DNA of 64,000 nucleotides from Geosiphon pyriformis uo1 (taxonomy: Eukaryota > Fungi > Glomeromycota), in NCBI GenBank assembly GCA_016748015.1, contig JAAOMT010000436.1, forward strand, positions 687,940-751,939. Direction: 5' to 3'. Shown here in pieces: positions 1 to 64,000 of the stretch. The notes under the pieces were generated by a model. It saw only the letters and a list, made by a program, of their open reading frames with translations, did not search any database and was not told where the DNA came from. How positions within the stretch are numbered: the stretch's first letter is position 1; every line of letters starts with the position of its first letter. The translations under genes and the position numbers were made by a program.

Positions 1-3000
1 CTGGTTTTAAAGCCAAATGAGATAAAATTTAGAGTTGATAAAATTATGATAAATTGAACAAGGAAACAAAAAGTTTTTTTTGTGTTAAATAATATATAAT
101 CTTATTAATATGTACTATTAAACTATATAAAAAATAATGTTTTTGCTAATATGATAAATAAGATCAGCATATATGAATTATTTTTGATAATTAATAATTT
201 GTTAGATAACAAAGCTGTTAGTCTATTTGGCATATTAAATGAGCTTTGAAAACATTATAATAATAAAATAATAGGATGTTTTTTGAGTTTACTAAACTTT
301 TTTTTGGTTTTTAATAAAGTTTTAATTCTTTAAAAAAGAGCTTAGGTCTTAATAATTTCTAAACTTTATAATTGAAATAGCATTTTAACAAACACACAAC
401 CTATTGCATTAAATAAAACAGCAAAAAAAATTTTGTTAAAGATTCTGTTAGACCAGATTTTGTTAGTTTATACCAGATATAATGTTTTTTGAGATGACAA
501 TTTTTTGGTTTTAAAGAGTATTTCAACTCAGTTTTTTGTATTTGCTATTTATTTGGTTGTAGAAAATGCTTTGAAAAAAAACTGCAAAATTTGATTAGTT
601 CTACAAAACATATACAAAGCTTATAATTTAGTTAAAAGATATTACTTAAAAGCTAGTTTAAAATATATCAAAATATATAGCAGATTTATTAAGTTTTTTG
701 GCAATATATACAAAAACAGAATCAATAAGATAATAACAGATTTTGGTCTTTTAAATAATTACAAAATACAAGATAGGCTTGATTATAGCAAGATATTTTC
801 ACTATTTTTGTGAAGAATTTTTTATAATCTTTTTTTATGTGAGGTTAAAAGACAAGGACATTTATATAGATATAGAATTAATACAAACTTTATAGCAAAA
901 ACAGGCAGAGTAAAAATGAATAAAGATAGATTTTTTTTTTGCAGCAGATGTATTTGTCAATAATACAATTTGAATAAAAAATAGTTAAGTATCAACACAG
1001 TATATTTTGAATATAATTAATAAGTTTTTTATAATTAATAACATTTTTATTAACAATAACAAAACTGCAATAATTCTTATTAATTAAAGAATTGTAAATG
1101 CTTCTTTATACATTAGTGGTTAGCCAATATTTATGGCCAAACATAACAAGTTTCACAAATATTTGAAGATATTTGTATTAATAAAAGACATGTCTAAGTC
1201 TAATCTTGTTAAAACACATTTTGATATTAAGTTTTTTTTTAATCTAATATTTAAAAAAACAGTATTAAATAAACAATTCTCATATTTGGTTTCAATAGTT
1301 TTATAGTCTATCATTAATTACTGAATGCAGTTCAGTTTTATATCTAAAAATATGTGTTAAAAATGTGATGTTATATTAAGAAAAAGATTAAAATTCAAGA
1401 CTAATCTATCAAAAAACTTCTCTAACAAAACTTTGTATCATCTTTCACTTTATAGATTAAAAATTTTTGAACAAATTCAGACAGAAAACAAAATTGTTTT
1501 TTTTGGTTATGTTTGCTAATACATTAAGAATTCTTAAATAATTGTTCAAGTATTGTTTTCTGAACTTGCAAATTTTGGAATAGACTTTATAAAATCTTTT
1601 ACAATATCTTATTAAGTTGAAAATTAGTTCTGTAAATAATTTTTTAGCAGATATTGTGAAATTTTTTTTGGATAACAAGATTTTTATAGCCAATAGCTTA
1701 TTTAATACTTTTTATGATTCAAAGCATTTTTTGATATTAGAAATTTTAGGGAACTTCTTTTATTATAATGTAATTTACTTTTTGAAGTACTTTGATATTA
1801 TTTTTAATAACAGATTGTTGAATAAATAGGGATTGGTTATGAGTTAAAAAACTTTTTGTTAAATAAAAAGACTAAGTTTTAGAAGTCCAATGTCATTGTA
1901 ATTTAAAAAGACTTTAACTTATATAAATAATTATGATATAAGTTTTAATAAGACTATTTTTGCTTCTAATTGCTCAAATTTCTTTTATTCATCTACTTTT
2001 TTAAATGTTTGTAATTATTTGTATGGATTGTGGGCTAAATTATTTAATGTTTATACAGATAGATCATTAAAATTATTAAGTATTATAGAAATAGTTGATA
2101 GAATAACAGTTTGTTTTTTTGATATTAAAATAGATATAAATATAAAAATAAATAGAATGTTATTTTTTATAATGTCAGAACTTCAAAAAATTGCTTTGGT
2201 ATTGAAGTGTATTTTTTCATTATGCTTAATAATAGTATATATAAACAGTTAAGCAGCTTTAAATACATGTGTTTTAAAATTAGTGCTTCTTTTATTGAAC
2301 TTTTAGAACAAATGCTGAGTAGAAAAACATTATATAATTAACTTAATCAGATTTAATAATATTTCTGTTAAGTGGATTAAAGATTACTTAAGGAATATTA
2401 ATAATAACAAAGCTAATAATCTTACATGTAATACAGCAATTTTTGGCTTTGTTTTTCTTATTGGGATTTGTAAAAAGTTCATTATGGCTAATGACTAAAT
2501 TGTATTAGAAAATGCTTGCCACTTTGATTGAAATATTTGCAGAATAATTTGTAGAGCTTAGTAAAAGACAGACTCAGATATAAAAGTTGTAAATAAGACA
2601 TTGGTTGGAATTATAAATTGGATTAATACAACAGCAGTTTGGCATTCAAACTTCCATATGCTGTCAGATTTTATAGACAAAATTTCAACAATTCTTTGCA
2701 CATATCTGATAAGACCAGTTTATAAAAAACTATCAGTTGCTATTAGAAAGAAGCTTTATAATAAAGATTATTCAGAGGTGTTGTGTTTAATATGTAATAA
2801 TATTGAATTGCCTGATTATGTATTTACTTGCTTGAAAAATACTTTGATATATTCTGAGATTTTGCTAAGCCATATTAATTTGTAAAAATTTTTAGTGGTT
2901 GAATGTTTTCTATTATTGTCTTTGGTATTGTGTATTCTTTTTTCAAGAATATTAAATATTAGTATTTATGTAAATTTATGTAAGAATTTTGTCTTTAAAA

Positions 3001-3458
3001 AGTAAATTGATAAGGCAGTTTTGGTTTTTGGGGATAAAAAAAAGCTGTATTGGTAGTAATCAATTTTGTTTGCCATTTGGCTAAAAAATATTGAAATAAG
3101 TTGTGATTGTTCAAAGTAAAATTTAGAGTAAACATAAAAAAAAGTGGATTAGTTAGTAATATAAAAGTAGTTAATACTGCTTTTTATGCTGTGTCTAATT
3201 GTTTATTAATAGAAGTTGTTTATTTGCTTAATATTGTTGAATTATTTGCTGTTAGTTTTGGTTTGTGCAAAACTTGTTTGTTTTTTTCAGATATTTGTAA
3301 TAATATAAGAATATATATAAGTGTATAGTATTGTTTTAATTAGTTTGAATAACCAGTTATATGTAAAAAGCACATAAATTATATTTAGTTAAACTTACTT
3401 AGTTTGTTTCTATATATTAGATAGTAGTTAGGTCATACTTGTTAAATATAAAAAAAAA
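1..3458 (+). mobile_element. Decayed non-LTR retrotransposon (LINE), 3' part: RT, RNase H, Cys/His finger, 3' UTR and A-tail
   Basis: Degenerate RT motifs ILTNTQPIAL..TAKKIL (~383-440), LVLQNIYKAYN (~595-630) and FVNNTI (decayed FVDD, ~953). RNase H start NVYTDRSL (~2046). CLICNNIELPDY finger (~2784). ORF ends ~3328, followed by a 3' UTR shared with other copies and an A-run at ~3449-3458. Many stops. Confidence 0.8.
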
Positions 3459-3780
3459 GACAGCTTAGTTACTATTTAACATACAGAATTAAACTATGTA
3501 ATCTTAACTAAATATAATTTATACACTTACTACATATAATTAGCTACTTAAGCTAATTTAAACAATACTATGTATCTATATAAACTATTGAACTACTATT
3601 AATACCAAAAAAAAAACATAAGGCAAATGTTTATTAAAGCTTATTGTTATGAATTTAATAATATCAAGTATATAAACTACTTTATCTAATAAAATAAACT
3701 ACCTTATCTAATAAATCCAAATGTAATTTAATAGCCAACTTATTAACTCAGCTTTTTTTGTTTCCAATTTATTTTTCATA
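3459..3780 (-). mobile_element. LINE 3'-terminal remnant, tail-to-tail with the preceding copy
   Basis: The reverse complement contains TAGTATTGTTT.AATTAG...TAAATTATATTTAGTTAA, the same 3' UTR as 3326-3450. Right boundary approximate. Confidence 0.65.
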
Positions 3781-3870
3781 TTAGCATATTATATCTTATG
3801 ATAATAAAAATTAACCAAATGGTAAGAAAAATTAATCAGTACATAAATAGCTTCTTTTTTATTGTTATAT

Positions 3871-4502
3871 TGTTATGGTTGAAACCCATAATTTTTATTA
3901 GTTATCACATGTATTAGTCACTGATGTCATATAATTAGCCACTCTATTTTTAGATAATGATTATTGACCTAATCATTGACTACTTTCAATAGCTATATAA
4001 GCGATAAGTCTTTTAGCTATAGAAAATCATCTCTCAGACAAAAATCAAATAAATAAAAATAACAACTTTCATCTCAATTACTCTCTTATTACTAATTTTC
4101 CTTTCCCTACTTTCAAGTATCCAAATATCTTAGGATAAAAAATTACTTGTTGGTCTTTTCTTGTTTGAATAATTGTAGTATTTGAAGACTATTTGTATAA
4201 ACATGACTGAAGAGCACAAGTTGATACCTGATATTGAATTCTAAGAGTGCCGACATAAAAGCATAGAATTAATACCAGCGGTGATCAATTGTTGACAGTA
4301 TGGACTATCTCTTTACCTTCAAATTCCCCAGTTATCTTTGAAAAGAATAGCGACTGAGATATTTTATGAGACTGATCTTGCATATTGAATCCATACTCAT
4401 TCAATTTGCTCTTTAAAATTGAATTCCCTTTTGATTATTTCTATCACCCTACAATCCTGTTTTCCCTTGCTATCCATTAGCTTGTTACTTCAACCCATAA
4501 CA
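3871..4502 (+). repeat. Gypsy-1 5' LTR (632 bp)
   Basis: TGTTATGG...CATAACA. Colinear with 10793-11533. TATATAA at ~3994. Confidence 0.92.
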
Positions 4503-4508
4503 TAAAAG

Positions 4509-4525
4509 TAGTGCTCCCTGTGAGG
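4509..4525 (+). promoter_or_regulatory. Primer-binding site of Gypsy-1
   Basis: T(A)GTGCTCCCTGTGAGG, 6 nt after the LTR. Complementary to a tRNA ending CCTCACAGGGAGCACCA (Ile-UAU- or elongator-Met-like; identity not determined). Confidence 0.75.
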
Positions 4526-4554
4526 TTGTCAAAATTCACTTATTTCCTTATTGT

Positions 4555-7500
4555 ATGGGTAATTACTCATATTTGCCATAGCAATTAGAAGAACACTTTG
4601 CAGTACACAACAGAAACGACTTGGATTTCATTGAACTTAATTCTCTGCCCTCCTGCTTGATCTGTTTTCCCATTGAAGAACAATCCAGCAGACAATTCCA
4701 AGACTTTTAGAACTGGTTCCTGAATGAGCATTCAGCTGAAACCTACACAGCCTACACAATCTATTACTTTGACCAAGCTTACTTTGAAAACAACTTTGAA
4801 GAAAAAAACAACAATATTAATCAGCTCTTATACTCAGCAACCTTTGAACAACAACCTTCTGAATTCGAATATCTAAATCACCAAATTCACATCTGGATTA
4901 CTGCCCATCAATTAGCTGAAACCTCTTTTGAAACAGAAAAAGAAAGTTACCAAACCACTCTTATTTTTGATTTCTTCCCAAGTGATTCAGATCATTCCAC
5001 TCAAACAGTAACTCCTGAACCAATGGTCTAAGATCCAATGCAAGCAAACATTTTAGCCGCCCTCCAAGGCATACAAACTGCTTTGGGGCAAAGAAACAAC
5101 ATCCCATTACCATTATTTAGAGGTGATACACAAGATCTAATTGAATGGTTGGACAATTTTGAAAGAGCAACCATTGCCAACTAATATGATAATGAGTACA
5201 AGTTCCAAATTGTTGGTGGCTACCTTCAAGGCTCTCCTGCCACATGGTTTTCACAAGAAACCAATGCCAATGTCCAGCACAGAATTATCAAATAGATACC
5301 AGCAGATGCAGAAGAAAACAATACCTCTTTCACTACCCAGTTTGAAAACAAGTTCAGAACCCCAATCTTAATATCTAAATGGTGCATGGAACTGGAAAAA
5401 AGAACCCAAAGTCCTGATGAAGTTGTAACCAAATATGCCAAAGCAAACAGAAAGTTAATCAAGTAAGTAGACTCTGGAAGAAACTGGACAGAAGAACAAA
5501 AGATTTACTCCTTTACAAAAGGATTGAAAACTAACTTATCTTATGCTCTTTGGCCTTTCTTGGCTCTAAAAAACAACTCTACAATGGATATGGCTATTGA
5601 ACTCACCCAAAGGATTGAAAATAACCAAAAGATGCATCTGGGATCCACACTTCCAGTTTTTGCTCCTGCTCCTGTCATGGCCCCTGCTCCTCAAGTAGCT
5701 GCTACTTTTTTTGCTGCCCAAACCCAAGACCCAAATGAACAATTGATAGATAGACTCACAGCTAATTTTGTCTGGTTATTAGAACCATTGGCACAAGCAG
5801 TCAGAGATAATTAGCAATCTCCCTATCAAAGACAGCAAAATCATGGCCCACCTGTGTGCTATTGTTGTGGATTAACTGGATATTATTCAAGAGATTATAA
5901 CAATCCTCCACTGCCTTCTTCAGCTCCCAGAAACAATAACAACCAAAACAACAGACCCAACAACAACAACAATGTCCCCAATCAAAGACCTAATCATGCC
6001 AACATCAATTTTTTTGGAGAGGATCTCCTAGTTGAAGTTGCTGTTTATCAGCCTTTAAACTAGTAGGCACATTTCCAAAAAGTGAGAGTACAAGCCAACC
6101 AGAAAAAAACTCCTTTTATGCTTTTAACTTAACTGATAATGACTATAACATAGATGAACTAGCAATCAACACCTCAGAACCAACCAGAAAGAAGAAGAAA
6201 GCCAAGGTTGATTTCGTTCTAGACCCCAACAAAGCCTCAACTTCTGCCGCTGATAACAATGAGCCACCAAAGGCTAAAGTTTTTAAGAATTCTCCAAAGT
6301 TGGAATCCCCAGAAATTGTACAAAAATCTGGACCCTATTCCATTGTTAAAGATATCATGGAAACCTCAGCACATATTACCTTTGGCCAGTTAATAACCCA
6401 CCCACAGTTTAGAAAGGATTTTCACAAATCCTTGATTCCAAAAAAGAAGACACCAAAAACCAACAAGCGTCCTCACCAAGCTGAACTTGCTGACAATAGC
6501 AATGTTATCCCTCTGATTTGTAAAGCCCAAGTGGCTGAATACTTCATTGACTTAATTCTAGACAGTGAATCATCTGTTAGTGTTATTGCCAAACACTTTT
6601 TGGAAGCAATTGGTAAAAGGATTGATAAACTTTCCACTAGACCAATAACCAACATACATGATGACAAAAAGAAAGGACTGGGTATTGCCAAAGCTGTTTC
6701 TGTCCACATCAATGGAATCAGTATTGAAACTGACATGGAAGTTTCTGAAGCCAAGGAATACACCATCATTGTTGGCAATGAATGGTTCAAGAAAACAAAA
6801 GCTTTACTTGATTATGAACTTTGTGAATTAACCATCAGATATGGTGAGAAACCCATTGTGGTTAAGTGTTGCCATTGAACAACTTTCCCAGTACCCAAAC
6901 AAAACCAAGAAGAAGAACAATCAGATAAATCAGATGATGAAGAGAGCAATGAAGAAAAAGAACAAGAAGAGCAAGAAGAAACTACTAAACTCGCCTATAC
7001 TACCTTCACCAGCAATGGCAAACCACTGAACAATGTTAAAGCAGACAAAGAAGAAATCATTGTAAATGGCAAGCTGATCTGCTGGCTTTATTATGATATT
7101 CTTAAAAGAACTTTTGAAAGAAAACCTGGCAAGAAAGCCAAATACAGTTTTTGGTAGTATGGTCCTTGTGCCCAGTGTTGGTGCAACAAACTCTTGTATT
7201 CTCCAAGCAATGAATGCAAATCATGTCTGATCTATTACAAAGATTGGGAACCAATCAGTTTGATACCCAGAGAAGAATTGAAAGAAGTACAGAAGTCCTT
7301 TGAGAATGAACCACCTGAGATCCAATCACTGGTTGTAGAACAAAAAAAACCTTCTCCAGAAGAAAGAAAAATAGACATTGAAAATTTGCTGGCTAGAAAT
7401 AGCCCAGTTATTTCCAAAAAAGATGATACCCCTGGATGTACCCATGTAATACAACACACCATCACCACCAGAGAAACTCAACTCATCCATTTGAAGCCTT

Positions 7501-8747
7501 ATCAATCCAATCAGCACAATGATGAGTTTATCAAGAAAGAGATAAACTGGATGAAAAAACTTGAATTCATACAAGAAACCAAGAGTGAATGGGCTTTCCC
7601 AGTTGTAGTGATATCCAAGAAAGGTGGAACACTATGCTTCTGTGTCAACTACTGCCAATTAAATGCCATTACTGAAAGAGACATGTACCCACTTTCCAAG
7701 ATTGATGCAATATTAGATCAATTCAAAGATGCTGCTTTCTTTTCAATTATTGACTTAACTGCTGGATTCTGGCAAGTAGAGATGGATCCAGAAAGCAGAA
7801 AGAAAACTGCCTTCATTATCAAGTATGGCACCTATGAATTCACAGTCATGCCTTTTGGTCTTACCAATGCCCCTTCCACCTTTCAATGCTTAATGGATAA
7901 AGTATTTGAATCAGTCAAGGAAAACTTTGTTCTAGTCTATTTGAACGACATAATGGTATACTCAAAAACCTGGAATGAACATCTGGAACATTTACAAAAG
8001 GTTTTTGACCTCTTCAGAAATGCTGGCCTCAAAATCAACCCAATCAAATCTTTCTTTAGAAGACAATCCACCCAGTTTCTTGGTTATCTTATCACAAAAG
8101 ATGGAATTTTTTCTGACCCAGCCAAAGTTAAAAAAGTCCAAAACATCAAACAACCAATAAACATTTATGAACTATGTTTTTTTCTTGGTTTGGCCTCTTA
8201 TTATCGCAAATTTGTCAAGAATTTTTCCAAAATTGCCTTTCCTCTCAATCAGCTATTCAAGAAAAATGTCAATTACCATTGGAGAACACATTAGCAAAAA
8301 GCCTTTGAAACTTTAAAGAAAAAACTGGTTACAGAACCCATTCTCAAGCAATCTAATCTAGATTGACTCTTTATTCTTCACACTGATGCATCTGGCTTTG
8401 AACTTGGTGCTGTTTTCTCTCAGAAAAATGAAGATGGCAAAGAACATGCCATAGTCTATGTCAGTAGAACTCTTTCTCCAGCAGAACAGAACTATTCAGT
8501 CACTGAACAAGAATGCTTAGCAGTAGTATGGTCCACCAGTTACTGGAGTAAGTATTTTCTTGGTGTGAAGTTTTTGGTGGTAACAGATCACCAAGCTTTG
8601 GTTTGGCTGTGCAACAAAAAGAGGCTAGAACACAAACAGATAACTCGCTGGATACTCCACTTGGATAAATTTGACTATGATATTTAACATTGCAAAGGAG
8701 CTAATCATCAAAATGCCAATGCTCTCTCCAGACTTACTATCCAGTAA
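4555..8747 (+). pseudogene. Gypsy-1 gag (capsid, CCHC knuckle) and pol (protease, Zn finger, RT, RNase H), disrupted
   Basis: CYCCGLTGY knuckle (~5857), protease LILDSES (~6552), RT motifs FCVNY, MPFGLTNAPSTFQ and VYLNDIMV, RNase H LHTDASG...NANALSRL* (stop 8745-8747). Frame change at TTTAAAC-TAG (6054-6063). Confidence 0.88.
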
Positions 8748-8814
8748 CAGAACAATTCTCTTAAACCAAACCAACTTAATTATTAGTAATTTCCCTTTTT
8801 TGACAAACACGATA

Positions 8815-10128
8815 ATGGACTTGGACAACTATTCTGTCTTAATGGAATTTTTGGGTAAAGGACAATACTTACCAAAATACACATAACAACAAAGAGAACA
8901 TTTGCACAAACAATCAAATTTCTATTTAATTTGCTAGAACCAACTTTATAAAAAAAATAGAAAAGATTCTGATCATCCTCAGAGAGTCATCAGATTTGAA
9001 GAAAGAGAAATTGTGATCTACAATATGTATACTGATCTATTAGCTGGACACTTTGGAAAAACAAAAACAATTCAGAAAACTCTAGCTTGCTATTATTGGC
9101 CTACCTTGGGAAAAAACATTGCTGAATACATTAAAACCTGTGATATCTGCCAAAGAAGAGGAAAACCCAATCACAAAGAAGATATTCATCCAATCTTTGT
9201 TGGTCAACCCTTTGACAGAATTGGTATAGATGTTGTTAAACCTTTAACAATAACTCCTGATGGCAACAGATATATTATCACAGCTACTGACTATCTTACA
9301 AAGTGGGTAGAAGCAAGAACCACTCCAGACCAAACAGCAGTTTCAATAGCCAATTTCATTTATGAAGATATCATTTGTTGTCATGACTGCTCCAAAGAAC
9401 TTTTATCTGACAGAGGAAGAGCTTTTCTCAGTACACTTGTTGAAGAACTTTGCAGAAAAATGGGAATACATTACAAACTTTCCTCTTCTTATCACTCCCA
9501 AACAAATGGCCTAGTAGAACATTTCAATAGAACACTATGTAAAACCCTAGCCAAAACCAGCAAAGAAACAAACTTATGGGACAAAGTACTGCCTTCAGCT
9601 TTGTTTGCTTATAGAACTGTAAATCATGACATAACAAGTTATGAACCCTTTTATTTACTCTATGGACAAATGGCAACCCTACTAATAAAAACTGACATTG
9701 AGACAATACTCTTTGAAGAAATAACAATAGAAAATTACAAAGACATTTTGCAAAGAAGACTTGGTATTATTCTTGACTCATTAGTAGAAGCACAAATAAT
9801 TGTCTTTGAAAAGATAAAACCATTCTAAGAGAAGCTTAAAAAAAAGAAAACATATAAAACACTTTCCTTAAGTGTTGGCAACTTAGTTTTAGAATACCGT
9901 TCAGACAGAGACAATGTCTATGGTAATAAATTCTTTAACTGGTAGAAAGGACCCTTTATAGTCAACAAAGTTTTAAACAATAGTTTTTATATTTTACAAG
10001 ATCAATATGGAACAATCTTCAATAATTGCCTTGTTCATGACACATGACTCAAGAAATATCACAAATGACCTGATTGGTTATTTGTTGTGGTAATACTGAC
10101 CCAAATGATCAACAAAAATCAGATATAA
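8815..10128 (+). pseudogene. Gypsy-1 integrase (separate ORF)
   Basis: ATG 8815. Zn-finger AGHFG...CDICQR, DDE core GIDVV / LSDRG / NGLVEHFN, and a GPF motif. No chromodomain seen. Confidence 0.88.
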
Positions 10129-10169
10129 ATAAATGCATCATTTTCAAAACAGAGATATCTTCAATCGAT

Positions 10170-10790
10170 ATAAACAATTATTTCCTAGATCAAAACATTC
10201 AAAACATTTTCTACACTCTTCATGAGCACTAGATCAAAAATTATCCAAATGCTACTCTGATCATTGGAAAACAAACCATCATAACTGATAACAGTGGAAC
10301 ACATACTGTTATTAGACCAAAGAAAACCACTACCAGAAGAGAAAAAATTAGCAAAATAGATAAGTATTTGCTGGAAAACATAACAGTAACAATACTTACA
10401 CCTTCTATGACAATTGAAAAAATGATTAAGAAAATCTTGCCCATAGACAAAAACTTGTCATATGAAAGACAACTAGAACTCTATGGTTGTCTTGGTAAAA
10501 TCATAGAAGAAATGAAGCTCATGAAGAAAACAACTTCAAAGATACAAGTGGAAATTTTGGGCATTATACATTTAGATATCCCAAGAGTTTTGACTATTAC
10601 AAGAAGAGCCAAAACTTTTATACAAAGATTTGGTCTCTTGGATACAAAGCTTATTTTGTCTCAAGTACTATACACTCTATTCACAAAAGACTTCAACAAA
10701 TTAGTTAGTTTTAAGTTAGACAAAACCCTTCAATTAAAATACTCTATAAATAGCTTGATTTTGCCGGAGCTTAATCTCTTTGGAGAGAAT
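10170..10790 (+). pseudogene. Gypsy-1 accessory ORF3, unknown function
   Basis: Long nearly open frame between IN and the PPT (includes most of ORF 10368-10823). TATAAATA at 10124-10131. Start codon probably decayed (ATA at 10170); boundaries inferred. Confidence 0.55.
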
Positions 10791-10792
10791 GA

Positions 10793-11533
10793 TGTTATGG
10801 TTGAAACTCATAATTTTTATTAGTTATCACATGTATTAGCCACTAATGTCATATAATTAGCCACTCTATTTTTAGATAGTAATCATTGATCTAATCAATG
10901 ATCTGACCATTGACCTAATCATTGACCTGATTATTGACTTAATCAATAATCTGATCATTGACCTGATCATTGACCTGATCATTGACTTAGTTGTTGACCT
11001 GGTCATTGACCACTTTCAATAACTATATAAGCGATGAGTCTCTTAGTTATAGAAAATCATCTCTTAGACAAGAATCAAATAAATAAAAATAACAACTTTT
11101 ATCTTAATCACTCTCTTATTGCTAATTTCTCTTTCTCTACCTTCAAGTATCCGAACATTTTAGGATAAAAAATTACTTGTTGGTCTTTTCCTGTTTGAAT
11201 AATTGTAGTATTTGAAAACTATTTGTATAAACATAACTGAAGAGCACAAGTTGATACCTGATATTTGAATTCTAAGAGTGCTGATGTGAAGGCATAGAAT
11301 TAATACCAGTGGTGATTAATTGTTAACAGTACAGACTATCCCTCTACTTTCAGATTCCCCAGTTATCTTTGAAAAAAATAGCGACTAAGATATTTTATGA
11401 GACTGATCTTGCACATTGAATCTATACTTATTCAATTCACTCTTTAAAGTTGAATTCCTCTTTGATTATTTCCATCACTCTATAATCCTGTTCTTCCTTG
11501 CTATCTGTTAGCTTGTTACTCCAACCTGTAACA
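10793..11533 (+). repeat. Gypsy-1 3' LTR (741 bp) with 12-bp tandem array; PPT at 10782-10792
   Basis: TGTTATGG...TGTAACA, preceded by GGAGAGAATGA. About 11 copies of TCATTGACCTGA at ~10880-11010. Confidence 0.92.
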
Positions 11534-12312
11534 ATATATTATCAAAACATTTTTAAATCAAGATTTAAGAATAAATTTTTTGTAAAACACCATATATAGA
11601 AAAAAATTTTATAACAAAAAATATCCAAATATTTTGTGTTTACAGTATAAAAAAATTGAGTTTTTTAATCATGTGTTTATGTATTTTAAAGAGTTTGATT
11701 TTTGTAAAAAAATTTTGCTTGACCAGATTGTGGTTTAAAAGTTTTTGACAGGATCTTGTTTTATATTTTTTTCTATGATTGTGGAATTTTTTTTCTTATG
11801 TTTGTCAAATATTGGTCTATACACACTTTTTGTAAAGACTTTGTATTTAAGAATTAATATGATAAAACTGTACAGATGTTTGAAGATCATAAGAAGACTG
11901 TTTAAATTTTGGTTGATTTTGTATGTAGTTTGGGTAAATAGTATTATTTTAATTTATAGAAGTTCAGATCTAAATACAAGACAAATATAAAAAAATGTGA
12001 TTTGGTCAATAATTTTAAAATAGTACTTATTGTATTTGGTAATTTGGTGTCAAGTTTATTAAATAGAATAATTAGATTAATTAATATTAATAAGTTTTTT
12101 GAAATTAGCTTTGATTTTTGCAAACTTTGCTTGTTTTATTTTGGTCTGAATAGTAATGTAATAGTTTATATAAGAGCTTAGTATTGTTTTAATTGGTTTG
12201 AGTAACTGGTTACATGTAATAAAAACATAAATTGCATATAGCTAAAATTCTTAGTTTTGACTTTGTATACTAAATAGTAATTGAACTGTATTTATTAAAT
12301 CTTAATAAAAAA
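11534..12312 (+). mobile_element. LINE 3' remnant (host of Gypsy-1; its upstream part is ~3790-3870)
   Basis: KKFYNKKYPNILCLQY..IEFFNHVFM finger region, 3' UTR TAGTATTGTTTTAATTGG and a short A-tail. Confidence 0.7.
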
Positions 12313-12399
12313 TATATATATAATATTTTTAATATAATATTTTTTAAGTTAATATTAATTATAAAAGTTTAATAATATCAAAGTTATTATAAATATACA

Positions 12400-13640
12400 A
12401 ATATCTAAAACATATTTTAAAATTAATAAAATTATTTATAATTTAACTAATATTAAAAAAACCAAATTTAATATTTTAATATTAATATTTAAGCCAAAAC
12501 ATGAAAAAAATACAGCTGTTTTACTATTTATAACAGATATACTTAGTAATTTTAAAAAACCATTAGTAAATATATTTATAATTTTTAATTTTTTACTTAT
12601 TAAACTCATATTAATAACAATAAAATTAACCAATCTATATATATTATTAAGATAAAAATCACAAAACTAAGATAAATTAACACTACTAAAAACTTTTTAC
12701 TTTAAAAAATAAATTACTTAAACACAAAACTTTTAAAATCTAGTTTTTTCTAATAATAAAAACACTTCTAATTAAAATACACATTTTTTTGTTTAACAAT
12801 TGTTTAATAAATGCAATTCCAAATTTTTTTAAAAAGCAAAAAACATCAAAAAAACAGAAGTATTCAAAATAATTAAAATTAGTATATTATCAATAAAATA
12901 AAAAGTATTAAGCATATTATTAGTAAAAAAATATTATAATCCAAAAAGATTTTTGTAATACTAACCAAAAATTGTTCTTAAAGTTAATTTTTAATTTAAT
13001 AAGATATTGCAAAGAATATTTTAATATCCAATTAAGTATTTGTAAGTTCAAACTACAATAATTAAAAAGCCTATTTAAAATGTTTTTTATGTTTAAAAAA
13101 ACCACTACAAAAACCATTTTACTTTTTGTTTGAATTTGCTCAAATATTTTTAAATTATAAAAAAAAGATAATAGATGGCTTCATTGAAAAAATTATTAAA
13201 CAATCCAGCTTTTAATTTTAAGTCTTTTTTAATAATAATGTTCTATTTATTGTATACACTCTTCGAAATAAAGCTAAATTGAGACCTATAACTTATAATG
13301 AACTGTAAAACTGTTAACACTAAATAATAAAATTGTTTATTTGAAATAGCCTTTCTCAAAATCTTGTTTGAAAAAAGTCTAACATTTACATTTGTTTTAG
13401 CTAAGCTGGACTTAGTAAATAAGAAAATACCAAGATACTTATGTAATTTATTCTTTTTTGCTATTGAGATTGGGGATTTACTAATGCTTAAGAAGACAAT
13501 CTGAACTCTCTGATTGATAGAAATAGCCACGGTGTTATCAACAAAAGCTCCAGTTATCAATAAAACTGCTGCATGGTTGGCTGGTTTGGTTCCTGGTAGT
13601 AATAGTTTGGTTGGGATTTCTCCTGTAGATTCAACGTAGT
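12400..13640 (-). mobile_element. LINE remnant (RT through RNase H)
   Basis: ORF 13243-13560 GAFVDNT...HKYLGIFL...KAISNKQFYYLV. ORF 12436-12633 INIFTNGFL..TAVFF resembles the RNase H start. Boundaries approximate. Confidence 0.7.
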
Positions 13641-13861
13641 TTAGCCTTGGCTGGGCTTGTGTTTAATTTAGGACATTTTATGTATTAAAAAAAAATTTTA
13701 TAATAATAATAATAATAATAAATAACTTTTTTAAATATAAATCATTATTTTAATTAACTAATAATTTTAAAATAAAAATTTACAAAATTTTAGTTAATTT
13801 ATATTAATAAAAAATTATAATTGTATTTATTTATTAAAAAAGATTAATTTACGTGAAAATC

Positions 13862-13891
13862 TATAAATACATCAGATTTCTAAAAACGCGT
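13862..13891 (+). promoter_or_regulatory. Putative TATA box and MCB-like element (ACGCGT) upstream of the Tof1-Mrc1 gene
   Basis: TATAAATA at 13862-13869 and ACGCGT at 13886-13891. A second ACGCGT lies in exon 1 (14004-14009). Confidence 0.4.
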
Positions 13892-13957
13892 CTTGTAATT
13901 AAATGTCTATGCGTATCTTCCCATTTTCAAATTTTACAAGTTCTTTTAAAGTTTATA

Positions 13958-16900
13958 ATGGACCAAGACCAACTCAAAGAAACACTCCTAGCTGTCGTTC
14001 GAAACGCGTGTCTCGCTTTGGGTGAGTTTTCACTACTCTTCCCATATCCATTAGCCATTTTTCGGTCAACGCTAATTAACTTTTTGCTCATTTAAAGGTG
14101 GCAACGAAAAATCCAAAGAAAACAGCTCAGAAGAATTTTGCTATCAAATGGGTGTTGATTGTTTGGGTTAGTCTATAATAGCCCAGTCCAAATTTAACTT
14201 TTAAGCGATTACATTTTCCGGAATTATCACTGCTTTTCTTTTTAAACCCACAAACACTATTAGCTTCTTTAAGAGATATTACCAATTACATTGAATTGGA
14301 CAAAGATCTTGTAGTTTCTGAGCTTTCAAATCTTACCCTCGAAAAAGATCTGATTTCGATTCTAGAGTTAAACAAGGAAATGAAAAATAAAGTTGAACAA
14401 AATTATATTTACATCTGCGGTATAACTCTTTTACATTTTTTGAATCAAGAAGTTCCCTATTGCCTTATTTTCTAATCTCAATTCACTCACAAATTAGTCG
14501 ACTTAATCACACTAATCACTAATTCCTGCGAGAAAATCACTTCAGAAGATCTGGAAGATTGTGAACTCCTGCAGAGGAAAACACAGCAACAAGCATGCCA
14601 CGAAGCACAAATCAAATTCAAACAGACATTTATTTCATATACTTTGCCGCTGGAGATGGTGCTTCGTGTTGCATGCCAATACTTGGCAATCAATAAACTG
14701 TAGGTGATATCTCTCAATTTATTGGCTTTGAGAAGCTTTACAATATGCCGCATAAGATTTTTCTTTATGATTCAAATATATTATTTTCTTATTAAATCAC
14801 TAGGAAAAATACACAAAAAGAAATCGATAATGCGCGTAATAGTATTCAATGTTGCCTAAATTTCTTTCGAAATTTAGCTGCAATTGAAGAATCCACTTCG
14901 CTCCAAGATAATACATCTAAGCATCAGGTTCTAACAATAAAAAATTCAAACATATTGGAAGAAATAGCAAATTAACAAATCAATTTTCTTTCCAGAGTAA
15001 ATTAATTGAGTTATATAAAGAAAAACAAATATTTCGTCTTCTCATCGATCTTGCTTCTGATAACCGAAAAGTACGGGATTGGCATATCGTTATACTGGAA
15101 ATATTCTATCATCTTTTTAGTGGTATCAACCCTCAAGATCTATTTTCGGATGCCTCCACAAAGGTACAAAAGAGTTATAACCAAAATTTTTGGCGGTCAC
15201 CCATATGATAACACTTTGTTTTAGGGACCAATATCTCATTCCGAGATGAAGATTAAAGAAAGGACACAGAAGATTCATATAGGCAGGCACGGTCATTGGG
15301 GTGGGACACATAGCATGAAATTGGGCGTGAGTCAAAAATTTTTGCATTTGATTCCAAAATATTCTCAAACAAATTGGCTTTTCATATTTAATAGAAAGAC
15401 AGCTATTTCACAGTACATGGACAAACACCATCTCAGATGCCGGGTCCACAATTACCTGATATGGGTAAAAAGAAGTGGCAAAAGACCAAAATAATGGTAA
15501 ATATTCATAGAGAAACATGATAGTGTTATTGAACTAATCCAATGTTTATCTATTATAGGATGATTATGATAAAAGAAAAATGCTTACCTCCTCTGCGCTT
15601 CAATGTCTTAAAACAGTTGCCTCCGAATTTTTGGAATCTTGTGGATTTTCCAGTGAATAAGATTCTTATTTGAACATATAGTTTTTTTAAATTTAAAATA
15701 TCTGACAAAAATTTGCCAACACAGATTTAGTCTCGGAAGGAAAAAAGGCAATAGAATATGATAAGATGATTCCACAGCATCATAAATACTTTCTATATGT
15801 CGTAAGATTTTTCCTGGAAACTCACTTACTACTTTCAAAGGAACAACAAAAAAAGCAAAATTTACCTAGTGATCTTGACGCGTGTTCATATTTGGATGTC
15901 GTTTTGAAATCAAGCATTATGGAGTTGAGAGGATTTATTTTTATGCTTAAAAAAATGAGAGAATATCAGGAAGCAAAGGTGAGTTTTTAATGTTTATTAA
16001 TCTTTAATCAAAATATTTAAAAAGAGAATTTCACTCGTGTCTTTATTTTAAAAGTCATGGACGGAGTTGCACTTTTCGATCGAATGCTTCCATCAAATGG
16101 TAAATTTGACAAGGCCGTTGATAAATTGAAGTTATCTTATTTGAAAACATTTTTTATTAACCACGAATCATTTCACACAAAGCTAAATGTAGTGAAGGAA
16201 ATCGCTGAATCACCCTACGAAGATTATAATCAGCTAGCAGCCGAATTGCTCACACAAATTTTTTATGAGCAGTCTACATTTGACATGATTCTCAATTTTA
16301 TTCGGGATTACAAGACACAGTCCCTTGGGTAGGCATCCCTTAACTGTAATTGTGAATTTAACTACTATTTAAATTCTTCCTAAACCCATTCGTTTTCTCG
16401 TAGATTCCTGAATAGCCTCGTTAAAATGATTGATCTATTCATTTCTTTGCTTGAAGATTATGCAAGTCAGAGAAAGAATATGAAGATTAACAGAAAGGTA
16501 TCAAAGGGAAAAAAGAAAAGTCAGTATACAAACTTTCAAAAATTTTATTATTTCCCAAAATTAACTCACTCAAAGTTAATTCTATAAAATTACATTGTCT
16601 CGTGGCTTAGACAAGAAAGACGCGAACAGCGACTCGGAGAACGATCAAGAAGAGATAGAGGATCAAATCCAAGAAAAAAAAAATCAAGATTTGGAAAACT
16701 CCGAACGAATATTTCAATTTGAATCCTTTCAGCAAGTAATTACCTAGGCTGACTTGTTCTTCTAAGCTTAAAAGAGCGATCAAGAATAACAATAATGCCA
16801 AATTTTTAGCGGTTTGCGAGTGAGAAGATCGTCGAAATTTACTGCATCCTCTTGGAGACATATCAAGAGCTTGAGTGCCATTCTATCCAACATATTGTTA

Positions 16901-19900
16901 ACATGTTTAATCGAATAGCAATAAAGTGTAGGGGTGGCATAGGAGCATTTTTTAAGGTGAGTTTATTTCTATTGGTTTGAAGAAGATCGCGTTAACTAAT
17001 ACGGTTTGGTTTTACCACAAGTAGCTTTCAACATTGGAACTTTTTCATCGTATTCTCGGGGATCTTTCGAAAAACTCTGCTACAGAAGCTCATCTTAACC
17101 TTAAACAGTTTATTCAATTATGTGTAAGAGAGTTCTTGAAATTTGCGAAATTAGATCCTCTCCTATTGGCTAGTGTAAGTCGATAATCTTTTGACCAACT
17201 AGAAAGGAGTTAAATTATTATTATGTTCAAATTTCCTAACTAATTTTGTCGGGACAATAGATTCTTTTACCCAAAAAGTCTTCAGATTTTTTTTATAGCT
17301 CACAAGATATTGACAAAAAGGAGAAAGGGTACCATATAATTCAAACTGTCAAAAGTGATTAAAGGTATTTTCAATTAATTTGTTTTTTAACTTAGGAAGA
17401 AACCTCAGGAGCTTAAAGTAAGGCGTAAATTTGTATGGGAGGAACAAGTCCGTATTGTGGTGACTGCCCTCTTTGAGGATGAGAAAAAGGAATACTTGTT
17501 TTTCGTTGAACAGGTTAGGACCCTTTATAATTGCTTGTTGCAGACCAGTTAGTTATTCACATATCCACACTGACTACCCCTGCTTTTCTGTTTATAACAG
17601 GTGATTCATGCCTTTAAAAAAGATAGAAAGAAAATAGAGAAAAAATGGATCGACAATGAGAAAGATCCCAAATTTCATGAACGTAAGTTCCTTTTCCATG
17701 ATTGGCTTCTCCCTCATAATTAGCACTCACAATTAAATCAACAACCAATCCAACTTTTTGATAGTAATCTTGGATTGCAATGAAAAAATCATACAGACAA
17801 TCGAGAATGAAAAAATGCGATTACTTCTCAATTTACTGCAACTCAGCACTTATTATATAGGTATATGACGAGATACAAGTTATAGCTTCTACACAATGGT
17901 GCTTTTTTGTAACATTTCTTCATAAATAACTGTTATATCAGGAAAAGATGGAAAAGACGAAAAGAAAATTGGCATCCAACTCGATAAATCAGTTGATGTT
18001 GAACGTTTGAGAGATTATCAACGCATTATAAAGGAAACCATTGAAAAGCCTTTCAATCCTGAAGGACGTCCAGCCAAGGAGTATTTATATAAAAAACGTT
18101 CGATTAAGCCTAAGTCAAAGGCTCAAAATGCTGAAAAGCCTGACGAACAGATAAATAAGCATGAGAATGAAAAAAAACAAGAGAAATTAAACCAAGACTC
18201 GGAACACGATGATAAGTCTCAAGAAAGGCAAGAAGTGCAGCAGGAGTTGAATGCTGAACATACAATACTCATGAGCAAAGCAGGCGATGTTGAGTTGAAT
18301 ACAGCTGATACAGAATTCCCAGAAAAAGAACGGCAAGAAATGGAAAGTGAGGGGAATGATGATGACGCAACACTTATCAATGAAGTCGAAGAGATTCAAT
18401 TGAATACTCCGGAAATGAAGTCCCCAGTGGAAACTCAAGAGGCGCAACTGAAATTTAATCGTGATGATATTATACACATGAACGAAACTGGGTGTGAATT
18501 AAATATACCTAATATAGAACATTCAAGCTGCATTCAAGGTCCAGTTTTGGGTGCTAATCCTGCAAACCTATCACGTATTCATCGCGTGCCAATTTGGGAA
18601 TCTTATCGACAACAAAAGAAATCCGAGACTCGGGGGGATCTCCAATCACCTGCTGACTCAATTAAATTTGCTTTTAGTTCCAACAATTCGAATTCAGATG
18701 AAACCCATAGTGACATGTGCAAATCCAAAGAGTTCAAAACAAAAGACAGTTTTTTGGATGATATTGATTCCGATGAAAGAGAAGACTTCAGTGGGACACT
18801 AGAGTTTTCATTGGATGAAGATTATGATTCTGATTATAAGGAAAATGCTATTGAGACTTTAGATGGGTCTGAATTTGATGAAGGTTCTATCGATGTTCAA
18901 GCTCGTTATCTGGAAGATTCAGATGATATGGAAGATTTTGCAGTCGACGAAGACGAAGCAGAAGATGAAGAAGAGGAACCTGAGAGGGAAAACGAAAAGC
19001 AGTTGGAAAATTGCGAGGATTCTGATGTTGAAGAATCTGTGGATAGTACTAAGGAAGAACATCTCACGAGTATCACTTCATTAAATGAAGACATACAGAC
19101 GGAAAACAATTCAGAAAGAGATTTCGATCTCTCATCCCAAGACTCCAGGTTTGAAAATAAAGTAAAAAAATCTCTCTTTATCGAATATGAAGCGGTGGAG
19201 GAAGATGATGAATACATGGGCATGGGTGGAACAGATTGTGAAGACGATGAAGACGATGGAGAATCATTGGTTGATTTTATCACTAATGATAGACCCACAA
19301 CTCAAAATGAGTATACAACGGCGCGAAATTATTGGCAGTAAGTCTTCCAGGATAAGATCAGCCTCCATTTCAACCTTGAATCACTTTTCAATATTTTTTT
19401 CAAATTAAAAGAGAAAAAGAATTAGAGCAAGATCAAGCTGAAGTTACCGCTTTATACAAAGACATCACTACGGGTCGCCTTCGAAAAAGAACCCGTGGGG
19501 TGGAAGGGAGAATTTCTATAGATGATGATGATTCCTTTAAGCGAAAAAAGAAAAATAAAAAAATGGAGGATTCAGATGAAGAGAATTGTAAATATCTCTT
19601 AATATATATTAATTTCGAGCATCTAAAAAACTAGATAGTAATGTTATTTACCCCCAATCCCTTTGAATTATGGATAGATTCCGCCTTCATGCGAGCAGGC
19701 AAAGATGATATTAATTATGATGAAAGATTGGAGGACCTCAAATTTGGTGATATTACTTCATCACAGAATGACCAACAATCCAAAAATCAATCAATGGAAT
19801 TGTTCTGTGGCATCTTTGAAAATGAAGTGAACGATGAGTCTAGTAAACAGTATGAAAAATATGGTGGACATTTGAATACTTTTTCAAATAATGGCGAATC

Positions 19901-20541
19901 ATCCACATCGTGGGAATTTAATGAGGTTGTTCTTTCGTCTTTGGTTAGTAATTAAATTGATAACAAATTTTATTTTTGAGGATATAATCAGTTTCGCACA
20001 AAACTCACGTTAAATTTATTGCTTACATAGGCTGAAGAGGAAAAAATAGATGGTTTCGAAAAAGAGACCAATATTTTTTATTCTTGGGAGGCAAAATTTA
20101 AGGAAACGAATAAATTGAAGTCTTTTTCACCCGAGGTAAATGATTCACATAATTATACTGAAATTTACGCTGAATTTGTGTTATTCACAAAATTATTTAT
20201 TTTATACTAAAATATCATTAGAAGCGCAACTCTCTACTGGACATATCTCCCAGGAAACTTATTTCATTCTCAAATTTAGATGCCAAGGGTCGGCCTAATC
20301 TAGCAACTATGAAACCTGTTTTTCAGACAAAATTAAAACCAGCTTTACTAAAACCGAAAGCATTTTCTTCCGAACCACAGGCTAATCGAGTCGAAAAGGT
20401 AAGTTGAATCAATTTATCATCTTGACTGATTTATTACAAATCTCAAATATAACAAGATATTTCTAATCTTAGCAAAAACCTATAAAGCAAAAGAAAAAAG
20501 ATTACGAAGGAATGGAGAAGCTTAGGCAGGTTTTAGGCTAA
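13958..20541 (+). CDS. TOF1: Tof1/Swi1/Timeless homologue with a C-terminal MRC1 (Mrc1/Claspin-like) domain; ~26 exons, ~1,530 aa
   Basis: Hand-assembled GT-AG exons stay in phase: 13958-14021, 14098-14166, 14264-14419, 14498-14699 ... 17942-19337, 19412-19587, 19678-19925, 20031-20135, 20222-20398, 20473-20541 (TAA). Timeless-type motifs: NACLALG..YQMGVDCLASLRDI, FFRNLAAI, GRHGHWGGT, WTELHFSIECFHQM, QIFYEQ, ERIFQFESF, MFNRIA, WEEQVRIVVTAL, MRLLLNLL. MRC1 motifs: FIEYEAVEEDDEYMGMGG and VTALYKDITTGRLRKR. Confidence 0.85.
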
Positions 20542-20898
20542 GCATATGATAAATTTTGAAAATACTTTATAAGTTTATTACAACATAATATAATATTTTT
20601 ACAATCATTATTTCTCCCATGCCAATTATGCGAGATCAAGAATTTGGAACCTTAAAAAGTTCTAGATTCCTATCACATGATCATTCCCATTAAATATGAT
20701 GAATAGTCATTGACACAGTACGATGTTGCAATCAACATTGACAATGATAAATACATTAATTATTTGTATTTGAAACATTTTTAATGATCAACATCAAATT
20801 TGTTTTTTTTTTACAATTATTTAACCAAAAGTTTTAAAAAATGAATAATCTTTCAAGCATTAGATAAAAAATTGCAAATGATTTGTAAGTTACTCATG

Positions 20899-22841
20899 TC
20901 AAAATAATTGTTTCTCGTAATTCACACCATCTCGCAGAAGAAATTTTAAGTTGTAATCATGGGGTAGGAAATTTAAGGAATGCCCGTGTCCCGTAAGATC
21001 AATTGCCTTGGGTCTGCCGGTCCTCAGATCAAGCTCTGGTTCAAATGAGAAGAATGCTAAAGTGTAGGCTGTGATAATTTGAATATCTCGAAGTGCCATT
21101 TCAGAGCCGGGACACCTTCGGCGACCCCGACTAAAGTTCTACACGTAATTGATGTAGTAAGTAATAAGACAACTTCAATTAAAGATTAAATTCTCAATTT
21201 GATAGCAGATTTATAAGTGGGTTCAAGGTGGCTTCAAAAAAAATAGGCATTTTTCAAATTGTAACTCACCCAAGGGTCGTAAGCATAATCAAAGTTTCTC
21301 AATTTACCATTTTCGTCGAGATATCGGTCAGGATTAAACTGGTCCGGGTTTTCATGTAATTTCGGGTTCATATGAATACCGTGAATATTCAGGACCACAA
21401 TACTACCAGCCTTGATCAGGTATCCACAGTAATTATCATCCTTCATCACTTGATGTGGAAGTGAGAAAAACGTCACCGGTCTTTTAAAATATAAGAGCAA
21501 ATGAAATATAAAAATGAAATATGGTTGTATCATATAATTTCAAGATTAAAAAATTCGCGGAATACTTGCCTATACCGTAAACTCTCTTTGACGGTAGCCT
21601 TCAAATAATGCAATTCGGACTCTTGCTCAATTTTCATAAAATTTCCTTTTCCCACCACATGATCTAATTCCGTCTGAATTTTGCGTTGCACCTCCGGATA
21701 CGTGGCCAATAATGCAAATAACCATTTTATTGATCCAATTGTGCTATGCGTGCCGGCGATAATTATATCATTGGATATGGTATTAATATCGAACCGATCA
21801 AAAACATAACTTCCTTCTTTATCCTTAATAAATTTGTGTGTAAAAGGGTCGGCCACAAGATTTTGATCCACTTTTACAGTGGTTAAAAGATGACCCACAA
21901 TACTTTGGTTACTTTCCACTCCATCCCTATCTAGATCTTTTTCAATCTGTGCTATCATCATGTCGAAAGATTCGTCGAGATCCTTACGTGTTTTTTTGGC
22001 TTGGTTTTCTAATCCGTTACCGATAATGGGAATGTAGCGGAGCCAAGGAAAGATTTCAAACGAATGACCTTTAGCTTCAATAAAGTCAAAGACTTGTTGA
22101 ATTGCTTTTTCATACAAGAGAAAAGCTGGACGGTTTTCTGGTGTTGTGACAATGCTGGGACCATAGATGATTGTCATGAAAATCGACATTATACAATGAG
22201 AAATTTGATCGACAGGGTTGAAGGGTGATTCAGAAAAATTGTGAATTCCTTTAAGGAAAATTTTCATTTGTTTATGGATAATAGGGTGGTAGGTGGTGTC
22301 AATGACACTTTGTCGAAATGCATTCGCCTCAAACATTCGCATGATTTTCCACCAGTCAGAGTACTAAGTTATCAAGATTTGAGATTGAGTCCATCAAAAA
22401 AATGAAATATCTCTTATGCTTACCGGGGCTAATGCAACGCTTTTACTTCCTCTCATAACAATCCGATTGAAAAGATAACTATCCTGCAGAAATTGAGTCA
22501 AATATGATTCATCCAATTTGAAACATTTTAATTACACATACCGGCCTCGAAGCATAAACCACTCCCCTATTCAAAAACAACTCCTTGCCAATCTCATGAT
22601 CATTCACCACGATCCATCGTTCCGCCCCCACCCTAACCTCGTAGATTGATCCATACTGATGCGCCAATTTCGTGAATCCAAGATGAAATGGAAAGCCAAT
22701 TTGGTGTAAATTGCCAATGATTGGTAATGGAATCGGAGAGGGAAGTGGTAAAGTGCCGTCAGGATGTTTTCTATTTCTCCTGAGAAAAAGAAAGTATAAA
22801 TAAACGGTGAAAAAGACGGCGAAAAGAATTAAGTTTAACAT
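20899..22841 (-). CDS. Microsomal cytochrome P450 (multi-exon)
   Basis: N-terminal membrane anchor MLNLILFAVFF, hinge PSPIPLPIIGNLHQ, I-helix AGTHST, K-helix ESLR, PDQFNPDRY, and heme motif FSRGRRRCPG (~21108-21137). ATG 22841, TGA 20899-20901. Confidence 0.93.
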
Positions 22842-23008
22842 TTTTGGATAAAAAATTTTTCTATATAATTTGACAAAAAAAAAGTGGGCAGTCGACATTG
22901 CAAATGTCGTCACATATCTGTATATAGAAATTAGTCACGCTGGCTATGGCTTGTTGCATAGTCCATAATTACACCAATTTTCACATCTTTCGAAAACCCA
23001 ATATATTC

Positions 23009-23581
23009 CAGTGTTGGCACTGGACGTCCAGATTTTTCCAGAGTTCCAGTAATTCCAGTGGAAGCTCTCACTGGAACGATTATTCTACTGGAACCAATAT
23101 AATGTTAACCAATCAAAATGTAGGCATAGTAAATAATGTAACCAATAAAAATGTATACATTAATAGCGAAAACTAATTGTTATTATTTATAAAATTTGGT
23201 TCCCATTTTGCCCTGTTATCTATTGCTGGGTGTCTGTAATTACTTAACAAATCACCTTCCATATTGCCATTATTATCACGTTCTGCCTTTTCATCTTCTA
23301 ATCTGGCAATCTCCTCATCTATTAACATCTGTTCCCAGTCACGTAATTGATTTTCCCAATCATCGGGCGTTATTATACTTGATGGTTCATTATCCATCCT
23401 ATATTCATTTAGTTCGTTAGTAGGTTCATCGGTAGACTCATCGGCAACCTCATCGATGGGTACATTTTAATAGAGAAAAAATTTTCCCAAGCCACTGGAC
23501 ATCACTGGACGTCCATCCAGTCGGGTCCAGTGACATTCCAATTCCAGTAAATTCCACTGGACGTTCCAGCGAACATCACTG
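23009..23581. mobile_element. Non-autonomous hAT-like DNA transposon (internally deleted)
   Basis: Termini CAGTGTTG / CATCACTG. Imperfect 8-bp TSD ATATATTC / CTCTATTC. Many subterminal TCCAGT/ACTGGA motifs at both ends. Internal - strand acidic ORF ending HPAIDNRAKW, which resembles a transposase C-terminus. Confidence 0.7.
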
Positions 23582-24945
23582 CTCTATTCTGTTATTTTCA
23601 TCTTTGTTGCATTGCTGAAAAAAATTATTAATCTTTTCTTTTAAAGCTCAAAGTGCTTTATTTACATTTTCAAATTTTATTGGGCAATAATTCTCAGTAA
23701 ATATTTAGTCTTGTCTTATTTTTATTAAATTTCTCTTACCAAATTTTATCGACTTATTTACAGTCAAGACAAAGTTTATTCACACAGCATCAATATTTTT
23801 TATAAATTGAAATGGCAGCATTCTGCTTAAAATTAACAAAGCAAACTTCATTTCAAACTTTGCATAAACTTAAACTCGAATTGAAAATAATTGGTGTAAT
23901 GCTAAAACAACAAAAGTTTGTTCAGTTCAATACTTATTTTGTATTTATACTTAATAAGAAAGAGAAGTTGAATCAAAAACATAAACACATATGAACTACA
24001 ATAATAAAATACTGGAGTTTTTTATTTTGTCTTAAGTACTATTTGAGCCATTACACAAATCAGCATACTTTAGCATAAAAAAAATATAAACTGTTATTAA
24101 ATACAAAGAAAACAGTGTATTTTAAAAATAAACAAAATTAGCAATCTTTTAATTTTTAATATAATAACAAAAATAGTTTTTTGAAATTCAATATTATCAA
24201 CAATAAAATTATAGATATTATTATTAATGGCTTATTTTTCTCTAAAAATAAACAAAATAACCAAAATTATATATGTATAATAATATTGTTTAAGAAAAAC
24301 AATAATGAGAACAATATTTATTATGTAAAAATCAAAAATATGTTTTAATTCTATCTTATTAAAGATTATATATTCAATAGTTTTTTTTTGCCAGATTAAA
24401 AATGTGCTCTATGTAATAAAATTATATATTAAATTGTTTTAAATTAACTGTTTAAGTAATATTTAAGTGTATAATATACTAAAGTAGTTTATACAATAAA
24501 TTTAAAACAAATAACAAAAATTTTAAATGATAGTTTTACTTGAATTTTCTTATTAACAAATAATTTTTTTATTTTTTATTAGTTTTTTTATTTTAACCAA
24601 TGTATTTAATTTTATTTTAAAGATATTTAATACAATTTTTATGTAATTATAATTTTAATATTTTAATATTTTAATATTATATCATTAAAAATATGTTTAA
24701 TCTTTTAATTACTTTTTCTAATGTATTATGTTTACAATAATATGCTAAACTTTTTAATTATAGCTTAAATAATATAATAATATAATAAAATATCATAATA
24801 ATATTATAATTTATATTAAAAAAAGACCAACTTTCTAATTATTTAAATTTAGTATAATTTTTATTTGCTTAAAGTTTTTAATTTAATAAATTGTAATAAA
24901 TCATATAAACAAATAGTTTTTAAAAAATAAATTTATTTTCAACAG

Positions 24946-25424
24946 TTTTTTTTATTATAATTAATAAGTAAAATTAAAATACTACTTAATATAATACATT
25001 AAATTAAGTAATCTAAACTAAGCATAAATTATGTATTTGCTATATATAACTAATTATTTAAGTTAATTAAAACAATACTAAGCTTTTATATAAACAGAAA
25101 TATTATTGCCAATATCAAAAATAAATAAACATAAAATGTATATACTAAAACTAATATTTAAAATCTTAATAATACTAAACAATTTAAATATTTTTCTTAA
25201 TAATACAATTAAGAAACTATTAACAGAGAAAGATATTAAGCTATTTAGTAAAATTAAACCCAATTTTTCTATAATAATATAATACTTAAAATAAGCAAAC
25301 CAAATGTTATTTTTGTGTATTAAGCTTAAACCATACACAAAATTTATAATCTTATTAATAGTGTTACTTATAGAATATAGGAAGTATATTAGCATATAAA
25401 TTAGCCAACCAGAAATAGCCATAG
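24946..25424 (-). mobile_element. LINE 3' remnant with tail
   Basis: Reverse complement reads ...ISVYIKA* then TAGTATTGTTTTAATT 3' UTR and an A-tail (T-run at ~24946-24953). Confidence 0.65.
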
Positions 25425-26935
25425 TAAATGTGGAATTCCAGAAATTTCAGGATTCTTGTACAAGGAATTGCGGAATTTCAGAATTCCAGAATTTCTCATA
25501 GAAAAATTGCAAGATTCCAGGAATTCCAGAATTTCTGGTGTAAAAAATTGAAGAATTGAGGAATCTCAATTATGTATATATAGTGGTAGCATTAGAAGTA
25601 GAAAAACAGACCTCTCAGTTTAGATTTAATCTAAGCAATCTTTTAATTCACAAATATTAATAAAGAGTTATTTGATATTTCAATCTATTCTCCACTATCA
25701 ACACTTCATGTTAATAGTCTTAAATACTTGACTACACTGGAACAATAGTTCTTGATCACAGCTATTGATAGAATACTAACAATCATTGTCTTGGCTTATT
25801 TTTTTTATTTTATTTTATTTTCTGTTATTATTTCTTTTGTGTATTACTAATTGGATTAAAAAGATTCATGCACGGAGATATTAACATCAGAATATAGCAC
25901 TGGTAAAAGACCCAGGAATAAGGGTAAACACTTGGAATTGAAGATAGTTTACCAGAAGGATTACCAGCTATTACACTAAAAAAAAAATTGACAAAACTGT
26001 GGTTTTAGTGTTACCTGAGTAGAAAAACCAAAAAGCTATGGAAAAACATGACAAAAAAACATAATAAGAAAAATGCAGTACAACTTAAGATAACACAGAG
26101 CAAATACAAGCAATAGCTAGCAATAGTGAAGCAATTGAAAGCAATCCTATAAAACCAAAAAAATGTATAAAAGCAAGTAGTTGTAGAAGTTGAAAAGTCA
26201 GACAATTAGTTAGAAATCAAATTTTACTTTGTATTATACTTATCATATATTCATAGTCTGAAATACAATAAATTATCAAAACCAAATTCAATTTACCAAT
26301 TCATATTCTCACATCTTATGGATTTTAATTGAAATTAAAATCAGTATTTTCTACTTTTGTTTTAGAACAGATGCTATTAGCATAAATGCTTTGAACCCTT
26401 AACAATTTGAACCAATTGCTCTTGATCACAACAATTGACAGGAACTAATTCTTTTTTTTTCTTTTTCTTTTTTTCTTTTTTTATTTTATTTATTTTATTT
26501 TTTTGAAGTGACAACATAGAAAAATCGACTGTCTTGGAATAGATTTCATGATAGTCTGGTAAAAGAAGGAAGCTTTCTCTAAGTTTTAGATATTTGATAG
26601 CTTACTAAAAAGGCAAAAAGACAACACCAGACTCTAATAACTGCGCTTGTTAGTGCAGAGAAAAAAGTTTACATTTACAGAAAACATTGCAATTGATGAA
26701 AGACAAACTTTGTGTCTTATAACCAAAGAACTCAATAGGTAAATTCACAGCTAGAAATAGACCTTCAAAGACTGATAACACTAATATGGTGGAAAAAACA
26801 GACAACTTTGAAAAATAAAATAAAATTAGAGCACCAAACATTACCACCATATCCTATCCAGTTTACCTGTAATATTTGGTGCTCTCTGTGAGATTATAAA
26901 TCCACAGAGACAAAGCACCCTAAAGATATACAAAA

Positions 26936-29900
26936 GTGGTGACTATTGGAACAATAGGAAAAGACCACTTCTTGTATAGAAGAGCATTATTTCAATACTT
27001 TCGAAAAGATCTAGGAATACCAGCAGAAACCACTATCACAGAAAGTGATTTTTGCAACTATATTAATGCAAAAATCAACTGCTTGTTAGGCTGTGCAACT
27101 GATACAAAAAGACTTGAAGAACAAATCTATCAAAGCTTACTAGGGTACTCAACAACTACTACTACTCGAGCAATTGCTGAAACTCTACACATAGTCAATA
27201 TAGACATTAAACACTATATGACAAAACAATTTTCTCAAATACAACAACCAGTAGAATTTGATCTGGAAGAATATAAGAATAGATCCAATAATTTTACAAC
27301 TGTCCAAGACAAGTCTATGGTCAACAAGAAACCAAGATTTCTCTCCTCAACAATTTTACCATATCATTAAACACCCCAAAGTAGAATTGTATTCAATTCA
27401 CTCCGAGAAATCTAGTCAAAAACACCACAAATTCCTGAAAATCCACACTTTTGGGGCCAACACAGTTGGACTAAATCACTAAGAGAATACAGATTGCTGT
27501 TTGGAAATCTTACCTCAACAGCTGGTCAAACAGAAGGAAACATGTCAACTTGGAAACAGCCACCAGCACAAAACCCAGCAGAATCAGCATCTCTCCTGAT
27601 AGAAAGAACAGCTATCTTACAACCTATTGATTCCAGCAACAAAAAGAAACAACCAGCATTAGCACCCAGAGAACACTCAAATACATGGACACCAATCTCT
27701 TTAACTGTAATTAGTAACACCCCACCCATTAACCAGATCATGGCCTATCAGAATATTGCTAAATTGTAGAAATTCTCTGATGAAAAGATAACGCATATTC
27801 TTGGATCATGGACACTGAGAAAACAATTACCATTAATGGATAAAACAATGACCACACAATTCAGGCATTGCTGTTTTTTTTGACTGAAACCACCAATTCA
27901 TAGTACTAGAGCCTTGCAGAGAAGCCTACTTCCTTTACAGAGTTTAAACTCACTTTTCTGCAATACTTTTGTGACCCTAATACACTTATTTGATTGCAAA
28001 ATCAATTCAGTATAATAAAACAAAATGATCATAAAGTAGTAACTACTTATCTCAGAAGATTCAATCAGGTTCTTTGACAAATCCTAGCCATCGAGCAGAA
28101 TTATTATACCACTGCACAAGTCCTTAATCAATTCATTAAAAAACTAAAAAGCAGCCTTCTAAGATCCGTACAACCTCACCATCTGGCAAACCTACAAGAA
28201 GCAGTCACTCTCGCTCATGATTTTGAGTCCACAAAACAAGAAGTAAACCATACCCAAGCTGTTAACTTAGTCATCAATAGAACCTTTGACATCAACACAA
28301 AGATAACCCAATTAAGTGAAAAATTAACTCAAAAAATTGAGGGATTTTTAGCCAGAACCACAAAAACTTACCAACCACCACAATGAAAAGAAAATAACAA
28401 CAACAGCAGATATTCACTGCAACAGAATCATCAGCAATAGCAACAATCTTGGAGATTTGATCCCCATAACTGTTACTACTGCCAGAAACCTGGACATATT
28501 GCCCATGACTGCAGAAAAAAGATAATGAACCAAAATCAAGGAAACTAATACTAGCAACCAAGATATCAGCAAAACATGGTATCTCAATATTCTATCCCTC
28601 AAAATCCACTTCTTCAGTACACAAAACAAGTCCCGTACACTCAATCACCACCCCAGAATTACTATTAACCACTACCAATAACACAAGCAATTCCTTACTA
28701 TCAAACTCCCCCTTATAGCCAGCCCAGATCTTGAACTATAGACTATAATCAGAGATGGAAGAATCCTAACAACAATCAGGTACAAACCAATAGTGGACCA
28801 TCTCAACCAATTCCTTGTGGTCCTGCACAATCTCAACCAGTACCAACTGGATATCCAAATCAAGCTTCCTATCTCAGTCTCATAGAAGACCAGGATTTTG
28901 ATAAATCTACATCTATAGAAGAGAAGGATGTAGAACAAATCTCCCAACCTTCCAAGCAAACAAAAAACAATATCCCACCAGCCACACTGAGAACATCATC
29001 TTAGCTGCCATATTTTCTTTTGACATCAATAATTTGAACACCCACAGGCTTTTTAGTGGGACAGCCATCAATCAGAATAAACCAATAACAGCCCTATACA
29101 CCAATGCCAGAGTCGAAAGAATAGACATTAAATTAATCCTGAATAGTGGATCAGCTGGTAACATAATTATGAAGCAGCTCATAGACCAACTAAGTCACTG
29201 AGTAGACCATGCTGCTACTGCCTGGATCATTACAGCAGATGAAAACACAAAAACCCCAATAAGAGAAATTAACAACTTCCCCTTCGAGATTAATGAAATC
29301 CAGATTCCTACCAAGGTACTCGTTATAGAAGCTACTCAATATTAAGCTCTGATAGAAAATAATTGGTTGTCAAAAACCAATGCTATGCTCAACTGGAATA
29401 CCCAAAAACTTCAACTCACATTTAATGAACAGCATGCCTGAGTTCCAGCTACATGTGGACATTTTAAAACCCAACATACTGAGGAACCCCTAATTGAATT
29501 CAAAGACACACCACTATCACCGACCATTGAGATCTATCAAGTTTCATGGGCAGACAATTATTAAACTGAACTATCCTCACCACTAACCTGGGAAGAAAAA
29601 AGAAAAAACAGAGCCAAAGAAGAACCCCAATTGTTATTACTAAGATATGTAACCTCAGACCAAAAAAATTTATTTTACCAATCTCCAAAACTAATATGTG
29701 TTGATTGTGGAAAGAAGCTATCCATATATTGGAGACAATAAAGAATGGCCTACCACTACAAAATACTACTGCAAATCTTGTGTATTGGAAAAATTTAGAT
29801 GACTGAAATGACAAGGCAAGTGGGACAACATGCCATGCTTTGTATGTGGTGAGATTCTGCCCAATAAAAGACTCTAGAATAATGTGCCTGGCAGAGGAGA

Positions 29901-32711
29901 AACATGCAATGAAATTTGTCAGTACACCATATTAATCAACAATTGGGTATAAAAGGGAACTCCCATTGAGGATGCTTAGAAACAAGCACTTAATAAGCTG
30001 GACAGTTATCCACATGATGATCACAAAATTTGAAGAATGGCAAGCATCAAAGCCAAAGGCACCATGCCCAAAGAAATACAAGAAATCAAGAACAACTCTT
30101 AGATGCCTAAATATAATGGACCCAACTACCCCATAGATGATTTCTTTATAGATGACCCTGATGTATTTCAGAACTAATATCAAGAATTGGCTTTGACCCG
30201 AAAAAAGCAATAACAGTGGCTAGTTGATCTAAATACCAAACTATGCGATTACTGCTTAATTTCTTACCACTTTCAATATTGTGACAAGTGTGATCTTATG
30301 TTCAACCCACCTCCCAGAATTCTATACTCAATCACTAAATTACCTAAGCCTGAGAAAGAAGAGGAATTACTCACCAAGAACATGTTATTTTAAGAGCTGA
30401 ATTAGACTATCAAAATAGAATAATACCTCACATATCCTGATCTCTCCAAAAAATTAGAATTAAAATGGTATAATAACAACAATGAAGGAATATGCCCAGA
30501 AAGAACACATAAAACCAATGCAGGTTTTAACTTAAGATACCCTGAACAATCACCCATAGTTATAGTTTCATATTCCCTGGTAAAAATAGATCTCAAAATA
30601 GTGCTAGAAATTTCTGTTAGCACTATGATACAAGTAGTGTCTAGATCGAGTCTTGCAAAGAAAAAAATTGACGTAAAAAAAGGAATTATTAATGCTAGAT
30701 ATACAGGAAATATCATTGTGATGCTACAAAACAATTCAGACAAATCCTATAAGATTAAATCTCATGAAAAGATTGCCTAAGCTATCTTCTTATCTTTAGT
30801 CAAAATATCCCAACTAGTCCCAATTACCACCCAAAAAGAATTAGGCCTTACTGCTTAAGGAATCAATGAGTTTGGCTTAAGTAGAAAAGAAAACATAACA
30901 GTCAATTTTATAAAGGAAGATAGTGACCAGGGAAAACTTATCTACACCAACATCATCATTTCCATCCCTCCTTATCAGTAGTACATTCTTAAAGTTGACT
31001 GGAGGATTTAAAACCAAGCACTAGTCTTCAAAGCCAATTCTGAGATCTGCTTGCTAGCCGATATTACTAATCTGTACTTACTAGCCAAAGCTTATAAACA
31101 CTTCAAATTCCCATTCACAATCTGGCTAAAAACATTATCAAAATTTCTAAGAGAACCCTTGTTGGTTCCATATCTTCAGATATTCAGAATCCAGAAAAAC
31201 TCCAGCTCATTCAAAATTTTGCTCAATTGTTCTTGTTCTGTGACATTACCTCACAAATATGAAACCTGCCAAAGGAAAGTTATTTGTTCATGCCGAAAGA
31301 AATCAATAAACTCAATCTGGGAAATCTGAGTATTTTACAGCAAATACAACTTAAGATTCTATTGAACTAATATGCCAATGTTTTTGCCAGTGAAAATGAG
31401 TTCGGATGCACTAACATTGTGAAACACCAGATTGACACTGAAGATGCTTGACCTATTAAGCAGTGAACTTATTGAGTACCTTCATCTGGCAATAATTTGA
31501 TTAAGCAAGAAGTACAACAAATGCTTGACAATGGACTGATTAAAGAATCATTAAGCCCTTGGTTCTTTCCAATGGTCTTAGTCACAAAAAAGAATGGAAA
31601 GATAGAATTCTGTGTGGATTACCAAAAATTAAACAGTGTTACCCAAAAAAATAGCTATTCCACTCCTATTATTCAAGAAATCTTAGACAACTTAGGAAAG
31701 AAGAAATGGTTCTCATCACTAGATCTAGCCAGTGAATATTGGCAAGTTGAAATGGACCCAAAAGACAAAGGGAAAACAGCATTCACCATCTGAGATAAAA
31801 ATTTTGAATTTAATATGATGCTTTTTGAACTGTGCAATACTTCCACTATCTTTCAATGTCTTATGGATGTCGTGTATAAAAGAATTTTGTGGAAATTAGT
31901 CATAGTATACTTGGATAACACCAATGTTTTTTTGGAAACATTCGATAAACATTTGCTCTATTTGCAACAAGTCTTCGAACACCTTTAAGATGTCAGATTA
32001 AAACTCAACCCTGATAAATGCTTTTTTAGGAAAACTGAACTGAAATTCTTAGAACATGTGATTAGCAAAAACAAAGTAAAACTCGACCTAGACAAAATCC
32101 AAAAAGTCAAAGATTTTCCAGTCCCAATCAATCTACAAGAGCTACAAAAATTTTTAGGATTGGCTGGATACTACCACCAATTTGTTAAAAGATTTTTAAC
32201 TATTGCAAAACCCATTTATCATTTATTGTCCAAATATGTGCCATACCTGTGGAAAAAAGAGCAACAAAAGATCTTTGACTATTTTAAACAGCAATTAATC
32301 ACATCTCCAATACTAATCTATTCTGACTTCACTAAATGATTCATTGTTGCTACAGATGTATCAAAAAATGCACTAAGAGCTATATTATCACAAATAGGAC
32401 CAGACAAAAAAGAACATCCAATTGTTTACACCAGTTGCAGTACCAGCCCTGCAAAAAAAATATATAGTACAACAGATTTGGAATGCCTTACCATTTATTG
32501 GGCTGTACAAACATAGAAACACTACCTCAGACAACTATTTGACCTATATACTGATCATAAAGGACTCATTTGGTTACTTAATAACCCATAGCTGAAAGAA
32601 AAATATGTGAAATGGAGTACTTATTTGCAATAATTCCCACTCAAAGTTCATTACAAGAAAGGATTCAAGAACACCAATGCTGACAGTTTGTCAAGAATGC
32701 TACAAACCTAA
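26936..32711 (+). pseudogene. Gypsy-B gag-pol (Gag, PR, Cys-rich module, dUTPase, RT, RNase H)
   Basis: GTG start. CYYCQKPGHIAHDC knuckle (~28471), LILNSGSAG protease, AGFNL...IINARYTG dUTPase (~30520-30880), FCVDY and YLDNT RT, and NADSLSRMLQT*. Confidence 0.87.
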
Positions 32712-32721
32712 TTTCAGACCC

Positions 32722-34077
32722 ATGAACACACTTATTTATTAGCAATTACATCAGTACCTATTGACACTATATTTCAAAGAGATATTATCTCAACAGAAAC
32801 AAAATACCATACAGAAACAAGCACAAAATTACTTTATTCAAAATGACTAACTCTATTATTGAGAATAACGAAACCACACCACCTCACAACAATTGATTAA
32901 GGACAATAAAAAAGAAGCTATATTATATAGTATGCATTTCGACCCAATTGCAAAACACTTCAACAAAGATGCAACTCTGGAAAGAACAACAAATTTATAC
33001 TATTGGCCTATAATGTATAAGGATATCTTCGAATATGTTTGCAATTGTGATTTATGTCAATGAAGAGGAAGAGCCAGGATAACAAAACCACTTTGACCCA
33101 TTCCAGTTGGAAATCCATTTGATAGAATTGGGATCAATTTGGTTGGTCCTCTCTCAATTACATCTAAAGGAAATTGTTACATTGCTGTAGTCATAGACTA
33201 TCTTACAAAATGGCCAGAAGCCAGAGCAATCCAAGTAGCTGATGCCAAAACAGTAACTGAATTCATATACCAAGATCTAATACACAGACATAAATGCCTG
33301 AAAGAACTGTTATCAGACTAAGGAACACATTTTGTCAATACTATATTAACTAAATTGAGTCAATGTTTTGGTATAAAATGACTGTTATCATTACCATATT
33401 ACTCACAAACAAATGGACTGGTAGAATGGTTTAACAGAACATTATGTGAAACATTAGCAAAAATAAGTTACGAAAATGAACAAGAATGGGACTTATTTAT
33501 ATCTTCTGTACTCTTTGCATATTAAACATTAAAGCAAAATACAACACAGTTTACATCATTTGAATTAGTCTATAGAAGAAAAGCAACATTATCTATTGAA
33601 CAAGAAATAGCATTCTACTCAACAGAAACTATCAACAAAAAATTTTTGAAGATATCTTATGCCAAAGAATATACCAGCTAATAAAAATGTTAGAAAACAA
33701 TCATAAAATAGCAGCTAACAATATTAGTAATGCTCAAAAATGACAAAAAAAAAGACATAATAATCATCTATTCGAACAACCAATGGAATTTAAGATTGGA
33801 GACCAAGTATTGTTACATCATACAAAAGCAGAAAAACAATAGAGTGGAAAGTTTGACCCAAAGTGGAACAGCCCATTTTACATACATAAAGTGTTAGGAA
33901 ATAAAGCTTACAAATTACAATTAGAAAACAGGATTTTAAAAAAAATAGTTCATAGGAATCAATTAAAAATTTATCATGTGAAACAACAGTCATTGTCATC
34001 AGTACATCAACTAGGAACACAAATTCTATTAAGATATACCACGAGATCTGGAACCAATTATTGTTATTGAAACATAG
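32722..34077 (+). pseudogene. Gypsy-B integrase (separate ORF)
   Basis: ATG 10 nt after the RNase H stop. CDLCQ, GINLVGP, NGLVEWFN; ends LEPIIVIET*. Confidence 0.85.
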
Positions 34078-34161
34078 ACAACATATAGCAAATTAAATTG
34101 GAAAATTCAAGTATATATACTATCCAGAAAACAATGAGAAAACGATAGAACCTTTTTCAAC

Positions 34162-34896
34162 ATGAATCTTTCAGATCAAATTCTACAACTTTTGAAACAA
34201 CTGTTTGATGCAATTTAACAATCTTCTGCTCAAATTGAAATCACAATTGATAAAAAAGAGATATGATACAGAGATAGGAGCAAGAAAGAGGTGGATAAGA
34301 GTTCAATTAGAACTAAGCTGTTCCACCCTTACAAACAAACCTCTTTCTATGAAAAAAAAAGAAAAAGGGATATGACAGGGATAGGACCCAACACAGCTAA
34401 GGAGAAGGGAAAGGTAACAGAAATAGAACTGTGTTGGATGAGAATTGAAAAAATAAGGAAGGATCTGAACAAGCAAATACTGGAGCTGGTAATAGGAGAA
34501 TAGACACCTAAAAATGCAAAAAAATGAAAAAAAAAACTTCCACTCATCTATTGGCTATTTAAAATTGGGTTACAATTAGGATTAAATAGCCCATATGAAA
34601 ATCTCAACTGTTGAACAATCAACAAAAAAGCCCACAAACAAGTAGAAGAATTCGTGAGAAGAAACAACTTAAACCTATACTACAAAACAACATACTGACT
34701 ATATTCAGCATTTAAATACTGTCCAACGGTACTACTAAATAAAACTCTAAAAACTATCACAGTCAACAACATAGGATGGATGACAAACACCCAATTTGAA
34801 GTTCTACAAAAAGCAATACTGAAGACAACATTCGAGTTCTTTACAGAAAACACAAACTTGGCTAAAATAGATGATTTCGCAGAAGCTTAATTTTAA
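34162..34896 (+). pseudogene. Gypsy-B accessory ORF3
   Basis: MNLSDQILQLLKQLF...IRTKLFHPY...YWLFKIG. Homologous to 44019-44753. TATATATA at 34112-34119. Confidence 0.7.
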
Positions 34897-36257
34897 AAAA
34901 AGAGGGATAATGTTACCTGAGTAAAAAAACCAAAAAGCTATAAAAAAATGTGACAAAGAAATGTGACAAGAAAAATGCAGTACAACTTGAAGTAATACAG
35001 AATAAATGCAAGCAATAATTAGCAATAATAAGCAATAGCTAGCAATAGTGAAGCAATTGAAAGCAATTCTGTAAAACCAAAAGAATAAAAGCAAATAGTT
35101 GTAAAAGTTGAAAAGTCAGACAGTTAGTTAGGAATCAAATTTTACTTTGTATTATATTTATCATATATTCATAGTCTGAAATACAATAAATTATCAAAAC
35201 CAAATCCAATTTACCAATTCATGTTCTTTCATCTTATGGATTTTAATTGAAATTAAAATCAGTATTTCCTACTTTTGTTCTGGAACAGATGCCATTGGCA
35301 TAAATACCTTGAACTCTTAATGATTTGAACCAATTGCTCTTAATCACGGCAATTAATGAGAACTAATTCTTTTCTTTTTCTTTTTTTCTTTTTTTATTTT
35401 ATTTTTTTTATTTTTTTGGAGTGGCAACATAAGAAAATTGACTGTCTTGAAATAGACTTCGTGATAGCCTGGTAAAAGAGAAAAGCTTCCCCTAAGTTTT
35501 GGATATTAACATTATCTTGGTAGCTTACCAGAAGGACGATGTTACCCGAATAGAAAAACCGATCCAAAGTTATGAAGAAATGTGACCAAAAACGTAACAT
35601 AACACAGAATAACGTGCGATAACATTGGATAATGCGTTATAACATTGGATAACGTGTTATAATACAGAATAACACAGAATAGCATGCAATAACATAGGAT
35701 AACGTGTTATAATGCAGGATAACACAGAATAACATGTAATAATGTCAGATAACGTGTTATAACATAGGATAACTAGTGATAACATAGAAAAATGAAGCAA
35801 TAACAGAAACAACAAAGCAATAGCTAGTGATAACAAGACAATTAAAAGCAATTCTGTAAAACCAAAAGAATGTATAAAAGCAATAGCTAGCAATAGCGAG
35901 ACAATTGAAAGCAATCCTGTAAAACTAAAAGAATGTATAAAAGCAAGTAGTTGTAGAAGTGAGAAAAGATAGAGAAGAAAAAAATAGATATGAACCTCTA
36001 GACCAGAAATTAAAATATCCATACCCTTTCATTCTTTATTATCTTCCCTATTTCATCTCCTGAAATAAACCAATTATTAAAAGAAATCAGAATCGCGAAT
36101 TCATGTTCTCAAACTTCGTAAAATTTACATGAATTAACCCTTGTTTCGTACCTCCGTTCTAGAACAAATGCTCTTAGCATAACCGCCTCGAACCTATTAA
36201 CAATTTGGACCAATCGCTCTTGATCACGATGATTGATAATACTAATTTATCTTTTCT

Positions 36258-36307
<50 letters not shown>

Positions 36308-36770
36308 CTGTCTTAATTTTTTGTGGAGTGGCAACATAGTAAAATCGACTGTCTGGGAATAGACTTCATGATAGCCTGGTAAAAGAGGAAAGCTCCCCCT
36401 AAGTTTTGGATATTAACATTATCTTGTTAGCTTACCAGAAGGGTAAAAAGACAATGCCAGACCCTAATGACTGCACTTGTTAGCTCGGAGAAGAAAGCTC
36501 ACATTTATGAAAAATGTTGCAATCGACAAAAGACAAACTCTGTGCCTTATAACCAAAGAACTCAATAGGTAAAATTCACATCCAGGAATAGACCTTCAGA
36601 AACTGATAATCAAAACTAAGCCAACAGAATTATGTGGAAAATGCATCATCAATAATTAAGAGCACCAAATGTTACCATTTCCCATACTCACCAAGTTTAC
36701 CCGTAACATTTGGTGCTCTCTGTGAGATTATAAATCCACAGAGACAGAACACCTCCAAAAATATATAAAA

Positions 36771-39700
36771 GTGGTGACTATTGGAACAATAGGAAAGGAC
36801 CACTCCTCATACAGAAAAGCACTATTTTAATATTTTCGAAAAGACCTAGGAATACCAGCAGGAACTGCTTATGCAGAAAGTGATTTTTGTAACTATATCA
36901 ATGCAAAAATTGACTGCTTGTTAGGCCGTGCAACTGATACAAGAAGACTTGGAGAACAAATCTATCAAAGCTTACTAGGGTACTCAACAGCCACGACTAC
37001 CCGAGCAATTGCTAAAACTCTGTGCATAATTAATACAGACATTAAATATTATGTGGCACAACGATTCTCTCAAGTACAACAACCAGTGGAATCTGACCCT
37101 AAGGAATACAAAAACGAATCCAACAACCCCATAACTGCCCAAGCCAAGTCCACAGTCAACAAGAAACCAAGAGTCCTCTCCTCAACAACTTCATCATACT
37201 ATCAGACACCCCAAAGTAGAATTGTATTCAATCCACTCCCAGAAACCCAGTCAAAAACACCACAAACTCCTGAAAATCCACACTCTTGGAATCAACACAG
37301 TTGGACCAAATCACTAGGAGAATACGGATTGCTGTTTGGAAATCTTACCCCAGCAGCCGGTCAAACAGAAGGAAACCCATCAACTTGGGAACAGCCACCA
37401 GCACAAAACCTAGCAGAATCAGCATCTTCCCTGACGGAAAAAACAGCTATCTTACAACCTATTGGTTCAAGCGACAAAGGAAAGCAATCAGCATTAACAC
37501 CCGGAGAACACTCGAATATGCGGACACCAATCTTTTTAAACATAACCAGTAATACTCCACCCATTAACCGGATCATGGCTTACCAGGATATCACTAAATT
37601 GGAAAAATTCTCTGGTGAAGAAGATAATACATATTCTTGGATCGCAGATGCCGAAAAAACAATTACCACTAATGGTTGGAATGACGACCGCACAGTTCAG
37701 GCACTGCCGTTCTTTCTGACTGAAACTGCCAATTTGTGATACCAGAGCCTGGCAGAGAAGCCTACCTCCTTTACCGAGTTTAAACTCACATTTCTGCAAT
37801 ACTTCTGTGACCCCAATATGTTAATTTGATTGCAGAATCAATTCAGCATAATTAAACAAAAAGATCACGAAACAGTAACTACTTATCTCGGACGATTCAA
37901 TTAAATCCTGTGTCAAATATTAGCTATCAAAAGGGACTACTACACTGCAGCACAAGTTCTTAATCAATTCATTAAAGGATTGCGGAGTAGTATTCTAAGA
38001 TTCATAAGACCCCATCATCCAACCAGTTTACAAGACGCTGTCACTCTCACTCACAATTTTGAGTCTGCAGAACAAGAAGTGAATCATACCCAAGCCATTA
38101 ATTTAGCCATTAATGGAACCTTTAACATCGACACAAAGATAACCCAATTGAGTGAGAAACTAACTCAGAAAATTGAGGGATTCTTAGCCAGAACTACAGA
38201 AACTTATCAACCACCCCAATGGAGAGAAAATAACAACAACAGCAGATACCCACAACAACAGAACCATTAGCAACAGCAACAATCTTGGAGATCCAATCCC
38301 CACAACTGCTACTACTGCCAGAAACCTGAACACATTGTCCATGACTGCAGAAGGAAGATCATGGACCAAAATCAAGGAAACTCATACCAGCAACCCAGAT
38401 ATTAGCAAAACATGGTACCCCAATATTCCATACCTTAAAATCAACCACCCCTATACCCACAACAAGTCCCATACACTTAACCACTGCCCCAGAATTATTA
38501 TCAACCACCACCAATGACACAAGCAATCCCTCACTATCAAACTTCCCCTTACAGCCTGTTCAGACCTCGAGCTATAGACTATAATCAAGAATGGAGGAAT
38601 CCCAACAACAATCAGATACAAACCAACAGTGGACTGTTTCGACCAATCTCTCGCGGTTCTGCCCAATCTCGACCAACACCAACTGGATACCCGAATCAAG
38701 CTTCCTATCTCGGTCTTATGGAAAACCAGAGTTTTGATAAATCTACACCTGTGGAAGAGGGGGATATAGAACGAATCTTTCAACCTTCCAAGCAAACAAA
38801 AAGCAATATCCCACCAGCCACTATTACTGAAGACACCACCTTAGCCACCATATTTCCTTTTGACATTGATAATTTGAACACACATAGCCTTTTTAGTGGA
38901 GCAGCCATTAATCAGGATAAACCAATAACGGCCCTATACACTGATGCCAGAGTTGGAGGAATAGACATTAAATTAATCCTGAATAGTGGATCAGCTGGTA
39001 GCATAATTACGAAGCAGCTTATGGACCAACTAGGTTGCCAAGTAGACCATGCTGCTACTGCTCAGATCATTACAGTAGATGGGAACACAAAAACCCCAAT
39101 AGGAGAAATTGACAACTTCCCTTTTGAGATTAATGGAATCCAAATCCCTACCAAAGTACTCGTCATAGAAGCTACTCAATATCAAGCTCTAGTAGGAAAC
39201 AACTGGTTGTCAAAAGCCAACACTACTCTCGACTAAAACACCCAAGAACTTCAACTTATGTTCAATGGACAGCATGCCTGAGTCCCAACTACGTGCAGAC
39301 ACTTTAAAAACCAATGTACCAAAGAACCCCTTATTGAATTCAAAAACACATCAATGCCACCAACCATTGAGACCTATCAGGTTTCATGGGCAGACGATTA
39401 TCGAACTGAACTACCCTTACCACCAACCTGGAAAGAAAAAGAAAAAAGCAGAGCTGAAGAAAAACCCCAATTATCATCACTAGGATATGTAACCTCAGAT
39501 CAAAAAAACTTATTTTACCAACTCCCAAGACTAATATGTGTCAATTGTGAGAAAAAACTATCTACTATGGGCACATGTATCGGGGACAACAAAGAATGGC
39601 CCACTGCCACCAAATACTATTGCAGGTCTTGTTTACTGGAAAGATTTGGATGACCAAAATGACAAGACAAGTGGGACCACACATTGTGCCTCATATGTGG

Positions 39701-42560
39701 TAAAATCCTGCCAGATAAAGAACTCTAGAATGATGTGCCTGGCAGAGGAGGAACATGTGACAAGGCTTGTCAATACACCATATTAATCAATGATTGGATA
39801 TGAAAGGGAACCCTTATCGAAAACACTTGGAAATGAACACTCAACAGGCTAGACAGTTATCTACATGATGACCACAAAATCTGGAGAATGGCAAGCGCCA
39901 AGGCCGAAAGCACCACACCCAAAGAAATATGAGAAATTAAGGACAACCCTTGGATGCCCGAATATACTGGACCTGACTACCCTAAGGATGATTTCTTTAC
40001 AAATGACCCAGATGCATTTTAGAACCGATATCAGGAATTGGCCCCAACTCGCGAGGAACAGGAGCAAAGGTTGGCTGATTTGAATACCAAACTATGGAAT
40101 CACTGTTTGATCCCCTGTCACTTCCAGTACTGCGATGAATGTGATCTTATGTTCAATCTGCCTCCAAGAATACTGTTTCCAATCACCAAACTACCTGAAC
40201 CCAAAGAAGAGGTATTGATCACCGAGGACATGTTGTTTCAAGATCCAACTGAGGATACCGAAACAGAACAGTATCTCATGTATCTTGACCTCTCCAAAGA
40301 ACTAGAGCTAAAATGGTACAGTGACAATGAGGAAGGAATCTGCCCTGAAAGAGCGCATAACACCAATGCCGGTTTCGACCTACAATACCCTGGACAATCA
40401 CCCATCATTATAGCCTCACATTCCCTCGTAAAAATAGATCTTAAGATAGCATTAGAAATTCCTGTTAGTACAATGATACAAGTTGCCTTTCGATCTAGTC
40501 TAGCCAAGAAAAGAATCAACATAAAAAAAGGAATCATCGATGCCGGTTACATGGGAAACATCATCGTGATGCTACAGAACAATTCGAACAGACCCTACAA
40601 AATAGAATCACAAGAAAAGATTGCTCAAGCTATCTTCCTACCCCTAGTCAAAATACCCCAATTAACCCCAGTAACAACCTGAAAAGAGTTAGGTCTCACT
40701 GCCTGAAGAATCAACAGGTTTGAATCAAGTGGAAAAGGAAACGTACCAGTTAATTTCATGGAGGAAGACAGTGACCAGGTAGAATTTATTTACACCAACA
40801 CCATCATCTCCATTCCCCCATACCAACAATACATCCTCAAGGTGAATCGAAAGATCTAAGATCAAGCCTTATTATTCGAAGCCAGTCCCGAAATCTGTTC
40901 CCTAGCCGATGTTGCTAATCTATACCTATTGAACAAAGCCCATAAACACTTCAAAATCTCCATCCACAACTCGACAGAAGATGTCATTGAAATCCCCGAA
41001 AGGACTCTCATCAGTTCCATATTCGCAGATAGTCAGAATCCTAAAAAACTCCAGTCCATTCCAGATTTCGCACAATTATTTTTATTCTGTGACATTACCT
41101 CACAAGTATGGAATTTGCCAAAAGAAAGTTACTTGTTTACACCAGAAGAGATCAATAAATTGAATTTAGGAAATTTAAGTACCATGCAACAAATGCAACT
41201 CAAAGTTCTTCTGAATCAGTATGCCAATGTTTTTGCCAGCAAAAATGAGTTTGGATGCACTGACATCGTGAAGCATCAGATTGATACAGGAGACACTCAA
41301 CCAATTAAGCAACGAGCTTACCACGTACTCCCATCTGGTGATAACCTAATTAAGCAAGAAGTGCAACAGATGCTTGATAATGGCCTAATCAAAGAATTGT
41401 TAAGCCCTTGGTTTTTGCCAGTAGTCTTAGTTACCAAAAAAAATAGAAAAGTACGATTCTGCGTAGATTATTGAAAACTAAATAGTGTCACGTGAAGAGA
41501 TAGTTATCCCACTCCCCTCATCCAGGAAATTCTGGACAATCTAGGGAAAAAGAAATGGTTCTCGTCATTAGATTTAGCAAGTGGTTACTGGCAAGTTGAA
41601 ATGAACCCCAAAGACAAAGGAAAAACAGTGTTTACTACTCAAGACAGAAACTTCGAGTTTAATGTAATGTCTTTTGGACTTTGTAATGCTCCTGCCATAT
41701 TTCAACACTTGATGGATGTAGTATACAAAGGAATCCTTTGGAAATCAGTAGTAGTCTACCTAGACAACACAAACATGTTCTCCGAAACATTCGAAGACCA
41801 TCTGCTCTATCTGCAACAAGTTTTCGAACACCTTCGTAGTGCTAGATTGAAACTCAATTCCGAGAAGTGCTTCTTTGGAAAAACCAAGTTAAAATTCCTA
41901 GGACATGTAATCGGCAAGGACGGAGTTAAACCCAATCCAGATAAAGTACAAAAAGTCAAGGATTTTTCAGCCCCAATCAACCTCAGAGAATTATGAGAAT
42001 TTCTAGGATTAGCAGGATATTATCGTCAATTTGTCAAAGATTTCTCGAACATCGCAAAACCACTCTATCAATTGTTGTCTAAATACGTATCATACTTGTA
42101 AAAGGAAGATCAACAGAAAGCATTCAATTATCTCAAGCAGCGATTGATCACATCCCCAATTCTGATTTACCCAGATTTTACTAAACAGTTCATTATCGCT
42201 ATGGATGCCTCAAAAAATGCTCTAGGAGCAGTCTTATCACAGATAAGACCGGACAATAGAGAACACCCAGTTGCCTATGCTAGTCACAGCACTAGCCCAG
42301 CAGAAAAGAATTACAGCACAACAGATCTGGAATGTCTTGCCATTTATTGAGCCATACAAACTTGGAAACATTACCTCAGTCAACCATTTGACCTATATAC
42401 CGACCACAAAGGACTTATTTGGTTACTCAACAATCCACAACTAGAAAGAAAATATGTGAAATAGAGTACTTATCTGCAACAATTCTCACTCAAAGTTCAT
42501 TACAAAGAAGGATCCAAGAACACCAATGTCAACAGTTTGTCGAAGATGCCACAAACCTAA
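36771..42560 (+). pseudogene. Gypsy-C single-frame gag-pol: Gag, PR, Cys-rich module, dUTPase, dUTPase-like domain, RT, RNase H
   Basis: ORF-track fragments at 36918, 37980, 38514, 39354, 40038, 40929, 41601 and 42144 all share one frame and are broken only by stops of the CGA/CAA/TGG>stop type. Motifs LILNSGSAGSII, YLDNT and MDASKNALGAVL. Confidence 0.9.
40344..40732 (+). pseudogene. dUTPase domain within Gypsy-C pol (also B ~30495-30885, A ~50220-50610, E ~60367-60756)
   Basis: Five trimeric dUTPase motifs: AGFDL, RSS, GIIDAGYMG, EKIAQ, and a decayed RG..GFGS (RGTQDFGST in E). Confidence 0.88.
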
Positions 42561-42570
42561 TCCCAGACCC

Positions 42571-43938
42571 ATGGACACACTCACTTATCAATGACTACAT
42601 CAGTATCTATTGACACTACATTTCAAGGAGATATTATCTCAACAGGAACAGAATACCATATGAAAACAAGCCTGAAATTATTTTATTCAAGACAACCAAC
42701 TATATCGACGAGAATGCCGAAACCACCCCAACTCACAACAACTAATCACAGACAGTGAAAAAAAAACTATACTATATAGTGTGCACTCAGATCTGACTGC
42801 AGGACACTTTAACAAAGACACTACCCTCAAAAAAACACTAAACTTATACTATTGGCCAATAATGCATAAAGACATTTTCGAATATGTGCTCAATTGTGAT
42901 GCATGTCAGCGAAGAGGAAGAGCAAGATCAACAGAACCACTTCGACCCATTCCAGTTGGAAATCTATTTGATAGAATCGGGATCGATTTGGTTGGACCTT
43001 TTTCAATTACATCCTAAGGAAATTGCTATATCGCTGTAGCCATAGACTATCTTACAAAATGGCCAGAAGCCAGAGCAATCCAAGTGGCCAATGCCAAAAC
43101 AGTCACTGAATTTGTGCATCAAAACCTAATTTGCCGACATGAATGTCCAAAAGAATTATTATCTGATCAAGAAACACACTTTGTTAATAATATGCTGACT
43201 GAACTAAGCCAATGATTTGGAATAAAGAGACTCTTATCGTCACCATACCACCCACAAACAAACGGACTGGTAGAACAGTTTAACAGAACACTGTGCAAAG
43301 CACTAGCAAAAATAAGTCATGAAAACAGACAAAAATGGGACTTATTCATACTTTCTGTACTCTTTGCATACCAAACATTGAAACAAAATACGACTCAGTT
43401 CACACTGTTCGAACTAATCTATGGAAGAAAAGCTACGTTACCAATTGAACAAGTAATACCATTATACCCAACAGAAACAATCAATGAAGAGAATTTTGAG
43501 GCTACCTTACACCAAAGAATGTACTAGCTAATGAAAACATTGGAAAACAATCGAAGAACAGCAGCTGACAATATTAGTCATGCTCAAGAACGACAAAAAA
43601 AAAGACATGATAAACACCTGCCAGAACAACCAATGGAATTCAAGATTGGAGACCAAGTACTATTACATTGTACAAAAGCTAAGAAACAGTGAAGTGGAAA
43701 GTTCGACCCAAAGTGGGACAGTTCATTCCACATACACGAAGTGTTAAGAAATAGAGCTTACAAACTACGATTGGAAGACAGGATTTTAAAGAAAGTAGCG
43801 CATGTAAATTGGTTAAAAATTTATCATGTAAAACAGGAATCATCATCATCAGTACCTTAACTAGAAACACAAATTTCATTAATCAGACCAGAAGATATAC
43901 CATGAGATCTGAAACCAATTATTGTCATCGAAATGTAG
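42571..43938 (+). pseudogene. Gypsy-C integrase (separate +1-frame ORF)
   Basis: MDTLTYQ...HSDLTAGHF...CDACQR...GIDLVGP...SDQ...NGLVEQFN; ends PIIVIEM*. Confidence 0.88.
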
Positions 43939-44018
43939 ACAATGAGCAGCAAATTAAATTGGGGAATTCAAATATATATAGCATCTGAAAAGCAGCAAAA
44001 AGTGATAGAAATTTCAAC

Positions 44019-44753
44019 ATGGACTTTCCAGATCAAATTTTAAAATTATCTAAACAATTATTTGAAACAATTCAAAAATCGACATCTCAAATAAAAATAA
44101 CAATTGATAAAAAAGAGATACGGTACAAAGATAAAAGCAGGAGAGGGGAGAACGAGAGATCAATTAGAACTAAACGTTCTCTTCCCTACCTACCACCTGA
44201 AAGGCAATATGGGAGAAAAAATTGCCTTCGGGCGAAGGGTGGAAAAGAAGGAAGCAAAGAATGAGAAAAAAGTTACAAAAGAAGATACTTGGTCTCCGAG
44301 CTCGAAGAAATAAAACAAGCTTTAGCTCGAGGGACCGAACTCCCTGAAACAGGGGAGTGGACACTTAACAACGCCCAGGAATGGAAAGAAAAACTTCCTC
44401 CAGCTTATTGGTTCTACAAAATTGAAGAACAGCTTGACTTGAAAACATCATACGAAGACCTCAGCCAGAAAACATTCAACAAAGAAGCAATACAACAAGT
44501 AGAAAAACTCATAAGGAAAAACAACCTGACCCTACATTACAAAGCAGCATACTGACTATACACTATCTTCTAACATTGCCCAAACGTACTACTAAACGGA
44601 TCTATGAAAACCATAATGGTTAACAGCATAGGACAAATAACCAATTAACAGTTCGAAGACCTATAAAAGACAATACTCGAAGCAACAATCAAACATTACA
44701 CGAACAAAGCCATGATAACAAATACATATGGTTTCACAGGAGCTCAATTTTAA
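44019..44753 (+). pseudogene. Gypsy-C accessory ORF3 (~244 codons), unknown function
   Basis: ORFs 44019-44264 and 44289-44555 share one frame, which ends FTGAQF* at the PPT. TATATATA at 43973-43980. Confidence 0.75.
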
Positions 44754-46210
44754 AAAGAGAGAGATAATGTGTTATAATGCAGGATAACACAGAATAGCAT
44801 GCAATAATATAGAATAACATGTTATAACGCAGGATAACACAGAATAACATGTAATAACATCAGATAACGTGTTATAACATAGGATAACTAGCAATAATGT
44901 AGAAAAATGAAGCAATAACAGAAACAACAAAGCAATAGCTAGTGATAGCAAGACAATTGAAAGCAATCCTGTAAAACCAAAAGAATGTATAAAAGCAAGT
45001 AGTTGTAAAAGTGAGAAAAGACAGAAAAGAAAAAAATAGATATGAACCTTTAGACCAAAAATTAAAATATTCATACTTCTTCATTCTTTATTATCTTCTC
45101 TATTTCATCTCCTGAAATAAACCAATTATTAAAAGAAATCAGAATTGCAAATTCATGTTCTTAAATTTCGTGAAATTTACATGAATTAACCCTTGTCTTA
45201 TACCTCCATTCTAGAACAAATGCTCTTAGCATAACCATCTCAAACCTATTAACAATTTGGATCAATCACTCTTGATCATGGCAATTGACGATACTAATTT
45301 ATCTTTTCTCTCTTTTCTTTTCTTTTCTTTTTCTTTTTCTTTCTTAATTTTTTGTGAAATGGCAACATAATAAAATTGACTGTCTGGGAATAGACTTCAT
45401 GATAGCCTGGTAAAAGAGGGAAGCTCTCCCTAAGTTTTAGATATTAACATTATCTTGTTAGCTTACCAGAAGGGCAAAAAGACAATGCCAGACTCTAACG
45501 ACTGTGCTTGTTAGCTCAGAGAAGAAAGCTCACATTTACGAAAAACGTTGTAATCAACAAAAGACAAACTCTGTGCCTTATAACCCAGGTAAAATTCACA
45601 TCCAGGAATAGACCTTCAGAGACTGACAATCAAGACTAAGCCAACAAAATTATGCGAAAGATGCATCATCAATAATTGAGAGCACCAAACGTTACCATTT
45701 CCCATACCCACCAAGTTTATCCATAACAGTGAAAAGACAATGCTAGACCCTAATGACTGCACTTATTAGTGCAGAGAAGAAAGTTCACATTTATAGAAAA
45801 CATTACAATTGATGAAAAACAAACTCTGTGCCTTATAACCAAAGAACTCAATGGGTAAATTCACAGCCAGAAATAGATTTTCAAAAACTGATAACACTGA
45901 CATGACAGAAAAAGCAGACAACTTTGAAAGATAACCCAAAACTAAAGCACTAAATGTTATCACCATACCCTACCCAGTTTACCTGTAATATCAGAAAACT
46001 ATAGATAAAAACAACCAATTACATCTCTGTCCATTATACAAAGAACTCTATAACAAAATTTTCAGATATCAACATACCAGAATACTATGCAAGCACCAAG
46101 TTACAAATTTGTTATTTGATTTAAAACCTCAAATAATTATTTATAACAATTGGTGCTTTCTGTGAGATATAATTCTATAGAAAACTGGCACCAACAACAA
46201 TCATCTAAAA

Positions 46211-49200
46211 ATGGCAGAATCAGAAATCATAGGAGCAAACCATTTAGAATTCACCAAATCTTTGTTTCAACAGTACAGTCAACAATTAGGATTAAACAAT
46301 AACTATTTTCCAGCAAAATCAGTCTTTAACTTCTACATTAATGATAAAATCACAGACTGCATAGGAAAAACAGTTAACATTGAATCTACAAAAGAAAATT
46401 TTTATATGGAATTGTTTCAACATACCAACTTACCAAGAAATTACAGTTTTGTACCAATCATTAGAGAAATCAATCAAACTATTAAAAGATACACTCAACA
46501 ACAATTCCCTATCACCTATGCAAACAAAGGCAAAGGAAGACTACAAATACCAACAGTAACACCAAAAGGAATCCAACCATCCACATGAAAAAAAACCAGA
46601 ATTGAATCACCAACAAACCCATTATACTACTATATACTTGGAAGTACCATCAACATCTCATCAACAGACATGTCCACATCAAATGTAACATCAACATTTC
46701 AATGACTTCTATTTCAAAGTAAACAAAAAAAAACAGAGTTATTAGGAACCTATGGTGATTATTTTGAAAGATTTAAATCGCAAACAACCATCCCATCAGA
46801 ATATTGATCACCACTACCTCTATCAGATTTTGGAACAGCTGACCTGTAGAAGGTAATAGAATCAAAAGAGGAGAAAAAAAAAAAAGCTGAAGATCAGGAA
46901 TTTACTTACCAGAACTCGATTCCAGAAAACCCAGACATTGAAACCCCAAACTTTTAAACTCAGCAAAATCCAAATTTAGAAAATCTAGAAGTCAAAATTC
47001 TGAATATTCAACCACCAAAAAATCAGAATAATCTAAACTCCGAATTAATTAATCAACCAAATATACCTCCAATAATCATCATTGATCAACCACTGATTAA
47101 TCTAATAACTAAATCTCTACAACTAAATCAACAAATTTAACAATTCCTTTAACAATCACAACTGCTACAACAACCATCTTAACAACAAAACGTGAATCTA
47201 ATGACCTACACTCCAATTGCCAAACTCAAGAAATTCACCAGCAAAGAAAATGATGCCCAAGCATAGATCAATGATGTTGCCAAAGTTATCACCGCCAATA
47301 ACTGGAATGACAACAAAGCCCTTCAAGTGATTTCTTACTTTCTCCAAGATACTGCTGATTCATAATATCAGAGTCTAGCAGCCAGACTACAAACCTTCCA
47401 GGAATTCAAATCTGAATTCTTGAGATATTTTAGTAATAATAATAGCATTAATCACTTGGTCAATATCTTCACCACCATCAAACAGAGAGATACTGAAGCA
47501 GTTACCAATTACTTGGGACACTTTTAGCAAAATCTGTGTCAAATTTAAGCAATTAATGCTAACTACTTCACAGAACCACAAATCTTGAATCAGTTCATCC
47601 ATGGTCTGTACAGTAGCATCTTATAACATGTACATCTGTTACATGCAGCCACTTTTCAAGATGCAGTCACACATGTCAGGGACTTTGAATCAGCTGAATT
47701 AGAAGCCAATTACACCCAAGCTGTAAATCTAGTAATGAATGAATCATCTGAATTAGATTCCAAATTGAAACAATTCAGTAATTCAATTAATCAGAAACTA
47801 GAGAGATACTTAGCTAGCAATAATCAGGCAATTTATCAACTCTCACAATAATGCAGTAATCAAGGAAACACAAATCATTTCCAACATCAGTCACGACTAT
47901 CATCATTCAATCAGTCATGGCAGTTAGAGATATGTGTTTGCCACAACTGTAAAAGACAAGACCATCTAAGAATTGACTGCTGATCTAATAATAATAACCA
48001 ACAATTAGAAAATCAATACAAAAACCCCAATTGCCAGTTTCAAATCTGAATCCTTATTCAAACCAAAATCAATATTAACCTATATATCTGCCAATAATGC
48101 AGTAGCCAATCTATTAACCACCAGTATATTAAACTCCAATTTATTAGCTGTAGCCACAAGTAATATATTAACCACAGCCACCAATAATCTATTAACCCCA
48201 ACAAATTCAAACACTGTCACAAAACTTACCTTAAAACAGAACACATAGGCTGAGAATGACACAACAAAACTGGAGATTGGCAATGATAGTTTACCAACCA
48301 ATCCCCAGTTCATCAGCCCAACAATCAGGATTTTGTCAGCAGAATTCAGGCACCAGTCATGTTTAAAACCTGAATTCCCAGAACTATTTAAGTTTTCTGG
48401 TTACTTCAAAAGGCATCTCATCCAACAATCCAGAACTCAACCAGAATCAGCCACTTACTAATAATATCCCACCAGCAACTATTTCTAATGACAAATCTTT
48501 AGCAGCTATTTTTTTTTTCAAACTAGAGGAAACCACACCAGTCCTATTATTTAGTGGAGCCATTTTTGACACCAAACTGATTGTTACCATGTATACTAAC
48601 ACAAAAGTTGATGGTTATCCCATCAAACTGATTCTAAATAGTGGATCAGCTGGCAGCATCATTACATGACATCTCATGGACCTATTAGGTTGCCAAGTTG
48701 ATTATGCTGTTAGCGTATGCATAATTACTACTGATGGAGCGACCGATCAGCAAAATTGATAACCTCCCTATAGAGGTCAATAGCATCATTATGCCAATCA
48801 AAGTATTAGTTATGGAAGCCACCCAATATCAAGCTCTAGTTGGGAATGATTGGCTGTTCAAAACCAATATGATGCTTGACTGGACCACCCAAGAATTACA
48901 AATCAGCCAAAACAGCCAACACATGCAAGCACCAGCAATGTGCAGTTATTTCAAGACCACTAATGTGCCAGCACTGTTAATAGAACTTGAGAAAAAAGTA
49001 AGCAAACCTCTTTGGAAAGCCTATTAAGTCTTGTGGGCCAATAAAAACCACAATGAGCTATCACTGATACTCTTATGAGACAAACAAAAAAAAAAGTGCA
49101 CAGAAGAACTTACCTGAAGAACTAACCAAAACACGTGGAATAACAATAATTAAAATAAAATGTCACCAATTCTAGACTGAGAAGAAAAGAACAAAAGAAA

Positions 49201-51395
49201 AGAGAAAAAAAAGGAAAAAGACATATCTAAAGAAACTAATAACACCACCATAATAAGCGGTTGGAGAAATACATACTCAATAGATACCAGGCCAGAACCA
49301 CCTTATATTTCCCTTAAGTGCAAAGACTGCAAAAAAAAACTGTCTTCTATGGGAGCTTGGGTTGCACCAAACAAAGATTACTAGATGTGAACTTATTACT
49401 ATTGCAAGCCTTGCCACTGCAAATGCTATGGCTACCCAAAAAGACAAGACAAGTGGGACAATAAACCATGTCTCACTTGTGGCAAACAACTGTTCAATGA
49501 AGGAATATGAAATGATATTTCTGGTTGAGAAGGAACGTGTGACACTTTGTGCCAGTATACAATCCTCATTAACAATTGGGTGAGTCATGGTATGCCAATA
49601 ACTGCTGCCTGGCATTGTGTGATCTCTCATTTGAATGGTTACTCATATGATAAGGACAAGATCTGGTGGATAATAAATGCCAAAGTAGAAGATACTATGC
49701 CCAGCAAAATATTGGAAATCAAGAACAATCCTCCAGAACCAGTCAGCATTGTTCTGATTTCCAACTCAGACACTTTCTTAGACCTGAAAGCAGGCCCAGA
49801 AGAATTCTATGAACACTACCAAAATTTAGCACCAACAAGAAAGAAACAAGAGCAGTGTTTAGTCCAAATAAACATCTAATTATGTGACTACTGTTTGATC
49901 TCATGTGACTTTCAATATTGTAATAAGTGTGATCTTATTTACAATTCACCACCATGGATAATCTACATGATCCCAGAAGAGGAAGAACCAATCAGCAGCT
50001 GCACATTAGAATCAGAATCAAAGTTCAATCCCAATTCAAACTCTGACAATGATGACAACAAAAACAACAGTTCCAGCTCTGCTCAATATGGCCATAATAA
50101 CAACAACAATTTAAACTCAGATTCAAACTCCAATCTAAACTACAAACAATATATCGTGTTCCTGGACCTTACCAAGAAGCAGGAACTGAAATAGTTCAGC
50201 AATAACAATGAGAGTATCATGTCAGAATATGCACATGATACTGATGCAGAATTTGATCTAAGGTATCCAGAAAAAGATGCCATTAAATTGGAACCACATT
50301 TACATATCTGCATCAATCTCAAAATAGCACTGGAAATTCCAGCAACAACCATGATTCAACTAGCATTCAAGAGTAGTTTAGCGAAAAAGGGAATCAACAT
50401 CAGAGGAGAGATAATTGACACAGGATATGTAAGAAATATCATTGCTATGCTATAAAATGATTCAGAAAAGGCCTATATTATAGAGCCAAATGAAAAGATA
50501 GCATAGGCAATATTCCTGTCTTTGGTGAAAATAGCTCAACTAATATCAATAGGAAACAGGAAAAAATTAGAGATTACAGCTAGAGAGATATAGGGATTTG
50601 AATCCACAGATAGAATAGAAGTACCAGTCAATATGGCAGAAGAAAAAATTGTTAACAAGGGAGAAATTATTTTTACCCATTAACCAATTTCCATTCTGTC
50701 ATATAACCAGTATATGGTAACTATAAAGAAAAAAGTAAAGAATCAGGTTCAAATTTTTGAAACAGAAGCAACTCTTTGTGAATCAGAAAAAATTGGATTA
50801 GTTAATCTATACATACCAGCCAAAAACCACAACCACATCAAAATTTCTATTTACAACTACACAGAAAATATCATTGAGATACCAGAAGAAACCATCATTG
50901 GATATTTAACCACCAAAATTGAAGAACAATCATCAAACACCATTCCAGACTTTTCACAACTATGCAGATATGTGAATATTACATTTTAGACAATATACAG
51001 ATGAGAAGAATGTTATCTGCTCCAACCAGAACAATTAGAACAAATGAACTTGGGAAATTTAGACTCACTACAATATATGCAACTCAAGATGTTACTCAAT
51101 AACTTCAATGACATCTTTGCCAGTGAAAATGAATTTGGCAAAACTAATATAATCTAACATCAAATTAAAACTGGAGATGCAATGTTAATTAAACAAAGAA
51201 CATACAGGGTACCACCAGCCAGCCATGAGATCATTCATCAAGAAATCAATTGGATGCTTGACAACAAGTTAATTCAACCATCAATGAGTCCATAGTCATT
51301 ACCAGTGGTACTAGTCCATAAGAAAAATGGAAAAATCCACTTTTGTGTAAATTACAGAAAACTGAATGAAGTGACCAAAGGAGATAGCTATCTGA
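46211..51395 (+). pseudogene. Gypsy-A gag-pol to the start of RT
   Basis: MAESEIIGANHL..., capsid IAKLKKFT, CHNC knuckle, LILNSGSAG, Cys-rich module (~49318-49930), dUTPase, FCVNYRKLN...DSY cut by the LTR of D. Confidence 0.82.
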
Positions 51396-54300
51396 TGTTA
51401 CTTATAAAAAAAAAACAGATATAGAAAATAGCAGACCAATGAAAGAATAATATTTAGCATGTAAGCATATTGCTCAGCAATATGGAGCAATGTCAGAAAT
51501 CATGGCACATTGCTCAGCAATGTGGAGTAATGTCAGAAAACACGGCACATTGCTTAGCAATATGGAGCAATATTAGAAAATTGGAGCACATCGCTCAGCA
51601 ATGTGAGCATTGTTTAAGAAATCATAGCACATCATTCAAAAATGTGAGTGATCTCATAGAACATCAATTTTGTATATATAGCAGTAGCATTAAAAGTAGA
51701 AAAAGCAGAATTCTTTAGTTAGAAATCTTCCATTTACAAATATTGAATAAATAAATTATTTACCATCCAAATTCACTCTTCACTATCAACACTCCATGTT
51801 GATAGCAATTGATACTTAACCATACTGGAACAATAGCTTTTGATCATGGCTATTGATAGATACTAACTTGCATATTGTCTTGGCTTATTTCTTTATGTTA
51901 TTTCTTTTATTTTCTTGTCTTAATTTTTGTTATTACTAATTCTATTAAGGATTAACACGTGGGATACTGACGTTAAGATATAGCACTAGTAAAAGACCCA
52001 GAAATAAGAGTAGGACACTCGATTGAGATTAGCTTACCAGGAGAAAGAAATTGACAAAACTGCAGTTTCGGAAAGCTACAGATAAAACTATTACCACTGA
52101 ATCTGTGTCTATTATACAAAGAACTCAACCAAAACCTTCAGATAAACACATCTTCAGATTTCCATCATCGACAACAGCCTTAAGCACCAAGTTACGGGTT
52201 TGCTATTTACTCTAACAACCAACAAAGTTCACCTGTAACATTTGTTGCTCTCTGTGAGATATAATTCTACAGAGAACCAGTACCAACAAATAAATCAACA
52301 GTAGCAGAATCAGAAAGTATAGAAGCAAACCATTTAGAATTTGTGAAATCTTTATTTTAACACTACTGTCAATACTTGGGATTGAACCACAATTAGATGT
52401 CAACAGAATCAGCTTTCAATTTCTACATTAACAAAAAAATTGCCTATTTGTTAGAAACACTAGTAAACACTAAATCAGCAAGAAAAACTTTTTACCATGA
52501 ATTAATCCAAAACACCAGCTTACCAACAAATTATAATTTCACATCTATTATCACTGAGATTAATAAAGAAATTGAATATCACATACAACAAAAATACCCA
52601 ATCACTTATGTCAGTAAAGACAAAAGAAAATTACAAACACTGATAGTAACACCTCAATAAATCCAACCATCCACTTAGAAGAAACACAGAATTGAATCAC
52701 CTACAAATTCATCATATTATTATACTCCTAGAAGCACCATCAATATTGCATCAGCAGACACATCTACATCAAATGTGACATCAACATTTGGATGATTTCT
52801 ATTCCAAAGTAAACAAAAGAAAGAAGATCTATTAGAACCATATAGCACATACTTCAAGAGATTCAAATTGAGATCACCAATGCCATCAGGAGTTTGATTA
52901 CCACTACCTCAACCAGATTTCAGAATTACTGATTCATATGAACCAACCAAATTGGAAAAAGAACAAAAAGAAAAAGAGGAAAAAGAATCTGAAAATCAAG
53001 AATTTACTTATCAGAACCTGATTACTGAGAACCCAGATATTAGAACCCCAAATTTTCAGACTTAGCAAAATCAAAATCTAGAAAATCCAGAAATCAAAAC
53101 TCCGCCAAATCAGAATGACCAAAATCCTGACTTAATTAATCAACAAAACTTACCTCTGAATATTGTTATCAATCAACCACCAATTGAATCAATTATCAAA
53201 CCAATTTAACAGCAGCAAATACCCCTTCAACAGCCACTACTACAGCAACTTATTCAACAACCAGTTCAACAACTGCAACAACCACTTTAACCACCAATAC
53301 AACAACAGCAACTGATTGCACTAATGGCTTTTGCACTAATCACAAAATTTGAGAAGTTCACTAGCGAAGAGAATGATGCCCAGACATGGATTAATGACAT
53401 CACCAAAGCCATCACTGCAAATAATTGAGATAACACAAAAACAATACAAGTCATCTCATATTTCTTAAAGAATACTGCCAACTCATGATATCATAGCTTG
53501 GCCCAGAAACCCCAAAATTTTAATGCATTTAAAACAGAATTCCTAAGATATTTCAGTGATAATAACAGCATTAACTGTCTGGCAAGTACTTTCACCATCC
53601 TAAAACAAGGGGACACAGAAGCAGTTACCACCTATTTGGAATACTTCCACAGAAATCTGTGCCAAATCCAAGCTATCCAAGCTGATTACTTTACAGTGCC
53701 ACAAATCTTAAATCAGTTTATTAGAGGCTTACGCAGCAGCATTCTCCAATGAGTACGTTCAATGCATCTGGTAGATTTTCCTACCACAGTCACTCATGCT
53801 AAAAATTTTGAAGCTGCTGAGTTAGAAGCCAACCATGCCCAAGCTGTGAATTTAGTAATGAATGGATCATCTGACTTGGATTCTAAACTGAAACAATTTA
53901 GTGATTTCATTAATCAGAAATTAGAGGAATACTTAGCTGACAATTACCCAATTTATCAGTCTTCTTAATGATGTAATAATTAGGGAAATGCAAATCATTT
54001 CCAAAATTAGTCGCATTCATCATTATTAACAAATCAGCCATGGCAACAAGAAATGTGAATTTGTCACAACTGTGGTAAACAAGGTTACCTTAGAGCCAAT
54101 TGCCATGTTTATAGTAACCCATGATTGGAAAATCAATATTAAAATTCTGATCACTGGTTCCCAACTCCGAATTATTACTCAAATCAAAATCAATATTAAT
54201 CTACTTACCTGTTAATGATGCTGCTGCCAATCTATCAAACACCAGTATATCAACCTCAAATATATCAACTGCAGCCACCTATAATATATCAATTACAGCC

Positions 54301-55973
54301 ATAAATAGTTTATTAATCACAACAATTAATTCAAACACCACCACAAAATCCAGCTATGATAACATCTGAAAACCCCAAATCCAGAGTAACCCAAAACTGG
54401 AGATCGGCGATAGTGGTTCACCAACCAATCCCCAGTTCAACAAATCAACCATTAAGATTACACCAGTGGAATTCAGGAACTGGGTATAACCAAAACCTGA
54501 GTTTCCAGAACTACTTAAGTCTTTTGGTTACCCCAGAAGATGTAGCATCCAGCAAACAGGAAACCAATCAGAAGCCACTTACCTGCAACATTTTACCAGC
54601 CGCCAGCACTGAAGATGAATCACTTGCTACCATATTTCCATTTGAACTTGAGGAAATCATATCAGTTCTATTATTCAGTGGAGCCACTCTGGACATTAAA
54701 CCAATAACCATGATGTATACTGATGCCAAAGTTAATGGTCAGTATATCAAACTGATCCTGAATAGTAGATTAGCTGGTAGCATCATTACCAAACAACTCA
54801 TGAATCAATTAAGTCACCAAGTTGACTGAGCTGTCAGTACAAGGATCATTACAGCTGATGGAGCAACCAAAACTCTTATTGGTGAAATTGACGACTTCTC
54901 TTTTGAAGTCAACAGCATTATAGTCCCTATCAAAGTTTTGGTGATGAAAGCCACTCAATACCAAGCACTAGTTGGTAATAACTGGCTCACTAAAACAAAT
55001 GCCATACTAGATTGGACAATACAAGAGCTCCAACTCAGCCAAAATGGTCAACATACATGCATACCAGCCACGTGCGGCCACTTCAAGACCATCAACACAC
55101 CAGCACCACTTATCAAGTTTAAAGAAGAAGAGAAAAAACCTATCTGGGAAGCCTATCAAGTCTCGTGGGCTGATGATGACCATAATGAACTACCACCAAT
55201 ACTCTTCTGAGATGACAATGATAATGAAAAAGAAAAACAAAGAAAAAAACATACCTGGAGAACCACCATTAATGCTTGGACTAATGACAACCAAAGTGAG
55301 TTACTATCAACAATAAGCTGAGAAGAAAAAAGGAAAGATAAGGAAAAAGAAAAAAATATATCTGAAGAAATCAAACCAACAGAAAACACAACCAAAGAAT
55401 GAACAAGTTCATACTCTGTTCACCAGCCGCTACCACAGCCACCATTTATTCTACTTAAATGCAAAGACTATGGAAAGAAACTCTTATCCATGAGAGCATG
55501 GATTGTACCAGACAAAGACCACTGGACATGAACATATTACTACTGCAAACTGTGCCATTGCAAATGCTATAAATATTCAAAGCACCAAGGCAAGTGGAAC
55601 AACAAACCATGTCTTGCTTGTGGTGAACAGCTATTCGACAAAAAGATGTGGAACGACATTTCTAGTCAAGGAGGAACATGCAATGCTTTATGCCAGTACA
55701 TGATTCTCATCAGTAATTGGGTAAGTTGTGACATGCCCATAACAGCAGCTTGGCATAAAGTGATTAACTGATTGGATGATTACCCACACGATGAGGACGA
55801 GATCTGGCAAATGGCAAATACCAAAGTCCAAGGAGCCACGCCCAGTAAAATTCTGGAAATTAAAAACAACCTGTCTGAACAGGTTGACATCATCTTTGTT
55901 CTAAATCCAAATGCCTTTCTTGACATAAAAACCAATCCAAAAGACTTCCATGAGCATTACCAAAACTTGGCAC
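51396..55973 (+). mobile_element. Gypsy-D (A family): 5' LTR 51396-52240, PBS 52243-52258, gag-PR-Cys module, interrupted by E
   Basis: TGTTAC...TGTAACA LTR. Gag from GTA/GTG 52301. LILNSRLAGSII protease. Reading breaks at YQNLA|. Confidence 0.85.
51465..51635 (+). repeat. 40-bp tandem array in the Gypsy-D LTR, each unit with a palindromic core
   Basis: Units start at 51465, 51505, 51545, 51586 and 51627 (partial). Core CA(C/T)ATTGCTCAGCAAT(G/A)TG. Confidence 0.85.
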
Positions 55974-56979
55974 TATTACCAGACAAAATTAGAGATATTG
56001 TTTAGCATAAAATTACCCTTATAAATCTTATTATTAATTAGCATATATTATTATTTCAAATTATCACTTATTATATTAGCAAAATATCCGAAATTATCAT
56101 TTAATTAATAACCCAATTGGTACATAACACAAATGTAATCTAATTGTGATGATCAATTATGCAATACCCCAAACTATGTAACATTCAAAAAGTTCGCCGA
56201 AATTTGTAAGAAATTTGCCAAAATATCTAATAGTTCACAGAAATAACTTGTAGTTTGCCAAAATATATCTTTAGTTCAGCAAAATTATAGAAAATAGCAA
56301 AGTTCAAGTTCATAAAATAGTGTTATGACAAGTTGTATAAAAGAAGAGCTTTTCTTTTCAAGGAAATGTATCTTACTTTAGATTTATTTCTTAAAACTGT
56401 TCCTACACACACAAAAAGAAATAAATATCAAATAATTCGAAAAACCAAATTCTTTAATTATTGTACTTGGAAAATCCCCAAAACCCAACTAATATTTCGA
56501 AATTGATTAGCTACCAATTTCAGTAAACTGTTAGTGACTCCAGGTCTGAATAGAAAACGTTTCTCTTGACAGAATTCTATTTTTTTTACATTTTTTTTAT
56601 TTTTCTTTTATTTTCTGATTACAATCATTAAGGTAGCCTACAGACAAGATTCCTGTAGAAGAGTTGACTTTCACAGCAAAGTAACTACACATTTTTAGTG
56701 AGCTTTCAGACAAGCAGTTCCTGAGAAAGAGTTGACGTTTACTACAACATAACTACATAAAGTAACTGGCAAGGAATTGGCCATTCTACTTATAAGCCCA
56801 GCAGTTCAAATTATAAAAGATAATTTGAAGATAAATTCAGTTACTGGAGGTTCAACCACATCCAGAAAATGTGAATTCACAGCAAACAGGCATCAACAAC
56901 ATTTAAAAAAAGAGACCAAAAACCTCCGATAACATTTGGTGCTCTCTTACGGAAACAACACAGCAAAAACAAATTCAAA

Positions 56980-59900
56980 GTGGCGACCACACTAGACGCA
57001 ACAACTCTAGAGTACTACCAGTCAATTTACACCCACTGCAAGCAAAGATTCAACATTCCAGACGGAATTGAAGTTGTCAAAAAATCAGTATACCAATACA
57101 TTGAAAACCGCATCAACAATTATCTTTTTGGAAATTACAATATCTCAGAAGTTAGAAGCAATCTTTACAATAATTTAGCACACTATTCACAGTTGGGAGC
57201 TGAAGACCTTAATAGTGAAACACTTGCCACTTACTTTCAAGAACTTAATTTTAACATTATCAAGTACTGTGAAGAAACATATCCAGTGCAGTCTCAATAC
57301 TCTATTGATTTTGAATTGGAAACAAAAACAAGCAACAAAGGCAAACACAAATTGAAGCAATACTCAAAAACCACTCCAAATACTCCAATACTACCAAAAA
57401 CAACTGCCAAACACTTACAAACACCTGAACAAGGAACAAGTTCAAAACTCCCACTCACCATCACACCTTTTCTAGCTTCACTTGCACAAGCACAAATACC
57501 TAATTCACCCTTGAATTGATTTGTAAGACCAGAAGATTTTACATCACTTAGAAGTCCCACCAGACAGCAAGAACCCCTTCAAACTAGTTCCAATCTTCTT
57601 GATTTTCTAGCTGAAAATTAAAGTGAGCACTCTGAGACAGCAGCAAATAAAGAAAACAACTCTGAAATAACTAAAAAAGAATCAATAGACAGTGAAAACA
57701 AAGAAGACGAAATGACAGCATACATCGCAAAAATCCCTGAATTTAATAGAGAAAACATTAAGACCAGTCCCCAAGAATGGCTCGATCAAGTTACTAAAGC
57801 TGGAGATGCAAATAGATGGAATGCTGCCAGAATGTTAAGAACAATTCCCTACTTTCTCAAAGAAACAGCAGGTAAATGGTTTGAAAACTTGGCCACTTCA
57901 TTCAATGATTGGGATGCTTTTAAAGCAGCCTTCCTTGAACAGTTCACCGACAATAATACCTCCATCACTCTTCGAAATTGGTTTCACAATATTAAACAAG
58001 AATTTTCTGAATCTGTTATGATTTATATTAGAAAATTCAACAAACTTCTCAGACAAATTTGCCAACTCGAAACAAATGATTATTATTCTGATGCTCAAAT
58101 CTTGGATTAATTTATCACTGGTTTAAAGGATAAACTGATTAAAAAGATTTGCCCACATGCCCCAGAAGATTTAAACTCTGTCATTCAGCATGCAAAGAGA
58201 TATGAAATGGCCATAGAAGAAGCCAATCATACAAAACTTGTGAATTTAGCCATTGGAGAAACCAGCTCAGCAGCTGAAGAGAAAATTGACCAACTCGCAA
58301 AGAAAGTTGAAAACTATTTCACCAACCAACAACAACAGCAACCCCAAAGATATCAACCACCCCAAAGACGGAATCAAAACAATTTCATATCATCCTCTAA
58401 TAACCAGTCTCAGAATTGCCATTACTGTGAAATTCCTGGCCACTGGAAAAGAGATTGCAGAAAACTACAATGAGACCAACAAAATAGGAGTAATCAACGT
58501 TACCTTCTACCACAGCAATCTTATTATCAACCACCACCACTAGCTCACTATCCACCAAGACCCCAATACCAAAATAACTATTATCAGCCCACCCCACAGC
58601 CAATCCAACAGCAATACCAACAACCACCCACACAACATTATCAAGTACCTGCTCGAAGACTAATTACACAAAATCAATTCACACCACAAAACCAATACCA
58701 AGTAAACAACAATAGAATCAGTTCAAACAACCAATTGGTTCCCCGAAATTCCACTTAACCAAGACCCAACCACTATCACACTCAACCCAGTTATCTAACA
58801 ATGCCAGAAGAACAGGATTTTTACCATATTGCACCCTCAGAAGGTAAAGCTGCAGCACAACAACAAAACCCTTCCTATACTTCCATCATAATCCCACCAG
58901 CCAAAATCGCTGAAAATGCCAACCTTTCAAATATATTCTTTTTCGAATTTAAAGCAAATAAAACACCATTTTTGCTTAGCAATACAGCGGCTAATGAGCA
59001 AAAAGCCATCACTGCAATGTATACAGAAGCTAAAGTAGAAGGAAAGTCAATTCACTTAATCCTAGACAGTGGATCCGCTGGAAGCATCATCACATATCAA
59101 TTGATACAGCAGCTAAAAAGAAATGTTGACTGATCAGCTCAGACAATCATTGTCACTGCTGATGGCATGAAAAAGACTCCAGTAAGAAAGATTGACAATT
59201 TCCCATTCACAATTGATGGAATCACCATTCCAGTCAAAGTTCTGGTCATGGATGCTCCCCAATACCAAGCTCTTGTTGGAAATAATTGGCTCCAAAAAGC
59301 CAATGCAAAATTAGACTGGAAAACCCAAGAACTACAAATCTCTTACCAAGGACAACATGCTCGAGTATCTGCCATTTGTGATACATTTAACAAATGTTCC
59401 AAAAAAGCCCTGGCTTTTGAATTCAAACCAAAAGAAGAAAAACCAATAATCAAAACATTCATGGCTCTTGAATCAATGTCCAATTGGGTCGACAAAACTG
59501 AACAAGAATATTTTACACCACACTCTAAACTCAAAACCCCTGGATAGAATATTCCTTACTTAAAGCCTGAACCAAGGAAACAACACCCCTACATTCCCCT
59601 TAAATGTAAGGACTGCCACAAGAAACTATTGTCAATGGGGGCCTGCATTTTACCTGAAGAAGAATATGAAAATCATACTTGTTACTACTATAAGGCTTGC
59701 CACAGAAAATGATGGGGCCATCTAATAAAAAGAAGTAGAAAATAGGATAACACCCCTTGTTTGACTTGTGAAGATATGCTACCAGAAGAATACAATTGGA
59801 TTGATGTAGCAATGAAAGGAGGAGTCTGTGATCAGACCTGCCAATATGCTTTATCAATTTCAGAAAAAGTAAAAAGAGGAACACCCTTTAATGTGGCATA

Positions 59901-62598
59901 CAACAGTGCTTTCAACAAACTTTATCACTACCCCCATGATGCTGAAATGATTTTCGACCTAGCAATAGCATTAATTAATGGAGCTACCAAAGAAGATATC
60001 TGTCAAATGAAGGAAGCAGAATACATTGAATACACCATAGAATTAGCTGGATTCAATTACGAAGATGAAGTAGAAGTCTACCACCAAATTGCAAGTCATA
60101 TCTACTCAACCCAAAAAGCTCAAATTCAATAATTAGAGCAAATAAACATTAAGCTATGTGAAGAATACATTATGTCTTGTGATGAACAGTAATGTCCTGA
60201 ATGCTACGCTCTTAGCATCCCCTTGCCCAGCGAAAGTGATGAGAATGAAATTGAATTTGGAAAACCTGTAGCAACGGAAGAAATTGAAACAACACTCATT
60301 TATCTTATCGAAAATCAGCCTGTCTTACAACTCAAATACTTCAACAACAATGGACAAGGAATAAAACCTGAAAAAGCACACGAAATTGATGCTGAATATG
60401 ACCTAAGATATCCAGACAAGGATACTCTTGTTCTCAAACCCAAATCTCTCACAAAAATCAACCTCAAAATTGCACTTGAAATCCCACCAGGAGCAATGGT
60501 TCAAATTGCCTCCCAGTTCTCTCTGGCAAGCAAAGAAATTAATGTCAGAGGAGGAATAATCAATGCTGGATATACTGGAGACATTACAGTAATGCTTCAA
60601 AATGAAACTAACAAACCATTTAAGATCGAACATGCTGAAAAAATTGCCCAAGCTATTTACCTACTCCTAATCAACATTTTAGGTTTGCAACTAGTTAATC
60701 AAAGAGAACAATTAGGAAAAAGCAATAGAGGAACCCAAGATTTTGGTTCAACTGAATGATTTACAGTTTCAATTAATATAGCTCTTAATACACAAAACAA
60801 ATCTCACCAGATTCTCAGACTTCCACAATCAATTACCATCTTACTCTTTAGAGAACATCCAGAAATCTACACCTGCTCAAAGCCAACAACCACACAACAA
60901 ATTTTTGAGTCCAATGAACAAGTCTGCTTGGAACATAATATTTTGATCCCAAACATTTATATTCCAGAAGGAACAAAGAAAGTCCGAATTACTTTTTACA
61001 ATCCCAACAATTACCTCATAGTTTTATTAAATAATTTAGAAATTAGAGTTATTCACAGTAATATATTTCAACAAGAATTACCCCAAACAGTCTCTGATTT
61101 CTCTAAAATTATTGAACATTCACTACCAAAAATCAACCCAAACTCCAGCTCTGAAAACTATTATGTTGTCATGGAAAAACTATCTCAAATCAACATAGGA
61201 CAACTTGAACCACAACAACAAAACCAGCTCAAAGAGCTAATTGCAGAATTTGCTGATATCTTTGCCGAAAACAACAATGACTTAGGAAAAACCAATTTGG
61301 TTCAACATCAAATCTACACAGAAGATGCCAAACCAAGGCAACAACAAGCCTACTGAGTTGCTCTAGAAAGCCACCAATTCATCCGAGAAGAAATACAATG
61401 AATGCTTAACAACGGGCTCATCCAACCTTCCATAAGTCCTTGGGCTTCACCTGTAGTGCTAGTTAAAAAAAAAAATGGAAAGATACGATTTTGTGTTGAC
61501 TATCAACAACTCAACAGCATTACAATTGGAGATGCCTACCCCCTTTTCCGAATTGATAACATGTTAGATATCCTTAGAAAATCCAAATACTTTTCAACAC
61601 TAGATTTAGAAAGCAGTTACTGGCAAGTTGCTATGGATCTCAAAAATTGCCCCAAAACAGCATTTACCACCCAAGATGGAAATTACGAGTTCAATGTAAT
61701 GCTTTTCGGATTATGCAATGCACCAGCAATGTTTCAAAGATTAATAGATATTGTGTACCAAGGACTCCTTTAGAAGTCAGTAGTCATTTATTTTGACGAT
61801 ACTGATGTTTATTCTCCATCATTCGAATTACACTTAAAACACCTATGAGAAGTTTTTTAACGATTATGAAAAGCAAGACTAAAACTCAACATTGAAAAAT
61901 ACTACTTTGGAAAAACAAGCTTGGTCTTCCTTGGTCATATTATTAGTAAAGATGGAATCAAACCGGACCCTGAAAAAATCAGTGCTGTCAAAAACTTCAA
62001 AATTCCTCAAAACACTACAGAACTAAGAGAATTCATAGGGTTAGTCTTTTACTTTCGGAAGTTTATCAAAAAATTCTCAGAAATCGCAAAACCTCTCAAC
62101 CAGCTTACCACCAAAAACGTCAAATACAAATGGACTGCTAAATGCCAAAATGCATTTGAAATCCTCAAAAAAAAACTAATGACAGCTCCAATTCTCACCT
62201 ACCCAGATTTTGACAACCAATTCCAATTAGCAACAGATGCCTTTTATACTGCCTTTGGTACTATCCTATCACAATTGGATGACAATAGAAACAAGCGAGT
62301 AATTGTCTATGCTAGCAGAACATCAAAACCAGCTGAAAAAAATTATCCTGCCACTGAATTGGAAACAACAGCTGTAATTTGGGCCCTACATTATTTCAAC
62401 CTTTATCTCCAGCCAAAGGAATTCGATATTATCACTGATAATATTGGACTCAAATGGTTTCAGAACAAAAATACTTAGCTGAATGCAAAACAAACCTGAT
62501 GAACAGGATTTCTAGCAAACTATCAATACATAGTACATCACAAACCAGGAAAACTCTACACCAATGTTGACTGTCTCTTCAGAATGAGACAAGATTAG
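56980..62598 (+). pseudogene. Gypsy-E single-frame gag-pol (Gag, PR, Cys-rich module, dUTPase, RT, RNase H)
   Basis: CHYCEIPGHWKRDC knuckle, LILDSGSAGSII protease, dUTPase in ORF 60223-60759, RT FCVDY and YFDDT, RNase H LATDAF. TAG at 62596-62598. Confidence 0.9.
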
Positions 62599-62649
62599 AA
62601 AACACAAAAACCAACACTCAACTTAACCAACCAAAACAGCCAACAAACA

Positions 62650-64000
62650 ATGAATTTGGAAAACTACAACAATCTCAAAAAATATTTGGAAACATTAACA
62701 ATCCCAATAGATTGGTCTCCAGATGAAAAACATCGACTACAACAACAAGCCAAACAATATTTTCTATACAACAACATTATTTATCATCAAAATTTCAAAA
62801 ACCCTGACAAACCACTCAGATTAATACAAGAACAGGAAAAAGAGACTATATTATACAACATGTACTTAGATCCTTCATCAGCACACTTTGGAAAAGACAA
62901 TACCACCCAAAGAACACTAGAATACTACTTTTGGCCTCGAATGAAAAAAGACATTCACAAATATGTCGAATCTTATGATAGTTGTCAAAGAAGAGGAAAA
63001 ACACATCCTACTGAACCATTAAATCCAATCAAAGTTGGACAACTCTTCGACTGAGTTGGTATCGATTTAGTCGGACCACTATCTATTATCACTCAAGGAA
63101 ACCGTTATATTGCAGTAGCTGTAGACTATCTTACTAAATGGCCCGAAGTCAGAGCCATTCAATGAGCAGATGCAAAATCAGTAGCAAATTTCATCTACAA
63201 AGACATCATTTGTAGACACAGATGTCCAATTGAACTTTTATTTGATCAAGGAACACACTTTGTAAACAACCTGATACAAGAAATTTGCGAACAATTCAAT
63301 GTCAAAAGGCCTCTGTCTTCATTCTACCATCCACAAACAAACAGACTTGTGGAACGTTTTAACAAAACATTGTGTGAGTCATTAGCCAAAGTCTCAACTG
63401 ATTTTGAGCAAGAGTGAGATATCTTTATTCTATCAGTGTTACTAGCATATAGAACACTAAAACAAGATACCACAAAACACACACCATTTGATTTAACTTA
63501 TGGAAGGATAGCAACATTACCAATTAGTTTCACAGTAGAAACATACCCAGCACAACCAATCAATAAAAACAATTTCCAGGAAACACTACAATGAAGAGCC
63601 TACACTCTGCTTAGCACATTGGAAAGAAAATGACAAATAGCAGCAACTTATATTGAACATTCTCAAGCTTAACAAAAAGAAAGACATGACAACAAATTAC
63701 CACCTATTACCAATGAATTTAAAGTTGGAAATAAAGTTCTTTTACACAGAACTAAAGCTGAAAAACAATGGAGTGAAAAATTTGAAAATAAATGGGATGG
63801 ACCATTCTTTATTCATAAAATTCTAGGCAATAGATCATATAAGCTAAGACTTGATGACAAAATCCTAGCAAAAGTTGCACATGGAGATCATTTGAAACAC
63901 TATAATTCCAGAAACAATTCGAACCATTAATTCCACAAATTGGCACACATTCCCCTTTAATCAATTCTGAAGATATTTCCTGGAATTTAGAACCAATAGT
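62650..64000 (+). pseudogene. Gypsy-E integrase
   Basis: MNLENYNNLKKYL...SAHFG...DSCQR...GIDLVGP...DQG...LVERFN...WDGPF. Confidence 0.88.

Follow-up and report, generated by a model that had tools for sequence, protein, structure and literature searches.

Tof1 and Mrc1 are normally separate partner proteins at the replication fork, and both Tof1-Csm3 and Mrc1 travel with the replicative helicase. The way in which Mrc1 is retained on the replisome, and how much of its long disordered N-terminal half serves this purpose alone, are still under study. The N-terminal region that docks on Tof1/TIMELESS and MCM shows little conservation, and no Pfam model exists for it. The yeast Tof1 protein ends in a disordered tail that binds Top1 at residues 997 to 1182. 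In budding yeast, Mrc1 is degraded in checkpoint recovery while Tof1 is not known to be. A yeast Tof1 fragment comprising residues 1 to 830 supports pausing as well as helicase-polymerase coupling (PMC7708041). The Mrc1-like domain binds H3-H4 in S. pombe, S. cerevisiae, and human, and in the yeasts it binds H3-H4 tetramers (PMC11380579). The N-terminal region of Mrc1/CLASPIN docks non-covalently on Tof1/TIMELESS, involving residues 284 to 319 and 592 to 618 in the case of CLASPIN (PMC8634136).

Here we analyzed a locus of Geosiphon pyriformis uo1 lying in a stretch of 64,000 nucleotides (the window, to which all coordinates refer). Our analysis indicates that one gene probably encodes one protein of about 1,551 residues, in which a Tof1/Timeless body is followed by the sole Mrc1-like domain, and that this is probably a real fusion. 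The arrangement is new; its parts are known.

Results

The gene model and its main features are given in Table 1. The model starts with the ATG at 13958 and its stop codon ends at 20541. Exon-by-exon bookkeeping of the phase gave a frame that is open throughout, with no stop in any exon, and all 25 introns are phase-consistent GT..AG introns of 51 to 104 bases. The "about 20" in-phase exons originally noticed upstream of the long exon were counted as 20, the one correction being the addition of the 68-base exon 17. Including this predicted exon, for which the transcript contigs gave no cover, results in an open frame between exon 16 (ending at 17174) and exon 18 (starting at 17396). A direct junction of these two exons (17174 to 17396) was rejected because it led to immediate stops. 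At the other end of the gene, exons 23 to 26 had neither a Pfam match nor RNA cover in the transcript contigs. The neighboring gene is a P450, the longest exon of which encodes 270 residues.

Table 1. Coordinates of the gene model and of its features in the window
Feature	Position	Strand	Details
Whole gene model	13958..20541	+	26 exons, 4,656 coding bases, 1,551 codons
Exons 1-20, Tof1/Timeless body	13958..17860	+	809 codons; TIMELESS match; RNA joints at introns 4-14, 18, 19
TIMELESS stretch, profile positions 126-229	14796..15205	+	exons 5 and 6
Exon 17, predicted	17261..17328	+	68 bases; acceptor CAATAG, donor GTACCA; frame-restoring
Intron 20, predicted critical joint	17861..17941	+	GTATAT..TATCAG, 81 bases
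Exon 21	17942..19337	+	1,396 bases; helical/basic start, acidic disordered linker, MRC1 first half
"Tof1-like tail"	17942..18117	+	includes IIKETIEKPFNPEGRPAKEYLYKKR; predicted helix at exon residues 19-34, basic patch
MRC1-like first half	19159..19308	+	PF09444 positions 2-51
Intron 21, inside MRC1 domain	19338..19411	+	GT..AG, RNA joint 19337>19412
Exon 22, MRC1-like second half	19412..19587	+	PF09444 positions 58-116
Exons 23-26, predicted C-terminal tail	19639-19943, 20031-20135, 20222-20398, 20473-20541	+	longest open GT..AG exon chain

At the predicted joint between the Tof1 body and exon 21, the G at 17860 and the GA at 17942-17943 together form a glycine codon, and the frame is kept. 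Another acceptor for the same donor, at about 17885, was rejected, as it would leave an intron of no more than about 25 bases. If intron 20 were retained and translated, the protein would continue with Gly-Ile-stop, the TGA lying at 17866-17868. Intron 20 resembles the introns confirmed by RNA in length, ends, and G+C content. This ordinary intron is the sole non-coding DNA at the joint, and no intergenic-looking AT-rich gap is present. No stop, own start, or intergenic DNA was found to separate the MRC1 domain from the Tof1 body, and Mrc1 is left without a gene of its own.

We then monitored expression using the transcript contigs of one public RNA run, which represent RNA since they are spliced. 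These contigs confirmed 14 of the 25 introns, including 17513>17601, 17682>17765, and 19337>19412, and both halves of the gene were found to be expressed with correctly spliced introns. A contig of 755 bases consists of 18687-19337 followed by 19412-19515, with intron 21 spliced out. On both sides of the joint, the contigs match the window at an identity of at least 99%. RNA cover was absent at 17827-18686 in the contigs of this one run, although a gap of this kind is no proof in itself. The joints 17174>17261, 17328>17396, and 17860>17942 are predictions, the last of which, connecting Tof1 to the long exon, derives from splice-site and phase logic. The covalent tether put forward in the original prediction is supported as regards the fused frame in the DNA, the single loci, and the splicing of the MRC1 intron, while the joint at its center keeps the status of a predicted one.

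Exon 21 is enclosed in an open stretch (17926-19338) with IIKETIEKPFNPEGRPAKEYLYKKR near its start. In agreement with the earlier description of a stop-free long exon, its 465 codons contain no stop, compared to about 34 expected from shuffles (Poisson P of about 1.5e-15) and to 17 and 66 stops in the other two forward frames. The portion without RNA cover (17944-18686) is likewise free of stops, whereas 17 would be expected (P of about 3e-8). From exon 17 onward, the first in-frame ATG is that at 17815, and the next one is located at 18271. Within exon 21, 109 open codons precede this first ATG, and the other frames hold many stops there. Since in-frame ATGs are absent between 17815 and 18271, the start of exon 21 appears to be translated from upstream, without a start of its own. 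The G+C content of exon 21 ranges from 0.35 to 0.43 along its whole length, similar to that of the other exons.

The first part of this exon had been described as a Tof1-like tail. While the sequence is present, neither Pfam nor the PDB sequences (first 58 residues) nor the ESM Atlas (first 70 residues) supported its homology to Tof1. Searches of the PDB sequences with the whole of exon 21 and with its middle were blank or at chance level. About 350 residues without detectable relative separate the tail from the MRC1 domain, and neither tail nor linker showed detectable homology to Tof1 or Mrc1 in sequence and ESM Atlas feature searches. The attached portion may accordingly be either the C-terminal region of Mrc1 or a whole Mrc1 in shortened form. 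The AlphaFold2 single-sequence model of exon 21 was mostly disordered, with a mean pLDDT of 44.6, a low confidence that makes it usable solely as a sign of disorder. S/T-Q sites number four in 464 residues and form no obvious cluster.

All searches were performed exon by exon. With the Pfam TIMELESS profile (PF04821; cut-off 25), the match at 14921-15205 (positions 162-229) reached 45.5 bits and that at 14796-14972 (positions 126-163) reached 21.6 bits, while profile positions 1-125 were not detected in this exon-wise scan. A six-frame genome search gave 42.2 bits for the locus. The best PDB sequence match of exon 6 was Chaetomium Tof1 (6xwx_A), a weak one (E 0.022), and exons 10, 16, 18, and 22 matched nothing among the PDB sequences. 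TIMELESS_C gave no match at the locus, and its best match in the genome (E 2.35) lies on another contig. Because this PARP1-binding domain is a feature of animal TIMELESS and is not known from fungal Tof1, its absence does not exclude Tof1.

The hallmark motifs of MRC1, first recognized by eye, turned out to be backed by real PF09444 profile matches above the cut-off of 25. Positions 2-51 matched the end of exon 21 with 28.3 bits (E 2.9e-6; 32.8 bits in the genome search) and positions 58-116 matched exon 22 with 38.4 bits (E 2.2e-9; 35.1 bits in the genome search). The two matches do not overlap, stand in the right profile order, and lie on consecutive exons joined by an RNA-confirmed intron. 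The quoted sequences were all found where they had been placed, with SLFIEYEAVEEDDEYMGMGG starting at 19171 and EQDQAEVTALYKDITTGRLRKR lying in exon 22. Using phmmer against the PDB, the first half aligned weakly with residues 716-753 of S. cerevisiae Mrc1 (8b9a/8xgc; E 0.28). In the ESM Atlas, the nearest clusters were MRC1-domain proteins, with scores of 0.86 to 0.87 that have the value of a lead.

The 128-Mb assembly (792 contigs) contains no second TIMELESS or MRC1 locus, which answers the suggestion that the genome be searched for a separate MRC1 gene. Matches to the Swi3 domain (PF07962) were found on other contigs, although weak (E 0.32 and 0.91) and below the cut-off. At one of these two candidate loci, inspection by eye showed a Swi3-like open frame. 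The genome is AT-rich.

A search of 1.84 billion representative proteins with the long exon found no relative, and metagenome scans found none either. Word-indexed protein searches with the whole of exon 21, with its last 132 residues, and with the exon-22 stretch also returned no relative; these searches see only proteins of 0.55 to 1.75 times the query length, and a fused relative of about 1,500 residues would be invisible to them. The searchable literature yielded no report of a natural or engineered Tof1-Mrc1 fusion, in line with the initial remark that no described case was known.

Discussion

The same DNA could nevertheless give rise to separate proteins. The Tof1 mRNA would then end or keep intron 20, and a stand-alone Mrc1-like protein starting at ATG 17815 or 18271 would be made from an internal promoter, located in intron 19, in exon 20, or early in exon 21, the fused form being absent or minor. 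Retention of intron 20 would indeed produce a tidy Tof1 of about 811 residues, which is about the length of yeast Tof1 1-830, both ATGs are in frame, and the hole in RNA cover spans this region. However, intron 20 is no less canonical than the introns confirmed by RNA, the open codons ahead of the first ATG of exon 21 are hard to explain as a 5' leader, and ATG 17815 sits in an exon that also belongs to Tof1 and is RNA-spliced to exons 18 and 19. Additionally, a normal promoter would not fit, and the hole in contig cover carries no evidential weight. We regard separate proteins as unlikely.

Two further explanations are much less probable still. Mrc1 might have come to lie after Tof1 through an assembly error, either a false join or the collapse of a region, as could be feared from an assembly in 792 contigs, or the locus might be a decaying pseudogene. 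Yet a chance join seldom keeps the phase over a clean GT..AG intron followed by 465 codons free of stops, the transcript contigs agree closely with the window on both sides, the two halves are expressed and correctly spliced, and neither gene has a second copy that could be the "real" one, which makes an artefact highly improbable. It is just as hard to believe that the locus lacks an Mrc1 part and that an acidic C-terminal tail of Tof1 shows no more than a resemblance to the acidic MRC1 profile. Such a resemblance could account for the first-half match, which is very acidic and just 3 bits above the cut-off, and it would fit the phmmer search of the PDB, which gave only the E 0.28 alignment to yeast Mrc1 and nothing for the second half. 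It would not account for the second half, which is neither acidic nor of low complexity, scores higher than the first, and continues it in the order of the profile beyond an intron confirmed by RNA. The lead-level proximity to MRC1-domain clusters and a genome without any other MRC1 match also argue for a genuine Mrc1 part.

We thus favor the reading in which a single fused protein is made. Its N-terminal 809 residues or so would form the alpha-helical Tof1/Timeless body and its C-terminal part the Mrc1-like domain, the two being linked by about 400 mostly disordered and strongly acidic residues. The Tof1 body would be positioned ahead on the CMG helicase, at its front, and would probably have a separately encoded Csm3 (for which the candidate is weak) as its partner, and the flexible linker may let the Mrc1-like domain reach its usual site near Cdc45 and the N-terminal domain of Mcm2. 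In other organisms, Mrc1/CLASPIN docks on Tof1/TIMELESS non-covalently through its N-terminal region; the covalent link would substitute for this docking or reinforce it, and it would fix Tof1 and Mrc1 at a one-to-one ratio and couple their turnover.

More tentatively, and with somewhat more doubt than confidence, we propose that in this early-branching fungus related to arbuscular mycorrhiza, and perhaps in a wider clade, Mrc1 exists solely as the C-terminal arm of Tof1 and not as a free protein. The tether would here have taken the place of the N-terminal docking region of Mrc1, and the fork protection complex would be encoded by just two genes, with Tof1 and Mrc1 fixed at one to one and sharing their turnover.

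Since Tof1 and Mrc1 are already known partners, the fusion reveals no new interaction; its value is that of a natural experiment and of a design hint rather than of a new kind of system. If true, a natural single-chain Tof1-Mrc1 would be a test of the idea that a plain tether to Tof1 suffices to place the histone-binding Mrc1-like domain, and it would suggest which parts of Mrc1 become dispensable under a covalent link. It would also pose a puzzle for checkpoint recovery, as Tof1 and Mrc1 could no longer be handled separately.

Compared to Tof1/Swi1/TIMELESS, the Geosiphon protein shares an N-terminal TIMELESS match, a single copy, and a body close in length to yeast Tof1 1-830, and the Csm3/Swi3-like candidate, albeit weak, is separate and lies elsewhere in the genome. 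It has no TIMELESS_C match, and whereas known Tof1 ends in its own disordered tail, the Geosiphon tail continues into an MRC1-like domain. As in Mrc1/CLASPIN, this Pfam domain lies amid acidic, disordered sequence. Unlike Mrc1/CLASPIN, it is not encoded by a stand-alone gene, it is preceded by about 400 linking residues instead of the roughly 700 found ahead of the domain in yeasts, and no counterpart of the docking sites at CLASPIN 284-319 and 592-618 could be recognized (PMC8634136). The overall pattern is reminiscent of Rosetta-stone fusions, although the Tof1-Mrc1 pair has no prior fusion report in the searchable literature. Such fusions are the classic pattern for inferring an interaction, and as in these, one chain here encodes two proteins that assemble into a complex elsewhere.

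Results

The Tof1 body and the MRC1 domain lie in one chain of open exons. We followed the phase from one exon to the next on per-exon translations, without assembling the joined sequence. The resulting model (see table) has a coding length of 4,656 bases (1,551 codons) and harbors no stop inside any exon. The G+C content is about 0.30 to 0.45 in exons, about 0.20 to 0.35 in introns, and 0.15 to 0.31 in the flanks of the gene, in a genome that is AT-rich. The original prediction had described a natural Tof1-Mrc1 fusion on an in-phase exon chain, and all the peptides that it quoted were found at their places. The frame is indeed open throughout this chain, provided that a 68-base exon, exon 17, is added. 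Splicing exon 16 straight to 17396 was ruled out, as it breaks the frame immediately, while the additional exon closes it exactly.

All domain and homology searches were run on individual exons, with a Pfam cut-off of 25 bits. Pfam TIMELESS (PF04821) was matched at profile positions 162 to 229 (45.5 bits, 14921-15205) and 126 to 163 (21.6 bits, 14796-14972); TIMELESS_C was not found at this locus. Among PDB sequences, the top match of exon 6 was Chaetomium thermophilum Tof1 (6xwx_A, E 0.022). As predicted, Pfam MRC1 (PF09444) was recovered at the end of the long exon 21 (17942-19337; profile positions 2 to 51, 28.3 bits, E 2.9e-6) and in exon 22 (19412-19587; positions 58 to 116, 38.4 bits, E 2.2e-9). 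The two half-matches follow each other in profile order without overlap, and an intron seen in RNA separates them. Residues 716 to 753 of S. cerevisiae Mrc1 align weakly with the first half (E 0.28), and the ESM Atlas clusters closest to the long exon in protein-language-model features are MRC1-domain proteins (scores of 0.86 to 0.87, a lead only).

Contigs of one public sequencing run (X1) align to the window at no less than 99% and lack 14 GT..AG introns. They are thus spliced transcripts, even if the X1 record itself makes no mention of RNA. To place each joint, the cut was shifted within the permitted slack and then checked. A 755-base contig made of 18687-19337 and 19412-19515 shows expression of the MRC1 domain, with the splicing that the model gives it. 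According to depth bins, the contig over exons 18 to 20 stops near 17826, and X1 cover is absent over 17827-18686, such a hole in contig cover being proof of nothing. Another X1 contig (depth 3.06) has a joint at 16882-17016 that leaves out 133 bases bounded by CT..AC, the mark of a minus-strand GT..AG intron, and overlaps the predicted plus-strand intron 16957-17024; a spliced antisense transcript could explain it, as could an alignment artefact.

Coordinates of gene features and candidate partner loci (window positions, or contigs C659 and C640 of the whole assembly, G000)
Feature	Position	Strand	Remarks
Tof1-Mrc1 gene model	13958-20541	+	26 exons, 25 GT..AG introns of 51-104 bases
RNA-confirmed joint	14699>14804	+	X1 contig, loose end
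RNA-confirmed joint	14927>14996	+	X1 contig
RNA-confirmed joint	15163>15225	+	X1 contig
RNA-confirmed joint	15326>15395	+	X1 contig
RNA-confirmed joint	15496>15559	+	X1 contig
RNA-confirmed joint	15652>15725	+	X1 contig
RNA-confirmed joint	15978>16055	+	X1 contig
RNA-confirmed joint	16099>16183	+	X1 contig
RNA-confirmed joint	16328>16404	+	X1 contig
RNA-confirmed joint	16519>16611	+	X1 contig
RNA-confirmed joint	16735>16810	+	X1 contig
Exon 16	17025-17174	+	gene model
Predicted joint	17174>17261	+	RNA neither for nor against
Exon 17, 68 bases	17261-17328	+	acceptor CAATAG, donor GTACCA; predicted
Predicted joint	17328>17396	+	RNA neither for nor against
RNA-confirmed joint	17513>17601	+	X1 contig
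RNA-confirmed joint	17682>17765	+	X1 contig
Predicted joint	17860>17942	+	RNA neither for nor against
Intron 20, 81 bases	17861-17941	+	GTATAT..TATCAG; predicted, resembles RNA-confirmed introns
RNA-confirmed joint	19337>19412	+	X1 contig; intron within MRC1 domain
Weak Swi3/Csm3-domain match (L005)	G000:C659:91343-91438		below Pfam cut-off
Weak Swi3/Csm3-domain match (L006)	G000:C640:193884-194003		below Pfam cut-off

At the junction, one base, G, is left over where exon 20 ends (17860); it forms a Gly codon with GA at 17942, which keeps the frame. No in-frame ATG occurs in exons 17, 18, and 19 or in the first half of exon 20; the first lies at 17815, and the next, at 18271, is already within exon 21. 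Translation must therefore reach the first, open codons of exon 21 from upstream, and the exons upstream of 17815 cannot begin a separate gene.

The claim that the long exon runs without a stop into the MRC1 part held: over 17944-19337, the model frame has no stop, compared to 17 and 66 in the other forward frames, 15 to 24 in the reverse frames, and 34 expected from shuffles (Poisson P of about 1.5e-15). Even 17944-18686, which lacks RNA cover, has none versus 17 expected (P of about 3e-8). Since G+C also stays at 0.35 to 0.43 along the whole exon, as in other exons, no intergenic stretch is concealed between the Tof1 and MRC1 parts. Exon 21 (28% Asp + Glu) first encodes a short stretch predicted to be helical and a basic patch, followed by about 350 residues predicted to be disordered, for which PDB sequence searches detected no relative. 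Its start had been called a Tof1-like tail, but no Tof1 homology was found there among PDB sequences or ESM Atlas features; it may correspond either to a C-terminal element of Tof1/Swi1 or to the N-terminal region of Mrc1. Opposite the acidic linker, the minus strand carries a serine-rich open frame of 130 codons (18906-19298), which most likely just reflects the GAA/GAT richness of the coding strand and is not a gene.

Six-frame searches of the whole assembly (128.3 Mb, 792 contigs) returned this gene as the sole locus for both the MRC1 and the TIMELESS profiles, and both MRC1 exon peptides matched only themselves. There is thus no separate MRC1 gene in the assembly, and the Mrc1 of this organism, if any exists, is the Tof1-Mrc1 gene. 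For the Swi3/Csm3 domain, the matches were all weak and lay on two other contigs, and one of these loci contains an open frame that resembles Swi3 by eye; the two are likely the places of the separately encoded third fork-protection subunit.

Upstream of the gene lies a Ty3/gypsy-type LTR retrotransposon (6300-10823) with open frames for RVP_2 (retroviral aspartyl protease), RVT_1 (reverse transcriptase, 110 bits), and Integrase_H2C2 plus rve (integrase). A minus-strand cytochrome P450 gene (21234-22913; exons scoring 113 and 33 bits against Pfam p450) converges on the 3' end of the modelled Tof1-Mrc1 gene, about 700 bases away.

Discussion

Judged from the sequence, Tof1 and Mrc1 are probably fused into one chain in G. 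pyriformis. The same DNA might instead give separate products, with Tof1 ending in intron 20 and a free Mrc1-like protein made from an internal start. Indeed, retention of this intron would add Gly-Ile-stop (TGA 17866-17868), a neat Tof1 end, and a start at 17815 or 18271 could yield the free protein. However, intron 20 is canonical, no stop interrupts the 109 codons ahead of 18271, and a promoter has no room, which makes this arrangement unlikely.

An assembly artefact or a pseudogene is very improbable, given that phase is kept across the gene, that expression and splicing are seen for both halves, and that the genome holds no second copy. We give equally little credence to a spurious MRC1 resemblance caused by acidity, as the second half-match is neither acidic nor low-complexity and yet outscores the first.

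The putative fusion brings two well-known partners into a new arrangement, and it would gain value if it were the sole form of Mrc1 across a whole fungal clade. All searches for relatives were blank, the word-indexed ones being blind to proteins more than 1.75 times the exon-sized query. No Tof1-Mrc1 or Timeless-Claspin fusion, natural or engineered, was found in the full-text literature, where coverage is incomplete; this is an absence of report, not a proof of novelty.

Mrc1/CLASPIN of yeasts and humans extends along one side of the replisome and docks through N-terminal sites on Tof1/TIMELESS and MCM (PMC8634136). Its Mrc1-like domain, which binds H3-H4 tetramers, is positioned close to Cdc45 and the N-terminal domain of Mcm2 (PMC11380579). 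In a fused protein, the Tof1 body would occupy the front of the helicase, and the Mrc1-like domain would reach this same position close to Cdc45 and Mcm2 on a flexible acidic arm of about 400 residues. The covalent link would render the Mrc1 N-terminal docking region partly dispensable.

The position of the exon 21 start fits Tof1: the body preceding it has 809 residues, about the length of the yeast Tof1 1-830 fragment, which suffices for fork pausing, coupling, and Csm3 binding (PMC7708041). A partly dispensable docking region would fit a shorter region ahead of the Mrc1-like domain, which is preceded by about 700 residues in the Mrc1 of yeasts but by about 400 in the fused protein.
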